Notes: a model not told the origin generated them from the sequence alone. 64,000 bases of DNA from Bacilli bacterium (GCA_017511805.1 JAFWJA010000021.1:149360-213359); one strand, 5' to 3'. Counted from the first letter of the stretch, positions 1 through 64,000 are shown. Numbers and translations: made by a program.

Positions 1-2
1 TA

Positions 3-1049
3 AGAGATCATTCTACTATAGGTATAGTAGTAACAACAGATGGATCTATTGGAGATATACCTAGATCTGGTTATATAGAAGCAGAAAAGAATGTAGTTAG
101 TGAATTAAAAGAAATAGGTAAACCATTTATAGTGATACTTAATACTACTCATCCAACAGAAAGAGAGACTATTACTCTAAGTGAAAAGATGAGAAATGAA
201 TATGATGTACCAGTTATACCTATATCAATAGAGAATATGAATGAAAAAGATATAATTGGTATATTAAAAGAAGCTTTATATGAATTCCCAGTTCTAAATG
301 TTAAAGTAAGAATTCCAGACTGGATTGGATCATTAAAGAGTACCCATCCAATAAAAAGTATTTATATAAATCAAATTAAAGAAAGTGTTATAGAAGTAGA
401 TAAACTTAGAGATGTAGAAACTATTAATAATCATTTTACAGAGTGTGATCAAATAGAAAAGGCATATGTATCTAATGTAGATTCATCTACTGGTGAAGTT
501 ACTATTACTCTAAGCGCACCAAATAATTTATATGATGAGGTACTAAAAGAAGTAATAGGTACAAGTATAAATAGTAGAGCTAAACTACTAACTATATTCC
601 AAGATTATAATGATACTAAAGAAGAGTTTGAAGAATATAAAAATGCATTAAAGATGGTTAAGAGTACTGGTTATGGAATAGCAATTCCCACAATAAAAGA
701 TATGAAATTAGATAAACCAGAGATTATTAAACAAAATGGTAGATATGGTGTCAAACTTAAAGCTGTCGCATCATCAATACACATGATTAAAGTAGATGTA
801 GAAAGTACATTTGAACCTATAATAGGATCTGAGATACAATGTAAAGAATTAATTGATTATTTAAGTAAAGATAATAATGAAGATATATGGAAAAGTGAGA
901 TATTTGGAAGAAGTTTAGATAGTATTGTACAAGAAGGAATACAAGCTAAATTATCATTAATGCCAGATAATTTGCGATTTAAATTACAAAATACTTTATC
1001 AAAAGTAGTAAACAAAGGGTCAAATAACATAATTGCTATTGTTTTATAA
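3..1049 (+). CDS. spoIVA: Stage IV sporulation protein A (5'-truncated by window edge)
   Basis: Frame is open from base 3: RDHSTIGIVVTTDGSIGDIPR...GKPFIVILN, then ALYEFPV, TGYGIA, YGVKLKAVASSIHMIKVDVE, IWKSEIFGRSL, all SpoIVA hallmark segments. Confidence 0.95.
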   Translation, partial: RDHSTIGIVVTTDGSIGDIPRSGYIEAEKNVVSELKEIGKPFIVILNTTHPTERETITLSEKMRNEYDVPVIPISIENMNEKDIIGILKEALYEFPVLNVKVRIPDWIGSLKSTHPIKSIYINQIKESVIEVDKLRDVETINNHFTECDQIEKAYVSNVDSSTGEVTITLSAPNNLYDEVLKEVIGTSINSRAKLLTIFQDYNDTKEEFEEYKNALKMVKSTGYGIAIPTIKDMKLDKPEIIKQNGRYGVKLKAVASSIHMIKVDVESTFEPIIGSEIQCKELIDYLSKDNNEDIWKSEIFGRSLDSIVQEGIQAKLSLMPDNLRFKLQNTLSKVVNKGSNNIIAIVL

Positions 1050-1101
1050 CTTTAAATTACTATAAATGTGTTATAATAACGATATAGTGTGGAGGTGTTC
1101 T

Positions 1102-1404
1102 ATGATTTATACTGGTGGAAAAACATTTAATATGATAGATGAACACGGAAAAGAATATGAAGCAAAAGTTATAAAAAGAATGAAAGTAAAAGATACCGAT
1201 TTAGAATACTTAATCTATTCATTACCTGATGAAACTGATACTAGAGATGTACCAGAAGAAGAAAAAAAGGTCTTAATTCTTGCAGCTAGAATAGAAAAGA
1301 ACGATAATGGAGAAGAAGAATTAGTTGATTTAGATAATGAAAATGAAAGAATTGCGGTATTTGAAGCTTTTAATGAATTTTATAAAAGAACACTATCAGA
1401 ATAA
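1102..1404 (+). CDS. DUF1292-like small acidic protein
   Basis: GGAGG RBS before ATG 1102; 'MIDEHGKE...EYLIYS...LVDLDNENERIAVFEAFN' fits the DUF1292 pattern. Confidence 0.6.
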   Translation: MIYTGGKTFNMIDEHGKEYEAKVIKRMKVKDTDLEYLIYSLPDETDTRDVPEEEKKVLILAARIEKNDNGEEELVDLDNENERIAVFEAFNEFYKRTLSE

Positions 1405-1418
1405 TAGTAATAAGGGAA

Positions 1419-3083
1419 GTGACTATTAAAATGGATGAAAAAACTTTTTTTGAAAAATTAGATAGATTTGAAGAAATATATAATATAGAGTTAGAAAAAG
1501 TACAAAAAGAAATCGAAAAAAAACGTGAGGAATATAAAGCAGAAACAAAATCACTTGAGAAGTTAAGAATAGCTCGTGAAATAACAGTAAAAGAAAAAGA
1601 ACTTGCTTCACTTGAAAAAGAACTTAAAGAACTAATAGAGGTTTTAACTAAAAACTTAACACGTGATTATGCTTTAAAAATTGTTAAAAGAGAGATAACA
1701 GCAACAAACGATATATTAACTGACTTAAAAAAAGAATTAAATGATGCAAAAGTACAATTAGAAAAGGATATAGAAGTATTTAAAAATGAAACAGATCCTG
1801 ATAAACAAAAACTTATAAGTCAAAAGGTAATTAAGTCAAAAAAGAAAAAACAAGATAAAGAAGCCGAAGTACGTGAATGCGAAGATTTTATTAATAATCT
1901 TGAATCAATTAAAACTGGAAAAGACGCATATAACTTTTTAAAAACTGCAATAGGTAGTTCTTTTATATCAGCTGAAGAACCAGAAATAGAAGAAGAAAAA
2001 TCATTAGAAGAAGAATATAATGAATATCAAGGTTTATTGGTTGAAATAGATGAAATAAGTGATAAGATAGATGAATTAACTCAAAAGAGAGACGCTATTA
2101 AATCTAAAGCAAAAGCAGAGAATAAATTATCAACACAAAACTATTTGGAACTTAAGCGACTTAAGGTAGAATTAAAACGACTAACAGATGAAAAAGATAT
2201 CAACGATACCAAAGCTAGAATAGATGAATTAGAAAGACCAATGTTACAAGTTGAAATATTAAATGATGCAATTGAGAAAGCAACAAAGGAAAAAGTTGAA
2301 CTTTTAGAAAAGAAGGTAGCTAAAGAAGAAAAATTAAACGGTATGATTAATTTTAGCAATGCGCCATTAATTACTGAAAGAATGTTAATGGATAATCATG
2401 CTTATTTAAAAGATTTAGTTACACAATTAGACGCTGTTAATGCTGTAATTGATAATAAGAACAAAGAATTAGAAACAGCTCCTGCTGCAGATAAAGCAAA
2501 AATTGCAAGGGAGATTACAGAAGCAAAATCTAAAAAAGCAGCAATTTTACGTGCGTACAAACAAGTTGATACTAAGATTACTGAACTTGAATCATTAAAA
2601 ACAGGAACAGAAGCATTATCGTATTTAGCTGATCAAGAAGATATTCCTTTTGTTAAAAAAAGAACAGTTGATAAAGTTAAAACTGGTTTTAAAGCAATTG
2701 TAGAAGAAGCTGGTAGACAAATAAAAGATACTAGACAAAATACTGAACAAGATTTAGAAGAAGAAGAAAAGACTGTTGAAAAAAAGCCATTACTAAAAAC
2801 AGCTAGAAATTTAGTAGCTAAAGGAATTAATACAGGACTTACAAAATTAGCGGAAAAAGTAGGCGATAAATATACTGATCCTGAAATGGTAGAACAAAGT
2901 AAACGTTTCCAAGAACAATGTATTGCTAGACAAGAAGAAAAAGAAAGAATTAAAGAAGAAAAAGCAAAGGAAAAAAAGAAGGATGCAGTGTTAGAAGACA
3001 TAGAAAAACAAAGAAGAAAAATGGAAGAAGAGAAGAGAAAAATAGCATTATCTAGTACTGGAAGTCCTAAATCTAAGAAATAA
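1419..3083 (+). CDS. Large coiled-coil hypothetical protein with internal repeat
   Basis: 554-aa E/K-rich ORF; repeated segment ending LES(I/L)KTG..A..(F/Y)L; start may be ATG 1431. Confidence 0.8.
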   Translation: MTIKMDEKTFFEKLDRFEEIYNIELEKVQKEIEKKREEYKAETKSLEKLRIAREITVKEKELASLEKELKELIEVLTKNLTRDYALKIVKREITATNDILTDLKKELNDAKVQLEKDIEVFKNETDPDKQKLISQKVIKSKKKKQDKEAEVRECEDFINNLESIKTGKDAYNFLKTAIGSSFISAEEPEIEEEKSLEEEYNEYQGLLVEIDEISDKIDELTQKRDAIKSKAKAENKLSTQNYLELKRLKVELKRLTDEKDINDTKARIDELERPMLQVEILNDAIEKATKEKVELLEKKVAKEEKLNGMINFSNAPLITERMLMDNHAYLKDLVTQLDAVNAVIDNKNKELETAPAADKAKIAREITEAKSKKAAILRAYKQVDTKITELESLKTGTEALSYLADQEDIPFVKKRTVDKVKTGFKAIVEEAGRQIKDTRQNTEQDLEEEEKTVEKKPLLKTARNLVAKGINTGLTKLAEKVGDKYTDPEMVEQSKRFQEQCIARQEEKERIKEEKAKEKKKDAVLEDIEKQRRKMEEEKRKIALSSTGSPKSKK

Positions 3084-3090
3084 TTATGTA

Positions 3091-3116
3091 AAAAAACCAC
3101 AAAATGGTGGTTTTTT
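3091..3116 (+). terminator. Intrinsic terminator
   Basis: aaaaaaccac-aaaatg-gtggtttttt hairpin after stop. Confidence 0.75.
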
Positions 3117-3138
3117 CTTTATTTTTTAACAAAAAGTA

Positions 3139-3167
3139 TTGATTTTATTAGTAAAAAATGGTATCTT
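3139..3167 (+). promoter_or_regulatory. sigmaA-type promoter of hup
   Basis: TTGATT-N17-TATCTT with TG extension. Confidence 0.55.
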
Positions 3168-3220
3168 ATATTTGTAAGCATAGAGGTGCTTATTAGGAAA
3201 GTCAAACGGAGGTAATTAAA

Positions 3221-3496
3221 ATGACAAAACAAGAATTTATCGATGCAATTGCAGCTAAATCAGGATTAACAAAGGCTGATTCATCAAGAGCTTTAGAAGC
3301 TTTCATCAGTACTGTTACTGAGACTTTAAAGAAAGGTGACAAAGTTACTTTAACTGGATTTGGTGTATTCAGCGTATCTAGTAGAGCAGCTAGAAGCGGA
3401 AGAAATCCAAGAACTGGAGAAGTAGTTAAAATTGCTGCTAGTAAATCTGTTAAATTTAAAACAGGTTCTAAATTAAAAGAAGCAGTTAATAAGTAA
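3221..3496 (+). CDS. hup: HU family DNA-binding protein
   Basis: MTKQEFIDAIAAKSGL...GFGVF...RAARSGRNPRTGE; GGAGG RBS. Confidence 0.97.
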   Translation: MTKQEFIDAIAAKSGLTKADSSRALEAFISTVTETLKKGDKVTLTGFGVFSVSSRAARSGRNPRTGEVVKIAASKSVKFKTGSKLKEAVNK

Positions 3497-3497
3497 T

Positions 3498-3525
3498 AAA
3501 AAAAGCCATTAAAAAATGGCTTTTT
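3498..3525 (+). terminator. Intrinsic terminator of hup
   Basis: aaaaagccatt-aaaa-aatggcttttt. Confidence 0.8.
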
Positions 3526-3669
3526 CTTTTGCTTTTTTTTCATAATACTAGTATAATATTATATATAATAGGATAACTATAACCATATATTATTATTACT
3601 ATAACTAATTGGTATTTTACTATTATTTTATATGATTTTATTATAATCTTTATGAAAAAGGGGTGTCTT

Positions 3670-6600
3670 ATGAATAAGATTTTCTCAATTGATAATTATT
3701 CAGTTATTGAAGATGATGATAATTATTATTATTTTAGGTGTTTAGAAGATATTGATATAGAAGCAATTGAAAAAGGTAAAGTCAGTATTTCAGGTAAGTC
3801 ATTTGATAAATTAGTAACATATAGAGAAAAATATAATGAAACACATTTATCTCCTTCTCGTTTTACTGAAACTAGTACTATTTCTTTAGATGAAATGTGG
3901 AGTCATATTAAGAAAAATTTCTTTCAAGGTACAAATTGCGTTTCATTTTCTACAAATTGTAATGTTTCTATAGATTATGATTCTGGTAACTCAAAATATT
4001 TGATGATTAAAGTACCTAAAACAGGTGTGGATAATATTTATTTAGCTGGTCAATATATGGTATCTGAATTAGATAAATATATTGAAAATGTAATTACTAC
4101 TTTATCACCACTAGATGAATGTATCCCTTTAATATCAAGAATAAGAGAGATTAATAGTAATTCTGAATTAAGAAAATATATAAGTGAGATAATTAAAAAC
4201 TATAATTATTCTGATTCTGATAATATTTTAAAGAGATTTGATGATAAACAATTCTTTAATGAAGAACAACAACTTGAATATAATAAGATAATTGCAAAAT
4301 TATCTGTTTTAGAATTGTTTGAAAAGATAGATAATATTCTTCCTAGAACAAATATGAATTCTAGTTTATTATCTACAATTTCTATGGCATATTCTTCAGG
4401 AGAAGTAATTGTATATAATGGAATTATACCTAGTGACAATATGGTTGTATCTAAAACTATTATTGATTTATTTTCTTTACTTCAACAAGCTGAAGATAAA
4501 GATAGAAATAATGAAAAAATAAAAGAACTTAAAAGATTAGTATTAAAATACGCTTTAGAAGGTTATGACTTAATTAGTGAAAATGGAGTACTTTATTTTG
4601 GTAATGATAAAGATAGGGTAAAAATAGGTATATCTGATTATAGTTTGTTATTACCAGAAAACGATGTAGATTTTAAAAAGCAAGTATCACTTAGAGAAGT
4701 ATATGATCTAACACATGGACAAATACCATATAACAAAGCAAAAACAGCATTAGATTTTACAGTTAATGCTGCTAAATCTAAGATAAAAACTTATGAGTTA
4801 TTTAATATATTAAGAATAATATCAAAGGAAATAGATGCTGATTCTATTATAGATAGAATGGAAAAGGAAACTTATGCCATTGATTCTAGAATTATTAATA
4901 GAAGAAATAACTCTGGAACAAGAATTTGTGAATCAGTAAATATTGACATGAATGAAACTAGAAGACAGGTATTTAATAGATCTGAACAAGATAAAATGCT
5001 ATCTTATATAAATAGATTATCAAGTGATAATTTACGTTTGCTTATAAGTAGTGATGGTTTAAGAATAGAGAAAAATTTATGTGAAACAATATTAGATAGT
5101 TCTTCAGTAGTTGGAATAAATGAATATTACGCTACTACAATAATTGATCAAATTGATTTTTATAAAATATTTAAAGAAGAAAGAGATTTAACTGAAGAAG
5201 AACGTAATATTTTAATATCTAGATTATCTAGTATTGATTGTTATAGACTATATACCTCTTTTGAAAAACTAGGAATATCAAGAGATATTATTAATAGTAT
5301 AATATTTAATTTATTAGTAGAAGATGGCTTTAAAGACTATAATTTATTAGAATTATCTAATGCACCAGATATAGATGAGATAGTTGCGAAGAATATAAGC
5401 AATTTTAATACTAAAATTACTCCTCTTAGAGTAGATAGAGCACTTGGTGTTGTTGATAACATAAATATGGTAGAAAATTCTTATATTAGTCTTAGAGATT
5501 ATCAACAAGATGCTTTAGATAGTATAGAGGCTATATTTAATGATAAAAGATTTGCGGGAGTAATTTTACCAACAGGAGCAGGAAAGTCTTTTGTTGCAAT
5601 GGCAGAAATGCTTAAATATCAAAAAAAGAATATTATTTATTATGCTCCTAATACAGGTATTTTAGCGCAAGTTAAGAAACATATTTTAAGAAATATAATT
5701 GGTTTAGAAGTAATAACAGATGAAGAGAAAAAAGAAAGAATAAAAAATGGAGAAATAATTAATAAGAATATAGTTACTTTAAGTGAAGCAGATGACATAA
5801 TAAAAACAGTATTTCCTCATTTAAAATTCTATTGTTATCAAGGATTATTACATAAGGATGAAGAATTTTTAAGATCACATGATGCTGATTTAATTATTTT
5901 TGATGAATTACATAGAACAGGTGCGGATGAATGGAATCATAGAGTTAAAGCACTTATTAATAATAATCCAAATGCTAAGATATTAGGTATAACTGCAACA
6001 CCAGTAAGAGATGATGCATCTCATAAAGATATGATGTTTGAGTTTGCTTTATTATCTGGTGATTATTCAGAAGAAGAATTGATTCGAAAACAATATTTAG
6101 CATCAGAATTATATTTAACAGATGCGATGCAAGAAGGAATAGTAGTTATTCCAAATCTTATTACTTTTGATTATACTTTAGATTCTACTGATGAATTTAA
6201 AGAATTGAAAGTAATGAAAGAAAAAGCAAAAACAGTAGAAGCTAGAGAAAAAATAGAATCAAATTACTTAGAGATGCTTGAAATAATAAAGAATTCTGAG
6301 AAAAAAGGAATGAGTACTCTAGTAAAAGAAGCTATTGAAAATAATGGTAAGAGAAAAAATGGTAAGTATATAATTTTCTTACCTATGAATAGTACAGATA
6401 AGACAACAATAGAATATATTAAAGAACAAATGGGACTTGTTAGAGAATACTTTTCATTAATAGATCCTGATCCAGAAATGAGTTTTCTATATAGTGATAG
6501 AGGAGATAATAAAGATAATGATAAAATAATTGAAGAATTTGAAAAAGAATCAGATCATTTAAAGTTAATATTTGCTCTAAATATGCTTAATGAAGGAGTT

Positions 6601-9600
6601 CATATTGAGGGATTAGATGGAATCATGATGTTAAGACCTATCGGTGTTAATTCTAAAATTCTATATTCTCAACAAATAGGTAGAGTAATACATGCTTTAT
6701 CACCAGAAATAGATGTTGAAAGTAACGATGCTCCTTTAATATTCGATGTTTATAATAACTACTTATCTCATAATATGGATAGAGAAGTTAATAAAACTAC
6801 TATAACTAGTGATTTACAAAAAATGAGATATATAGCAAGTTGGATTAAGAAGCATGGTAATTACTTCCCAGATATTAATAGTACTGAAGCAACTGAATAT
6901 AGAAAAGCTATTACTTTAAAGAGAATTAAAGCAAAATATAGTAGATATTTAGATGACCCTATTAATAGTAATATTACTAGATCTGAAGCATATGAAATAG
7001 AAGAAATATTAAAAATAGGAAAGACTTTAAACCTATGGGATAGAGAGATTGGCGATAGAATTATTGATGATGCTGAAACTACAGAAGCAAGAGTTAATAC
7101 TTTTAAAGTTACAGGTGAACAAAAGAGATTCTTAGATTTATATAGAGAGGCAAAACAAGTTAAATCCGCTCCAAAAATTAATGTTGGAACAATTAGACTT
7201 AAGAATGCTTTATCAACATTAGAATTATTATCTGAATATGGATTTGAAATTAATAATAGTACTATTAAAAAAGGAACTATTCTATCAGATGTTTTAGCTT
7301 TATTACCAAAAGATGTAGTTAAGCTAATTGAGGGAGAATTACAAGTTTCATTAGATTATGAATTATATGAAGAATATAATTATGCTAAAACAATGTTATA
7401 TGCTAGACATAAAATATTCGCAGAACAATCTATAAAAACATTAAGATTATGTGGATTATTCCAACCATTTGTTGATGCTAAAGAAAGAGAAAAGTCATCA
7501 ATAGATGAAAGAGGATTTATTCTTCATGGTCATTCAAATATAGTTGGTTATAATATTTTCACAGGAACTAAATATGATAATGCAGGTTATGATTCCTCAG
7601 GTGTAGATGAATCTTTATTTGCTGAATTTAGTATATATAATAAATATGGCTTTAATAGAAAAGGTAAACATATATATACTAGATCTTTCTATAATGAATG
7701 TGGTTTTGATGTAAGAGGTAACTATTTTGTTCGTGATGAAAATGGCTATTATATAAACATGGGTAAATATGATGAAAATGGTTTTGATATGGATCATATG
7801 TGGCATAAAAAGATAGTTGATTCTATAACAGGTGAAGTTAGTTATGATCCTAATGGAACAGAATATGATGAGAACGGTTTTAATTATTTAGGATTAAATG
7901 AATTCTTCTTCAATAGAGATGGATTTTATTGTGAAATAAAAACAACACAAAAAAGAAGTGGAATAGATTATTCTATAGAGATAAAAGAAGTAGAACCAAC
8001 ATCATTAACAATATCCCCTAGAGGATTTAATAAGGATGGTTTATATATAGATGGAAGTAAATATGATGAAAATGGTTTTGATGCCAAAGGTCTATATTTA
8101 GATAATACACCTTATAATGAATATGGTTTTAATTGTAATAAAAAATATAAAGACACTCTTAGAGAGTATGATAATAAAGATTTTGATTTTTATGGAATAC
8201 ATAGAATTACTAGAGAATTATATGATGAACATCATTTTGATAGAGATGGTTTCTTATATAAATTAGTAGATGGTAAATATGTAAAATCTGATGATAAGAT
8301 TGATGAATATGGTTTTGATTGTGATGGCTATTTTTGGAAAAGAGATTCAAAAGGATATCTAGTAAAAACTGATAAAGTAGTAAATGAAAGAGGATTTTAT
8401 ATAAGTCGTCTTCATAATAGAACATCAAGACCATTTGATGAAAATCATTTTGATATAGATGGTTATCTATGGATTATTGGAGATAATAATCATTATTGTA
8501 GATCAGATAGAAGAATAAATGATTATCATTTTGATTGTGATGGATATTATTACAAGAAAAATGAAAATGGTGATTTAGTTAAAACTGATCAAAAAATAGA
8601 TGAAAGAGGATTTGATATTAGAAGAATTAATGCATATACTAATGAATATTGGGATGAAAATGGATTAGATGTAGATGGATTATATAAAACTATATTAACT
8701 TCTAAATCATTTGGAATAGATGGATATTACTGGAAGAAACAAGCTAATGGTTTATATAAAAAGACTACTAGTTTATATAATGATACAGGTAAAGATAAAA
8801 ATAACAAAACTAAACCATTTGTACCTTTCCCTAACGCAGATTGGGATGAATACGGAAGAGATTCAAGAGGTTCATTCTATACAATACGTAATAATAATCA
8901 ATTTGATAAGGCAGGTTTTTATTGGGAATTTAAAGCAACTAAGGTATATAGTAAAACTGACAAAAGAACAAATCCAAGAGGTTTCTTATCTTCAGGTAAA
9001 CATTCTGTAACCTTGGAATTATGGGATGAAAAAGGATTTGATATTAATAATAGATTAGATACAATTAGAAGAGCAAAATATTTTGATAGTAATGGTTTTT
9101 ACTGGAAAAAACAGGCATATGGTTATGCAAAAACTGATAAAAAGTTAGATCCAAATGGTTTTGATGGGTCAGGACTTCATTACATAACAAGAGAATTATG
9201 GGATGAATCAGGGCGTGACATTAGACGTACATTTTCAACTATTTCTAATAATAAATGTTTTGATAGTAAAGGCTTCTATTGGGAAAGACAATCTGATGGT
9301 ACTTATAAAAGAACAGATAAAAAAGTAGATCCAAATGGTTTTAATAAAGATTGTATAAACGTTGAAACAAATGAATATTGGGATAAAGATGGAAGAGATA
9401 TCAAAGGTAGATTTGATATAATAAGACAATTTAATTTCGTAGGTAGAGATGGTCATTACTGGGATCAAAAAGGAGGACGTTATTATAAGACTAGCATAAC
9501 TTGGGAAGACCATATTACAACACCTATTAAAACTAAATGGGATTCTACTGGTAAAGACAAAAAAGGATCTTATAAAACAATAGAAAAGGCTAGATGTTTT

Positions 9601-10977
9601 GATGACGATGGTTATTACTGGGAAAAACAAGAAGATGGTAGCTATAAAAAAACTAATAAAGTTGTTAATGAAAGATTGTTTAATAAGGATGGAATTCATC
9701 AAATTACTAAGACTAGATATGATGAATTTGGCTTTGATATCGATGGTATAAATGAGTTCACAAATACAAAATATGATAAACATGGTTTTGATTATACTCA
9801 CCGTACAAAAGATTTATCTGAGTATAATGAATATGGATTTAGATATGATGGTATTCATGAAAATAATACTAGATATGATGATAATGGTTTTGATATAGAT
9901 GGGATACATAAAGATACAGGTTTACCATATAATACTGATTTCATTGATAGAGATGGTAAAAAGTATTTAAACCTTGTAGAAAATAAAGGATATACTAAAA
10001 AGGATGGATATTATTTAGATAGAAATAACTTTGATAATGCTGGTTTCTATTATAAAGAAGTAGATGGCAAGATCGTACCTACAGGACTTAAAGTTAATGA
10101 AAGAGGGTTTACTAAGAGTGGTATATTTGAAGAAACAAATTCTCTTTTAGATCATAATGGTTTTGATATGGCAGGAGTCTTCTATCCATCTAATAGATAT
10201 GTTAAAAAAGGAAAATCATTGCCATATGACTTAAAATTCTTTGATTGTGATGGACATTATTACAAAGAAGAAAATGGTGTAAGAGTAAAAACAAATAATA
10301 TGTTTAATGAACATGGATTTGGTAGAGATGGCATGTTATGGGTAAAACAAGAAGATGGAACTTATATAAAAACTGATCTTAAGTATAATGATGAAGGTAT
10401 TGATTTTTATGGATTCAATAAAGATGGTATATTTGTAGAAACCGGTTTACCATATGATAGAAATCACTTTAATGTAAATGGTGTTCATACAATTACAAAA
10501 GAAAAAAGAGATGAAACCGGTTTTGATAGAGATGGAAGAAGACCAAATGGTGATTATGTAGATGGATCAGGATTCTATCAAAATGGAATTAATTATGAAA
10601 CTAATACAAGATATGATAAGCATAATTTAGATATATTCCATATTGAAAAATCTAAAAGAGAGGATAATTTTGCTGTTAATATGGCAAGAGATTTCTTAAC
10701 TGGTAAGAAGACAAAAAGTGAAATAACTGCTTTAGTTGCTAAAGGAATTACAGATAAGCTTGAACAACATAATAAGTTTACTCTAATTATATATAAAGGA
10801 GTAAGAATATGTCCGGAATTAAAAGATATTGTTATAAATAGAATTAAAAAATTATCAATTATGTTATGTAGTGCTCGTTTACAGTTAGAAAAACTAGAAA
10901 AAGAAGCAGCTGCGGAAAAAATAAAAGAAATAAAAACTATAAAGGGTAATATTAGTTATTACAAGAATTTTGTATAG
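3670..10977 (+). CDS. Giant multidomain protein: putative ART-like N-terminus, SF2 (DExH, ResIII-like) helicase, long YDxxGFDxxG-type repeat region
   Basis: AAGGGG RBS before ATG 3670; helicase motifs LRDYQ, LPTGAGKS, IIFDELH, GITATP, NMLNEGVHI, QQIGRV; repeats from about 7500 to 10640. Confidence 0.85.
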   Translation: MNKIFSIDNYSVIEDDDNYYYFRCLEDIDIEAIEKGKVSISGKSFDKLVTYREKYNETHLSPSRFTETSTISLDEMWSHIKKNFFQGTNCVSFSTNCNVSIDYDSGNSKYLMIKVPKTGVDNIYLAGQYMVSELDKYIENVITTLSPLDECIPLISRIREINSNSELRKYISEIIKNYNYSDSDNILKRFDDKQFFNEEQQLEYNKIIAKLSVLELFEKIDNILPRTNMNSSLLSTISMAYSSGEVIVYNGIIPSDNMVVSKTIIDLFSLLQQAEDKDRNNEKIKELKRLVLKYALEGYDLISENGVLYFGNDKDRVKIGISDYSLLLPENDVDFKKQVSLREVYDLTHGQIPYNKAKTALDFTVNAAKSKIKTYELFNILRIISKEIDADSIIDRMEKETYAIDSRIINRRNNSGTRICESVNIDMNETRRQVFNRSEQDKMLSYINRLSSDNLRLLISSDGLRIEKNLCETILDSSSVVGINEYYATTIIDQIDFYKIFKEERDLTEEERNILISRLSSIDCYRLYTSFEKLGISRDIINSIIFNLLVEDGFKDYNLLELSNAPDIDEIVAKNISNFNTKITPLRVDRALGVVDNINMVENSYISLRDYQQDALDSIEAIFNDKRFAGVILPTGAGKSFVAMAEMLKYQKKNIIYYAPNTGILAQVKKHILRNIIGLEVITDEEKKERIKNGEIINKNIVTLSEADDIIKTVFPHLKFYCYQGLLHKDEEFLRSHDADLIIFDELHRTGADEWNHRVKALINNNPNAKILGITATPVRDDASHKDMMFEFALLSGDYSEEELIRKQYLASELYLTDAMQEGIVVIPNLITFDYTLDSTDEFKELKVMKEKAKTVEAREKIESNYLEMLEIIKNSEKKGMSTLVKEAIENNGKRKNGKYIIFLPMNSTDKTTIEYIKEQMGLVREYFSLIDPDPEMSFLYSDRGDNKDNDKIIEEFEKESDHLKLIFALNMLNEGVHIEGLDGIMMLRPIGVNSKILYSQQIGRVIHALSPEIDVESNDAPLIFDVYNNYLSHNMDREVNKTTITSDLQKMRYIASWIKKHGNYFPDINSTEATEYRKAITLKRIKAKYSRYLDDPINSNITRSEAYEIEEILKIGKTLNLWDREIGDRIIDDAETTEARVNTFKVTGEQKRFLDLYREAKQVKSAPKINVGTIRLKNALSTLELLSEYGFEINNSTIKKGTILSDVLALLPKDVVKLIEGELQVSLDYELYEEYNYAKTMLYARHKIFAEQSIKTLRLCGLFQPFVDAKEREKSSIDERGFILHGHSNIVGYNIFTGTKYDNAGYDSSGVDESLFAEFSIYNKYGFNRKGKHIYTRSFYNECGFDVRGNYFVRDENGYYINMGKYDENGFDMDHMWHKKIVDSITGEVSYDPNGTEYDENGFNYLGLNEFFFNRDGFYCEIKTTQKRSGIDYSIEIKEVEPTSLTISPRGFNKDGLYIDGSKYDENGFDAKGLYLDNTPYNEYGFNCNKKYKDTLREYDNKDFDFYGIHRITRELYDEHHFDRDGFLYKLVDGKYVKSDDKIDEYGFDCDGYFWKRDSKGYLVKTDKVVNERGFYISRLHNRTSRPFDENHFDIDGYLWIIGDNNHYCRSDRRINDYHFDCDGYYYKKNENGDLVKTDQKIDERGFDIRRINAYTNEYWDENGLDVDGLYKTILTSKSFGIDGYYWKKQANGLYKKTTSLYNDTGKDKNNKTKPFVPFPNADWDEYGRDSRGSFYTIRNNNQFDKAGFYWEFKATKVYSKTDKRTNPRGFLSSGKHSVTLELWDEKGFDINNRLDTIRRAKYFDSNGFYWKKQAYGYAKTDKKLDPNGFDGSGLHYITRELWDESGRDIRRTFSTISNNKCFDSKGFYWERQSDGTYKRTDKKVDPNGFNKDCINVETNEYWDKDGRDIKGRFDIIRQFNFVGRDGHYWDQKGGRYYKTSITWEDHITTPIKTKWDSTGKDKKGSYKTIEKARCFDDDGYYWEKQEDGSYKKTNKVVNERLFNKDGIHQITKTRYDEFGFDIDGINEFTNTKYDKHGFDYTHRTKDLSEYNEYGFRYDGIHENNTRYDDNGFDIDGIHKDTGLPYNTDFIDRDGKKYLNLVENKGYTKKDGYYLDRNNFDNAGFYYKEVDGKIVPTGLKVNERGFTKSGIFEETNSLLDHNGFDMAGVFYPSNRYVKKGKSLPYDLKFFDCDGHYYKEENGVRVKTNNMFNEHGFGRDGMLWVKQEDGTYIKTDLKYNDEGIDFYGFNKDGIFVETGLPYDRNHFNVNGVHTITKEKRDETGFDRDGRRPNGDYVDGSGFYQNGINYETNTRYDKHNLDIFHIEKSKREDNFAVNMARDFLTGKKTKSEITALVAKGITDKLEQHNKFTLIIYKGVRICPELKDIVINRIKKLSIMLCSARLQLEKLEKEAAAEKIKEIKTIKGNISYYKNFV
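7500..10640 (+). repeat. Intragenic protein-level tandem repeats (YD/WDxxGFDxxG units; six ~60-aa higher-order units at 8650-9700)
   Basis: Dozens of (Y/W/I)D(E/x)xG(F/R)DxxG units; WD anchors at 8650, 8842, 9022, 9199, 9379, 9538. Confidence 0.85.
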
Positions 10978-10984
10978 GTGTATT

Positions 10985-11161
10985 ATGGATAAAGTAGAAC
11001 TATATAAAAAATATAAACTAGGTCTTATTAAATTAGAGGACTTAGACATAATTGATTTACTATCAATTCTTGAATATATGGAATATGAAATAGACCATGT
11101 AATTAAAGAAATAAAAGTAAAAGAATCTGAATTAATTGATTTAAAACCGGATGATGATTAA
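10985..11161 (+). CDS. Small acidic hypothetical protein, co-transcribed with the giant helicase gene
   Basis: AGGTG RBS overlapping the upstream stop, ATG 10985, 58 aa; terminator follows immediately. Confidence 0.6.
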   Translation: MDKVELYKKYKLGLIKLEDLDIIDLLSILEYMEYEIDHVIKEIKVKESELIDLKPDDD

Positions 11162-11190
11162 GAAAAAACCATTTTTAATGGTTTTTTCTT
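11161..11190 (+). terminator. Intrinsic terminator
   Basis: agaaaaaaccatt-ttt-aatggttttttct. Confidence 0.8.
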
Positions 11191-11225
11191 TTTCTTTAAA
11201 ATGTTATAATGAAAGTGGTGGTAAT

Positions 11226-12320
11226 ATGTTTGAAAACGCAATTGAAGTATTAAAACTAATTGAAAAAAAAGGTTTTAAAGCATATATAGTTGGAGGTTAT
11301 GTTAGAGATATTTATTTATCTAATACATCAACTGATATAGATATATGTACTAGTGCTAAACCTAAAGATTTAGTTAAAATATTTAAAAAAAATATTATTA
11401 TTGATGAGAACTATGGTTCTGTTAAGTTAGAGTATAAGAATACTTGTTTTGATATTACTACTTTTAGAAAAGATATTAAGTATAAAGATAATAGAAGACC
11501 TTCTGAAATAGAGTATGTTGATTTACTAGAGGAAGATCTTAAAAGAAGAGATTTTACTATAAATACTTTATGTATGGATAGTAATGGTAATATTATAGAT
11601 ATACTTAATGCTAAAAAAGATATTACTTCTAAGATAATAAAAACTGTTGGAGATGCAAATGAAAAGTTTAGTGAAGATGCTCTAAGAATTTTAAGAGCGG
11701 TAAGATTTGCGTGTACTTTAAATTTTAAGATAGATAAAGAAATAGAAAAAGCTATTAAAAAGAATATTAAATCTATTACTAGTTTATCTTTCCACAGGAA
11801 AAAATCAGAACTAAATCATATATTTAGATCTCCTAATTATGAATATGGAATTAAGTTGTTAAATAAATATAAACTAGATAAATATTTAGAAATATCTAAT
11901 TTAAATAAGATTAAAAAGACGTCTGATGTACTTGGTATGTGGAGTCAAATTAAATATTCAGATAATTATCCATTTAGTAAATTAGAAAAAGAAACTATAA
12001 AAAATATAAGAGAAATACTTTTATATGGTAAAATAGATAATTATGTACTTTATAAGTATGGTAATTGTATTACTTTAACCGCTGGTGAAATATTAGGTAT
12101 AGATAAAAAAGATATACTTGAAGAATATGATAAACTACCTATTTATTCAAAAGAAGATGTTAAGATAAATATATTAGAGATATCTAATTTACTTGGTATT
12201 GAACCATCTAAGAAGGTTAGAGATATATTATCTGATATAGAATTAAAGATAATATCAGGAGAATTAAAAAATAATAAAAAAGATATAGAAAAATATATAA
12301 CTGATAAATATAAGAGGTGA
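11226..12320 (+). CDS. cca: CCA-adding tRNA nucleotidyltransferase
   Basis: AYIVGGYVRD, DIDICT, DLKRRDFTIN, EDALRILRAVRF; likely start ATG 11226 after TGTTATAAT and GGTGG. Confidence 0.92.
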   Translation: MFENAIEVLKLIEKKGFKAYIVGGYVRDIYLSNTSTDIDICTSAKPKDLVKIFKKNIIIDENYGSVKLEYKNTCFDITTFRKDIKYKDNRRPSEIEYVDLLEEDLKRRDFTINTLCMDSNGNIIDILNAKKDITSKIIKTVGDANEKFSEDALRILRAVRFACTLNFKIDKEIEKAIKKNIKSITSLSFHRKKSELNHIFRSPNYEYGIKLLNKYKLDKYLEISNLNKIKKTSDVLGMWSQIKYSDNYPFSKLEKETIKNIREILLYGKIDNYVLYKYGNCITLTAGEILGIDKKDILEEYDKLPIYSKEDVKINILEISNLLGIEPSKKVRDILSDIELKIISGELKNNKKDIEKYITDKYKR

Positions 12321-12324
12321 TAAT

Positions 12325-12963
12325 ATGAAAAATGATGTATTAAATAGTGTTATTAAAGTTAATGATAATTTAATTATGCCAGGAGTTATCGTCAAAAATT
12401 TTGATAAATTAGAAATGGATGCTCATGAATTATTACTTATGTTATATTTTATTAATCAAAAAGATAATGTCACTTTAGATGTTTCTAGAATATCAAAAGA
12501 TTTAAATTTAGAAAGTGCTACTGTATTTGATTTAATTAATAGATTAAATGAGAAAAACTATATATCTATTGAAATGAAAAAGAATAATGGTGTTATAGAA
12601 GAATTTATATCAACAGAGTTATTCTATAATAAGTTAACATCACTTTTATTAGATCAAAAGAAAGAAGAAAGTGATAATGATATATATTCTTTATTTGAAC
12701 AAGAATTTGGTAGACAATTAAGTCCAACTGAATGTGAGAATATAGATAGATGGATAGAAAAAGGTATTAGTGAAGAACTAGTAAAAGAAGCACTTAAAGA
12801 AGCAATATTAAGTGGCGTTAGAAGTATGAGATATATTGATAAGATATTATTTAACTGGTCTAACAATGGATATAAATCAGTTGAGGATATTAAAAGAAAA
12901 AAAGAAAAGAAAGATGATGAAGTTATAGAAAAAATATATGACTATGATTGGTTAAATGAATAG
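12325..12963 (+). CDS. dnaD: DNA replication protein DnaD
   Basis: FEQEFGRQLSPTE...YIDKILFNW (YxxxIxxxW motif), YDYDWL terminus. Confidence 0.9.
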   Translation: MKNDVLNSVIKVNDNLIMPGVIVKNFDKLEMDAHELLLMLYFINQKDNVTLDVSRISKDLNLESATVFDLINRLNEKNYISIEMKKNNGVIEEFISTELFYNKLTSLLLDQKKEESDNDIYSLFEQEFGRQLSPTECENIDRWIEKGISEELVKEALKEAILSGVRSMRYIDKILFNWSNNGYKSVEDIKRKKEKKDDEVIEKIYDYDWLNE

Positions 12964-12964
12964 T

Positions 12965-13024
12965 AAAAGCAAGTGTAAAATACTTGCTTTTTTAATTGAC
13001 AATATTTGTTCAAGAGATTAATAT
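12965..13024 (+). promoter_or_regulatory. dnaD terminator abutting a sigmaA promoter of the next gene
   Basis: aaaagcaagt-gtaaaat-acttgctttt, then TTGACA(12996)-N17-TAATAT(13019). Confidence 0.7.
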
Positions 13025-13044
13025 ACAATTAGGAGGTATCGATT

Positions 13045-13320
13045 ATGGATGGAAAGAAGACTTTAGAAGCATTTAAAAATCTTGTTAATAAGAATATTGA
13101 TTTATATACACATGGTGTATTAGTTCAATATGGTTTAACTGATGAACAAGCTTTAGAAATAGTTTCAAATTTAACTGGAATATCTAAAGAAAGTTTAGTT
13201 GAAGCTAAAAAGCAAAGAGAAGAAGCTTTTTTATCAAGTATGAGAGGATTCGTTAGTAATAATCCTAAAGATGAGGGTAAAGAAGGTCCATTTTCTGCTA
13301 TAGCTAGTGTATTAAACTAA
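13045..13320 (+). CDS. Hypothetical protein
   Basis: AGGAGG RBS, own promoter, terminator at 13323-13349. Confidence 0.75.
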   Translation: MDGKKTLEAFKNLVNKNIDLYTHGVLVQYGLTDEQALEIVSNLTGISKESLVEAKKQREEAFLSSMRGFVSNNPKDEGKEGPFSAIASVLN

Positions 13321-13409
13321 AGAAAACACTGGATTAATCTAGTGTTTTTATTTGCTTTTTTATAATTATTTGTTAAAATATTAATTACAAATTAATTGGA
13401 GATGATTAT

Positions 13410-15050
13410 ATGAATAGAAATGAACAAGAACAAATAAGACATGAAGAGTTTTTAAAATCACTTAATGAAGCAAGTAATATTAGTGAATTACCAAAGAAGA
13501 TAAATGCATCAACTATTTTATCTACTTTAACAAGTTTAGCTTCTTTTAAAGATTCTAGAATGGAAAAAGATAAAATGCAAGTATTTGTTTATAAATTAAC
13601 TGGAGATCTAAGTTATATAATCAGTAAAGAATTTAGTGATAGTTTACAGGAGGTTCTTAGAGATAATAATCTTTCTAAAGATGCAGAAGTAATTCATAAT
13701 AAAGCAATGGAAATTATAACTAATAAAAGATTATTTAATCTTGTATCTGAATATCATAGATGGAATAACAAATACTTAGATTTATTGTATAAACAAATAA
13801 CTAAAAAACATGAAGATGTAATGAAACAAATTAATAGAGCTTATGAAATAGAAGATTTACCTAAAGTAAGTATTGCTTCTATTAATAGACAAATATCTAT
13901 AATATTATATGATTTATTTAATAAAAAACAGCTAAAAGTTGATTCTACAGGTAAGATTTCAAAATTATTAGTTAATGGAATATCATTTGATAATGTGCAA
14001 ATGAAGAAGAGCGTTGAATATATTTGTAAAAAAAATAAAATGATAGAATCTTTTGAATCTATGTCTTTAAGTGAAAAAGTAGATTACGTCATTAGTATTT
14101 TAGAATCTAATTATGTATTAGATTATTTAGTTCAAGAAGTAATAGCTAAAGAAAAAAGAGTTTTATTTATTTATAAAGAAGAACATGAAGATATAATGAA
14201 TCAAATTAATTCAGCAACTAGAATAAGAGAATTACCAAATAATATATCTTTATCAAAAATAACTAGTTATTTATCAGGAAATTCATTAATTGTTCCAAAA
14301 GGACCAGTAGTTTCTAGTACAGATTTTATTAAAATTGCTAATTTGTTAATAGAAGGTAAAAAGTTTTCAGATGATGAAATAAAATCTGAATTAGGAAAAA
14401 TAGTATTTAAATATTATGAAGATGAACAAGTACAATTTCCATTTGATTTATTATATAAAAAACTATCTTCTTTACCAAAATTAGATTATTATGTAGAAGA
14501 GGTTAGAGAATATATAAAAAGACAAAATGAGTTTGTTAAAAGAGGATCAAGTAATGTTAATGTATATATGATTCCAAATGATCATTCACCATTAGATGGT
14601 GGTAAATTCTATAATATTTATATTAGTAGCGCTGTAGATTTAAATCTAGAAGAAATACTTCCATTAAATTTAAATGAAATTGTTCCACCTAATATGGATG
14701 TGGATGCGATTGAGTGGTATGTTAGAAATCATGAAAAAGGTGATAAGACATTTAAGGCTGCTGGTGGAATAATTTTAAATAAAGATGAATCAATTGGTAG
14801 TGTTAATGTATTTAAACCAGCTGATGGTAAAGTAGGTATTACACCAGAAGAAAAGAAGAATTATCAACAACTAGAAGACTTAAGTAAAAAATTAAAAGAA
14901 ATAACAGACAAGAGTAAAAAAGCTAAAGAAGAGTACTTAAAGTCACAGGCATCAATTGATGAAGAAATAACTTCTATTCAAACAGAAATAACCAGTTTGA
15001 TTGAAGATAATGAGAAAAAGAAAAAAGTATTAAAAAATACTAGTAATTAA
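13410..15050 (+). CDS. Hypothetical protein with three ~120-aa repeats and C-terminal coiled coil
   Basis: HE(E/D)xxxx(L/I)NxAxxIx(E/D)LP motif occurs three times; GGAG RBS. Confidence 0.8.
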   Translation: MNRNEQEQIRHEEFLKSLNEASNISELPKKINASTILSTLTSLASFKDSRMEKDKMQVFVYKLTGDLSYIISKEFSDSLQEVLRDNNLSKDAEVIHNKAMEIITNKRLFNLVSEYHRWNNKYLDLLYKQITKKHEDVMKQINRAYEIEDLPKVSIASINRQISIILYDLFNKKQLKVDSTGKISKLLVNGISFDNVQMKKSVEYICKKNKMIESFESMSLSEKVDYVISILESNYVLDYLVQEVIAKEKRVLFIYKEEHEDIMNQINSATRIRELPNNISLSKITSYLSGNSLIVPKGPVVSSTDFIKIANLLIEGKKFSDDEIKSELGKIVFKYYEDEQVQFPFDLLYKKLSSLPKLDYYVEEVREYIKRQNEFVKRGSSNVNVYMIPNDHSPLDGGKFYNIYISSAVDLNLEEILPLNLNEIVPPNMDVDAIEWYVRNHEKGDKTFKAAGGIILNKDESIGSVNVFKPADGKVGITPEEKKNYQQLEDLSKKLKEITDKSKKAKEEYLKSQASIDEEITSIQTEITSLIEDNEKKKKVLKNTSN

Positions 15051-15063
15051 ACTAGTATTTTTT
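15032..15063. terminator. Bidirectional terminator between convergent genes
   Basis: aaaaatactagt-aattaa-actagtattttt. Confidence 0.75.
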
Positions 15064-15620
15064 TATTCAAATATTCTTGCTATAGATTTAATATTTTTCT
15101 TAAATATAATTACGTCAATAATGTCACATACACTATATATTACACATAATCCACCAATTACTTTAGTTAATGTTAATGCCCCTATTTCAGGATTAAATAT
15201 TAAACATAAACCAACTATTATTGTTAATAATGATAATACATAAGTAATTAACCAACTAGAATTGTTTGTATCTTTAAGTGCTAAAGACATTCTAAGTTTG
15301 AATGTAGAACTAAGTATCATCCATACACCTAATACTATAGGGATAATTAGTGCTATATAATCTGTATTAGATATAATTATTATACCTAAAATTATAGATA
15401 ATAAACCAGATGTGAAACCATCAAAGAAGTAAAAAATTTTAAATTGTTTATAATCATCAATAATACTTGCAATACCATGTACAATTAATAATCCGGCCAT
15501 TATATAAGCCATAGTTTCTAATGATATTTTAGTAAATATTATTAGAGTTAATCCTACAATACAAAATAGAATTGATGTTAATAACGATATTGTCATTAAT
15601 TTATTAAATTTCTTTTTCAT
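15063..15620 (-). CDS. HdeD/DUF308-family membrane protein
   Basis: Six hydrophobic helices with G-rich 'GLLSIILGIII' and 'LGVWMILSS' pattern. Confidence 0.75.
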   Translation of the reverse strand: MKKKFNKLMTISLLTSILFCIVGLTLIIFTKISLETMAYIMAGLLIVHGIASIIDDYKQFKIFYFFDGFTSGLLSIILGIIIISNTDYIALIIPIVLGVWMILSSTFKLRMSLALKDTNNSSWLITYVLSLLTIIVGLCLIFNPEIGALTLTKVIGGLCVIYSVCDIIDVIIFKKNIKSIARIFE

Positions 15621-15713
15621 ACAATCACCTCTATTATATATAAGTTTATTATTTTTTTAAATAAAAGTCAATGATTAGGGTAATTACTTATGTAAAGAGA
15701 GAATATAACTAAT

Positions 15714-17192
15714 ATGAGATATATTAATTATTTAGAATATTTAAATTTAAAAAATAAAAATAGTTTATTATTAAAATATAAAGTGTTTAAAAATAATAAA
15801 TTTTTTTTAAAAGAAAAACTATCAAAAGAACTAGTAATAAATAATATAAAACTAGATTTATATCAAAAGAAATCTATATTCATCCATGAAGTGAATATGC
15901 TTATCCTTGCAGGAGCAGGCTCCGGTAAAACATTAACTATACTAGGAAAAATAGATTACTTAATAAATGAACTACATATTAAACCAGAAGAAATATTATG
16001 TATTTCATATACTAATAAAACAGTCTTGGAATTAAAAAATAAAATAAAACATAATATAGATATATTTACTTTTCATAAGTTAGCGCTTGAAATAATAAAA
16101 GATTATAATTATTATTCATTAGAAAGTTCTGATTATTTAAGTTATATAATTGATGAAGTATTTTTATCTATTTGTAATAATATAGACCTATCTTTGTTAA
16201 AGAGTATTAATAAAGAAATAACTAGTTTTATTAATGTATTTAAGGTAAATGAATATAAAATTGAATATTTAGATAGACTAATTAAAAAGAATAAAGATCT
16301 AGTGCTTAAAGTAATTAAAAAGATATTTTGTTTATATGAAGAAGAACTATTTAGTACTAGATCTATTGATTTAAATGATTCTATTAGTATAGCAACCTCT
16401 TTAATTAGAAGTAAGGGTCTAAAAAGGTACTATAAGTGCATTATAATAGACGAATTTCAAGATATTTCAGTTAGTAGGTGTAATCTTATTGCTGAGATAA
16501 AAAATGCCTGTAATAGCTATTTATTTGCGGTTGGAGATGATTATCAATCTATATATAAATTTACGGGTTCTAAATTAGATCTAATTATTAATTTTAAAAA
16601 GTATTTTGATCATCCTAAAATAATTAGATTAAATAAAGTATATAGGAATTCAAATGAACTAATAAAAACAGCATCTTCTTTTATTATGAAGAATAAAAAT
16701 CAATTAAGAAAGAATATGAGTTCAGATAAAAGTATTAAAAAACCAATTAAGATTATATATTATAAAAAGAATATGGGTATTAAATTAAAAAAGATTTTAG
16801 AACAAGGTAATTTCTTAATACTAGGTAGAAATACATATGATATTAATTATGTACTTGATGATGATATAAAACTAGATAATAATAAAGTTCTTTATAAGAA
16901 TAAAGAATATGTTTATATGACTATGCATAAATCTAAAGGGTTAGAAAGTGATAATGTTATTATTTTAAATCTATCTAATTATTCATTTCCTAGTATTGAA
17001 AGAAAAAGTGTTACTAACTTATTACTAAAAAAAGATAAATATAAATATGAAGAAGAAAGAAGATTATTTTATGTTGCATTAACTAGGACTAAAAACTATG
17101 TATATTTACTTGTGGATAAAGATAATGCATCTATCTTTGTTAAAGAATTATTATTAAGAAGCAGGAAATATATTGAAATATTAGACATATAA
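15714..17192 (+). CDS. UvrD-family (helicase IV-like) SF1 helicase, compact
   Basis: LAGAGSGKT, IIIDEFQD, VGDDYQSIY, TMHKSKGLE, EERRLFYVALTR. Confidence 0.9.
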   Translation: MRYINYLEYLNLKNKNSLLLKYKVFKNNKFFLKEKLSKELVINNIKLDLYQKKSIFIHEVNMLILAGAGSGKTLTILGKIDYLINELHIKPEEILCISYTNKTVLELKNKIKHNIDIFTFHKLALEIIKDYNYYSLESSDYLSYIIDEVFLSICNNIDLSLLKSINKEITSFINVFKVNEYKIEYLDRLIKKNKDLVLKVIKKIFCLYEEELFSTRSIDLNDSISIATSLIRSKGLKRYYKCIIIDEFQDISVSRCNLIAEIKNACNSYLFAVGDDYQSIYKFTGSKLDLIINFKKYFDHPKIIRLNKVYRNSNELIKTASSFIMKNKNQLRKNMSSDKSIKKPIKIIYYKKNMGIKLKKILEQGNFLILGRNTYDINYVLDDDIKLDNNKVLYKNKEYVYMTMHKSKGLESDNVIILNLSNYSFPSIERKSVTNLLLKKDKYKYEEERRLFYVALTRTKNYVYLLVDKDNASIFVKELLLRSRKYIEILDI

Positions 17193-17207
17193 TATATAGG
17201 AGGTTAT

Positions 17208-18011
17208 ATGACATTTACAAAAATGCAAGGTCTAGGTAATGACTTTATTGTGACAGATCTATTTAATAACAATCTTTTATTAAGTAATAAACAAATACTA
17301 GAAATAGGTAGAATTCTATGTAATAGACATTTCTTTGTAGGAGGAGATGGATTTATTCTTATTAGTAATAGTGATATCGCAGATTTAAAGATGATTATAG
17401 TTAATAAAGATGGAAGTGAAGCTAATATGTGTGGTAATGGTCTTAGATGCGCTGGATTATACGCCTATAAAAGAGGTCTAGTTATGAAAAAAGATATGAC
17501 TTTTGAAACTAAATCAGGTGTAAGAAGAGTTAGAATATTAGATGATTCAGTCGAAGGTGATATGGGTAAACCTGTAATAGGTACTAACATAGATTTAGAT
17601 AATAAGACTTTTACTTTAATATCTATGGGTAATCCACATGCAATAACAAGAGTAAACAATATTTATGTGGATTTTGAAAAGATAGGTAAAAATATAAGCG
17701 ATAAACTAGATTCTAATGTAGAATTTATTGAAGTAACAGATAAAAATAATATTAATATGAGAGTATATGAAAGAGGAGTAGGTGAAACTTTATCATGTGG
17801 AACAGGAGCGTCTGCCTCAACTATGTTTACTTATCTTAATGGTTTAACAGATAAATCTATTACGGTTCATATGAGAGGTGGAAAACTAGATGTTAGTTAT
17901 GAAGACGATGAACATGTATATATAAAAGGACCAGTAGAGGAAGTATATAACGCAGCGATAGATGCGAAAAAAGTACTAAAATTAGTTAATAATAATCTAG
18001 ATAGTAGATGA
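17208..18011 (+). CDS. dapF: Diaminopimelate epimerase
   Basis: FTKMQGLGNDF, NMCGNGLRC, SMGNPHA, ERGVGETLSCGTG. Confidence 0.95.
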   Translation: MTFTKMQGLGNDFIVTDLFNNNLLLSNKQILEIGRILCNRHFFVGGDGFILISNSDIADLKMIIVNKDGSEANMCGNGLRCAGLYAYKRGLVMKKDMTFETKSGVRRVRILDDSVEGDMGKPVIGTNIDLDNKTFTLISMGNPHAITRVNNIYVDFEKIGKNISDKLDSNVEFIEVTDKNNINMRVYERGVGETLSCGTGASASTMFTYLNGLTDKSITVHMRGGKLDVSYEDDEHVYIKGPVEEVYNAAIDAKKVLKLVNNNLDSR

Positions 18012-18051
18012 TTAATCTACTATTTTTTGATATAATTAAATGGGTGGTAAT

Positions 18052-20349
18052 ATGAAGCTTATTAATGGCAGTTTATATATAGTTCCAAATAATATAAGAA
18101 GAGATTTATTACTAGAATTATCAAAAGAAAATGAACTTAAAAATATTAAGTTTATGTCAATAAAAGAAGTAGTAGATAGATTTGGTTATTATGAAGAAGA
18201 TGCTTTATATTACTTAATGAAAAACTATAAATATAAATATAAAAACGCTAAAATAATATTAGAAAATATAAGATATGTTGATAATAAAAAGTATGATAAT
18301 AATAAGTTAGATAATCTTGTTAAAATTAAGAATGAATTAGATAAGTTTTATAAAGTAGATGAATTATTTTTAAAAGAACTAAATCATTATTCAGTATATG
18401 TATATGGGTATGATTATATAGATTCTTATTCTAGAAATATATTAGATAAAATAAACACTAATTATTTAAAACCAGAATCAAATGATTATAAACATACTAT
18501 ATATGAATTTGAAGATATGTTTAGTGAAGTTAGTTTTATCGCATCAAGTATAAGAGATTTATTAGATCAAGGAATAGATATAAATAAAATAAAAATAGTT
18601 AATTATAGTGATGAGTATTATTTTATAATGAATACTGTTTTTAATATGCATAATATTACTATTAATCTTAAAAATGAATCTATATATTCTACTAATATCT
18701 GTCAAAAATTCTTATCTGAAAAAGATTATGAATTAGGAAATGATTACATCAGTAATAAGATTATAAGTGTTATTAATAAGTACTTATTTATTGAAGATGA
18801 AGATATAAAAAGAGAAATATATATTAATGAATTTAAGAATATAAAACTAGATAAAAAGTATGAAAATGCTGTAGAACTAGTTAATTTAAGTGAAGTAAAA
18901 GAAGATGAATATGCATTTTTAATAGGATTTAATGACGGAGTAATACCTAGAATTTATAAAGATGAAGATTATTTAAGTGATAAAGAAAAAGAGATCATAG
19001 GTCTAGATAAATCGTATGAAATAACTAGTGAACTAAGATCTAGTACAGTAAGTAATATAAAATCTATTAAGAATATGGTTATTACTTATAAATTAAAGAG
19101 TACTTTTAATGATTATGGTATATCTAATTTAAATGAAGAATTAGGTTATGATATAGAAACTGGTTCTAAATATAACTATTCTTATTCAAATAGTTTTAAT
19201 AATTTATTACTAGGAATAGATATAGATAACTATATTAAGTATTTAGATTATAGTGATGAATTAGAACTATTATTTAATAATTATAAGAGTACTAATTATA
19301 ATACATTTAGTAATGAATATAAAAAGATATCTAAAGATAAATTATATGAGTATTTAAAGAATAAACTAACTTTATCTTATTCAAGTATGGATACTTTTTA
19401 TAAATGTAAGTTTAGATATTATTTAAATAGTATATTAAAACTAGATAAGTATGAAGAAACATTTGCGATTTATATTGGAAATCTTTTTCACTATGTCTTA
19501 TCTAAGGCTTTTGAACCTGGTTTTGATTTTGATAAAGAATATAATTCTTATATAGAAAGAGACCTAACTATTAAAGAAGAATTCTTTATAAATAAATTAA
19601 AAGATGAACTAGTTTTTATAATAGATACAATTAAGAAACAATATTCTCATTCTAATTTTAAGAATGCTTTATATGAGAATAAGTTCTCTATTAATAAAGA
19701 TAGCTCTATTAAAGTAGACTTTATTGGGTATATAGATAAGTTATTATATGAAGAATATAATGGTAAAACATTACTAGTAATAATAGATTATAAAACTGGT
19801 ACTCAAGACTTTAATCTTTGTAACAGTATCTATGGTCTTAATATGCAGCTTCCAGTATATTTATATTTATCTAAAAATGGTGATATAAAGAATGCTGAAG
19901 TAGTAGGTATGTATTTACAAAAGATACTTAATAATGAAATAAAAAAAGATCCTAAAAAGACATATACTAGATTAAAAGAAGAACAACTTAAATTAACAGG
20001 TTATTCTTTATATGATGAAGAATATTTAAATGAATTTGATGATTCATATGAACATAGTGAAGTAATTAAATCTTTATCTAAAACTAAAGATGGTTTTAGT
20101 AGTTATTCTAAATTACTAACAAAAGAACAAATGGATGAACTATATAAATTAACTGATAAAAAGATAGATAACGCAAGAGATGAGATATTAGATTGTAATT
20201 TTGATATAGATCCTAAAAGAATAGGATTTAATAATGTATCTTGTACTTATTGTAAGTATAAAGATATATGTTTTATGAAAGAAGATAATATTAAGATTTT
20301 AGATGAAGTAAAAGATTTAGACTTTTTAGGAGGTGATACTAATGCCTAA
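18052..20349 (+). CDS. addB: AddB/RexB-like PD-(D/E)XK nuclease subunit
   Basis: LSYSS...CKFRYY, GYIDK...IIDYKTG, QLPVY, CTYCKYKDIC (four Fe-S cysteines); directly upstream of the addA-like gene. Confidence 0.8.
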   Translation: MKLINGSLYIVPNNIRRDLLLELSKENELKNIKFMSIKEVVDRFGYYEEDALYYLMKNYKYKYKNAKIILENIRYVDNKKYDNNKLDNLVKIKNELDKFYKVDELFLKELNHYSVYVYGYDYIDSYSRNILDKINTNYLKPESNDYKHTIYEFEDMFSEVSFIASSIRDLLDQGIDINKIKIVNYSDEYYFIMNTVFNMHNITINLKNESIYSTNICQKFLSEKDYELGNDYISNKIISVINKYLFIEDEDIKREIYINEFKNIKLDKKYENAVELVNLSEVKEDEYAFLIGFNDGVIPRIYKDEDYLSDKEKEIIGLDKSYEITSELRSSTVSNIKSIKNMVITYKLKSTFNDYGISNLNEELGYDIETGSKYNYSYSNSFNNLLLGIDIDNYIKYLDYSDELELLFNNYKSTNYNTFSNEYKKISKDKLYEYLKNKLTLSYSSMDTFYKCKFRYYLNSILKLDKYEETFAIYIGNLFHYVLSKAFEPGFDFDKEYNSYIERDLTIKEEFFINKLKDELVFIIDTIKKQYSHSNFKNALYENKFSINKDSSIKVDFIGYIDKLLYEEYNGKTLLVIIDYKTGTQDFNLCNSIYGLNMQLPVYLYLSKNGDIKNAEVVGMYLQKILNNEIKKDPKKTYTRLKEEQLKLTGYSLYDEEYLNEFDDSYEHSEVIKSLSKTKDGFSSYSKLLTKEQMDELYKLTDKKIDNARDEILDCNFDIDPKRIGFNNVSCTYCKYKDICFMKEDNIKILDEVKDLDFLGGDTNA

Positions 20350-23300
20350 TTGGACTAATGATCAAAGAAAAGCTATTGATTTAGATAACTCTAATATAAT
20401 AGTTTCAGCTGGCGCAGGTTCAGGTAAGACAGAAGTATTATCTGAAAGAGTAATTAGAAAGCTTAAGTCTGGTGTTCATATAAATGAACTACTTATTCTA
20501 ACATTTACTAATGCTGCCGCAAGAGGTATGAAAAATAGAATAAGAAAAAAGATTAAAAAAGAGAACTTACTAGAGGAATTAAAATATATAGATACAGCAT
20601 ATATAACTACATTTGATAGTTATGCTTTATCTTTATTAAAAAAGTATCACTATATACTTAATGTAGATAAGAATTTAAAAATTGCGGATTCAGATATTAT
20701 TAATTATAAAAAAGAAGAAATACTAGATGAACTATTTGATTCATATTATGAATCAAATAATAAAGAGTTTATAAAATTAATCAGTGATTTTTGCACAAAA
20801 GATGATACTGAAATTAAAAAAGCAGTTCTTAATATTTCAAATAAATTAGATCTAAATATAGATTTAGATAATTATTTAGATTCTTATATGGATAATTATT
20901 TTAGTGATAATTATTTAGATAGTGTAATAGATAAATTACTAGATAATATAAAGGGTAAAATAGAGGTAATTAAGGACTTAATAAATAGTTTATCTTATTA
21001 TGTGGATTCTAAGTATTTAGAGAAGATTAATTCATCAGTATCAATGTTATTAATTAGTTCTAGTTATGAAGATATAAAGAATAATTCTAATGTATCATTA
21101 CCAAGATTAGTAACAGATTATGAAGAAGCTAAAATATATAAACAAGCTATTAAAGAAGAAATAGATGGTATAAAGGCACTATGTAGTTATGAAAATACTG
21201 GTGAAATAAAAAATGAAATACTTAAGGCCAAAGACTATGTATCAGGAATTATAACTATTGTTAGAGATTTAAATACTAGATTAAATAAATTTAAATTTGA
21301 AAATGATATATATGAATTTAGTGATGTAGCTAAGTTATCTATCAAGTTACTTAAAGAACATGAAGATATTAGAGAAGAAATAAAGAATAGTTTAAATGAA
21401 ATAATGGTAGATGAATATCAAGATACTAATGATATACAAGAAGAATTTATATCATTAATATCTGATAATAATGTTTATATGGTTGGAGATATAAAACAAT
21501 CTATTTATAGATTTAGAAACGCTAATCCATATATATTTAAGAATAAATATGATAGATATAAAAATAATGATGGTGGAATAAAAATAGATTTAAAAGAGAA
21601 CTTTAGATCAAGAGAAGAAACAGTTAAAAATATAAATAAAGTATTTGATTTAATAATGGATGATATTATAGGAGGAGCGGATTATAAATATTCACATGAA
21701 ATGGTATTTGGTAATAAGTCCTATAACGAAGAAGGTAAAGTAGATCAAAACAGTAATTTTGAAATATATGATTATGACTATGATAAAGAATCGGGTTTTA
21801 CTAAAGAAGAATACGAAATATTTATTATCGCAAATGATATAAAAGAAAAGATTAATAATAAATATAAAGTATTTGATAGAGATCTAGGGGGAGTAAGACC
21901 TTGTGAATATAAAGACTTTGTTATATTACTAGATAGATCTAATAGCTTTAATCTATATAAAAAGATATTTGAATACAATAATATTCCGTTATCTATATTA
22001 AAAGATGAAAAACTAAATGATGAAGTAATCCTTTTACTTATAAAGAACTTCTTTATAACAATTAGTAAGATTAATAAAAATGAAATAGATAATGATTTTA
22101 AACATGCATTTGTATCAATACTAAGATCATTTATATTTGAGTATACTGATCAAGAGATATTTGATTTATTCTTAAATAACTCATTTAGACAAAATGATAT
22201 ATTTAAAAAACTTAAATCTATTGATATAGATAGTATGACTTCAAAAGACCTAATTACTTATATAATTGAGAAATTTAATATAATTGAATCACTTGTTAAG
22301 ATAGGTAATGTAGAGAATTCTATGGCTACAATAGAGTACTTATATAATTATATAGATACTAAAGAAGAACTAGGTTTTACAATAGATGATTTTTCTAATT
22401 ATTTAGAAGATATAATAGAAAATAATTATGAAATAAAATATAGTAATAATAAAACTATAGAGAACGCAGTTAAGATTATGACTATACATAAATCTAAGGG
22501 TCTAGAATATAGTATTTGTTATTATGGGAGTCTTTATAATAAGTTTAATTTAAGAGATACACAAGATAGATTTTTATATGATAATAACTATGGAATAATA
22601 ACACCTTATTTTGATGAAGGAATTAGTGATACTATATATAAATATCTTATAAAAGAAGAAACTATCAAAGAAGAAATATCTGAAAAAATAAGATTATTTT
22701 ATGTAGCACTTACTAGAGCAAAAGAAAAGATGATATTACTAGGAGATCTAGATAAAGAAATATATAGTAGTAAAGATAGTAATGGTGTTATAGATAACGT
22801 TACTAGATCAAATTATAGATCATTTTTAGATATGATATTATCGGTACAAAAAGAATTAAAAGAATATATTACTAATATAGAAAATGTTTCTATGACTAAA
22901 GATTATGAAAAGAATAGAAACATAAATTTATCTGATATTGTTAAAGAAAATAGTACTAAGATTAAAGTAAATGAAATATCTAAGAATAAAGTATTAGTAG
23001 AAGAAAATAAATACTCTAAAACTCAAAATAAGATTCTAACAATAGAAGAAATTAACAATATGAAATATGGTACTGATATCCATCATATATTTGAAGTAGA
23101 GGACTTTGAAGCTACTACTAATGAAAAAGTTAAAAAGTTCCTTGAAGTATATAATAAAAAGCCAGGTAAGACATATAAAGAATATGAATTTGCATACGAA
23201 AAAGATGGAAAATTTTATCATGGAATTATAGATTTAATGTTTGAATATGAGTCATTTATTGATATAATAGATTATAAGCTTAGTGATATAGAAGATGAAG

Positions 23301-23410
23301 CATATATTAAGCAATTAAATGGCTATAAAGAGTATATAAATAATAAAACTAATAAAGAAGTTAATATATATTTATATTCGATTTTAAATAATGAATTAAA
23401 GAAAATCTAA
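20342..23410 (+). CDS. addA: AddA/RexA-like helicase-nuclease
   Basis: WTNDQ, VSAGAGSGKT, VDEYQDTN, GDIKQSIYRFR, MTIHKSKGLE, YVALTRAKE, C-terminal GIIDL...IIDYK. Confidence 0.9.
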   Translation: MPNWTNDQRKAIDLDNSNIIVSAGAGSGKTEVLSERVIRKLKSGVHINELLILTFTNAAARGMKNRIRKKIKKENLLEELKYIDTAYITTFDSYALSLLKKYHYILNVDKNLKIADSDIINYKKEEILDELFDSYYESNNKEFIKLISDFCTKDDTEIKKAVLNISNKLDLNIDLDNYLDSYMDNYFSDNYLDSVIDKLLDNIKGKIEVIKDLINSLSYYVDSKYLEKINSSVSMLLISSSYEDIKNNSNVSLPRLVTDYEEAKIYKQAIKEEIDGIKALCSYENTGEIKNEILKAKDYVSGIITIVRDLNTRLNKFKFENDIYEFSDVAKLSIKLLKEHEDIREEIKNSLNEIMVDEYQDTNDIQEEFISLISDNNVYMVGDIKQSIYRFRNANPYIFKNKYDRYKNNDGGIKIDLKENFRSREETVKNINKVFDLIMDDIIGGADYKYSHEMVFGNKSYNEEGKVDQNSNFEIYDYDYDKESGFTKEEYEIFIIANDIKEKINNKYKVFDRDLGGVRPCEYKDFVILLDRSNSFNLYKKIFEYNNIPLSILKDEKLNDEVILLLIKNFFITISKINKNEIDNDFKHAFVSILRSFIFEYTDQEIFDLFLNNSFRQNDIFKKLKSIDIDSMTSKDLITYIIEKFNIIESLVKIGNVENSMATIEYLYNYIDTKEELGFTIDDFSNYLEDIIENNYEIKYSNNKTIENAVKIMTIHKSKGLEYSICYYGSLYNKFNLRDTQDRFLYDNNYGIITPYFDEGISDTIYKYLIKEETIKEEISEKIRLFYVALTRAKEKMILLGDLDKEIYSSKDSNGVIDNVTRSNYRSFLDMILSVQKELKEYITNIENVSMTKDYEKNRNINLSDIVKENSTKIKVNEISKNKVLVEENKYSKTQNKILTIEEINNMKYGTDIHHIFEVEDFEATTNEKVKKFLEVYNKKPGKTYKEYEFAYEKDGKFYHGIIDLMFEYESFIDIIDYKLSDIEDEAYIKQLNGYKEYINNKTNKEVNIYLYSILNNELKKI

Positions 23411-23422
23411 TAGGAGGTAAAT

Positions 23423-24568
23423 ATGGCTGGAATTAAAAAAGAAGAATCTAAGACAGAAGAAAAAGTTACAGAAGTAAAACAACCTAGAGTTAAAAAGAAT
23501 TCAACTGCGATAGATAGTAGATGTCCAGGTTGTGGGTCAAAATTAACATTTGATCCTAAAAAAGGTAAATGGACTTGTAAGTATTGTAATAGTGAATATA
23601 CTATTGAAGAACTAGAAACTAAGTATAAGTCAGCTGCTTCTAAAGAAAAAAATGAACATAAACATTTAGAAGAAGATGAAGGTAACTATTTTGAATATAA
23701 TTGTCCAGATTGTGGAGCAATAATAGTTGCGGATGAACAAACTAGTGCGACTTTCTGTGTATACTGTGGAAATACTGCAATCTTAAAAAATAAATTAGCT
23801 GGTAAATTTCATCCTACATATATAATTCCATTTAAGACTGATGTTGAAGAAGCTAAAAAAGCATTTAAGAATATCAGTAAAGGAAGAATGTTTGTACCAA
23901 AGGACTTTAATAATGAAGAAAATATAGAAAAAATAAGAGGAATATATATTCCATTCTGGCTATATAACATTATGTATACTGGAGATATAGTTGCTAGAGG
24001 TGATGATGTTACTCACTGGACAGTAGGTAGAACTCATTATACAAAAACAGATACATATGAAATGCAAAGAAAAGCTAATATGACATTTGAAAAAGTTCCA
24101 GTAGATGGAAGTTCTAGATTTGATAACGATTTAATGAATTCAATTGAACCATTTGATTATGAAGGTTTAGTTGATTATAACCATGCATATTTATCAGGAT
24201 TCCTTGCAGAAAAATATGATATAGATGAACAAGATAGTTATGATGATGCTCAAAAAAGAGTAGTTAATTCTGGTGAAAAAGAAATATTAGCTACTTGTCA
24301 TCATGGAGTACCTAGAATTATTCATAATGAACATAATAATATAGTTAGAGATTTCTACTATGTATTACTACCAGTTTATATGGTTAATGTTAAATATATG
24401 GATAAATATTATACATTTGCAATGAATGGTCAAACAGGTAAATTTGTTGGTAATATACCTTTAAATAAAGCTAAAGTAGTAATAGTATCTATTATTACAT
24501 TCTTAATTAGTTTTGGTTTAATAGAATTAGTTATTTATTTGGCTTATATATGGGGAGGTAACAAATGA
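23423..24568 (+). CDS. Double Zn-ribbon protein with C-terminal transmembrane helix
   Basis: CPGCG..CKYC, CPDCG..CVYCG, YIPFW, NGQTGK, hydrophobic C-terminus. Confidence 0.8.
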   Translation: MAGIKKEESKTEEKVTEVKQPRVKKNSTAIDSRCPGCGSKLTFDPKKGKWTCKYCNSEYTIEELETKYKSAASKEKNEHKHLEEDEGNYFEYNCPDCGAIIVADEQTSATFCVYCGNTAILKNKLAGKFHPTYIIPFKTDVEEAKKAFKNISKGRMFVPKDFNNEENIEKIRGIYIPFWLYNIMYTGDIVARGDDVTHWTVGRTHYTKTDTYEMQRKANMTFEKVPVDGSSRFDNDLMNSIEPFDYEGLVDYNHAYLSGFLAEKYDIDEQDSYDDAQKRVVNSGEKEILATCHHGVPRIIHNEHNNIVRDFYYVLLPVYMVNVKYMDKYYTFAMNGQTGKFVGNIPLNKAKVVIVSIITFLISFGLIELVIYLAYIWGGNK

Positions 24569-25482
24569 GAAAGATAAGATTAATACTTATAACACTTTGT
24601 CTATTGTTACTACCTATAACTGTAACAAAAGCAGAAGTTGTTACTAAAGAAAGAACTGCAGAGAATAACTATGGTGTTAGTAAAAAATGGGATATGACTC
24701 AAGAAAGTATAGAATATGCTAAAAAGACACCATATGTAGATGCTAGTAAAAAAATATATGATTTTTCAGACATATTAACTGATGAAGAAGAGCAAGAATT
24801 ATATAATAGAATAATGCCATTAATTAAAGAATATAATATGGAAATAATAATACTTACTTATAATTATCCATATTCTAAAGATTCAGATAATTCATATTTT
24901 GTATCAGATTTCTATGACTTCAATGATTTTGGTTTAGATTTTGAAAAATATGATGGTGTAGTATTATTTAGAAATACTTATTCATTAGATCCATATTATG
25001 ATATGTTATCTTTTGGAGATGCACAGCTTCAATACTATGATACAAGAATGTCTTCAATATTAGATGCATTATATAATGATATACACGCAGGAAGATATTT
25101 AGCTGGATTTAATAAATGGTTAGATAAAGTTGAGTACTATCATTCACAATCAGGATTAGATAATTATACTGTAGATGATATGGGATACTTAAGAAAAAAA
25201 TTTAGTCCACATTTTGGAATATGTGCTGTTATAGCGGGTATAATTACTTTAATATTTGTAATGGTTAATGTTAAAAAGAATAAAATGGTTAAGACTGCTA
25301 CTCAAGCAGCAGCTTATCTAAATCAAGAAACATTTAAACTATTAGAAAAGAATGATAGGTTAATATCATCACATGTTACATCTTATACAGAATCAAGTTC
25401 ATCATCTGGAGGAGGAGGTCATTCATCATTTGGAGGTCACTCTGGAGGAGGATTCTCATCTGGTGGAGGAAGACACGGATAA
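24565..25482 (+). CDS. TPM-domain membrane protein with Gly/Ser-rich tail
   Basis: Signal peptide, IYDFSDILTDEEE, DGVVL, TM helix, SSSSGGGG...GGGRHG tail. Confidence 0.8.
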   Translation: MRKIRLILITLCLLLLPITVTKAEVVTKERTAENNYGVSKKWDMTQESIEYAKKTPYVDASKKIYDFSDILTDEEEQELYNRIMPLIKEYNMEIIILTYNYPYSKDSDNSYFVSDFYDFNDFGLDFEKYDGVVLFRNTYSLDPYYDMLSFGDAQLQYYDTRMSSILDALYNDIHAGRYLAGFNKWLDKVEYYHSQSGLDNYTVDDMGYLRKKFSPHFGICAVIAGIITLIFVMVNVKKNKMVKTATQAAAYLNQETFKLLEKNDRLISSHVTSYTESSSSSGGGGHSSFGGHSGGGFSSGGGRHG

Positions 25483-25486
25483 GATA

Positions 25487-25515
25487 TTGACATATCAATA
25501 AATTTGGTATAAAAT
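25487..25515 (+). promoter_or_regulatory. sigmaA promoter of the CYTH-gltX operon
   Basis: TTGACA-N17-TAAAAT. Confidence 0.8.
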
Positions 25516-25524
25516 CTTAGTAAA

Positions 25525-25720
25525 TTGAGTGAGAGAAGAGTAAAATAATTAAATTATTGTAGAGAGTCTAGGTTAGGTGAAACTAGATATAATTATTATT
25601 TGAAGAAACTATCACATATCAATAATCGTTAATTACGTTATAATTAAAAGAGCATAGTGTTTCTATGAAGTAAGGTGGTACCGCTAGAGATAGTCCTTAC
25701 ATCATAGGGACTTTTTTTAT
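25525..25720 (+). ncRNA. T-box leader, Glu specifier (GAA)
   Basis: AGAGA..GGTGAAA stem I apex, GAA at about 25605, AAGGTGGTACCGC T-box at 25672, terminator agtcct..gggacttttttt; upstream of gltX. Confidence 0.9.
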
Positions 25721-25735
25721 TTAAAGGAGGGGAAT

Positions 25736-26278
25736 ATGCATACTGAAATAGAAGAAAGAGTCTTAGAAATTGATAAAGATAAAGTAATCAAGAAACTAGA
25801 AGAATTAGGAGCTACAAAAGCAGGAGAATGGTTTCAAAAAAGATTTACTTATGACTTTAGTCCTAAAAGAGAAGGTCAGTGGATAAGACTCAGAACTAAT
25901 GGAGAAGAAACTACATTAACATATAAAAATGTAGAATCAAATGCAATTGATGGAACTAAGGAACTTGAAATAGTGGTATCTAGTTTTGAAGAAACAAATG
26001 AGATGCTTGAAGTATTAGGGTATAAGCATAAGAACTATCAAGAAAATAAAAGAATAAGATATTATCTTAATGATGTAGAAATAGATATAGATACATGGCC
26101 AATGATTCCAACATATATGGAATTTGAAGCAGATTCTATAGAAAAGATAAAAGAAGTGGAAGAACTTTTAGAAGTAGATAAGAGTAAATTAACTACATTA
26201 TTTTGTGATGATATAGCTACAGAAATCTATGGAATAGATATAAATAGTGTTAAAGAATTAAAATTTGAGGAGGAATAA
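25736..26278 (+). CDS. CYTH-domain (class IV adenylate cyclase-like / triphosphate tunnel) protein
   Basis: EIEER, WIRLRT, LTYK, KELE, ENKR, EIDID, YMEFE. Confidence 0.85.
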   Translation: MHTEIEERVLEIDKDKVIKKLEELGATKAGEWFQKRFTYDFSPKREGQWIRLRTNGEETTLTYKNVESNAIDGTKELEIVVSSFEETNEMLEVLGYKHKNYQENKRIRYYLNDVEIDIDTWPMIPTYMEFEADSIEKIKEVEELLEVDKSKLTTLFCDDIATEIYGIDINSVKELKFEEE

Positions 26279-26280
26279 AA

Positions 26281-27939
26281 ATGACTAATAAAGAATATGC
26301 AGATTTACTTTTACCAGGGGTAAAACATACATGGGAAGAATATGAAAAAATGTATCCAGAAAGAGATTTACCAGAAGGAGCAATGGTAACAAGATACGCA
26401 CCATCTCCAACAGGATTTGTACATATAGGAGCATTAGAATCATCATTTTTAGATAAGAGATTTGCTAAACAATCTGGAGGTATTTGTTATTTAAGAATTG
26501 AGGATACAGATCAAGAAAGAAGTATAGAAAATGGTATATCTCAAATAATAGATAGTTTAAAATCATTTAATATTACTTTTGATGAAGGACCTATATCTGA
26601 AACAGAAGAAAAAGGTAATTATGGACCATATATCCAAACTAAAAGAGCGGATATCTATAGAGCATATGCTAAAAGATTAATCGAAGAAGATAAAGCTTAT
26701 GCATCATTCTTATCTAAAGAAGAACTTGATGAAATAAGAGAACAACAAATGAAATCTAAACAAAGAATAGGTATATATGGTAGATATGCTAAAGATAGAA
26801 ATTTATCTAAAGAAGAAGTATTAGATAGAATTAATAAAGGAGAAAAATTCATAATAAGAATTAAATCTCCAGGTAGTTTCTTTAATAAGATAAAAGTAAA
26901 TGACTTAGTTAAAGGTACTATGGAAATGCCTGAAAATGATATAGATGAAGTAATTATCAAGAGTGATGGAATACCTACATATCATTTTGCATCAGTAATA
27001 GATGATCATTTAATGCATACAACGCATGTTATAAGAGGAGATGAATGGATTTCATCTTTACCTAAACATATTCAATTTAATGAAATGTTAGGATTTAAAG
27101 CACCTAAGTATGTACATTATGCACCACTTACTAAAAATGATAATGGTACTATTAGAAAACTAAGTAAAAGAAAAGATCCAGAAGCTGCAGTTAGCTATTT
27201 TACAGAAGCTGGAGTACCAAAAGAAGCAATTATGCTTTATCTAGCAACAGTTTGTAATTCAAACTTTGAAGGATGGTTAGATCAAAATCCAAATGGTAAT
27301 ATTGATGACTTTAAATTTGATTTTAAAAAGATTCCATCATCTTCAGGTACTTTATTTGATTTACCTAAACTATATAATATATCTAAAAACTTTATTAGTA
27401 GATTAACTAAAGATGAAGTATATGATAGAACAATTGAATACGCAACTAAGTATGATGAAGAATTTAAAGAAATTTTAGAAAAGTATCCAGATTATTCAAA
27501 AGATATTTTTAATATAGAAAGAGAACAAAAGAAACCTAGAAAAGATTATGAAAAGTTCTCTGATGTTAAAGGACAAGTTTGGTATATGTATGATGAGTTA
27601 TTTGATAAATATAAAGATGAATATGGATATGATTATCAGGGTGTTACTGATAAAGAAGAAATTAAGAACATTATTAATACATACATAGATAAGTATTATG
27701 ATGTAAAAGATGATAAAGATACTTGGTTTAACAAGATAAAAGATTTAAGTGATGAACTAGGTTATGCTTCTAATATGAAAGATTATAAAGAAAATCCGGA
27801 TAACTATAAAGGTTCTGTCGCAGATGTTTCCACAGTAATAAGAGTTAGTCTTACTACTAGAAGTCAAACACCTGATTTATATGACATACTTAGATTACTT
27901 GGTAAAGAAAGAATTAAAGAAAGATTTAATTTAATATAA
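26281..27939 (+). CDS. gltX: Glutamate--tRNA ligase
   Basis: TRYAPSPTGFVHIG, LRIEDTD, THVIRGDEW, KLSKRK; Glu T-box upstream. Confidence 0.96.
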   Translation: MTNKEYADLLLPGVKHTWEEYEKMYPERDLPEGAMVTRYAPSPTGFVHIGALESSFLDKRFAKQSGGICYLRIEDTDQERSIENGISQIIDSLKSFNITFDEGPISETEEKGNYGPYIQTKRADIYRAYAKRLIEEDKAYASFLSKEELDEIREQQMKSKQRIGIYGRYAKDRNLSKEEVLDRINKGEKFIIRIKSPGSFFNKIKVNDLVKGTMEMPENDIDEVIIKSDGIPTYHFASVIDDHLMHTTHVIRGDEWISSLPKHIQFNEMLGFKAPKYVHYAPLTKNDNGTIRKLSKRKDPEAAVSYFTEAGVPKEAIMLYLATVCNSNFEGWLDQNPNGNIDDFKFDFKKIPSSSGTLFDLPKLYNISKNFISRLTKDEVYDRTIEYATKYDEEFKEILEKYPDYSKDIFNIEREQKKPRKDYEKFSDVKGQVWYMYDELFDKYKDEYGYDYQGVTDKEEIKNIINTYIDKYYDVKDDKDTWFNKIKDLSDELGYASNMKDYKENPDNYKGSVADVSTVIRVSLTTRSQTPDLYDILRLLGKERIKERFNLI

Positions 27940-27982
27940 TTAAATCTTTTTTTATGTTATAATTAAATTAGAGGGTGATAGG

Positions 27983-28510
27983 ATGAAGGAAATAGTATTT
28001 AACAAGTCAAGATTAAAAGAAGATGAAATTACTGAAGTATTAGAAAAATCTAGAATAGTACTTAGAAATAGTGATAATGAAATAGTTCTAACTAGATTTG
28101 GTAGAGTATACTTTTTACCTGGTGGAAAAATAGAAAAGGGAGAAACACCAGTAGATACTATTAAAAGAGAAGTAATGGAAGAAACTAATATAAATATATT
28201 ATTAGATGATGTAGAACCATTTTTAGTAGTTAAAAACTATTTAAGAGATTATGAAACTCATGAAGGAACAATAGTTAATAGATTATTAATAACATATTAT
28301 TTTACTGGTTTTACTACAGATGATAATATTGAATATTTTAATTTAACTAAAGTAGAAAAAGAAGATAATTTAAGAGGATTCTTTATTGATATGGAAGAAG
28401 TAGATGAATTATTATCTGATTATAATAAAGAAGATCCAAGAGCAACTTATTTAGCTAAAGAAACATTAGAAGTATTAGAAGAATATAAAAAAAAGGATGA
28501 TATACAATAG
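27983..28510 (+). CDS. NUDIX hydrolase
   Basis: LPGGKIEKGETPVDTIKREVMEET Nudix box. Confidence 0.88.
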   Translation: MKEIVFNKSRLKEDEITEVLEKSRIVLRNSDNEIVLTRFGRVYFLPGGKIEKGETPVDTIKREVMEETNINILLDDVEPFLVVKNYLRDYETHEGTIVNRLLITYYFTGFTTDDNIEYFNLTKVEKEDNLRGFFIDMEEVDELLSDYNKEDPRATYLAKETLEVLEEYKKKDDIQ

Positions 28511-28574
28511 CATCCTTTTTTGTTGAAAAAAGTCATTAATATGATATAATAAGAATAAGAAAAGAGGGATTTAT

Positions 28575-29048
28575 ATGGCAGGAAAACAATATACACTAAA
28601 TGAAGTATATGAACTAGTTCATAATTTTTTAAAAAAGTATCCATCAACAATAGCATGGAGAATTAGACAACACTGTAAAGTGTTAACAAAACATCTTAAT
28701 AAAGATGAAAAGATCATTTATGTTTTTCCAGCACAAAGAAATACAAATCCATTTAATGTTTTTGCAACTTGTATAATTGCTTTTACGAATAAAAGAATTA
28801 TAATCGCTCAAAAAAGAGTATTATGGGGTTATACTTTTGTATCAGTTACACCTGATATGTTTAATGACTTTGAAGTTTATAAAGGTATGATATTTGGTAG
28901 ACTTGATATAGATACTATTAAAGAAGTAATAAGATTATCTGATATTTCTCCTAAAGCATTAGTAGAAATAGAAACTAATTTATCTGAATATCTATTAAAA
29001 GTTAAACCTAAGTTTATTAAAAATAAAGAAAAAGAGGCTAAAGAATAG
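28575..29048 (+). CDS. Bacterial PH-domain protein
   Basis: HLNKDEKIIY...IIAFTNKRIII...GMIFGRLDI pattern. Confidence 0.65.
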   Translation: MAGKQYTLNEVYELVHNFLKKYPSTIAWRIRQHCKVLTKHLNKDEKIIYVFPAQRNTNPFNVFATCIIAFTNKRIIIAQKRVLWGYTFVSVTPDMFNDFEVYKGMIFGRLDIDTIKEVIRLSDISPKALVEIETNLSEYLLKVKPKFIKNKEKEAKE

Positions 29049-29106
29049 TTTTTTGAATATTATATATTGTATTCAAAATAATAATTTGTTATAATTAAAC
29101 ACGGAC

Positions 29107-29180
29107 GGACCTATAGCCAAGTGGTAAGGCACGGGACTGCAACTCCCTGATCGTTGGTTCAAATCCGACTAGGTCCTCCA
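29107..29180 (+). tRNA. tRNA-Cys(GCA)
   Basis: Acceptor GGACCTA/TAGGTCC, anticodon loop CT-GCA-AC, GGTTCAAATCC T-arm, encoded CCA. Confidence 0.97.
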
Positions 29181-29185
29181 TGTAT

Positions 29186-29260
29186 GCAGATGTAGTACAA
29201 CGGTTAGTACGAGGCCTTGCCAAGGCTTAGACGGCGGTTCGATTCCGCTCATCTGCTCCA
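29186..29260 (+). tRNA. tRNA-Gly(GCC)
   Basis: Acceptor GCAGATG/CATCTGC, anticodon loop TT-GCC-AA, GGTTCGATTCC, encoded CCA. Confidence 0.97.
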
Positions 29261-29297
29261 TTAGATAATTCTGTTCGAACTATTCGGACATTAAATA

Positions 29298-29327
29298 GAA
29301 ATCAATCTCAAAAGGATTGATTTTTTT
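29298..29327 (+). terminator. Terminator after the tRNA pair
   Basis: aaatcaatct-caaa-aggattgattttttt. Confidence 0.7.
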
Positions 29328-29357
29328 GTTGAATAAAAAATCAACATTGTTTATCAT

Positions 29358-29395
29358 AAAAAAGATAAGATTGTATTCAATCTTATCTTTTTTTT
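29358..29395. terminator. Bidirectional terminator
   Basis: aaaaaagataagattg-tatt-caatcttatctttttt. Confidence 0.8.
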
Positions 29396-29411
29396 GCAAT
29401 TACTAAAATTA

Positions 29412-30032
29412 TTATTTTTTTAAACCTATAATAACTTGATTGTTATTAATATTCATTTTTATTTTTTTAATTGCTTTATTAACTATTGATTTAGGTGTAA
29501 CTACTTCAACACAATATGGTGCTGGAATATTATAACCTAATACTCTATTATGTCTTATTTGTTCAGAAGAACCATCTAATCTGTATAATTCTTTAATATA
29601 CTTAACTTCAACTTCATCTAATCCTTCAATTAAAGTATCCATTTGACTAATAAAGTTTTCATCAATATTTTTTAAACAAATATCTTCAATATTATTTTTA
29701 TCTTTTTCTTCTTCATTTTCTTTGATGAATAATTTTTTAAATAGTGATAAATAACCTCTATTTCTTTTTAATCTTTTTAAAGTTTCTTGTTGTTCTTCAT
29801 CTTGAACTCTTATTTCTCTTAATGGAAAATTATATTTAGCATTATCTAATACCATTTGAACTATTTCTTTATTATTCTTTTCTTCTTCTGGTAAAACTAA
29901 ATAAGTATATATATTTTTCATTAAAGCTAATTTAATAAAATCAGGATTTGTTCTTACTTCTTCTCTAACTCTTTTAAAATAATAATAATCTTTTTCAATT
30001 CTTTCTAGTAATTGTTCTACTGTTAATTTCAT
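29412..30032 (-). CDS. Hypothetical protein (DUF4116-like N-terminus, degenerate sigma70 region-4-like C-terminus)
   Basis: AAGGGGG RBS before ATG 30032; 'LPEEEKNNKEIV'; 'GLDEVEVKYIKELYRLDG...IVNKAIKKIK'. Confidence 0.65.
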   Translation of the reverse strand: MKLTVEQLLERIEKDYYYFKRVREEVRTNPDFIKLALMKNIYTYLVLPEEEKNNKEIVQMVLDNAKYNFPLREIRVQDEEQQETLKRLKRNRGYLSLFKKLFIKENEEEKDKNNIEDICLKNIDENFISQMDTLIEGLDEVEVKYIKELYRLDGSSEQIRHNRVLGYNIPAPYCVEVVTPKSIVNKAIKKIKMNINNNQVIIGLKK

Positions 30033-30184
30033 AAAAATTTCCCCCTTTTTTTGAAATTCGTGCATTATACTATCATAATTGTTATATTTTGTCAAATTTA
30101 TAACTAGTAATAAGAATTAGTAGAGTTGATAATATATATATAAATGTTATAATATAAAGTATAAATGTTATAAAGGAGTATGTT

Positions 30185-30652
30185 ATGAATAAATTCATGG
30201 AAGAAGCAATTAAATTATCAGAAGATAATTTAAAAACAAATGTAGGAGGACCTTTTGGTGCTTGTATTGTTAAAGAAGGAATAATAATAGGAAGAGGATC
30301 AAATCATGTTCTTGGTAATAATGATCCAACTGCGCATGCAGAAATAATGGCTATAAGAGATGCTTGTAAGAATATTAATTCTTATGATTTAACTGGATGT
30401 GAAATATATACATCTTGTTACCCATGTCCAATGTGTTTGTCTGCAATTATATGGTCTAATATAAAGACAGTTTATTATGGGAATACAAAAGAAGATGCAG
30501 CTAATATTGGATTTAGAGATGACTTTATATATAAGTTTATAAATAATAATTGTGATGATGAATCTGTTATGAAACTTGAATCTATGGATAGAGAAGAGAC
30601 TATTAAAACATTTGAAAAATTTAGTGATAAAACTGACAAAACTATATATTGA
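30185..30652 (+). CDS. guaD: Guanine deaminase (cytidine-deaminase superfamily)
   Basis: GGPFGACIV, DPTAHAEIMAIR, SCYPCPMCLSAIIW, GFRDDFIY. Confidence 0.85.
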   Translation: MNKFMEEAIKLSEDNLKTNVGGPFGACIVKEGIIIGRGSNHVLGNNDPTAHAEIMAIRDACKNINSYDLTGCEIYTSCYPCPMCLSAIIWSNIKTVYYGNTKEDAANIGFRDDFIYKFINNNCDDESVMKLESMDREETIKTFEKFSDKTDKTIY

Positions 30653-30660
30653 GGTGTTAA

Positions 30661-31155
30661 ATGAAAAAGAAAATACTATATGGAATAGTTATAGTAGGAA
30701 TATTAGCAATAATTCTATTTCTAATCTTTAATAGACATGATAATGCTTTAGATAGGTTATATAAAAATAAGATATCTAGTTATGTAGAGATAGATAAATA
30801 TACAATAGATGAATATGAAGAACATATATCCATAGTTACTTATAATGGTGATGAAGAAATTGTTGAAGTTCCTAAAAGTATAAATGGTAAACCGGTTTTA
30901 ACTATAGAAGATTCTGCTTTTTATGGAAATCTTAAAGTAAAAAAAATTGTATTACCAGATACAATAATTAGAGTAGGGCATCAGTCATTTATAGGATGTT
31001 TAGAATTAAAGGAAATCAATATTCCATCATCAGTATTAGATTTTGGGGAACATGCTTTAGATAATTGCCCTAACTTAGAAAAAATATATGTGGATAAGTC
31101 TTCAAATATAGGTAAGAAATTATCAGAATATGGATTTAAAAACTTATATCAATAA
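30661..31155 (+). CDS. BspA-type leucine-rich repeat surface protein
   Basis: N-terminal TM; VPKSINGKPVLTIEDSAF, LPDTIIRVGHQSF, IPSSVLDFGEHA. Confidence 0.8.
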   Translation: MKKKILYGIVIVGILAIILFLIFNRHDNALDRLYKNKISSYVEIDKYTIDEYEEHISIVTYNGDEEIVEVPKSINGKPVLTIEDSAFYGNLKVKKIVLPDTIIRVGHQSFIGCLELKEINIPSSVLDFGEHALDNCPNLEKIYVDKSSNIGKKLSEYGFKNLYQ

Positions 31156-31157
31156 AA

Positions 31158-31182
31158 AAAAGAGTACTAATTAGTACTCTTT
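31158..31182. terminator. Bidirectional terminator
   Basis: aaagagtacta-at-tagtactcttt palindrome between convergent genes. Confidence 0.7.
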
Positions 31183-31606
31183 ATTCATCTTTATCTTTTT
31201 TCTTTTTAAATCTTCCAAAAAAATCAGCATATTGTTTAGCTTCCATTACATCTCCAATTATTGGAGTACTTCTAGCTTTACTAGCTAAATCTTCTTTTAC
31301 AGTCCTTTTTGCGTATCTTGTTACATCACCCGCAGCTTCTTTAAGTAACTCTTTACCTTCATCAACTTCTGGTTCAGGATTAATAGTACTATTTATTATC
31401 ATAAATAGTTCACCATATTCTTTACATAAATCTGAAGAAGCAAAATCTGTTTCAAATTTCATAACATCATCATACTTAGACCCATATTCATTTAATCTAT
31501 TAAAGAATTCATCAATTCTATCTAATAAACCTTGATCTTTAATATCATATGTACTAAATATAGCGTTTCTTCTTGCTTCAATGCTATTTTTTACCATTTC
31601 ATTCAT
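31181..31606 (-). CDS. Hypothetical protein
   Basis: GGAGG RBS, 141-aa ORF. Confidence 0.75.
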   Translation of the reverse strand: MNEMVKNSIEARRNAIFSTYDIKDQGLLDRIDEFFNRLNEYGSKYDDVMKFETDFASSDLCKEYGELFMIINSTINPEPEVDEGKELLKEAAGDVTRYAKRTVKEDLASKARSTPIIGDVMEAKQYADFFGRFKKKKDKDE

Positions 31607-31698
31607 AAGTATACCTCCACAATAATTATATCATATCTTATATATTATTTTCATTTACTAATTATTAATTTACATGTTATAATTATTTTGGTGATATT

Positions 31699-32724
31699 AT
31701 GAAAAAGAAAATAAGAATAAATATGTTATCTATGGCTGATTCAGTTGATGGTCAAGGAGTAGGTTCAGCATATTTAGAATTAATGAAATTACTTAAAGAA
31801 GATGGTAAAGATGATTTTGAAGTTTTACTAAATGATAAGATAAAAAATAGTGATATTATTCACGCACATACAGTTGAACCTAGAAATTATTTTAAAATGA
31901 AAAGAGCAAAGGTTCCTACAATTGCGTATGTACACTTTTTACCTGATACATTAGATGGATCTATTAAGTTACCAAAACTAGCTTTTAAAATATTTAAAAG
32001 ATATGTTATTAAGTTTTATAAAAATGCAGATAACTTAGTAGTAGTTAATCCAATATTTAAAAAAGATATGGTAAAAGCTGGTTTAGATGAAAACAAGATT
32101 ACTTATATTCCAAACTTTGTATCTAAAGAAAAATTCTTTAAAAAGACTGATAAAGAAATTAAAGAACTTAGAAAGAAATACGATATTGAAGAAAAAGATT
32201 TTGTAGTACTAGGCGCAGGTCAAGTTCAAAATAGAAAAGGTGTTCTAGATTTTGTTGAAACTGCTAAAAAGTTACCTAATATAAAATTTATTTGGGCTGG
32301 AGGATTTTCTTTTGGAGGAATAACTGATGGCCATAAAGAATTACAAAAAGTAATGGATAATCCACCTAAGAATGTTAAATTTATAGGTATCATTCCAAGA
32401 ACCGAAATGAATGATTTATTTAATGCATGTGATTTATTGTTTGTTCCATCATATAATGAATTATTCCCAATGACTATATTAGAAGCTTGTTCTACTGATA
32501 CTCCAATACTTCTTAGAAGTCTTGAGTTATATGAAGATATACTATTTAAAAAATACTTATGCGCAGATAATAATGATGATTTTGCAGATCTAATTAAGAA
32601 ATTAAGCACTGATAAAAAATTATATAAAGAAGCAGTTGAAAACGCTAAATATATTTCTAAATTTTATAGTAAGGACAATGTTTATAAACTATGGAAGGAC
32701 TATTATACGAACCTAGTAAAATAG
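31699..32724 (+). CDS. Glycosyltransferase family 4 (CpoA-like glycolipid synthase)
   Basis: GQGVGSAYLE, YVHFLPDTLDGS, GQVQNRKG, PSYNELFPMTILEA. Confidence 0.88.
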   Translation: MKKKIRINMLSMADSVDGQGVGSAYLELMKLLKEDGKDDFEVLLNDKIKNSDIIHAHTVEPRNYFKMKRAKVPTIAYVHFLPDTLDGSIKLPKLAFKIFKRYVIKFYKNADNLVVVNPIFKKDMVKAGLDENKITYIPNFVSKEKFFKKTDKEIKELRKKYDIEEKDFVVLGAGQVQNRKGVLDFVETAKKLPNIKFIWAGGFSFGGITDGHKELQKVMDNPPKNVKFIGIIPRTEMNDLFNACDLLFVPSYNELFPMTILEACSTDTPILLRSLELYEDILFKKYLCADNNDDFADLIKKLSTDKKLYKEAVENAKYISKFYSKDNVYKLWKDYYTNLVK

Positions 32725-32787
32725 TTCTTTTTAATTGACTTTTATAAAAAATAATATATAATAAACAATCGAAAGAAAGTGATTTTT

Positions 32788-33675
32788 ATGAAGAAAATTG
32801 AAGAGATAGTAATTAAAGAAGACGACGAATATACTTTTGGATATAGATACATATATAATATAAAATATTTACATCTTGAAAGTGATGATATGTTTTTTAA
32901 TAAGCTAATTAATTATAAAAAATTAAAAGACCAATTAAAAGATGAGAATAGTAAAAAGTTTCTTAAAAATTTAACAGGTTTTACTAATGTAGTAAGAGCA
33001 GCTTATAGTGAGGAAGTAGTTACTCCAGCTATGAATAAACTAAAAAGAGTAAAGAAAAAAGAGGATTTAAATAAAATAATTAATGATTTTGTAAGTGCTG
33101 TGTATTTTTACAATAAAAAAAATAGGGGAAATGAATATGAATTCTCTTATAATATTATAAAAGATAGTTTAGAAAAATATCCTGATTTAACTACATGTGT
33201 TTTGATTAAGCATATTGTTAGGTTATATTACTCTTTCTTAGTATCTAATATTTCTAATAGTGAAATAAAGAAAATTGAAAGTTGTAAGATTGAAAACTAT
33301 AAAGATGAAAGTGTACTAGATAAGATAATGGAAAATGTAGATGAAAAGAAAATAGAAAGTGATGAAGCTTTTTATACTTATAGAAAACATTGCTTCAGTA
33401 ATTTAGTAAGTGCTAGATTTGATAATCATAGACATCATGAATGTGGAGCTGCTAAAAGCTGCAGTATGGAACAATTTAGAAATTGCGAAAAAGTACATCA
33501 AGATGTTAATACTTTAGATATTACACAATTTCCATGTGTTAAAAAAGGAATACAAGTATATACTCCAAATATTGAAGGCAAATGGGTATTAGATAAATTT
33601 ATAGTCGAAGAATGTGATTATAAAAGATCAGCTGAAATAGTACCTAAGAAACTATTATTTAAAAAAGAAAAATAG
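32788..33675 (+). CDS. Hypothetical protein with Cys/His-rich C-terminal module
   Basis: 295-aa ORF; HRHHEC...C...CEKVHQD...PC...EC. Confidence 0.75.
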   Translation: MKKIEEIVIKEDDEYTFGYRYIYNIKYLHLESDDMFFNKLINYKKLKDQLKDENSKKFLKNLTGFTNVVRAAYSEEVVTPAMNKLKRVKKKEDLNKIINDFVSAVYFYNKKNRGNEYEFSYNIIKDSLEKYPDLTTCVLIKHIVRLYYSFLVSNISNSEIKKIESCKIENYKDESVLDKIMENVDEKKIESDEAFYTYRKHCFSNLVSARFDNHRHHECGAAKSCSMEQFRNCEKVHQDVNTLDITQFPCVKKGIQVYTPNIEGKWVLDKFIVEECDYKRSAEIVPKKLLFKKEK

Positions 33676-33693
33676 GCTTAAAGCCTATTTTTT
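33668..33693. terminator. Bidirectional terminator
   Basis: aaaaataggct-taa-agcctattttt. Confidence 0.75.
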
Positions 33694-34467
33694 TGTTACA
33701 TTTTTAATTTTATCCACAACTTTAGTTGCATTCTTTTCACCAAAAGCTTGTAATACTTCAAGTGGTATTGCAAATATTATTGTATTTGATTGATCTGATG
33801 ATAAATCATTTAAAGTAGCTAATGTTCTTAAGTGAAGAGCACCTGGTGATTCGCTTAATACTTCTGCAGCAGCAGCTAAGTTATCAGCAGCTTCTTTTTC
33901 ACCTTTAGATTTAGTGATTACAGCTTCTTTTTCTCTTTCTGCTTCAGCTACTTTAGCAATAACTCTTTGCATTTCTTCAGGTAGTTTAACATCCTTTAAT
34001 TCAACGTTTTCTACCTTAATTCCCCATGGATCAGTTGCCTCATCAATTACCTTACATATTTCTGTAGATATCTTATCTCTTTCAGATAATAATTCATCAA
34101 GAGATACAGCACCAACAGCATTTCTCATAGTAGTTTGAGCTAGTTGTCCAACTGCATATTGATATCTTTCAACAGCAAGTATAGCTTTAGATGCATCAAA
34201 TACTTTATAGTATATAACTGCATTAATTCTAATAGAAACATTATCTTTAGTAATAGCGTCTTGTTCAGGTACGTCAACTGCCTTTGTTCTAATATCTACC
34301 TTACTATATGTCTCAAATATTGGAAATACAAAATTCCAACCTGGTTCCATAATTCTTTTAAATTTACCAAATTTAAAAAGAATTCCTCTTTCATATTCAG
34401 ATATTTGTCTAATAGATATTAGAAGGAAAAAAAGTAAAATCGATAATATTATAAATACTGCTCCCAT
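33685..34467 (-). CDS. SPFH/stomatin-like (slipin) membrane protein
   Basis: EYERGILFKFG, QDAITKDNVSI, LAQTTMR, ATDPWGIKV, ALHLRTL. Confidence 0.9.
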   Translation of the reverse strand: MGAVFIILSILLFFLLISIRQISEYERGILFKFGKFKRIMEPGWNFVFPIFETYSKVDIRTKAVDVPEQDAITKDNVSIRINAVIYYKVFDASKAILAVERYQYAVGQLAQTTMRNAVGAVSLDELLSERDKISTEICKVIDEATDPWGIKVENVELKDVKLPEEMQRVIAKVAEAEREKEAVITKSKGEKEAADNLAAAAEVLSESPGALHLRTLATLNDLSSDQSNTIIFAIPLEVLQAFGEKNATKVVDKIKNVTKK

Positions 34468-34577
34468 AAAAATCCTCCTTTACTTAATTATATTATAATA
34501 CATGTAAAAATCAATAATAATTATTGAAAAATAATAATTAAAATAGTATACTTGTTATAGAAAAGGATATGATTATT

Positions 34578-34865
34578 ATGAAAATAGATAAAGATATGAT
34601 TATTATGATTATTATTGGTGTTGTAGCTTTAATAATTGTAATAATGGTTCTTTCTTCAATTATCAAATCTAGAAAAGAAGCAAAAAATAGACCTTCTTCA
34701 AGTATATTAGATATTGATATTGATGGAGTAGATGAAGATAAGACATTTGAATTTGGTTATGAAAAAGAAGATACTGTTGTTATGGAACAAGTAAAAGAAG
34801 AGAAACCAAAGAAGAAACCAACTACTAAAAAGAAAACTACAAAGAAAGAAACAAAAAAGAAATAG
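34578..34865 (+). CDS. Small single-pass membrane protein with Lys/Thr-rich tail
   Basis: N-terminal hydrophobic helix, acidic middle, KKPTTKKKTTKK tail. Confidence 0.65.
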   Translation: MKIDKDMIIMIIIGVVALIIVIMVLSSIIKSRKEAKNRPSSSILDIDIDGVDEDKTFEFGYEKEDTVVMEQVKEEKPKKKPTTKKKTTKKETKKK

Positions 34866-34867
34866 AA

Positions 34868-35428
34868 TTATTTCTTTTTTTGTTTACTGTAATATTCGAA
34901 TAGTTTTTTAAATCTTTCAAAGTGAACTATTTCTCTTTGTCTTAAAAAAGATAGGGGAGCAAGTAAATCAGGATCATCTGTTAAATCCATTAAGTTTTCA
35001 TAAGTTGCTCTTGCTTTTTGTTCTGCTGCCATATCTTCTGATATATCAGCTAAATAATCACCCGTTACTGCAAAATAAGAAGCAGTAAATGGTATACCAT
35101 TAGAATCCTGTGGATAAATGCCAAGTTTATGTTCTGTATATTGTGAACCTAGTCCTTCTTTTTCTAGTTCTTCAGCATTTGCACCATCTAATAATTGATA
35201 TACCATCGCACTAATTATTTCAAGATGAGCTAGTTCTTCAGTGGCGATATCAGTAAGTTCACTTTTTCCATAATCATCTGGCATTGTATATCTTTGATTC
35301 ATATATCTAAGAGTTGCTCCTAATTCACCATTAGCGCCACCACATTGTGTAATGATATACTTAGCCATTTTTATATTTTTATTTTTAATATTTACAGGAA
35401 ACTGTAATTTCTTTTCATATTTCCACAT
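34868..35428 (-). CDS. cotJC: Spore coat protein CotJC (Mn-catalase family)
   Basis: MWKYEKKLQFPVNI, QCGGANGEL, DIATEELAHLE, EDMAAEQKARATYE, FLRQREIVHFERF. Confidence 0.93.
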   Translation of the reverse strand: MWKYEKKLQFPVNIKNKNIKMAKYIITQCGGANGELGATLRYMNQRYTMPDDYGKSELTDIATEELAHLEIISAMVYQLLDGANAEELEKEGLGSQYTEHKLGIYPQDSNGIPFTASYFAVTGDYLADISEDMAAEQKARATYENLMDLTDDPDLLAPLSFLRQREIVHFERFKKLFEYYSKQKKK

Positions 35429-35430
35429 AA

Positions 35431-35793
35431 CTATATCCTTTCCCATGGCCATGGAGATTTAATCCATTCCCAGTTATAACTTTCATTTATACCTAAACAT
35501 ATCTTTCCATACTTACTTTCATATTCAACTATTAATCTATTAACCTCCTCAGTATACTGATTATATAAACCAATTGCTTGAATATCATTTGGGTATAGAT
35601 CTAAATATAAGTTCATTTCATGCGCTGCAAAAGAGTACATTTGGACTTTTAATAATAGATCTGATCTCGGATCAGATGTCTTAACATCTGCTATATATTT
35701 ATATGGATCAAATATATTATCAAACATATTACCTCTATTAAATCCTTCTGATACACTAACTAATTTATTATTCATAGATAAATTATCGTTCAT
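35431..35793 (-). CDS. cotJB: Spore coat protein CotJB with CotJA-like N-terminal extension
   Basis: FAAHEMNLYLDLYP...YESKYG...WEWIKSPWPWE; N-terminal 'EGFNRGNMFDNIFDPY'. Confidence 0.88.
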   Translation of the reverse strand: MNDNLSMNNKLVSVSEGFNRGNMFDNIFDPYKYIADVKTSDPRSDLLLKVQMYSFAAHEMNLYLDLYPNDIQAIGLYNQYTEEVNRLIVEYESKYGKICLGINESYNWEWIKSPWPWERI

Positions 35794-35813
35794 TATACCA
35801 TTCCTTTCATATT

Positions 35814-35843
35814 ATTCTATGATATTAGTTTATTTTTGTATGT
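35814..35843 (-). promoter_or_regulatory. Putative sigmaE-type promoter of the cotJ operon
   Basis: Minus strand reads ATA-N17-CATAGAAT, matching the sigmaE ATA...CATAcaxT pattern. Confidence 0.45.
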
Positions 35844-35885
35844 GATATATACCCATTTATGATAGAATATAATTGGTGATTAAAA

Positions 35886-37091
35886 ATGGATAGAATTATT
35901 ATGCATATTGATGTTAATAGTGCTTTTTTATCGTGGTCTGCTTTAAAACTATTAAAAGAGGGTAGTTCTATCGATTTAAGAAACGAAATAGCGGTTGTTT
36001 CAGGTGAAGAAGTAAAAAGACATGGAATAGTAGTCGCAGCTTCTATACCAGCTAAAAAGATAGGTATTAAGTCTCCTATGAATTTAGCGGATGCAAGAAG
36101 AATATATAAGGATGTAATAGTTACTCATCAAGATAGAGAATTTTATAGAGAGTGTTCTAAGAATATGATGAGATTAATAAAATATTTATTTCCAACATAT
36201 GAACAGTTTTCAATAGATGAATGTTTTGTTGATTATACAGAAATGAGAAAACTATATGGACCAGAAGTAAAATTTGCTCATAAGTTAAAAGATGAAATAT
36301 ATAAAAGATTTGGTTTTACTGTTAATGTAGGTATAGGTAATAATAAGTTACTTGCTAAAATGGCTAGTGATTTTGAAAAACCTAATAAAGTACATACTCT
36401 TTATTCTTATGAAATAAAAGAAAAAATGCACTCATTACCAGTTAGAGATCTATTTATGGCAGGTAAAGCAGCATGTGCTAAATTAGAAAGTCTAGGTATT
36501 AAAACAATTGGAGATCTAGCTAATTATGATGAAAATAAACTAGTAGCTATATTAAAATCACAAGGTAAAATGTTACATGAATACGCAAATGGTATAGATG
36601 ATTCTCCTGTGGAAAATAAATATGATGAAAGAAAAGGAATAGGTTTTTCTAAAACATTAGAAGATGATATAGAAGATAAAACTATTCTTTATAGTGAACT
36701 AAGTAATTTCTCTAAAAAAATATCACAAGAATTAAAGAAAAGAGGAATGTACGCTAGAACTATAGTAGTAACACTTAGATATACATCATTTAAAACATAT
36801 AATCATCAAATAAAACTAGATAATAATACTAATTTAGAAGAAGAAATATTTAAGAATGCTAAATTAGCTTTTAATAAGTTATGGAATCTAGAACCAGTTA
36901 GATTAGTTGGTCTTAGAGTAACAGATATGTCTAATAACAATGATATTCAGTTATCATTATTTGATGAAAATCATAAAGTAATAACTGATAAAGAACTAGA
37001 TAATATAATAGATAATATTAATAAAGAATTTGGTTCAGGGACAGTATTTAAAGGATATAATAATATGAAAAAAGAAAAAATTGAAAAATGA
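35886..37091 (+). CDS. dinB: DNA polymerase IV
   Basis: MHIDVNSAF, SIDECFVD, NKLLAKMASDFEKPN, VRLVGLRV. Confidence 0.93.
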   Translation: MDRIIMHIDVNSAFLSWSALKLLKEGSSIDLRNEIAVVSGEEVKRHGIVVAASIPAKKIGIKSPMNLADARRIYKDVIVTHQDREFYRECSKNMMRLIKYLFPTYEQFSIDECFVDYTEMRKLYGPEVKFAHKLKDEIYKRFGFTVNVGIGNNKLLAKMASDFEKPNKVHTLYSYEIKEKMHSLPVRDLFMAGKAACAKLESLGIKTIGDLANYDENKLVAILKSQGKMLHEYANGIDDSPVENKYDERKGIGFSKTLEDDIEDKTILYSELSNFSKKISQELKKRGMYARTIVVTLRYTSFKTYNHQIKLDNNTNLEEEIFKNAKLAFNKLWNLEPVRLVGLRVTDMSNNNDIQLSLFDENHKVITDKELDNIIDNINKEFGSGTVFKGYNNMKKEKIEK

Positions 37092-37131
37092 TATAAAATA
37101 TTGTACAATTTTACTATAGGAGTATTATATT

Positions 37132-38598
37132 ATGGATGAAAATACTAAAAAAAGACTAATTGAAAGTATAAAGAATAAAGATGATGAACTATTTGCTTTA
37201 GCATTACGTGATTTTTATCAACAAGTTAAAGGTAAAACTTTTGATGAATATGAAAAAAGCATAGATGATATTGGTTTTTCTGAAGAAGAAAAAACAGAGT
37301 TCTTTATAAAATCATCAACTAGTGAAGATAAGGAGTTATCCGCAGAATTTAGAGTTGAATTGATGCCTTATTTTTTTGAAAAGTATATTGAGAATAATAA
37401 AGAAGAATTCTATAATATGTTAAAAGATAATAAAGAATTGCAAGAACAATATTCTTTATGGTTTAAAAAATATCCTGCATTAAAAAAAGAGTTGATTGAT
37501 TTATATCCTAAACTATTCAATCTAGAATCAATGAGAAATAATGTGTTAAATGATAATAGATTTATATCAAATAATTATTCTAGTAAGTATGAATTCTTCT
37601 CATTAATTCCGGAAGACTATTCTTATCTTATTTCATTATATGATACAGAAATTGACATAAAAAGAAAGAATTCAATTGATAATGTATCAAATCTATATGT
37701 TGATAAATTCTCTGACAAATTAAGTAAGAAAGAAATATTAGAACTAATTGAGTGCCATGTTAAGATTAATACAGCAGAAAATATATTTAAGTTTAATACA
37801 TTTGATAGAATGGCTGAATTTGAATATTGTTTAAAAAAGATAAGTGAAGATCCTACTTATTATCAAGTAATTAAAGAAATAATGAATAAAACAAAATTAG
37901 ATATGGTTACTATAATGAAGTTTGCTAGTAAGTATGATGAAACAGAACTGTTTAAAAAAATATATTTAAGTGAAGAAGAAATCAATAAAGAAACAAATGA
38001 AAAAGTAAAGTATTTAGCAAAAACAGATAGAATTAAAGGTGCTTCAGACATAATTAATTTAGATGGTGTCAATCTTGAAGAATTACAACAAATGGAAAAA
38101 GAAAAGGCTAAAAATATGGAAATTAATCTTGGTGGTGGACCTAGATCTAGAACTAAGAATAATTTCTTCCCTAAATATAATAACGAAAAGGTAATAGTTA
38201 GAATTAATTCAGATGGGCAAGCAAAATTATTATTACTTCCAGACTTAGAGGGACATGAAACTGGTGTAAAAAGGATGTATGGTGATATAGAATTTCCAAA
38301 TGATTGTACTCTTGGTTATCAAAGAGCAGTATATGCTGCTAAACAATTATCATCTATTACATTTATAATTGAAAATGAGAGTTGTTTCATAATTATTCCT
38401 GATAATATGACAAAGGAACAATATGAAGCAATTAGTAGAGCATTAAATAGTGCTATTCCTGATGCAGCTATTGGAATAACGTTATATAATCCAACAACGG
38501 ATGACGAAGAATTTCCAATGGAAGATGATCTTTGTTCTACAAGTGAAGCAATTGATTATTTTAAAGAAAAAGAAAAAAAACAAGCTAAGACTATGTAA
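37132..38598 (+). CDS. Hypothetical protein
   Basis: 488-aa ORF, AGGAG RBS. Confidence 0.8.
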   Translation: MDENTKKRLIESIKNKDDELFALALRDFYQQVKGKTFDEYEKSIDDIGFSEEEKTEFFIKSSTSEDKELSAEFRVELMPYFFEKYIENNKEEFYNMLKDNKELQEQYSLWFKKYPALKKELIDLYPKLFNLESMRNNVLNDNRFISNNYSSKYEFFSLIPEDYSYLISLYDTEIDIKRKNSIDNVSNLYVDKFSDKLSKKEILELIECHVKINTAENIFKFNTFDRMAEFEYCLKKISEDPTYYQVIKEIMNKTKLDMVTIMKFASKYDETELFKKIYLSEEEINKETNEKVKYLAKTDRIKGASDIINLDGVNLEELQQMEKEKAKNMEINLGGGPRSRTKNNFFPKYNNEKVIVRINSDGQAKLLLLPDLEGHETGVKRMYGDIEFPNDCTLGYQRAVYAAKQLSSITFIIENESCFIIIPDNMTKEQYEAISRALNSAIPDAAIGITLYNPTTDDEEFPMEDDLCSTSEAIDYFKEKEKKQAKTM

Positions 38599-38614
38599 AA
38601 AAAAAGAAAAGTAG

Positions 38615-39346
38615 TTACATTACTTTTCTTTTATTTTCTTCAACTGTATCTCTGTTTTCAAGTTCTTCTCTATAATTTTTAAGTATTCTTAATTGTTCTT
38701 CTATTTCTTTATTCCTATCTTCTTCATTCTTAATTTCTTTACTATTATCAACTATTACTACATTATCTGTATCTTCTCTTTTTTGATCTAGATTCAAAAG
38801 TTCTTCATATCTTCTTTCTTTATCAGTTAATTTAAAACTAATATTATACATTTTTCTTTTTTTACTAGATACATCTGAATTACCCATAGTTAATTTTGCA
38901 AATAATAATCTAGATTCTTTTGCATCTGTTCTATTTAAATCTTCTATATAACCATTTTTTTCTAAATCTTTTAATAGTTTATATGTTAGAGCATGACTAA
39001 CAGTACTATATTCTATTTTATTTCCTTCATCATCTTTTTCTTTTAATTCTATAAACATATTAACCGCTTCTTCTTTAAAAGCTTCTGTCTTATCTTTTTT
39101 ACCAAGTAGTTTTAAAAATCTAAATGGTTTTGCTAATGTATTTTGTACTATCTTACCATCATTAGAAACTGAAAATATAGAATTATCTACTTCATTTCCA
39201 GATATATCATCTGCTAATTTAGCAGCACTTATAGTAGCAACTGGGACCATCGCAATTATTATTGGTATATTTAAAGTAATAACTGCTGCAACTGCTGATC
39301 CTAATAATATTGTACTATGTAATATTGTTTTTAATGCTCTTTTCAT
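38615..39346 (-). CDS. Hypothetical membrane-anchored protein
   Basis: AGGGG RBS, N-terminal hydrophobic hairpin, C-terminal coiled coil. Confidence 0.75.
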   Translation of the reverse strand: MKRALKTILHSTILLGSAVAAVITLNIPIIIAMVPVATISAAKLADDISGNEVDNSIFSVSNDGKIVQNTLAKPFRFLKLLGKKDKTEAFKEEAVNMFIELKEKDDEGNKIEYSTVSHALTYKLLKDLEKNGYIEDLNRTDAKESRLLFAKLTMGNSDVSSKKRKMYNISFKLTDKERRYEELLNLDQKREDTDNVVIVDNSKEIKNEEDRNKEIEEQLRILKNYREELENRDTVEENKRKVM

Positions 39347-39447
39347 ATTATCCCCTCTATTATCATTGTATCAAATTATTTGACAGTATACTATAAAAAA
39401 TTAACAATTTATTGTAAAGTATGCTATAATTAAAATGGAGGGATACT

Positions 39448-39672
39448 ATGGAAGAAAACAAATTAGAAAATTATGTACCTTTTAATAGAGAGGAATATAC
39501 TACTGATAATCCAGAATATACAATAAAGCAAATTAAGGAAAACTATCCTGAGTCTGAAGGTTTTCATGTAGAAACTAAAATAGTTGATGCTGAAGGACCT
39601 ATTAAAGCAAGAGGTAGTAAAACTGTTATTGTAGATATTTATAAGGATAAGAGTAAAACAAAAGCATTTTAA
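39448..39672 (+). CDS. Small hypothetical protein
   Basis: TGCTATAAT promoter, GGAGG RBS, hairpin aaagcattt-t-aaaatgcttt at the stop. Confidence 0.7.
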   Translation: MEENKLENYVPFNREEYTTDNPEYTIKQIKENYPESEGFHVETKIVDAEGPIKARGSKTVIVDIYKDKSKTKAF

Positions 39673-39711
39673 AATGCTTTTTATTTTGGTATAATGTAAT
39701 AGGGTGTTAAA

Positions 39712-41844
39712 ATGAACGAAGATATAATAAAACAAATAGCAATTGAATTAAAAATTAAAGATGAACAAGTATCTAAAACTCTTTCTATGTTAGAAGAAGG
39801 AAATACTATTCCTTTTATCGCAAGATATAGAAAAGAAGTAACTGGTAATCTAGATGAAGATGCAATAAAAGCAATATCTGATGTATATGAATACCAGGTT
39901 AATCTATTAAAAAGAAAAGAAGATGTAATTAGATTAATTGATGAAAAAGGTCTTCTTACTGATGAATTAAAAGATCAAATAATGAAAGCAGAAAAACTAG
40001 TAGACGTTGAAGATATATATAGACCATATAAAGAAAAGAAAAAGACTAAAGCAACTGAAGCTATTAAGAATGGATTAGAGCCACTAGCAAAGATCATATT
40101 ATCTTTTCCAGATACTTTATATGTGGATAAGTTTATTAATGAAAATGTTAAAACAAAAGAAGATGCTATACAAGGAGCAATGTATATAATCGCTGAATAT
40201 ATTTCAGATAATGCTTATTATAGAAAATGGATTAGAAATTTTACTTATAAAACAGGTATAATTAAATCTAAAATAAAAAAGAATGCTGTTGATGAAAAGA
40301 AGACATACGAAATGTATTATGAATATGAAGAAGAAGTTAAATCTATTAAACCTCATAGAGTACTAGCTTTAAATAGAGGAGAAAATGAAGATGTATTATC
40401 TGTTTCAATAGAGGTAGATAAAAATAAGATATATTCGTTTTTAGAAGGTAAAATGATAAAAAAAGAAAATGAATGTGCAGAACTTGTTAGAGAATCTATA
40501 AAAGATAGTTATGCTAGATTAATAGAACCTTCAATTGAAAGAGAAATAAGAAGTGATTTAACTGAAACTGCAGGAGATGTAGCAATAGAAAACTTTGGTA
40601 AGAACTTAGAAAGTTTACTATTACAACCACCAATTAAAAATAAGAGAGTACTTGCTTTTGACCCAGGGTATACTAATGGATGTAAACTTGCTTGCCTAGA
40701 TGAGACTGGTAAATATTTATATTCATGTGTTATTAAACCATTCGCATCAAGTGAAAAGTCATTAATAGATTCTAAGAATACATTATTAAAATTAATTAAA
40801 GAATATAAAATAGATATAGTTTCTATAGGTAATGGAACAGCATCAAGAGAATCTGAAAAACTAGTATCAGATTTAATAAAAGAATATAACTTAGATACTA
40901 AATATATAATTGTTAATGAAGCAGGAGCATCTATTTATAGTACTGAAAAAGTAGCGCAAGAAGAATTTCCTGATCTTTCTCCAAATGAAAGAAGTGCTGT
41001 TTCAATAGGTAGAAGACTTCAAGATTCACTAGCAGAACTTGTTAAAATACCACCTGATGGAATAGGAGTAGGTCTATATCAACATGATGTTTCAAAAACT
41101 AAACTAAAAGATAGACTAGATTTCGTAGTAGAAAAAGCTGTTAATACAGTAGGAGTTAATATTAATACAGCATCTACTTCAATATTAAAATATATTTCTG
41201 GTTTAACTAAAAAATCTATTGAAAAATTAATTGAATATAGAAATAAAAATGGTTTATTTAAAAATAGAAAAGAAATAGAAAAATTATTAACTCCTAAAAC
41301 ATATGAACAAGCAATAGGTTTTATTAGAGTACCAAATAGTGATAATGCTCTAGATAAAACAGCAATCCACCCAGAAAGTTATGGTATTGCTAATAACTTA
41401 TTAAAACAAATATCTTGTTCTGAATTAGATTTAGGTACTGATAAACTTATTACTAAATTAGATAATATAGATTTAGAAAAAGAATCTAAAGAATTAGGTA
41501 CTGATATTTATACACTAGAAGATATAGTAAAATCACTTCAAAAACCTAATAGAGATCCAAGAGATGAATTAGATGCACCTATCTTAAAAAGTAATGTACT
41601 AGAAATAGATGACTTAGAAAAAGGGATGAAACTAGAAGGTACAGTTAGAAATGTAGTAGACTTTGGAGCATTTATAGACATAGGACTTCATAATGATGGT
41701 CTAGTACATATATCAGAAATATCAGATAGTTATATTAAACATCCATCAGATGTATTATCAGTAGGTGATGTAGTAACTGTTTATGTTAAAGACATATTTA
41801 AAGATAAAGAAAAAGTAGCTTTAACTATGAAAGAAGATAAATAA
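39712..41844 (+). CDS. tex: Tex/YhgF RNA-binding transcription accessory protein
   Basis: EGNTIPFIARYRKE, DPGYTNGCK, IGNGTASRE, NEAGASIYS, HPESY, C-terminal S1 (GTVRNVVDFGAFIDIG). Confidence 0.93.
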   Translation: MNEDIIKQIAIELKIKDEQVSKTLSMLEEGNTIPFIARYRKEVTGNLDEDAIKAISDVYEYQVNLLKRKEDVIRLIDEKGLLTDELKDQIMKAEKLVDVEDIYRPYKEKKKTKATEAIKNGLEPLAKIILSFPDTLYVDKFINENVKTKEDAIQGAMYIIAEYISDNAYYRKWIRNFTYKTGIIKSKIKKNAVDEKKTYEMYYEYEEEVKSIKPHRVLALNRGENEDVLSVSIEVDKNKIYSFLEGKMIKKENECAELVRESIKDSYARLIEPSIEREIRSDLTETAGDVAIENFGKNLESLLLQPPIKNKRVLAFDPGYTNGCKLACLDETGKYLYSCVIKPFASSEKSLIDSKNTLLKLIKEYKIDIVSIGNGTASRESEKLVSDLIKEYNLDTKYIIVNEAGASIYSTEKVAQEEFPDLSPNERSAVSIGRRLQDSLAELVKIPPDGIGVGLYQHDVSKTKLKDRLDFVVEKAVNTVGVNINTASTSILKYISGLTKKSIEKLIEYRNKNGLFKNRKEIEKLLTPKTYEQAIGFIRVPNSDNALDKTAIHPESYGIANNLLKQISCSELDLGTDKLITKLDNIDLEKESKELGTDIYTLEDIVKSLQKPNRDPRDELDAPILKSNVLEIDDLEKGMKLEGTVRNVVDFGAFIDIGLHNDGLVHISEISDSYIKHPSDVLSVGDVVTVYVKDIFKDKEKVALTMKEDK

Positions 41845-41922
41845 TTTTACTTTTTACTAAAATATGTTATTATGTGTTATACTTTAAATGGTATGAACCA
41901 TTTGGTTTGGAATTTTGGTAAT

Positions 41923-41950
41923 AAAAAACTGATTATTTAATCAGTTTTTT
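41923..41950. terminator. Bidirectional terminator (tex / hisS)
   Basis: aaaaaactgatta-tt-taatcagtttttt. Confidence 0.75.
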
Positions 41951-43210
41951 TATGTCTTCTATTTCTGTTTCACTATTATTAAACATATCTTTTATTTTGA
42001 AACATTTATTATTTATTTCATCTTGACCTAATACTATTACATATTGAATCTTTTCTTTATTTGCGTATTCCATACTTCTCTTTAGTTTTTTATTATTCAT
42101 TTCTATTTCTACTTTATATCCCATATTTCTTAAATCATTAGCTAGTTTTAAAGCTTCAATATTAGTATCAAGTGGAATAATAAATATATCTGTTTCAGAT
42201 TTATTATTAAATATATCTTTATCTTTTATTAATTCATATATTGATGATAAACCAAAACTAATACCTACTGCTGGATAACTATTACCATCATTAATATAAG
42301 TACCAACTATATTATCATATCTTCCACCAGCTCCTATTGAACTAGTTAGTTTCTTAGATTTATCAAATACTTCAAACACATTACCTGTATAATAGTTTTG
42401 ACCTCTAGCTAGGCTTATAGAAAATTCACAAATATCATTAATACCTATACCTTTTAAATAAGTATCTAGATCTTTTATTTCAGTTAAACCAGTTTTAATT
42501 TTGTTATTATTAGTATTATTAAAAGTATTTAGTAATTCATCTAAATTCATATTAAAGTATTTATTAATATTATCTATTTGTATATTATTTAGACTTAATT
42601 TTTTTAACATATTATCTAGTTCTTCAGTACCAAGTTTTTCTTTTTTATCTAGAATAGTAGTTACACTTGGAACTAATTCTTCATTAATACCTGATTCTAT
42701 TATTAAACCAGTCATTAAGTTTCTACTATTATATTTTATATAAATATCTAAATCTAATTTCTTAAATACATTAACATATATAGATAATAATTCAGCTTCT
42801 ATTAACTGACCTGGTATTCCTACAACATCTATATCACATTGAGTAAACTCTCTATCTCTTCCTTTTTTAATAGGTCCATCTCTAAATACTTTAGCTATTT
42901 CATATCTTTTAAATGGAAAAGAAATAGTATTTTTATTTAGCGCTATTAACTTAGCAAATGGTACAGTTAAATCATATCTTAATCCTAAATCTCTATCACC
43001 TTGATCTTTAAGTCTATATATTTCTTTTAATATATCATTATTCTCATCATATTTATCACTTAATATATCATAATAAGATAGAATAGGGGTCTCAATTGAT
43101 TTATATCCATATTCCTCAAAAGTTTCAATTAATATTTTGTTTATATAATTTCTAATTCTTTGTTCTTTAGGTAAGTAATCATAACTACCTTTAACATTTT
43201 GTATTTTCAT
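41933..43210 (-). CDS. hisS: Histidine--tRNA ligase
   Basis: VKGSYD, GLRYDLTVPFA, FRDGPIKKGRDREFTQCDID, LARGQNYYTG, GAGGRYD, C-terminal anticodon-binding domain. Confidence 0.95.
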   Translation of the reverse strand: MKIQNVKGSYDYLPKEQRIRNYINKILIETFEEYGYKSIETPILSYYDILSDKYDENNDILKEIYRLKDQGDRDLGLRYDLTVPFAKLIALNKNTISFPFKRYEIAKVFRDGPIKKGRDREFTQCDIDVVGIPGQLIEAELLSIYVNVFKKLDLDIYIKYNSRNLMTGLIIESGINEELVPSVTTILDKKEKLGTEELDNMLKKLSLNNIQIDNINKYFNMNLDELLNTFNNTNNNKIKTGLTEIKDLDTYLKGIGINDICEFSISLARGQNYYTGNVFEVFDKSKKLTSSIGAGGRYDNIVGTYINDGNSYPAVGISFGLSSIYELIKDKDIFNNKSETDIFIIPLDTNIEALKLANDLRNMGYKVEIEMNNKKLKRSMEYANKEKIQYVIVLGQDEINNKCFKIKDMFNNSETEIEDIKKLIK

Positions 43211-43739
43211 ATTTTTTCACTCCCTCTTTTATTGCTTTTTCTAGAGCTTCTTCTTCAGTACTTGCACTTATACACTTTAATCTTTTTCTTTCATCAAAAT
43301 AATTATTAGACATTTTAGAAGCCCAACCACCAAATTTATCAATAGTTATTATTGGTATATTTGCTTGATATGCAATTGCCATCTCTGTTAATGTTCCAGA
43401 ACCTCCTGAAATTGCTATTATTACATCACAAGATAAAACTAGATTAAATTCTCTTCCTCCGCCAATTTCAAGTCCTGAATTAATTAGTATAGTAGGTCTA
43501 AATTTACCATATATACTTTTATCTTTACCTCCAGCGATACCTACAGTAATACCACCATTTTTACTAGCAGCTTTAGCAGCTTCTGTAGATAATGATGAAT
43601 ATTCTTTTTCCGCTCCATAAACTAATATATTTCCTGATTTAGCGATAAGTTCTCCTAAATTTTTAGCAAATTTAAGAGTTTCATCGCTATATTTTAAATC
43701 AGCTGCTGATCCCATTATTCCTATTTGTATTTTTCTCAT
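43191..43739 (-). CDS. LOG/SLOG family protein (TIGR00725-like)
   Basis: QIGIMGS, LGELIA..G, GGITVGI, REFNLVLSCDVIIAISGGSGTLTEMAIAY. Confidence 0.85.
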   Translation of the reverse strand: MRKIQIGIMGSAADLKYSDETLKFAKNLGELIAKSGNILVYGAEKEYSSLSTEAAKAASKNGGITVGIAGGKDKSIYGKFRPTILINSGLEIGGGREFNLVLSCDVIIAISGGSGTLTEMAIAYQANIPIITIDKFGGWASKMSNNYFDERKRLKCISASTEEEALEKAIKEGVKKYENTKC

Positions 43740-44618
43740 ATTCTTTTTAACTCCTTTTTTAATGTTTTTACAATTTCTTCATTTTTATTTGTATTTATAA
43801 TATTTTCTGGTAATTCTTTTATTAATGTTTTTTTATTTCTTAATTTATCTATTTCATTCCAAAGATAAATGCTTCTTTTTATACATTCTTTAGAAAAATC
43901 TAATTCTTTATCTAAAGGAATAGATGCTCTTTCATTAGGATTACCATAAGGCATAAAATAAGGTGCCTTTAATAAACCATTATTTGTTTTAATCATTATT
44001 CCAGATCCAGCGATTCCGAAATAGAAATCTCTTTCACAAACTTGGTCTATTACATCATACATAATATAATTTGTTATAATTCCATATTTTAAATTATCCT
44101 TAAAATAGTCATATCCTTCATCTGAACATATAGAAGATATTACTCTTATTACCACTATATCTTTTTCTTTAAATTTGTTAATGATAGTTTTAAAAACAGT
44201 TCCAGAAAATATTACATCATCTGCAAGTATTATTTTTTTACTATTAATAGTTCTTGATAATCTATCAATTTGTGAATCTAAAGATTCACTTTTTCTTGAT
44301 ACAATTTCATTTGTACCATTTATTCTTGTACAATCTAGAAAATATATATTTTTTTCATCTGGTTTAATAAATATTTTATCTAGAGTAACAATGGGGATAT
44401 TCACCACCAATTAACTTGTTTACTTCAAGCATTTCTTCTTCTGTAACAATTGTTACATTATCAAATACTTGATTAATATTATTTTTAAAATCTTTTCTAA
44501 CATTTTCAATAATTTTACTGTTTGGTACTGCATCATATTTATAATCAAATGCATTTATACCATTTAATATTCTTTCTATGTCTTCACTTAAAACAAATCC
44601 TTTTTTAATTTCTTTCAT
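43736..44618 (-). pseudogene. Type I phosphoribosyltransferase-like gene split by a single extra base (pseudogene, programmed frameshift or sequencing error)
   Basis: ORF 44376-44618 has the AAGGAG RBS; removing one C from TAT-CCC-C-ATT (GGGG at 44393-44396 on +) fuses it to ORF 43736-44410 (EYPIVTLDK...) giving 293 aa; PRPP-binding loop IILADDVIFSGT. Confidence 0.65.
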
Positions 44619-44644
44619 AAATAATCTCCTTCTTTCTATTTTTT

Positions 44645-44682
44645 TTAAATAAAAAATGCTACTGCAGTGCTTGCAGTAGCAT
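44645..44682 (-). terminator. Attenuator terminator upstream of the PRTase-LOG-hisS operon
   Basis: Minus strand ATGCTACTGCA-AGCAC-TGCAGTAGCAT followed by a T tract. Confidence 0.85.
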
Positions 44683-44751
44683 AATAGAGACTATTTATCG
44701 TTTATTATACTAGATACAAGCACGACAAATAGCACTTGTACCTACGATCTT

Positions 44752-44820
44752 TTAATGTCGTATTAACAAGTGCAGACTATTATGATGCATATTTTGTCTA
44801 ATTATTAATTCAATTTTCAT
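44752..44820 (-). CDS. His-rich leader peptide (MKIELIIRQNMHHNSLHLLIRH)
   Basis: AGAAGGAG RBS, 22 codons with four His, lying between a consensus promoter and the attenuator terminator upstream of hisS. Confidence 0.8.
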   Translation of the reverse strand: MKIELIIRQNMHHNSLHLLIRH

Positions 44821-44850
44821 AATAATCTCTCCTTCTTGAAAATTTATTTA

Positions 44851-44879
44851 ATGATATCATATATGTTTTTTTATGTCAA
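44851..44879 (-). promoter_or_regulatory. sigmaA promoter of the His-leader operon
   Basis: TTGACA-N17-TATCAT with TG extended -10, overlapping the end of the ORF6N gene. Confidence 0.8.
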
Positions 44880-45756
44880 TTTTGTTGATTAATGAATTAA
44901 TATATTCTTTATCTTCAATCATATTAATACCAAAACAATATTTACCTACATCTTTGATAGATGAACCTAAATGATATAGTTCATTTTTATCGATAATAAT
45001 AAATCTATCATGAAAAGAATCTTTTTGAATAATAGTTATATTATTATATTGTTCTTTATATTTTTTAATTAAGGTGTCATCCATATTTTTTGACACTATA
45101 AAAACATCTACTTTTATTTTACTCACTAAATCTAATACTTTTTTATCTGCATAATTGTCTATTATAATTATTTCTTTTTTACTTTTATTAAAAATGTCTA
45201 GCAAAAGTGAGTAAGCATCATATATTTGATTTTTAAAAAATATTTTGTTTTTTTTATTACCATAGTTTTCAAATATTTCATTAAACTTATTGTCAAATTC
45301 TATTATCTTATTATCATGTTTAATGACAAGATTATTAATAAATTCTTGATTATATTCATTATTAGAAATGATATAATCTTTCATTTCTTTAAATAATAAT
45401 ATTAATGATTTACTTTGTTCAACAGCTTTTTTTCCTTTTAAAACAGTCATAAGCATATATATTCCTTGTTCTGTGAAGGCATAAGGGAAATATTTTATAT
45501 TGAAACCTCTACCATGTTTTTTGTTCAAGGTCAAATTTTTTGACCTTGAAAGTTCATTTACATCTTTTTCAGTTAATTGAAATCTAAATTCATTATCAAA
45601 TCTTTCTATGTTATTTTTAACCTGTTGATTAAATGCTTTTGTGGTATAACCATATATTTTTGCCAAATCAAAATCAAGCATTACTTTTCTTCCTCTTATT
45701 TCATATATTTTATCTTTTAAATCTTCTTTTTCTACTATAGCTAATTCTGTATTCAT
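44857..45756 (-). CDS. ORF6N-domain DNA-binding protein with C-terminal PLD-like segment
   Basis: KIYEIRGRKVMLDFDLAKIYG...NQQVKNNIERF...PYAFTEQGIYML; FHDRFIIID...YHLGSSIKD. Confidence 0.85.
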   Translation of the reverse strand: MNTELAIVEKEDLKDKIYEIRGRKVMLDFDLAKIYGYTTKAFNQQVKNNIERFDNEFRFQLTEKDVNELSRSKNLTLNKKHGRGFNIKYFPYAFTEQGIYMLMTVLKGKKAVEQSKSLILLFKEMKDYIISNNEYNQEFINNLVIKHDNKIIEFDNKFNEIFENYGNKKNKIFFKNQIYDAYSLLLDIFNKSKKEIIIIDNYADKKVLDLVSKIKVDVFIVSKNMDDTLIKKYKEQYNNITIIQKDSFHDRFIIIDKNELYHLGSSIKDVGKYCFGINMIEDKEYINSLINKIDIKKHI

Positions 45757-45851
45757 AAAGCACCCCCCTAAAGATTATATTCTCCATAAAAATAAAAAAT
45801 CTCTTACAAAATATAATAATTATTGTATAATTTTATTAAGGAGTGTTAATT

Positions 45852-46346
45852 ATGGCTGAACTAAGAGATTTATATGATATAAATAGTAATAAAACTGATA
45901 AGACTTATTATAAGGGTGATCCTATACCTGAAGGATATTATCCAATGGTAGTAATGATTGCAATTCAAAATAGTGAAGGTAAGTTCTTGATGCAAAAGAG
46001 AGTTCCATCTAAAGGAGGAGACTGGGGTGTTACCGGAGGTCATCCTAAATCAGGAGAAAGTCCTGCTGAAGGTATTATTACTGAAGTAAAAGAAGAACTA
46101 GGTATAGATATATCTAATAATAAGATAATAGAATTTAATTCTGGTTGTGATGGAGTAGATTGTTATAAGATGTATTATACTAATATGGATTTAGATATAG
46201 AAAAATTAAATATCCAAAAAGAAGAATTAACTGAAGTTAGATGGTTTTCTATGAAAGAATTAGAGGATATGGTTGATAATAAAGAATTAAATGAAAATCA
46301 AGTAGCGTTCTTTAAGAAATGTGAAAAGTATATAAATGAAAGATAG
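45852..46346 (+). CDS. NUDIX hydrolase
   Basis: GGHPKSGESPAEGIITEVKEELG; QKEELTEVRW. Confidence 0.85.
   Translation: MAELRDLYDINSNKTDKTYYKGDPIPEGYYPMVVMIAIQNSEGKFLMQKRVPSKGGDWGVTGGHPKSGESPAEGIITEVKEELGIDISNNKIIEFNSGCDGVDCYKMYYTNMDLDIEKLNIQKEELTEVRWFSMKELEDMVDNKELNENQVAFFKKCEKYINER
46267..46325 (+). repeat. 59-bp direct repeat, copy 1 (3' end of NUDIX gene)
   Basis: Matches 47504-47562 with 4 mismatches. Confidence 0.85.
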
Positions 46347-46356
46347 AGGTGATATT

Positions 46357-46917
46357 ATGAATAAAGTAACTTTTATTACAGGTAATAAACATAAACTAGA
46401 AATAGCTAATTCAGTTCTAAATATGTATGATATAGAAGTTGAGAACATCGATTTAGAACCTGATGAAGTACAAGATACTGATATAGAAGTAATTTCAGCT
46501 AAAAGTGCTTTATATGCTTCTAAAGAAATAAATAAACCAGTTATTAAAACAGATGTTGGTTTTGAATTTGAAGCATTAAACGGTTTCCCAGGCGCTTTTG
46601 GTAAGTATGTTTTTAAATGGTTAGGTACAGAAGGAATATTAAAACTACTAGAAGATAAAACTAATAGAAAAGCTAAATCAATAGAAGTACTAGCATATGC
46701 AGAACCTAATGGTTTTACTAAAACATTTAGAATGGATACTGAATTAAATATAAGAACTGAAGCAAAAGGAACAGGTTCTGTTATGGATCAGTTAATGGAA
46801 ATAAAGGGGCAAAAATCTAATTACGGAAGTTTAACTTCTGAAGAAAAATTAGAATGGTGGAAAAATACAGATAATTATTTCCATGAATTTGCAAAATGGT
46901 ATAAGGAAAGGAAATAA
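46357..46917 (+). CDS. Ham1/ITPase-family non-canonical purine NTP pyrophosphatase
   Basis: FITGNKHK, EVQ, KTDVGFEFEALNGFPGAFGK; C-terminal SHR motif absent. Confidence 0.8.
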   Translation: MNKVTFITGNKHKLEIANSVLNMYDIEVENIDLEPDEVQDTDIEVISAKSALYASKEINKPVIKTDVGFEFEALNGFPGAFGKYVFKWLGTEGILKLLEDKTNRKAKSIEVLAYAEPNGFTKTFRMDTELNIRTEAKGTGSVMDQLMEIKGQKSNYGSLTSEEKLEWWKNTDNYFHEFAKWYKERK

Positions 46918-46919
46918 GT

Positions 46920-47429
46920 ATGAAAGAAGTATTTATCAACAAAGACAATTTATTAGAATCAGATATTGATGAAGTAGTTGTTAGAACTAAAGCTTTAATA
47001 ATAAATGATAAAGAAGAAATAACTTTAGTTTATTCTCATCAATCATTTCAATTTCCTGGTGGTCATTTAGAAGAAGGCGAAACAATAGAAGATTGCCTAA
47101 AAAGAGAAGTAAAAGAAGAAACAGGAATAGATTTAGATGGTAAGATGGAACTATTTTATAAAATAAGATATTTTAATAAGAATTATAGAAATACAAATAA
47201 GAATAGAGAAAATGATATATATTATTATATAGTTAGAACTAATAAAAAATATGATATAGATAGTGTTTCATTAGATGAATGGGAAAAAGATGGTAATATG
47301 AAAATTATACAAATTCCTATGAAAGATGTAGAAGAAACATTAATGAAAACAGTTAATGATAATAGTATTAATAAAATAATATACGAGGAAATGATGGAAG
47401 TAATAAATGAATATTTAAATAGAAAGTGA
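46920..47429 (+). CDS. NUDIX hydrolase (paralog of 27983-28510)
   Basis: FPGGHLEEGETIEDCLKREVKEETG. Confidence 0.88.
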   Translation: MKEVFINKDNLLESDIDEVVVRTKALIINDKEEITLVYSHQSFQFPGGHLEEGETIEDCLKREVKEETGIDLDGKMELFYKIRYFNKNYRNTNKNRENDIYYYIVRTNKKYDIDSVSLDEWEKDGNMKIIQIPMKDVEETLMKTVNDNSINKIIYEEMMEVINEYLNRK

Positions 47430-47433
47430 TATT

Positions 47434-47580
47434 ATGGAAAAACAGTATACTTAACTACTAATAAAGGTTAATTTGAAGAAACTATGCATATATTTAAAGA
47501 TAAATATGGTTAATAATAATGAATTAAATAAAAATCAAGTAGCATTCTTTAAGAAATGTGAAGAGTTTATTAAGGAGATT
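47434..47580 (+). pseudogene. Fused remnant: Ham1-like 5' fragment plus NUDIX 3' fragment (repeat copy 2 at 47504-47562)
   Basis: Broken frame reads VYLTTNKG*FEE...KDKYG, then joins the 59-bp copy of the first NUDIX gene end. Confidence 0.5.
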
Positions 47581-47582
47581 AT

Positions 47583-48170
47583 ATGGAAATAATAAATGTA
47601 ATTGAAAAAGAAGTAAAAGATGCAATACAAGAGTATAAAAATAATGCCTCTGATCATTATGATTTTTGGGAAGAACATATTAAATATGTTTATGAGGAAG
47701 CATCATTATTAGCAGATGAATATGGTGCTGATATAGAAATAGTAGCTTTAGGAGCATTACTTCATGATATAGCCTTGATAAAAAAAGTAGGTACAAGAGC
47801 AGATCATCATATAAATGGAGAAATACTTGCTAGAGATATGTTAAATAAACATAATTATCCACAGGATAAACAAGAAAGAGTATTAAAATGCGTATTAAAT
47901 CATAGGAGTAGTAAGAATGCTACATCCAATGAAGAGTTATGTGTATGTGATGCAGATATAGTCGCACATTTTGATAATATTCCGATGCTAATTAATTCAG
48001 CTAAAAGAAATAATGTTCAAGAAGATAAAATAATTGATTATCTTAAAGAAGTATTTGAAAAAGATTATAACGACTTAAGCGATAGAACAAAAGAATCATT
48101 TAAAGAAAGATATGAAAAGATTTATAACGAGATAATAGAAAATAAAAAAAATAACTTGACTTTTAAATAA
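47583..48170 (+). CDS. HD-domain phosphohydrolase
   Basis: EEHIKYV, GALLHDIA, DHHING, LNH, CDADIVAH. Confidence 0.88.
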   Translation: MEIINVIEKEVKDAIQEYKNNASDHYDFWEEHIKYVYEEASLLADEYGADIEIVALGALLHDIALIKKVGTRADHHINGEILARDMLNKHNYPQDKQERVLKCVLNHRSSKNATSNEELCVCDADIVAHFDNIPMLINSAKRNNVQEDKIIDYLKEVFEKDYNDLSDRTKESFKERYEKIYNEIIENKKNNLTFK

Positions 48171-48300
48171 ACTAGTAATAAAATCTTATTAAATATTTTG
48201 AAGGGGATGATTGTATGATAAAAAGAATTATTTGTAAATCCTTTTTATCATGCGTCATAAATTACAGTATTAAGCTTGCGGCTTAATACTGTTTTGTTTT
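48156..48300 (+). promoter_or_regulatory. Promoter, leader ORF (48215-48286) and terminator upstream of the RelA/SpoT homolog
   Basis: TTGACT-N17-TAAAAT; AAGGGG RBS; ATGATAAAAAG/CTTTTTATCAT stem; ACAGTATTAAGC/GCTTAATACTGT hairpin with T tract. Confidence 0.65.
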
Positions 48301-48315
48301 AAAGAAGGTGTTAGT

Positions 48316-49758
48316 ATGATTTCTAGTATTGAAGAATTATTAAAGAAAGTAAAAGAGTATAATCCAGATGCAGTAGATACTGTTAAAAAGGCATATGATG
48401 TAGCTGATTCATTCCATGCAGGTCAAATGAGACAAAGTGGTGATCCATATATTACTCATCCACTTAATGTAGCTTATACACTTGCAGAATTACATGCTGA
48501 TCAAGATACATTATGTGCTGGTTTACTTCATGATACTTTAGAGGATACAAAATATACAAAAGAAGGTATTGAAGCAGACTTTAATAAAGATGTAGCTAAG
48601 CTTGTGGATGGAGTTACTAAGATTAGTAAACTTAATTTTACTAAAGAAGAACAAAATAGTTTTAATACTAGAAAAATTATTCTTAGTGTTGAGAATGATG
48701 TACGTATAATCATAATTAAATTAGCAGATAGACTTCATAATATGAGAACACTTGGTTCTAAACCTAGTAAGTTTAAACAAAAAGAAAATGCAATGGAAAC
48801 ACTAGATATATTTGTTCCATTTGCATATTACTTAGGTTCTTATAAGATAAAGAATGAATTAGAAGATATATCTTTACAATATATTAACCCTGATAAATAT
48901 AAAGAAATAGAAGAACTAAGAATGAAAATACAAAATGATCCTAATACTAAAGAATGTTTAAGAGATATGACTGATACTATTGGAGGTTTATTAGATTTCC
49001 AAGGATATAATCATAGAATAGAACCTATGACAAAGAATATATATGGTATATATAGAAGATTAGAAGAAGGTCATAAAATATCTGATATACATGATTTAAT
49101 AGCGTTAAAAGTAATATTAGAACATATTAGTCAATGTTATTTAACATTAGGATTAATTCATTCACAATATAAACAATTAAATGATAAATTTAAAGATTAT
49201 ATATATAATCCTAAAACAAATATGTATAGATCAATTCATACTACAGTGCGTGGTAAACATGGTAAATTAGTACAAGCTCAAATAAGAACATTTGGTATGG
49301 AAGAAGTAGATACATATGGTCTTCCAGCATATTGGGAAACAACTAAAGGAAAAGCAAGAGAATTAATGCAAGAAGAAATATCTGAAAAATTCCAATTTAT
49401 TAAATCACTTAGACAAATAGATAAGATGTTTAGTGATAATGAAGAATTTGTTAGACATGTTAAAGAAGAATTATTTAATAAAATGATATATGCATTTACT
49501 CCTAAAGGAGATGCAATAGAATTACCAAAAGGTTCTACTCCAATAGACTTTGCTTATGCAGTACATACTGATATAGGTAATAATATGGTAGGAGCAGAAG
49601 TTAATGAAGAAGAAGTTCCAATTAATTATACTTTACAAAATAATGATAGAGTACATATTCTAACTGGAGATTTATCAGATGAAAAAAGAGCGGAACTTAT
49701 GAAATATGCTCATACTACTAGAGCTAAAAGAAAGATGAAAAGTCTAATAAAAGAGTAA
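48316..49758 (+). CDS. RelA/SpoT homolog, HD + degenerate synthetase + TGS, C-terminally short
   Basis: HAGQMRQSGDPYITHP, LLHDTLEDT, KLADRLHNMRTL, PKTNMYRSIHTT, FTPKGD...TPIDFAYAVHTDIG. Confidence 0.9.
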   Translation: MISSIEELLKKVKEYNPDAVDTVKKAYDVADSFHAGQMRQSGDPYITHPLNVAYTLAELHADQDTLCAGLLHDTLEDTKYTKEGIEADFNKDVAKLVDGVTKISKLNFTKEEQNSFNTRKIILSVENDVRIIIIKLADRLHNMRTLGSKPSKFKQKENAMETLDIFVPFAYYLGSYKIKNELEDISLQYINPDKYKEIEELRMKIQNDPNTKECLRDMTDTIGGLLDFQGYNHRIEPMTKNIYGIYRRLEEGHKISDIHDLIALKVILEHISQCYLTLGLIHSQYKQLNDKFKDYIYNPKTNMYRSIHTTVRGKHGKLVQAQIRTFGMEEVDTYGLPAYWETTKGKARELMQEEISEKFQFIKSLRQIDKMFSDNEEFVRHVKEELFNKMIYAFTPKGDAIELPKGSTPIDFAYAVHTDIGNNMVGAEVNEEEVPINYTLQNNDRVHILTGDLSDEKRAELMKYAHTTRAKRKMKSLIKE

Positions 49759-49761
49759 TTG

Positions 49762-49790
49762 TTGACAACTACTATTAATTGCAATATAAT
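49762..49790 (+). promoter_or_regulatory. sigmaA promoter of metG
   Basis: Perfect TTGACA-N17-TATAAT. Confidence 0.85.
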
Positions 49791-49809
49791 GGTGGTATCT
49801 TTAAATCCT

Positions 49810-50050
49810 TTGATGGGAAGAGTAAAAAGATGGATTTTATAGAGAGTCTAGGGTTGGTGAAACTAGATAAAGTAAGTCTTTTGAACATGGTCCCTTAGTA
49901 GGAGATTAATTGATATGTAGGTTAATTCAGGTGTGCCTGTTATAGCACTAAACCATAATGGTTATTAAGGTTAATATAGTAATATATTAATGAAAAAGAG
50001 TGGTAACACGTATATACGTCTCTTAGAAGTTTTCTTCTAAGAGTTTTTTA
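49810..50050 (+). ncRNA. T-box leader, Met specifier (ATG)
   Basis: AGAGA..GGTGAAA, GAAC-ATG-GTCCC at 49887, GAGTGGTAACACG at 49998, terminator ctcttagaag..cttctaagagtttttt. Confidence 0.92.
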
Positions 50051-50066
50051 TTTAAGGAGGGATATT

Positions 50067-51698
50067 ATGAACGTAGTTATAGGAATAAGTTGGCCATTTG
50101 CAAATGGTGATCTTCATATTGGACATGCTGCATCTAGTTTACCAGGAGATGTAATAGCAAGATATCATAGATTAAAAGGAAATAATGTATTAATGGTATC
50201 AGGTACTGATTCACATGGTACTCCAATTGAAGTTAAAGCATTAAAAGAAAATAGAAACCCAAAAGATATAGTTTCTGAATGTCATGAAGCATTTACTAAG
50301 GACTGGAAAGATCTTGGTATGAGTTATGATTTATTTAATAGAACAGATGATGATTATCATAAAGAATTTGTTCAAGAACAGTTTAAAAAATATGATAAAA
50401 ATGGTCTATTATATGAGAGAGAAGAAGAACAATTATATTGTGAAAACTGTAATATGTTTCTTGCAGATCGTTATATAATTGGTATTTGTCCAAAATGTGG
50501 AGCTGAGATCAAGGGTGATGAATGTGAAAAATGTGGTAGTTTATTAACTATTGATGAAGTTAAAGATACTAAGTGCGCAATATGTGGTAAAGCTACTACT
50601 AAGAAAGCAAATAAGAATTTATATTTTAGATTATCTAAATTTGAAGATGATATAAGAAAAATGTGTGATGAACATAAATCATTATGGAGAGATAACGCAG
50701 TTAAATTTACTGAAAGATATTTAAATGAAGGTATACCGGATAGATGTGTATCAAGAGTTCAAAAGTATGGAGTAGATATACCTGTTAAAGGATATGAAGA
50801 TAAAAAGTTATATGGATGGTTTGAAAATGTATGGGGTTATGTAACTGCTGCTAAAAAAATAGCAGAAGAAAAAGGGTTAGATTGGAATGATTTTTGGAAA
50901 GCTGATAGAGATAATAAGATCTATTTAGTACACGCTAAAGATAATATTCCGTTCCATACAGTTATATTCCCAATATTATTAATGGGTACTAAGGATAATT
51001 ATAAAATGCCAGATAAAATAGTATCAGATGAATATGTTAATATTGAAGGAGAAAAATTATCTAAGAGTAAAGGTAATTATATTCCAATAAGACATTTATT
51101 AGATAGATATTCAGTAGATACTACTAGATATTTCTTAACTAGTAATGATCCTGAAAATAAAGACTTTAATTTTACTTGGGAAGGATTTATAAATTCTCAT
51201 AATGGTGAATTACTTGGTAAATGGGGTAACTTTGTAAATAGAACTCTTCAATTTATCAACAAGTCTTTTGATGGAAAACTTACTAATACTGAAATTGATT
51301 CTGAAATAGAATCTAAACTAACTAAATTATATGATACAGTTGGTAATAATATTGATAATGGTGATATAAAATTAGGTATTGAAAATATATTTGAATTTAT
51401 TGCATTCTCAAATAAATATTTTGATGAAAATGAACCATGGAATTTAGCAAAAACAGATAAAGATGCTTGTGAAAAAGTACTATATAACTGTTGTAATATA
51501 ATATTTAACATAAACAATTTATTAAAGCCATATTTAATAGAATCCACAGTAAAAGTAGAAAAATATTTAAATAGTAATATTAATGAATGGAAATATGTTA
51601 AATTAGATAAAGTAGATTTATCTAAAGAAATAGATGCATTATTTGTTAGATATGATAAATCATTAATTGATGAAGAAAAAAGTTTATTAGGAAAATAA
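50067..51698 (+). CDS. metG: Methionine--tRNA ligase (short, two-knuckle MetRS2-like type)
   Basis: WPFANGDLHIGH, SGTDSHGTPI, four CxxC pairs, KDNIPFH, KLSKS; Met T-box. Confidence 0.95.
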   Translation: MNVVIGISWPFANGDLHIGHAASSLPGDVIARYHRLKGNNVLMVSGTDSHGTPIEVKALKENRNPKDIVSECHEAFTKDWKDLGMSYDLFNRTDDDYHKEFVQEQFKKYDKNGLLYEREEEQLYCENCNMFLADRYIIGICPKCGAEIKGDECEKCGSLLTIDEVKDTKCAICGKATTKKANKNLYFRLSKFEDDIRKMCDEHKSLWRDNAVKFTERYLNEGIPDRCVSRVQKYGVDIPVKGYEDKKLYGWFENVWGYVTAAKKIAEEKGLDWNDFWKADRDNKIYLVHAKDNIPFHTVIFPILLMGTKDNYKMPDKIVSDEYVNIEGEKLSKSKGNYIPIRHLLDRYSVDTTRYFLTSNDPENKDFNFTWEGFINSHNGELLGKWGNFVNRTLQFINKSFDGKLTNTEIDSEIESKLTKLYDTVGNNIDNGDIKLGIENIFEFIAFSNKYFDENEPWNLAKTDKDACEKVLYNCCNIIFNINNLLKPYLIESTVKVEKYLNSNINEWKYVKLDKVDLSKEIDALFVRYDKSLIDEEKSLLGK

Positions 51699-51699
51699 T

Positions 51700-51728
51700 T
51701 TGACATATAAATATTATTGTGCTAATAT
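51700..51728 (+). promoter_or_regulatory. sigmaA promoter of proS
   Basis: TTGACA-N17-TAATAT. Confidence 0.7.
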
Positions 51729-51744
51729 TTAGTCATAAATCGTT

Positions 51745-51932
51745 GATGAGGACATGATTTATATATTAATTATGTAGAGAGTTAGTGTTTGGTGAAAACT
51801 AATTAATTGTATATAAATTCCTACCTTTAAGTGAAATGTAAACATTTTCGGTTTAAAAGCCGTTATCTAATTAAGTTAAATTAAGGATGGTACCGTCATA
51901 AGACTCCTTGTCTTGGGTATCATCTTTTTTTA
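51745..51932 (+). ncRNA. T-box leader, Pro specifier (CCT)
   Basis: AGAGA..TGGTGAAA, CCT at about 51820, AAGGATGGTACCGTC at about 51883, T tract at about 51925. Confidence 0.82.
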
Positions 51933-51953
51933 CTAGAAAAGGAGGTAATAGAT

Positions 51954-53375
51954 ATGGCAAATAATAAGATTACAAAAAGAAGTGAAGACTTCGCAAAATG
52001 GTATACTGATGTAGTTATGGCTGCACATTTAGCTAGTTATACTAATGTTAAAGGATGTATTGCGATAGAACCGAATGGTTATGCTATATGGGAACAAATG
52101 CAAAGTGTATTAGATAAAGAATTTAAGAAGTTAGGACATGTTAATGTACAAATGCCTTTATTAATTTCTGAATCTATGTTAAATAAAGAAAAGGATTTAG
52201 TAGAAGGATTTGCACCAGAGGTAGCGTGGGTTACAATTGGAGGACAAAAAGAATTAGAAGAAAGATTTTGTATTAGACCTACATCTGAAACATTATTTTG
52301 TGATTATTATAAAGATCATGTTAGTTCATATAAAGATTTACCAAAACTATATAATCAATGGTGTAATGTACTTAGATGGGAAAAAGAAACTAGACCATTT
52401 TTAAGAAGTAGAGAATTCTTATGGCAAGAAGGGCATACTATTCATGCGACTAAGGAAGATGCAGAAAATGAAACTAGAAGAATGTTAGAGGTTTACTATA
52501 ACTTTTTCCATGATTATTTAGCTATACCTTCGATTAAGGGTAGAAAAACAGAAAAAGAAAAGTTTGCAGGAGCAGAATATACTTTAACAAATGAAGCATT
52601 AATGTATAATGGTTATACATTACAATCTGCTACTTCTCATTATTTTGGACAAGTATTTTCAAAAGCATATGATGTTAAATTTACTAATAAGAATAATGAA
52701 TTAGAATATGTATATCAAACTAGTTGGGGAACTGCTACTAGAAATATTGGAGCATTAATAATGGTTCATGGTGATGATAATGGACTTGTTTTACCACCAA
52801 AGATTGCTCCTAAAAAAGTAGTTATTATACCTATTGGGGATGATGATAAAGTAACTAGTTTATCTAATAAGTTTAATGAAGAATTAAATGCTAAAGATAT
52901 TACTACATATATAGATAATTCTGATAAATCACCTGGATTTAAGTTTGCGGAAGCAGAAGTAAATGGAATACCAGTTAGAATAGAAGTAGGTAAAAGAGAT
53001 TTAGAGAATAATACTATTACTATAGCAAGAAGAGATACTGGTGAAAAATATACAGAATCTGCTGATATTGATATAGTAGAATATATTTCTAAATTACTTG
53101 ATACTATTCAAAATGATATGCTTAAAAGAGCTACTAAAAGAAGAGATGAACTTACTTTTGAAGCACATAACATGGATGATATAAAAAAGATATTAGAAAC
53201 TCAACCAGGATATATACATGCTGATTTCTGTGGAGATACAGCTTGTGAAGAAAAAATAAAAGAAATAAAAGGATGTAAATCTAGATGTATTGTAGATGAA
53301 GATTTAGTGGATGGTAAATGTGTATGCTGTGGTAAAGACGCTAAGTATCATGTTATATGGGGTATTCAGTACTAG
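51954..53375 (+). CDS. proS: Proline--tRNA ligase (archaeal/eukaryote-like type without editing insertion)
   Basis: DFAKWYTDVV, GFAPEVAWVT, RPTSET, RPFLRSREFLWQEGHT, EKFAGA, QTSWG, C-terminal Y. Confidence 0.96.
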   Translation: MANNKITKRSEDFAKWYTDVVMAAHLASYTNVKGCIAIEPNGYAIWEQMQSVLDKEFKKLGHVNVQMPLLISESMLNKEKDLVEGFAPEVAWVTIGGQKELEERFCIRPTSETLFCDYYKDHVSSYKDLPKLYNQWCNVLRWEKETRPFLRSREFLWQEGHTIHATKEDAENETRRMLEVYYNFFHDYLAIPSIKGRKTEKEKFAGAEYTLTNEALMYNGYTLQSATSHYFGQVFSKAYDVKFTNKNNELEYVYQTSWGTATRNIGALIMVHGDDNGLVLPPKIAPKKVVIIPIGDDDKVTSLSNKFNEELNAKDITTYIDNSDKSPGFKFAEAEVNGIPVRIEVGKRDLENNTITIARRDTGEKYTESADIDIVEYISKLLDTIQNDMLKRATKRRDELTFEAHNMDDIKKILETQPGYIHADFCGDTACEEKIKEIKGCKSRCIVDEDLVDGKCVCCGKDAKYHVIWGIQY

Positions 53376-53384
53376 GAGGATGTC

Positions 53385-53624
53385 ATGAATAATATTTTTA
53401 AAGAAAAGTTTCCTAAGTTATATGATGATAATGGAGAAAGATATAGACTAGAACCAGTTTATGATGGTGGAGATTGTGGATCAATTTATAAAGTCAATGG
53501 TGTTAATATCAATAAAAAGATATTTAAAATGCAAATAGAAAACATTAAAAGTAAAAAATTAACTGAAGAAGAGCTAGATTGTGTTCAAATAAGAAAAGAA
53601 AAAGCGTTAAAAAAGGTTTTATAA
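53385..53624 (+). CDS. Small hypothetical protein
   Basis: AGGAGGA RBS; stop overlaps the next start (TAATG). Confidence 0.6.
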   Translation: MNNIFKEKFPKLYDDNGERYRLEPVYDGGDCGSIYKVNGVNINKKIFKMQIENIKSKKLTEEELDCVQIRKEKALKKVL

Positions 53625-53965
53625 TGGAAATATTAGATAGATTATCTAAATCTAAGTTTAGAAGTAGTTTTCATCTTAATAAAAAGATGAAAGAATATGT
53701 TTTAGATAAAGGTCTAGATAAGATTGAAGAACATGCATATGATTTTATTAATACTAGATTAAAACCTGAAATAATACCTAATGATGGTAAACAGACTCCT
53801 ATGAAAGGTCATCCTGTTTTTATAGGACAGCACGCTACTGCTACTTGTTGCAGAGGTTGTCTATATAAATGGCATAAGATACCTAAGGGAGTAGAGTTAA
53901 CAAATGATCAAGTGGATTATATTGTTAAAGTAATAATTGAATGGATAAAAAGAGAAATGAAGTGA
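53624..53965 (+). CDS. DUF4186 family protein
   Basis: RLSKSKFRSSFHL, PNDGKQTPMKGHPVFIGQHATATCCRGCL. Confidence 0.88.
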   Translation: MEILDRLSKSKFRSSFHLNKKMKEYVLDKGLDKIEEHAYDFINTRLKPEIIPNDGKQTPMKGHPVFIGQHATATCCRGCLYKWHKIPKGVELTNDQVDYIVKVIIEWIKREMK

Positions 53966-53969
53966 TTAA

Positions 53970-54332
53970 ATGGAACAATTAAAAAAAGATATTAAGAATA
54001 ATTATTTATTAATAATAGCAGTTATTCTATACTTAGTTATTACTAATTTAATCTTTGGATATTGTTGTCCATTTAGAATATTCTTTCATGTAGAATGTCC
54101 TGGTTGTGGATTAACTAGAGCATTTATGTCTTTAATTACTGGTGATATATCTAGTTCACTTCATTATAACTATACCTGTATTTTATGGGTAATAACAATT
54201 ATTCTATTTGTTATAGATAGATATATTAAAAAAATTAAAATAAAACTATTTCCTACTTTATGGGCAGTAGTTGCAATAATAACTATAATAAGATATTTAT
54301 TAATAGTAATATTTAAAATGCCTATTTTTTAA
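53970..54332 (+). CDS. DUF2752 family membrane protein
   Basis: CPFRIFFHVECPGCGLTRAF...HYN. Confidence 0.85.
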   Translation: MEQLKKDIKNNYLLIIAVILYLVITNLIFGYCCPFRIFFHVECPGCGLTRAFMSLITGDISSSLHYNYTCILWVITIILFVIDRYIKKIKIKLFPTLWAVVAIITIIRYLLIVIFKMPIF

Positions 54333-54403
54333 TAGGTTTTTTTCTTGAATTAGTACTAAAATAATAGTAAAATATATATGCATGTTAGAAGAAAGGATTA
54401 CTT

Positions 54404-56167
54404 ATGATTAGAATATTAAAGAACTTAAGAGCAAAAGACTGGGGTCTAGTATTTATAATTATTTTATTAGTATTTGCCCAAGTATGGTTAGATTTAAAGA
54501 TGCCAGAATATGTATCTGAAATAACTAAGTTAGTACAAACTGAGGGTAGTAAAATGTCAGATATCATGTCTAATGGTGGAATGATGCTTCTATGTACATT
54601 TGCATCATTATTAGGAGCAGTTGCTACTGGATACTCGGCATCATTATTATCTGCTAATTTATCTATGAATATTAGATCTAGATTATTTAATAAAGTAGAA
54701 AATTTATCTATGGCAGAAATAAAGAAGTTTTCTACAAGTAGTTTAATTACTAGAACTACAAATGATATTACTCAAATTCAAATGTTTGCTGCTATGGGAT
54801 TTCAAATGCTTATTAAAGCACCTTTAACAGCTATATTAGCAATAATGAAAATAACAGATAAAAGCTGGCAATGGAGTGCTTTAACAGGAGTATGTGTAGT
54901 TATACTTTTATCAGTTATAGCAGTATTAATATTAATAGTATTACCTAGATTTAAAAAGGTACAAAAACTTACTGATAAATTAAATGGAGTAACAAGAGAA
55001 AACTTAACTGGTATTAGAGTTATAAGAGCATTTAATGCAGAAAGTTTTCAACAAGAAAAGTTTGATAATGTTAATGATGAGTTAACTGGTCAACAATTAT
55101 TTAACCAAAAAACATTTGCTATTATGCAACCAGTTATGTATTTAATAATGTATGGTTTATCACTAGGTATATATTTTATAGGTGCTAATTTAATAGATGG
55201 AGCAGTAGCTGCTGAAAGAATGTCTTTATTTGGAGATATGATTGTATTTAGTAGTTATGCTATGCAAATAATTGGAGCATTCTTAATGCTTGCACTTATA
55301 TTTATGATATTACCTAGAGCGTCAGTTTCAGCTAACCGTATAAATGAAGTTATTTATACTGAGAACTCTATTAAGAATGGTAAAGTTAAAAAAGGTATTG
55401 ATGGAGAAGAAGGAACTGTTGAATTTAAAGATGTATTCTTTAGATATCCTGATGGAGATGAAGATCTACTTCGTAATATTAATTTTAAGATTAATAAAGG
55501 AGAAACATTTGCGATAGTGGGATCTACTGGATCAGGTAAATCAAGTGTTATTAATCTTATTCCAAGATTATATGATGCTACTGGTGGAGAAGTACTAGTG
55601 GATGGAGTTAATGTTAAGGAATATGATGAAGAATATTTAAATAGTAAGATAGGTTTTGTTACTCAAAAAGCAATACTATTTAATGGTACAGTTAATAGTA
55701 ATGTCAGTTATGGTAAAAGTACTAATGGTAAAGTAACAAAAGAAAAAGTAAAGGAAGCTATAAAAGTAGCTCAAGCTAAAGACTTTGTTGAAAAAATGGA
55801 AAAAGGATATGATGGTTTTATAGCTAGTTCTGGAACTAATATATCTGGTGGTCAAAAACAAAGAATATCTATAGCAAGAGCAATAGCTAGAGATCCAGAA
55901 ATATTTGTATTTGATGATTCTTTTTCTGCACTAGATTATAAAACAGATAGTTTATTAAGAAAAGAGTTAAAGAAATATACAAAGAACGCTACTACTATAA
56001 TAGTTGCACAAAGAATAGGTACTATTATGCATGCAGATAAAATAATGGTATTAGATGAAGGTAAAATAGTAGGATTAGGTACTCATAAAGAATTATTGAA
56101 ATCATGTGAAGTATATAAACAAATAGCGTTATCTCAATTGTCAAAGGAGGAATTAGAAAATGAATAA
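54404..56167 (+). CDS. ABC exporter subunit A (TM + ATPase, multidrug-type heterodimer)
   Basis: SSLITRTTND, GSTGSGKS, ISGGQKQR, degenerate Walker B FDDSFSALD. Confidence 0.93.
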   Translation: MIRILKNLRAKDWGLVFIIILLVFAQVWLDLKMPEYVSEITKLVQTEGSKMSDIMSNGGMMLLCTFASLLGAVATGYSASLLSANLSMNIRSRLFNKVENLSMAEIKKFSTSSLITRTTNDITQIQMFAAMGFQMLIKAPLTAILAIMKITDKSWQWSALTGVCVVILLSVIAVLILIVLPRFKKVQKLTDKLNGVTRENLTGIRVIRAFNAESFQQEKFDNVNDELTGQQLFNQKTFAIMQPVMYLIMYGLSLGIYFIGANLIDGAVAAERMSLFGDMIVFSSYAMQIIGAFLMLALIFMILPRASVSANRINEVIYTENSIKNGKVKKGIDGEEGTVEFKDVFFRYPDGDEDLLRNINFKINKGETFAIVGSTGSGKSSVINLIPRLYDATGGEVLVDGVNVKEYDEEYLNSKIGFVTQKAILFNGTVNSNVSYGKSTNGKVTKEKVKEAIKVAQAKDFVEKMEKGYDGFIASSGTNISGGQKQRISIARAIARDPEIFVFDDSFSALDYKTDSLLRKELKKYTKNATTIIVAQRIGTIMHADKIMVLDEGKIVGLGTHKELLKSCEVYKQIALSQLSKEELENE

Positions 56168-57977
56168 AGAAGAAAATAGACATGAACCTCCTAAACATAG
56201 AGGACCTATGGCAGTAGGTGAAAAAGCAAAAGATTTTAGAAAATCAATAATAAGATTATTTAAAGAATTAGGATCATTTAAAGTAATTATATTAGTTGCG
56301 ATAATACTATCTATATTTAGTTCAGTATTATCTATATATGCTCCTAATAAATTAGCAGATCTAGCTGATGAAATATCATTTGGTATATTTAATAAAATGA
56401 ATATGGATGCAGTCACAAGTATAGTTATATTCTTAAGTGTTCTATATATATTAAGTGCGTTATCTAATTATATACAAGCACTATGTATGGCAACTGTATC
56501 TAATAAGTTTGCTAGAAACCTAAGAAATTCTATTTCAGTTAAGATTAATAAATTACCATTAAAGTTCTTTGATAAAAAGAGAACTGGTGATACTTTATCA
56601 AGAGTAACAAATGATGTTGATACAATTGCTCAAAGTATGAACCAATCATTAAGTAGTTTAGTTAGTAATGTTGTGGTATTAATAGGTTCACTTATTATGA
56701 TGATTATTACTAATGTAGTACTTGCAGGAACAGCAGTTCTAGCATCAATGTTTGGTTTTATAGGTATGGCATTCATATTAAAAATATCACAAAAACACTT
56801 TAAAGCGAGACAAGTAGAACTAGGTAAACTAAATAGCCACATTGAAGAATCTTATTCAGGTTTAAATGTAGTTAAACTATATAATGGTAAAAAAGAATCT
56901 ATTGAAGAGTTTGAAAAACTAAATAAAAAAGTTAAGGAAGCTAACTTTAAGAGTCAATTCTTATCAGGTATAATGATGCCATTAATGAATTTTATTGGCA
57001 ACTTTGGATATGTTGCGGTATGTATAGTAGGAGCATTACTTGCAATAGATGGTAAGATATCACTAGGTGTTATAGTAGCATTCTTAACTTATGTTAGATT
57101 ATTTACAACACCATTATCTCAAATAGCACAAAGCTTTACTATGTTACAATCTTGTGCAGCAGCTTCTGAAAGAGTATTTGAATTCCTAGATGAAACTGAA
57201 ATGAATGATGAAAAAGAATTCACTAAGAAATTAGATAAAGATAAAGTAGTAGGTAATATAGAATTTGATAAAGTAGAATTTACTTATGATGGTAATGATA
57301 AACCTACTATTAAAAACTTTTCTGCAGTTGCTAAAAAAGGAGAAAAGGTTGCAATAGTTGGACCAACAGGAGCAGGTAAAACAACAATGGTTAACTTACT
57401 TATGAAGTTCTATGATATAAATAAAGGATCTATTAAAATAGATGGAGAAGATATAAGTGAATTAACTAGAGAAAACATACATGATTTATTTACTATGGTA
57501 CTTCAAGATACTTGGTTATTTGAGGGTACTATTAAAGAAAATATAATCTATAATCAAAAGAATGTTACTGATAAAGATGTAGTAGATGTATGTAAGAGAA
57601 TAGGACTAGATTATTTTATTAGAACTTTACCTAATGGATATGATTCAGAACTATCTGATAGTGATACATTATCTATTGGTCAAAAACAATTACTTACAAT
57701 AGCAAGAGCAATGCTTTCTAAAACACCTTTCTTAATACTAGATGAAGCAACATCTAATGTAGATACAAGAACAGAAGAATTAGTACAAAAAGCTATGGAC
57801 AAATTATCAAAAGATAAAACATCATTTATTATTGCTCATAGATTATCCACAATAAAAAATGCAGATTTAATACTAGTTATGAAAGATGGTAATATTATTG
57901 AACAAGGTAATCATAAAGAATTAATGAAGAAAAATGGTTTTTATTCAGAATTATATAATTCTCAGTTTGAGTTATAA
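56160..57977 (+). CDS. ABC exporter subunit B (TM + ATPase)
   Basis: GDTLSRVTND, GPTGAGKTT, LSIGQKQ, LILDEATSNVD, IAHRLSTI. Confidence 0.93.
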   Translation: MNKEENRHEPPKHRGPMAVGEKAKDFRKSIIRLFKELGSFKVIILVAIILSIFSSVLSIYAPNKLADLADEISFGIFNKMNMDAVTSIVIFLSVLYILSALSNYIQALCMATVSNKFARNLRNSISVKINKLPLKFFDKKRTGDTLSRVTNDVDTIAQSMNQSLSSLVSNVVVLIGSLIMMIITNVVLAGTAVLASMFGFIGMAFILKISQKHFKARQVELGKLNSHIEESYSGLNVVKLYNGKKESIEEFEKLNKKVKEANFKSQFLSGIMMPLMNFIGNFGYVAVCIVGALLAIDGKISLGVIVAFLTYVRLFTTPLSQIAQSFTMLQSCAAASERVFEFLDETEMNDEKEFTKKLDKDKVVGNIEFDKVEFTYDGNDKPTIKNFSAVAKKGEKVAIVGPTGAGKTTMVNLLMKFYDINKGSIKIDGEDISELTRENIHDLFTMVLQDTWLFEGTIKENIIYNQKNVTDKDVVDVCKRIGLDYFIRTLPNGYDSELSDSDTLSIGQKQLLTIARAMLSKTPFLILDEATSNVDTRTEELVQKAMDKLSKDKTSFIIAHRLSTIKNADLILVMKDGNIIEQGNHKELMKKNGFYSELYNSQFEL

Positions 57978-58037
57978 AACTTTACAAAATAAGAAATATA
58001 TGTATAATATATTTGCTTTTAAAAAGGGAGTGTTTTT

Positions 58038-58748
58038 ATGGCATTAAATAATATAATAACAAGATTAGAAGAAATTAAAGAAAGTAATCTTTTAGCTAGT
58101 AAAAAGAGAACTGAATTATATAGAAATATATTAGAATTAAGTAAAATAGTAATAAATGAAACGATGGTAAATAGTTATTTTTCTAAAGTTGTTTCTGAAT
58201 GTTTATCTAATTCTAATTTTAGTAAGTTTTCATTAGTGGTTTTAGAAGATGAAATAGATTATATATCTGATGCTGGGGATTCTTTTAGTATTTTTTATAA
58301 TGATAGTAAACAAGTTAATTATATTAAGTACCAATCTAATAACAATACATCTATTTCTTTAAAGAAACATAGTAATGTTATAGATATAACTGAGGAAGAT
58401 AGTAAATTACAAAATACTATAGTTACTAAGAAACGTCATTATAAATTAGGTGAAGAATGTTCTATCAGATCAATTAGTAAAAGTGTTACTTTAATAGATG
58501 ATAATAAAGAAACAAATGTTAAAGAAACATATTCATATGAAGAAAGTAATAAACTTGTTTCAAAGACAATTAGTTCTTCTTATAAAGAAAATGGATTTAC
58601 TTTTATGAGAGAAAACTATAGTAGAATACTTGATGATGATGAAGTTAGTTATACTAAAAGTGATATAGAAATAATTAAGGCTAATAATGATAAAGAAAGA
58701 ATAATGAATAGCCAATCAACTGTTAAAAAATTGATGCTATTAATATAG
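58038..58748 (+). CDS. Hypothetical protein
   Basis: 236-aa ORF, AGGGAG RBS. Confidence 0.7.
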   Translation: MALNNIITRLEEIKESNLLASKKRTELYRNILELSKIVINETMVNSYFSKVVSECLSNSNFSKFSLVVLEDEIDYISDAGDSFSIFYNDSKQVNYIKYQSNNNTSISLKKHSNVIDITEEDSKLQNTIVTKKRHYKLGEECSIRSISKSVTLIDDNKETNVKETYSYEESNKLVSKTISSSYKENGFTFMRENYSRILDDDEVSYTKSDIEIIKANNDKERIMNSQSTVKKLMLLI

Positions 58749-58757
58749 GGGGAAAAA

Positions 58758-59174
58758 ATGGAATATAGTATATTAGATAAACCTGAACAAAATAACAGGG
58801 ATATAAGAGTATACACTATTTTAGGTAAAGAATCTATCGTAGGATTATATTTACAAGAATGTATTAGATTCTTTTATAAACCAATTACAGATTTCATTAA
58901 AGATAGAGATATGAAAAGATTTATTAATGCTAATAGTTATGAATTCGATATTAAAAACGGGTCTATCTTATCATTAAAAGGAAATCCTGGTTTAAATAAA
59001 TTTGAATTTGAATCTGGTATTTATGTAGTATATACTCCTAAATATTTTGATGTTGTATCTAAAAATAAATTAAATGAATATATGGAAAATGAAGATTATG
59101 GTTTTAGATATGACGATAGAAAGAAAAAAGTTAAGAGTTTAACTTTGACAAGAGATGAAAAAGAGATTGAATAA
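58758..59174 (+). CDS. Hypothetical protein
   Basis: AGGGGG RBS, 138 aa. Confidence 0.7.
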   Translation: MEYSILDKPEQNNRDIRVYTILGKESIVGLYLQECIRFFYKPITDFIKDRDMKRFINANSYEFDIKNGSILSLKGNPGLNKFEFESGIYVVYTPKYFDVVSKNKLNEYMENEDYGFRYDDRKKKVKSLTLTRDEKEIE

Positions 59175-59211
59175 TTTTCAATCTTTTTTTATAATTATAT
59201 TAGGTGATACT

Positions 59212-60423
59212 ATGATACATTTATATAAAAAAGTAGAAAAAACTAGAGAAAATCCATTTGGAGTTATAGAAATAACTAAACCAGAAGAATTAACTAAACC
59301 ATTTTTACTTTGTATATCAGCTCAAGATAGCGTAGATAAATCTGTTTATGGAATTATTAAAGAAGGAGCACAGGCTGCTAGAGTATATACTACAGAAGAA
59401 GATGCATTAGGTTATAAAATAGATGAATTTCCAATAGATTTTTTAGGAATAGATTATAAAAAAGAAAAAGAAGAAGATGAAAAATATAAAGAACTAGTTG
59501 ATCAATATATTTTTCCTATAATACTATCTAATGGTGGAAGAAATATAGATATAGCAATTAGAAATGCTAGAAAGATTAATGTAATGACTTATTGTGATGG
59601 AACAAAAGTATTTGTAGAGATGGAAAAGTATTTAAAACAAAGACTTAGTTCAATAGGTTATAGTGAAGAAGATATAAAAAGAATAGTATCAAATATATCA
59701 TTAGTAGCAATAGGTACTATGGTAGATACAAGTGAACTTGATTCTACAACAGTTAGATTTATAGATATTAATGATGATGAAATTATGGATGAAAATACTG
59801 ATAGATATCATGAAGTACTAGATGAAAAAGAATATAATAGTTATTTTGAAAAAAAGAATAATAGTACTACTTTTTTCTTTAGAGGAACGGGTGAACATAG
59901 ATTAAAAGAATACTTAGAAGGTGAATCTTCAGTAAAACCAGTTCTATGTTCTATAGTGGCATACTTTTTACAAAAATCATATAAGAATACAATAGAACCA
60001 GGTGTTACTATATCACCAGAAGAAGTAGTTGGAGAAATGGATAAATATTCTAGTGATTTATTTAAACCAGAAAAAATGTTAGAGTTAGTTGAATCTAGAA
60101 TTAGTTATGGAGATGCTCCTAAATATACTGAATCTGAATTAAAATTAAGAAAAGATTTAGATACATCTTTAAGAGAATTAGCTATTACAAAGAGTGAATT
60201 AGAAAGAAAGACTAAAGAAAAAGATGTATTTGAATCAAAAGTAAGGGGTCTTGTTGAACAAATAAGAGAATGTAGTAGTGAAACAACTTTTTATCAAATA
60301 ATGGGTAATTTAAAGATGTGGAATACACCAGCTGGTTTTAATAGTGATCAACCAACTGATAAAGAAATAAGAGCAGCATATGAAGAAATGATAAAGCAAG
60401 AAAAAAGTGTTTCAAAATTTTAA
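59212..60423 (+). CDS. Hypothetical protein, possible alpha/beta-hydrolase-like fold plus coiled coil
   Basis: AGGTG RBS before ATG 59212; INVMTYCDGT and GEHRL segments. Confidence 0.7.
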   Translation: MIHLYKKVEKTRENPFGVIEITKPEELTKPFLLCISAQDSVDKSVYGIIKEGAQAARVYTTEEDALGYKIDEFPIDFLGIDYKKEKEEDEKYKELVDQYIFPIILSNGGRNIDIAIRNARKINVMTYCDGTKVFVEMEKYLKQRLSSIGYSEEDIKRIVSNISLVAIGTMVDTSELDSTTVRFIDINDDEIMDENTDRYHEVLDEKEYNSYFEKKNNSTTFFFRGTGEHRLKEYLEGESSVKPVLCSIVAYFLQKSYKNTIEPGVTISPEEVVGEMDKYSSDLFKPEKMLELVESRISYGDAPKYTESELKLRKDLDTSLRELAITKSELERKTKEKDVFESKVRGLVEQIRECSSETTFYQIMGNLKMWNTPAGFNSDQPTDKEIRAAYEEMIKQEKSVSKF

Positions 60424-60465
60424 AAAAGGTGTTATACTTTAAATAGATGATAAGGGAGTGATTAT

Positions 60466-62232
60466 ATGAAGAAAAGAATATTAGTTTTTGCTATATTAAT
60501 GGCTCTATTAATACCATTTGGTGTTGCTAAAGCAGATCCTGTTAATTTTCTTAGTAATGTTAATAATTATGAGTCTACAGGTACTATTATTAATGAAGAA
60601 ATGCCTGGCGATTTAGATAACTATGTGGCTGGAAAGAAAAGTGATTTTGAACAAGCATTAACAAATGCTGGAGTAGACAAAACTAAAGAAGGAAATATTG
60701 ATTATAATACTTTATTTGGAGAATATGATGGAGGTTCAGGATATACTCATCAGTATGCAGTTGTAAATAATATTACATCAGAGTATGCTATGATAGAAGG
60801 AAATCTTACTAGAATATACACTGTTAATTATGATAGATTTCTTTTAAAGGCAAGTACTAAAGGACATATTATTCGTAATTCTAGAGTAGTTGATTATACC
60901 GTTGTAGAAGGTATATTAACTATATCTGGAACTGATAGTTATATTAGAAATTATGCTAGTGCAGAAAAAGATAATGATGGAAGATATATTGAAAATCAAT
61001 ATTTTGAAGGAGATAAAGATGCACCAGCAGTACAAGCTAAAATTCAAGAAATAAAAGATGATATGGATACAGTAGCAGCTAGTTATTATACTACTGTAAG
61101 TTCTAAAGCTGCTGGTTATGTAGATGAATATTATTTTAATGCACATGATGAGTTTTCTTCTGAAGGAACTTGTCCTACACCATTAACAAATAATGTTAGT
61201 GGTTATCCAGATTGTACATTAACAATTACAACTGTTCTTGAAAAATTTAGAGTATATAAAGTGACTGGAAGTGCTACTACTAAAAATATTAGTACTATTG
61301 ATATTACTCTGGATAAACCAGTAGCTGGTACAACAGTAAATAAAATAGAAGATACATCTGTTGTATGCTTAGATCCAAATGGATGTTATACACAAGATAA
61401 TTTACCAACAGTTTCTACTACTGAAACAAATGTTACATTAATGGCACTTTTTGTTAATGCAGCTAATTTTGTAACTGATCATTATGAATATGATATGTTT
61501 GAAGGTGAAATAGGTAGAGATAATGATGTTAGAGTATATATTTCATTATCTACTAAAAATGGTTATAAAATTAAGAATGATGCAGTTATTACAGTAAATG
61601 GAGAAGAACCAGAAACAGTATTCCCTGTAATAGAGAATAATCAAGTAGTTGGTTTAGTAGCTACAATAAAACCACAAGTAAAAACAACTAGATATACATT
61701 AGAAGATGACTATGGTAACACAATATCATTTATAGAGGATGAAGGAATAGTATTTGCATTCTCTACAACAGATTTTAATCTATTAACAGATGAAGAATTA
61801 GAAGCAGCAGGAGCAACTAGAGAACAATTAGAAGAATTATTAAATAGTATACAAGAAGCAGTAAAAGATTATGGTACATTAATAACAGCATACCAATTTC
61901 AAATATCAGATGGGAATGCTGGTATAAGTCAAGCACAAAGTAAATTTAAAATAAGAATTAAAATGACTGAAGAAATGAAAAAATATAATAAATTCTATAT
62001 TACTTATGTAGATGATCAAAACAATATAGAAACTCCTATTGAATTAACAGTTAATGGTGATTATTTAGAAGGTGAGTTAAATCACTTAAGTGGATATGCA
62101 TTAACTGGTCAAATTGTAGAACAAGAAACTAGTCCAAATACTGGAGATGAAATAACTAAATTTATTAGTTTATTTGCTATAAGTGTTATAGGATTAAGTC
62201 TAGTATTTATAAATAAGAAAAAATTTAATTAA
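60466..62232 (+). CDS. Cell-surface protein with signal peptide and sortase-type anchor
   Basis: N-terminal signal (..AKA), NHLSGYAL, SPNTGD + TM + KKK. Confidence 0.85.
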   Translation: MKKRILVFAILMALLIPFGVAKADPVNFLSNVNNYESTGTIINEEMPGDLDNYVAGKKSDFEQALTNAGVDKTKEGNIDYNTLFGEYDGGSGYTHQYAVVNNITSEYAMIEGNLTRIYTVNYDRFLLKASTKGHIIRNSRVVDYTVVEGILTISGTDSYIRNYASAEKDNDGRYIENQYFEGDKDAPAVQAKIQEIKDDMDTVAASYYTTVSSKAAGYVDEYYFNAHDEFSSEGTCPTPLTNNVSGYPDCTLTITTVLEKFRVYKVTGSATTKNISTIDITLDKPVAGTTVNKIEDTSVVCLDPNGCYTQDNLPTVSTTETNVTLMALFVNAANFVTDHYEYDMFEGEIGRDNDVRVYISLSTKNGYKIKNDAVITVNGEEPETVFPVIENNQVVGLVATIKPQVKTTRYTLEDDYGNTISFIEDEGIVFAFSTTDFNLLTDEELEAAGATREQLEELLNSIQEAVKDYGTLITAYQFQISDGNAGISQAQSKFKIRIKMTEEMKKYNKFYITYVDDQNNIETPIELTVNGDYLEGELNHLSGYALTGQIVEQETSPNTGDEITKFISLFAISVIGLSLVFINKKKFN

Positions 62233-62254
62233 ACCGAGAATTATCTCGGTTTTT
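62231..62254 (+). terminator. Intrinsic terminator
   Basis: aaaccgaga-atta-tctcggttttt. Confidence 0.8.
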
Positions 62255-62284
62255 ATGTTATTATAATTATATGGAGATGATATT

Positions 62285-62677
62285 GTGGAAGAAGTACAAA
62301 AGTTTTTAAAAGAAGCAGGTGTATATTTTATAGCAACAGTAGATGGGGATAAACCAAAAGTTAGACCATTTGGTACTGCAGAAATATTTGAAGGACATTT
62401 GTATATCCAAACAGGTAAAAAGAAAGATGTATTTAAACAAATAGAAAAGAATAATAATGTTGAAATATGTGCATTTAAAGATGGAAGATGGATTAGAGTA
62501 TCAGGTAAACTATTAGTAGATGATAGAGTAGAGGCTAAAAAAGATATGCTTGATAAAAATCCAGAGTTAAGAAGTATGTATGATGAAAATGATGCTAATA
62601 CAGCAGCTTTATATTTTGAATCAGGAAAAGCAGTAATTGCGTCATTTACAGAAGAACCAAAGGTAATAGAGTTTTAG
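62285..62677 (+). CDS. Pyridoxamine 5'-phosphate oxidase-like (NimC/NimA family) protein
   Basis: YFIATVDGDKPKVRPFG...YIQTGKKKDVFKQI..NNNVEIC...WIRV. Confidence 0.85.
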   Translation: MEEVQKFLKEAGVYFIATVDGDKPKVRPFGTAEIFEGHLYIQTGKKKDVFKQIEKNNNVEICAFKDGRWIRVSGKLLVDDRVEAKKDMLDKNPELRSMYDENDANTAALYFESGKAVIASFTEEPKVIEF

Positions 62678-62686
62678 GAGATAAAA

Positions 62687-63559
62687 ATGGAAAAATATAC
62701 AGGAAGACAAATAGCAATTTTTTCAGATGTTCATGCCTTATTAGAACCATTAGTAGCTATACTAGAGGATATTAAAAGAAGGGGAATTACTGAAATATAT
62801 TCTTTAGGTGATGATATAGGATTAGGTCCAAATCCTAGAGAAGTGCTATATTTACTAGAAGAATATGGAGTTAAAAGTATAAGAGGTAATGGTGAAGATT
62901 ATTCTTTATTAGGAGTAGAACCTTTTTCTACATATGTACGTGGAAGAAAAATAGAAAATATCAAATGGACTAGAGCTCAATTAACTCCTGAACAAGTAAG
63001 TAAGTTAATGGCTAATAAACATAGTTATGATTTAGTTGTAGGTGGAGAAATAATAGGATTATGTCATTTTGCTAATGACGTTAGAATTGATTTTAGAGGA
63101 AGAGATACATATAGTTTTCAAAGATCAATTAATAATAATTATAAAAATCCACTAAAACAATTTGAATATACTAATAGTCCTGAACAACTAGAAAAAATTC
63201 ATAGTAGAATAAGTGATTTACCAGAGGATAGAGGTTTTGTATCTGCAAATAATGAACCATTATTTGGTGGAAAAAAAGCTGATTTTTATGATGAGATTAT
63301 TCAAGGACATGTTCATTTTAAATTACTTACAGAGAATGAAAGAATGAAAATAAGAACAATAAGAGCGGCAGCAATGGCTTTTGGTGAAGATGAACCAGTA
63401 GATTTTGCATCTTATATAATAATTAAAGAAAAAGTAAAGGGTTATGATGTAGAGGAAGTATTAGTACAATTTGATAGAGAAAAAATGATGAGCAGTATTG
63501 AAGATACTGATCTTCCTTTTAAAGATAAAATAACTAAATTTGTATCGAAAAAAAAGTAG
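62687..63559 (+). CDS. Calcineurin-like metallophosphoesterase
   Basis: FSDVHA, LGDDIG, RGNGED, CHF, GHVH. Confidence 0.85.
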   Translation: MEKYTGRQIAIFSDVHALLEPLVAILEDIKRRGITEIYSLGDDIGLGPNPREVLYLLEEYGVKSIRGNGEDYSLLGVEPFSTYVRGRKIENIKWTRAQLTPEQVSKLMANKHSYDLVVGGEIIGLCHFANDVRIDFRGRDTYSFQRSINNNYKNPLKQFEYTNSPEQLEKIHSRISDLPEDRGFVSANNEPLFGGKKADFYDEIIQGHVHFKLLTENERMKIRTIRAAAMAFGEDEPVDFASYIIIKEKVKGYDVEEVLVQFDREKMMSSIEDTDLPFKDKITKFVSKKK

Positions 63560-63567
63560 GAGGTATT

Positions 63568-63612
63568 ATGAAAAAGAAATTATTACTTAGTGTATTTGTT
63601 ATTTTGTTATAA
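63568..63612 (+). pseudogene. Signal-peptide-only gene remnant or micropeptide (MKKKLLLSVFVILL)
   Basis: AGGAGG RBS, 14 codons, immediately followed by a terminator hairpin (about 63613-63646). Confidence 0.4.
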
Positions 63613-63696
63613 AATAAGCAATAATTCAAAAATTGTTGCTTTTTATTTGATTTTAATGATATAATGAATTGGTCTTTTAAAAAAAGGGGGATTTTT

Positions 63697-64000
63697 ATGT
63701 CCAATTTAGATGAAAATATATTAAAACAAAATCCATATTTTTTATTCTATGAAATGATGGTATATGCCTTAAAAACAGATGATGTTGTTGATGGTATGAA
63801 TAAATCATTATATCTATTAAAACTATGTATTAAATGTGGAGATATAGTATTACATAAAAAAGAGAATGGTATGTATATTCATTCTATAAGTCAAACAGGT
63901 ATGCAACATCAAATACCTCCAATATCTTGTATAGTTAATAAAACAGCTCCATTAATAGAGTCAAAAGATACATTTTATTTAGAATTAGGTTTATCAGATA
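63697..64000 (+). CDS. Hypothetical protein, truncated by window end
   Basis: TGATATAAT promoter, AAGGGGG RBS, open frame MSNLDENILKQNPYFLFYE... to the edge. Confidence 0.7.
   Translation, partial: MSNLDENILKQNPYFLFYEMMVYALKTDDVVDGMNKSLYLLKLCIKCGDIVLHKKENGMYIHSISQTGMQHQIPPISCIVNKTAPLIESKDTFYLELGLSD

Follow-up and report, generated by a model that had tools for sequence, protein, structure and literature searches.

We consider it probable, on balance, that the operon described here responds to histidine starvation through a two-tier sensor of His-tRNA charging, in which attenuation at the leader is combined with "hungry-codon" +1 frameshifting in the first gene. The operon lies in a 64,000-nt stretch of DNA (the window) from a gut bacterium of the class Bacilli that has a reduced genome and is auxotrophic for histidine; HisD, sought in 5 genomes of the group, was not found. 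Its order on the minus strand is leader, phosphoribosyltransferase-like gene (PRTase, in two frames), SLOG gene, and a hisS gene encoding a second histidyl-tRNA synthetase (HisRS2). As the first-pass annotation had proposed, each gene overlaps the next, by 4 nt between PRTase and SLOG (43736-43739) and by 20 nt between SLOG and hisS (43191-43210). The three-gene order given there was borne out in relatives for the first two genes, which form a constant pair (SLOG directly after PRTase in 53 of 71 loci), but hisS follows the pair in only 15 of the 71 and is found elsewhere within the locus in 9 more. A weak A/U-rich hairpin read by eye (CUGAUU-AAAU-AAUCAG followed by T6; 41923..41944, minus strand) overlaps the hisS stop and is a possible operon end; the terminator scan did not call it because it has too few G-C pairs.

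The leader, all on the minus strand, has every element that the first-pass annotation placed there: a promoter, a ribosome-binding site (RBS), a 22-amino-acid open reading frame (ORF) with four His codons, competing helices, and a terminator. The promoter (44851..44879) consists of TTGACA (44879-44874), a 17-nt spacer, and a TG-extended TATCAT (44856-44851; TG at 44859-44858). With 11 of 12 consensus positions matched, it ranks first among 23 promoter-like sites in 41800-45000, a count that is not significant by itself, as shuffled sequences average 28.8. When the leaders were aligned by eye, TTGAC(A/T)-N17 followed by a -10-like hexamer was present in 5 of 7. The RBS AGAAGGAG (44829..44836) lies 8 nt 5' of the ATG, and GGAG-like sequences followed by (G/A)ATTATTATG are kept across the leader alignments. 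The ORF MKIELIIRQNMHHNSLHLLIRH plus stop (44752..44820) has His codons at positions 12, 13, 17, and 22 (H12-H13, 44787-44782; His17, 44772-44770; His22, 44757-44755), only two of which are consecutive.

Downstream of the His run, five RNA segments can pair in mutually exclusive ways. Segment 1 (GCACUUGU, 44766..44773) pairs with the core of segment 2 (UAGGUACAAGUGC, 44732..44744) through GCACTTGT (44773-44766) and ACAAGTGC (44739-44732), giving 8 pairs that are invariant in 7 of 7 sequences. Segment 2 can instead pair with segment 3 (GUGCUUGUAUCUA, 44711..44723) in a 13-pair helix, the anti-antiterminator, formed by TAGGTACAAGTGC (44744-44732) and GTGCTTGTATCTA (44723-44711), for which 97.8% of alignment cells are paired. 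The antiterminator joins segment 3 to segment 4 (UGCAAGCAC, 44675-44667) through GTGCTTGTA (44723-44715) and TGCAAGCAC (44675-44667), as a helix of 9 pairs in which 96.8% of cells are paired; changes in 5 of these pairs are limited to one side and leave them paired, and variation in segment 4 is confined to changes that preserve pairing. Segment 4 lies inside an intrinsic terminator (44651..44682) that reads GCTACTGCA-AGCAC-TGCAGTAGC plus T6 (44680-44651), with 11 pairs, 5 of them G-C (stem 44680-44672 with 44666-44658, loop 44671-44667, T-run 44656-44651). The region contains 2 terminator-like sites versus 0.2 expected. In two leaders the terminator stem has changed on both sides with pairing intact (by eye), whereas two-sided change is absent from helices 1:2, 2:3, and 3:4 because the segments are nearly invariant, which also makes shuffle controls of these helix alignments uninformative.

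The thermodynamics of the leader are in line with this layout. Over its 211 nt, the leader has a folding energy of -58.8 kcal/mol (z = -7.1), equaled by 0 of 200 shuffles. In folds masked by a ribosome footprint, the mean probability of the terminator across 40 leaders was 0.43 with the ribosome stalled at the His run and 0.93 with it at the stop codon. Footprint-constrained folding, suggested as a check in the first-pass annotation, thus gave a clear contrast in part: the probability fell by more than 0.2 on His-run stalling in 24 of the 40 leaders, but in this equilibrium model the contrast for the window's own leader was small (0.29 versus 0.51), and 14 of the 40 leaders had a terminator probability of at least 0.95 in all three modeled states. 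Two leaders contain an extra hairpin able to sequester part of segment 3.

From the layout, its conservation, and this thermodynamic trend, we infer that the leader responds to histidine. A ribosome reaching the leader UAA would cover segment 1, so that helix 2:3 pairs and segment 4 is left available for the 4:5 terminator. A ribosome stalled at the HH(H) run, whose start is some 11 to 17 nt 5' of segment 1, would leave helix 1:2 closed; segment 3 would then pair with segment 4, itself part of the terminator, and RNA polymerase would continue. Sensing most likely falls to the H12-H13 run, 5' of segment 1, and not to His17 within that segment, and His17 and His22 are probably retained owing to RNA pairing.

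Comparison with related loci supports the ribosome-stalling attenuator that the first-pass annotation had recognized, both in the conserved competing helices and in the genes found behind the same leader. Of 69 related loci, 45 carry the leader directly before their copy of the PRTase gene, and there our leader model (R1) gave 38 matches at E < 2e-12 and 7 more at E of 1e-4 to 0.15; applied to 100 other genomes sampled from the class, the model gave no match. The conservation of His codons proposed as a check is complete for the run itself: all 45 PRTase-linked leader ORFs keep HHH (39) or HH (6) behind divergent N-termini, and the readable leader ORFs of sister genomes also carry an in-frame HH/HHH run. 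Among the 7 close leaders, all keep the reading frame and the His run, and ORF indels are multiples of three. Distant forms of the leader differ in their C-terminal peptides (e.g., ...HHHRRSL and ...HHHCRSTCIA). The other genes found behind this leader are hisS (4 genomes), HisG (3), a histidine-racemase-like gene (2), and an M20 peptidase gene (1).

The protein products of the operon contain no histidine at all. None of the 900 residues of PRTase (293 amino acids), SLOG (182), and HisRS2 (425) is His, in a genome where the mean His content is 1.18% and only 5 of 307 ORFs of at least 400 amino acids are His-free. Histidine is likewise absent from 38 of 41 PRTases of the frame-shifted type described below, from 10 of 10 scored HisRS2 proteins encoded after SLOG, from 4 of 4 HisRS2 proteins encoded directly behind the leader, and from 3 of 3 HisG proteins; distant PRTase homologs have 2 to 10 His residues, and the product of the canonical hisS, encoded elsewhere at C6, has 4. 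This absence fits synthesis during His starvation.

The first-pass annotation correctly placed a PRTase-like gene after the leader but missed a conserved break in its reading frame. Two ORFs that overlap but differ in frame make up the gene, 44618-44376 (80 amino acids) and 44410-43736 (224 amino acids), both on the minus strand. The zero-frame part (44376..44618) comprises 74 homologous codons, CCC (44396-44394), CAU (44393-44391), four further codons, and UAA (44378-44376); the +1-frame part (43736..44392) runs from IVTLDK to the stop and includes the PRPP-loop-like motif ILADDVIFSG. Homology to other PRTases follows one frame for the N part and the +1 frame for the C part, and the switch falls exactly at the Pro codon. 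When CCCC is read as a single Pro, the result is a 293-amino-acid protein that is colinear with intact homologs of 294 to 299 amino acids across GxYP|IVTLDK. The candidate cassette (44391..44408) comprises a Shine-Dalgarno (SD)-like sequence, GGUGGUGA (44408-44401), then AUAU, the slippery CCC_C (44396-44393), and CAU in the zero-frame A site. As the three proteins have no His, the coding path contains no His codon other than this CAU.

Shifted PRTase genes were found in 41 of 59 analyzable loci, all joined at CCC_CAU and in 38 distinct 60-nt contexts, counts that overstate independence since the loci are related. CCC is otherwise a rare Pro codon, making up 63 of 9,186 genome-wide (0.7%) and, away from the junction, 19 of 309 in these genes, and same-clade intact genomic loci have CCA or CCT at the site in 6 of 6 cases. 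In the zero-frame A site, all 41 shifted genes carry CAU, a sense codon that would be slow only if His-tRNA were short. Its invariance does not by itself prove selection for a His codon, because an Ile codon of the form AUY in the +1 frame dictates CAU here. The genome has one tRNA-Pro(UGG) and one tRNA-His(GUG), and it has no other CCCC site with this ORF layout. It also contains trmD and efp, which are known to restrain CCC-C slips, a point against the slip. In a quick, unfinished tree search, the shifted state persisted throughout a clade with deep branches, and there were at least four switches between the shifted and intact states.

The SD-like element is less uniform than the slip site. 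In the window, its duplex with the anti-SD (for which we used a generic motif) is -9.2 kcal/mol, a value reached by 0.4% of background windows. Duplexes at or below the 5th background percentile occur in 29 of 41 shifted versus 3 of 18 intact loci, with a computed spacer of 1 to 5 nt; 12 of the 41 shifted loci have no clear element. The window's subgroup has its SD-like core farther from CCC than in prfB, and several loci read GGGAGG-UAU-CCC, the 3-nt spacing being that given for stimulators of +1 shifts in PMC5009743.

From the conservation of the cassette and the colinearity of the joined protein with intact homologs, we infer that the slip occurs and that it depends on His-tRNA. Zero-frame ribosomes would arrive at UAU CCC CAU. 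With peptidyl-tRNA-Pro(UGG) on CCC and an empty A site at CAU, the tRNA would re-pair one base downstream; AUU (Ile) would then be read in the +1 frame, and the full 293-amino-acid enzyme would be made. The upstream SD-like sequence probably aids the slip, as in prfB. Prompt decoding of CAU would lead to termination five codons on, giving the 80-amino-acid product. If the slip at the His codon acts as a sensor, it may constitute a second, previously unreported histidine sensor.

A rival account, which we regard as unlikely though the best of those considered, is that the +1 shift at CCC_C is constitutive, either holding the short and long products at a constant ratio or amounting to no more than a tolerated, "corrected" indel, and that the His codon is a by-product of the Ile codon. 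CAU does arise automatically from C plus AUY, it is the common His codon (89.7%) and not a rare one, and CCC_C is inherently prone to slip, as in the Listeria phage and pheL cases described in PMC5009743. Against a constitutive slip, all 41 shifted genes have Ile as the residue after the Pro, where 6 of 15 intact same-clade genes have Val; the sole His codon on the operon's coding path sits exactly at the slip site; and the operon is placed behind a His-sensing leader.

Somewhat less likely still, in our estimate, is that the attenuator is real but the PRTase gene has been split, with N (80 amino acids) and C (218 amino acids) proteins made separately and no slip. The C protein would then start at AUU/AUC, with the internal SD-like sequence as its ribosome-binding site. 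The site does resemble one for initiation: SD-like sequences precede AUU/AUC by about 7 to 9 nt in 29 of 41 loci, only AUU and AUC occupy that place, whereas AUA, which supplies 500 of 1,032 Ile codons elsewhere in these genes, is never found there, and in most of the best 120 database matches the C part is annotated on its own, at 210 to 234 amino acids. Fission does not explain, however, why CCCC is kept in 41 of 41 genes despite the scarcity of CCC and its replacement by CCA or CCT in intact relatives, and the homology of the two frames meets exactly at the Pro codon. Four loci without an SD-like element still keep CCC_CAU, and three of these have no canonical C-frame start either; across the shifted genes, 12 of 41 have no ATG, GTG, or TTG in that frame before the junction. 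The switches of state, easy by gain or loss of one C, likewise give no reason to keep CCCC.

Two further explanations have far less to recommend them. One, which we consider very improbable, is that the leader is a structured RNA sensing some signal other than stalling (a divergent T-box, a riboswitch, or a protein site) and that the small ORF is incidental. The nucleotides of segments 1 to 3 are nearly invariant, beyond what a peptide requires, and hisS in Firmicutes is usually under T-box control according to PMC2965389. Against this, an Rfam scan of 44500-45000 at E values up to 10 returned no family, including T-box (RF00230) and His_leader (RF00514), and the RBS, frame, and His run are kept in 45 of 45 loci through 3-nt indels and despite an unrelated N-terminus. 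The other, which blames the frame break on faulty sequencing or assembly or on the decay of a pseudogene, is the least credible of all: the break does fall within a short homopolymer (CCCC), but it recurs identically in 41 loci of many assemblies and, without indel, in contigs from 4 runs of 4 independent studies, and both halves are open and conserved at 40 to 70% identity, with the C part still His-free.

Reading the locus as a two-tier sensor of His-tRNA charging, we compared it with known systems. Leader attenuation itself is of a known type, since PMC2965389 and PMC9413887 describe His-leader attenuators in Firmicutes, one of them before a hisS paralog. Like our leader, these have a short ORF, there with 3 to 5 consecutive His codons, followed by terminator/antiterminator hairpins in low-GC Gram-positives, and one reported case also governs a second hisS. 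Unlike those accounts, the host here is an uncultured His-auxotrophic member of the Bacilli without a his pathway, and the cargo is PRTase-SLOG(-HisRS2), a lone hisG, or racemase- or peptidase-like genes. In the readable supplements of PMC9413887, neither the leader peptide nor the core motif had a match.

The leader also resembles hisL (RF00514), in which stalling at tandem His codons selects among alternative hairpin chains that end in an intrinsic terminator. It has no sequence or model similarity to hisL, however, and RF00514 has no match in the window at the gathering threshold; it has 2 or 3 consecutive His codons versus 7, and it is built of five segments. Unlike hisL, it places the stall site 5' of segment 1, and readthrough is therefore predicted when the leader goes untranslated. 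T-box leaders (RF00230) similarly control synthetase genes via tRNA charging and a terminator/antiterminator choice; our leader has no T-box match, and charging would be sensed via translation of an ORF and not by tRNA binding. The first-pass annotation had assigned T-boxes to the window's other three synthetase genes. T-box-like leaders do precede metG, gltX, and proS, the only T-box matches in the window lying at 25520-25701, 49801-50026, and 51734-51911, but only that of metG passes Rfam gathering (99.4 bits), with the other two (83.5 and 56.7 bits; E = 1e-16 and 1e-9) below it.

The proposed frameshift cassette resembles prfB in design: there, too, a short zero-frame ORF precedes an obligatory +1 shift into the main frame and the P-site codon can re-pair at +1. 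An SD-like sequence about 3 nt 5' of the slip codon is present in several loci (GGGAGG-UAU-CCC_CAU) and in the genome's own prfB (GGAGG-UUA-CUU_UGA_C), and in both systems the slippery codon is not conserved in unshifted relatives. The slippery sequence differs (CCC_C versus CUU_U), as does the position of the shift (codon 75 versus 26), and the SD-like element is absent or otherwise spaced in part of the PRTase family. The A-site codon here is a sense His codon and not UGA, so the quantity sensed would be His-tRNA and not release factor; PRTase, moreover, is not the factor that decodes CAU, though a HisRS gene lies downstream in 15 loci. PMC5009743 describes +1 shifts on CCC in low-GC systems, namely CCC_UGA in Listeria phages PSA, A118, and A500 and in E. 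coli pheL, and reviews hungry-codon frameshifting (Gallant; Ty1 CUU_AGG_C). In common with the mechanism proposed here, these cases have a peptidyl-tRNA-Pro that slips on rare CCC and a slow A-site codon that promotes frameshifting; in the CCC cases described there, the A site holds a stop codon, in contrast to the His CAU here. The same text treats bacterial hungry-codon shifts as laboratory observations under starvation and calls their natural use unclear.

Family models place the SLOG protein clearly and the PRTase tentatively. Pfam PRTase models matched the window's PRTase weakly, all below cut-offs: PF00156 (type I phosphoribosyltransferase) scored 13 bits versus a cut-off of 26.3, and PF24390 (PRTase-CE, retron type III-associated) scored 23.7 bits with the C part and 21.2 with the fused protein versus a cut-off of 27. 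PF00156 is precomputed for many homologs, the motif ILADDV(V/I)FSG is invariant, and the best solved-structure matches are HPRT and OPRT (E of 0.02 to 0.4); the PADLOC PRTase_III-A match had an E of only 1.5e-4. The SLOG protein (43191..43739, minus strand, 182 amino acids) is a cluster-4/TIGR00725-like member (PF18306, 100.8 bits versus a cut-off of 26.3; TIGR00725, 84.7 bits, below its cut-off of 106.9), and its nearest solved structures are a MoCo carrier protein and TM1055-like proteins. The first-pass annotation suggested that the pair may serve salvage, signaling, or detoxification. As a working guess of low confidence, the pair may carry out a PRPP- and nucleotide-consuming or nucleotide-remodeling step, since a lone hisG, encoding a PRPP-using transferase, replaces it behind the same leader in sister species.

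HisRS2 (41933..43210, minus strand, 425 amino acids) is a clear histidyl-tRNA synthetase (TIGR00442, 351.1 bits versus a cut-off of 286.75) and would presumably add charging capacity during His starvation. It is PRK12420-like, of the archaeal/eukaryote-like type (NF009085, 502.6 bits, just under the cut-off of 540), and it contains an HGTP_anticodon domain.

All elements that the first-pass annotation had placed ahead of the operon were found on the minus strand: a promoter (TTGACA at 44879-44874, a 17-nt spacer, and a TG-extended TATCAT at 44856-44851), a ribosome-binding site (AGAAGGAG, 44836-44829), a small open reading frame (ORF) encoding the leader peptide MKIELIIRQNMHHNSLHLLIRH (44820-44752), and a terminator composed of an 11-pair hairpin and a T-run (44682-44651). 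The promoter matches at 11 of 12 positions and is the best promoter-like site within 41800-45000; since such sites are not in excess over shuffled sequence in this interval (23 versus 28.8), the call rests on position and conservation. Two terminator-like sites, one of them the leader terminator, were found where 0.2 were expected, and the leader fold was equaled by 0 of 200 shuffles (z = -7.1). The three helices described earlier are present as written (1:2, 2:3, and the antiterminator 3:4) and form, with the terminator 4:5, a chain of five successive segments. The minimum-energy fold also contains an extra hairpin (UAUUUGUCGU ... ACGAUAAAUA, 44690-44732, minus strand) that ties up the start of segment 3; among seven aligned leaders, its 3' arm occurs only in the window's own genome (G000) and one relative (G001). 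No Rfam family, including T-box and His_leader, matches the leader, and at E values up to 10 there were just chance-level matches, such as osmY and frnS. The same annotation had assigned T-boxes to the other synthetase genes; T-box-like leaders do precede metG, gltX, and proS, but only that of metG (99.4 bits) passes the Rfam gathering score of 93. Those before a cyaB-like gene and gltX (25520-25701, plus strand; 83.5 bits) and before proS (51734-51911, plus strand; 56.7 bits) score below it and were therefore missed by the default scan.

Within the genus and the family, relatives carry the leader DNA too. In the seven-leader alignment, the ribosome-binding site and frame of the ORF survive 3-nt indels, the N terminus is free to vary, and the conserved part of the peptide reads H(x)H-N-(S/N)-(L/V)-HLLIRH-stop. 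Of 69 related loci, 38 gave a match to a covariance model of the leader (R1) immediately ahead of the PRTase gene at E values below 2e-12, and 7 others gave a weaker one (E values of 1e-4 to 0.15). The His codons proposed to drive attenuation are conserved in orthologous leaders, where the small ORF carries HH or HHH in 45 of 45 cases (39 HHH, 6 HH), and the run persists in distant leaders in which the rest of the peptide differs (for example, ...LHHHRRSL and ...ELHHHCRSTCIA). Helix 1:2 is invariant; pairing stands at 97.8% in helix 2:3 and 96.8% in helix 3:4, and every change in segment 4 preserves its pairing with the invariant segment 3. Because these helices are near-invariant and none of their pairs (0 in 1:2, 2:3, and 3:4) has changed on both sides, shuffle controls of covariation were uninformative. 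In the alignment read by eye, terminator stems differ on both sides between genera and retain pairing. Collectively, these data show that the His-leader attenuator is real and, as judged by sequence comparison, that it is a conserved, translated, histidine-specific element. Excerpts of two papers (PMC2965389 and PMC9413887) already describe His-leader attenuators in Firmicutes, one of them ahead of a hisS paralog.

To examine the switch itself, we folded 40 leaders (six further ones were left out) after masking a ribosome footprint at one of two places, the final His codon in the run or the stop codon, and calculated how likely the terminator's 3' arm is to be paired. On average, these folds agreed with the proposed stalling mechanism, with a mean probability of 0.43 in the stalled state versus 0.93 at the stop codon. 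The stalled value was lower by more than 0.2 in 24 of the 40 leaders, and 14 gave 0.95 or more, at or close to 1, in each of the three states; the window's own leader gave 0.29 when stalled versus 0.51 at the stop codon. About 11 nt separate the end of the His run from the downstream segment 1. A ribosome stalled at the run would leave helix 1:2 closed, and helix 3:4 would then break the terminator; a ribosome reaching the stop codon would free segment 2, allowing 2:3 to pair and the terminator to form. Two further His codons lie within segment 1 (His17) and at the end of the ORF (His22). Stalling at either would promote termination, and for this reason their conservation is taken to reflect RNA pairing. 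Leader codon 21 (44761-44759, minus strand) is the Arg codon CGA, which makes up 0.9% of the Arg codons in the genome; it is kept as CGA or CGG and sits in the small hairpin enclosed by segments 1 and 2.

The gene order PRTase-SLOG-hisS, also put forward in the first-pass annotation, was retained in relatives chiefly for its first two members. Across 71 loci, SLOG lies directly after PRTase in 53 and elsewhere in the locus in 11 (absent in 6, contig end in 1), but hisS lies directly after SLOG in just 15 and elsewhere in 9 (absent in 39, undetermined in 8). Loci containing hisS in either position include Saccharibacteria and other Patescibacteria. The PRTase-SLOG(-HisRS) module is widespread and extends into Patescibacteria. 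Variant orders are leader-hisS-PRTase-SLOG (L073), PRTase-hisS-SLOG (L080, from Saccharibacteria), and PRTase-SLOG-hisS (L091). Such arrangements suggest that HisRS and the PRTase-SLOG pair are functionally linked across phyla. The PRTase has a PRPP-loop-like motif and weak similarity to HPRT and OPRT; its top solved-structure profile matches, designer PPR proteins, were taken as spurious and low-complexity, with HPRT and OPRT following weakly, and with a score below the cutoff it is not a PRTase-CE member. In the protein atlas, an intact homolog (P0006) matched only uncharacterized PRTase clusters. The SLOG protein is a PF18306 member. The synthetase (HisRS2) is nearer to structures of eukaryotic and archaeal-type HisRS, and a canonical hisS with no recognizable leader is found elsewhere in the same genome (TIGR00442, 483 bits). 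A defense-system reading was rejected, PADLOC giving no meaningful match for the operon proteins. A literature search on PRTase-CE, SLOG cluster 4, and TIGR00725 returned one retron survey, which did not cover the operon.

Two overlapping ORFs, of 80 and 224 aa, make up the PRTase gene. Taking CCCC (44396-44393) as one Pro step yields a 293-aa protein that is colinear with intact homologs of 294 to 299 aa across ...G(S/E)YP|IVTLDK.... In most public genomes the gene has been split by gene callers, and the database entries of most of its 120 best relatives comprise the C-terminal 210 to 234 aa alone. Among 59 analyzable loci, 41 have N and C parts in the 0 and +1 frames (shifted) and 18 are intact. 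The junction is CCC_CAU in all 41 shifted loci, which represent 38 distinct 60-nt contexts; UAU precedes it in 32, AUU (34 loci) or AUC (7 loci) serves as the +1 codon, and a zero-frame stop follows 5 codons past the junction in 38. CCC accounts for 63 of 9186 Pro codons in this genome (26% G+C) and for 19 of 309 elsewhere in the PRTase genes, and the six intact genomic loci of the same clade have CCA or CCT at the junction position. Genome-wide, the PRTase site is the sole CCCC with such an ORF layout. An SD-like element lies ahead of the site in 29 of 41 shifted versus 3 of 18 intact loci, the criterion being a 16S-tail duplex whose energy falls within the lowest 5% of 11,531 background windows. 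Many shifted loci read GGGAGG-UAU-CCC, and its 3-nt spacing is the one stated for +1 stimulators in an excerpt of a review (PMC5009743). The prfB gene of the same genome (contig C12 near 13177, plus strand, outside the window) has the classical +1 cassette GGAGG-UUA-CUU_UGA_C. A quick, unfinished maximum-likelihood search over 68 rows gave a tree with intact outgroups (Patescibacteria and Proteobacteria) and a Bacilli clade of 41 shifted rows and 15 intact ones, in which the state changes 7 times; well-supported branches force at least 4 of these changes.

No His occurs in the fused PRTase (293 aa), SLOG (182 aa), or HisRS2 (425 aa), against a genome mean of 1.18%; 5 of 307 ORFs of at least 400 aa are His-free, and the canonical HisRS of this genome has 4 His. 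Thus, once past the leader, a ribosome translating the operon meets a single His codon, the zero-frame CAU of the slip site. Counted over related, and hence not independent, sequences, His is absent from 38 of 41 shifted PRTases (3 have one; distant homologs have 2 to 10), 10 of 10 HisRS2 proteins scored downstream of SLOG, 4 of 4 directly behind the leader, and 3 of 3 HisG proteins, and all 41 shifted genes encode Ile right after Pro, where 6 of the clade's 15 intact genes encode Val. The predicted CCC_CAU frameshift, conserved in a histidine-free operon, is the notable new element, and literature searches pairing frameshifting with histidine starvation, or programmed frameshifting with phosphoribosyltransferase, returned no report of a PRTase frameshift here or of any His-sensing +1 shift.

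Shifting of frame at "hungry" sense codons is a decades-old observation in starved laboratory cultures. Its natural role is called unclear in an excerpt of a 2016 review by Atkins et al. (PMC5009743). We tentatively propose, at slightly below an even chance, that UAU-CCC_CAU is a natural hungry-codon switch that forms with the attenuator a two-tier His sensor, and that PRTase-SLOG is a previously undescribed effector that works on PRPP or nucleotides during starvation. With CCC in the P site and CAU in the zero-frame A site, the rate of +1 slippage by tRNA-Pro would gauge the waiting time of the His codon for charged tRNA-His, and full-length PRTase would therefore be made only under real histidine starvation. 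Attenuator and slip would together sense histidine in transcription and then in translation, ahead of proteins purged of histidine, and PRTase-SLOG would act during starvation in His-auxotrophic, reduced-genome bacteria. Two observations fit this effector role: a lone HisG replaces PRTase-SLOG behind the same leader in sister species, and PRTase-SLOG adjoins hisS in Patescibacteria. Alternatively, the +1 shift at CCC_C may be constitutive, since CAU follows automatically from C plus AUY; we consider this unlikely. We regard it as less likely still that the C part starts by internal initiation at AUU or AUC. That reading would account for the AUY codon and for the SD-like element, as its ribosome-binding site, but it leaves the invariant CCCC unexplained; the C frame lacks ATG, GTG, or TTG before the junction in 12 of 41 shifted genes, and three loci (L062, L065, and L068) keep CCC_CAU with neither an SD-like element nor a canonical start. 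A quadruplet-reading tRNA-Pro was rejected, as ARAGORN found only one ordinary tRNA-Pro(UGG), alongside one tRNA-His(GUG), in the 91% complete assembly, and so was a pseudogene or sequencing error, given the break at CCC_CAU in 41 loci and the coverage of the site without indel by contigs from four runs and four studies. In dozens of genomes, the conserved cassette places the only His codon of a His-free operon exactly at a slippery CCC_C, behind a His-sensing leader. Should slippage there respond to His-tRNA, it would represent a natural case, in bacteria, of amino acid sensing through programmed +1 frameshifting.

A family scan found the leader in 9 of 101 genomes; at the class level (100 genomes), R1 had no match outside G000. 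In related genomes the leader precedes hisS of the same subtype as HisRS2 (G067, G077, G049, and G089), a short HisG (PF01634; G001, G012, and G011), histidine-racemase-like genes whose best NCBIfam matches, HisR/CntK, are under the cutoffs (G003 and G109), an M20 peptidase (G020), and an intact PRTase with SLOG (G109). HisD was not found in G000, G001, G011, G012, or G023; of these five, only G001, G011, and G012 have HisG, and only G000 and G023 have PRTase-SLOG. These genomes apparently belong to histidine auxotrophs whose histidine-starvation regulon is small and variable. Together, HisRS2, lone HisG, racemase- and peptidase-like genes, and PRTase-SLOG define a putative regulon of this kind in uncultured gut Bacilli apparently unable to make histidine. 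The lone short hisG after the His leader (L006 in G001, L007 in G012, and L009 in G011) encodes no His. These three genomes lack hisD and any HisZ/HisRS2-like gene, and ATP-PRTase is therefore kept without a histidine pathway. A role of HisRS2 as a HisZ-like partner of the lone HisG was not supported, since the HisG genomes have just the canonical hisS. Four gut metagenome runs contain numerous short contigs whose match is confined to the leader core (44712-44787) and which then continue into unrelated sequence, and depth over the core is several-fold above that over the PRTase gene. This suggests that many gut organisms have the leader joined to cargo of various kinds.

Just upstream of the promoter lies a gene for a 299-aa ORF6N-domain protein (44857-45756, minus strand) that matches the PADLOC candidate defense family PDC-S05 (E value of 3e-94). 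Its position next to the operon is not conserved in other loci, and its stop codon overlaps the promoter spacer. Just past this gene, on the opposite strand, is a gene for an RdgB/HAM1-type noncanonical purine NTP pyrophosphatase (46336-46917, plus strand).
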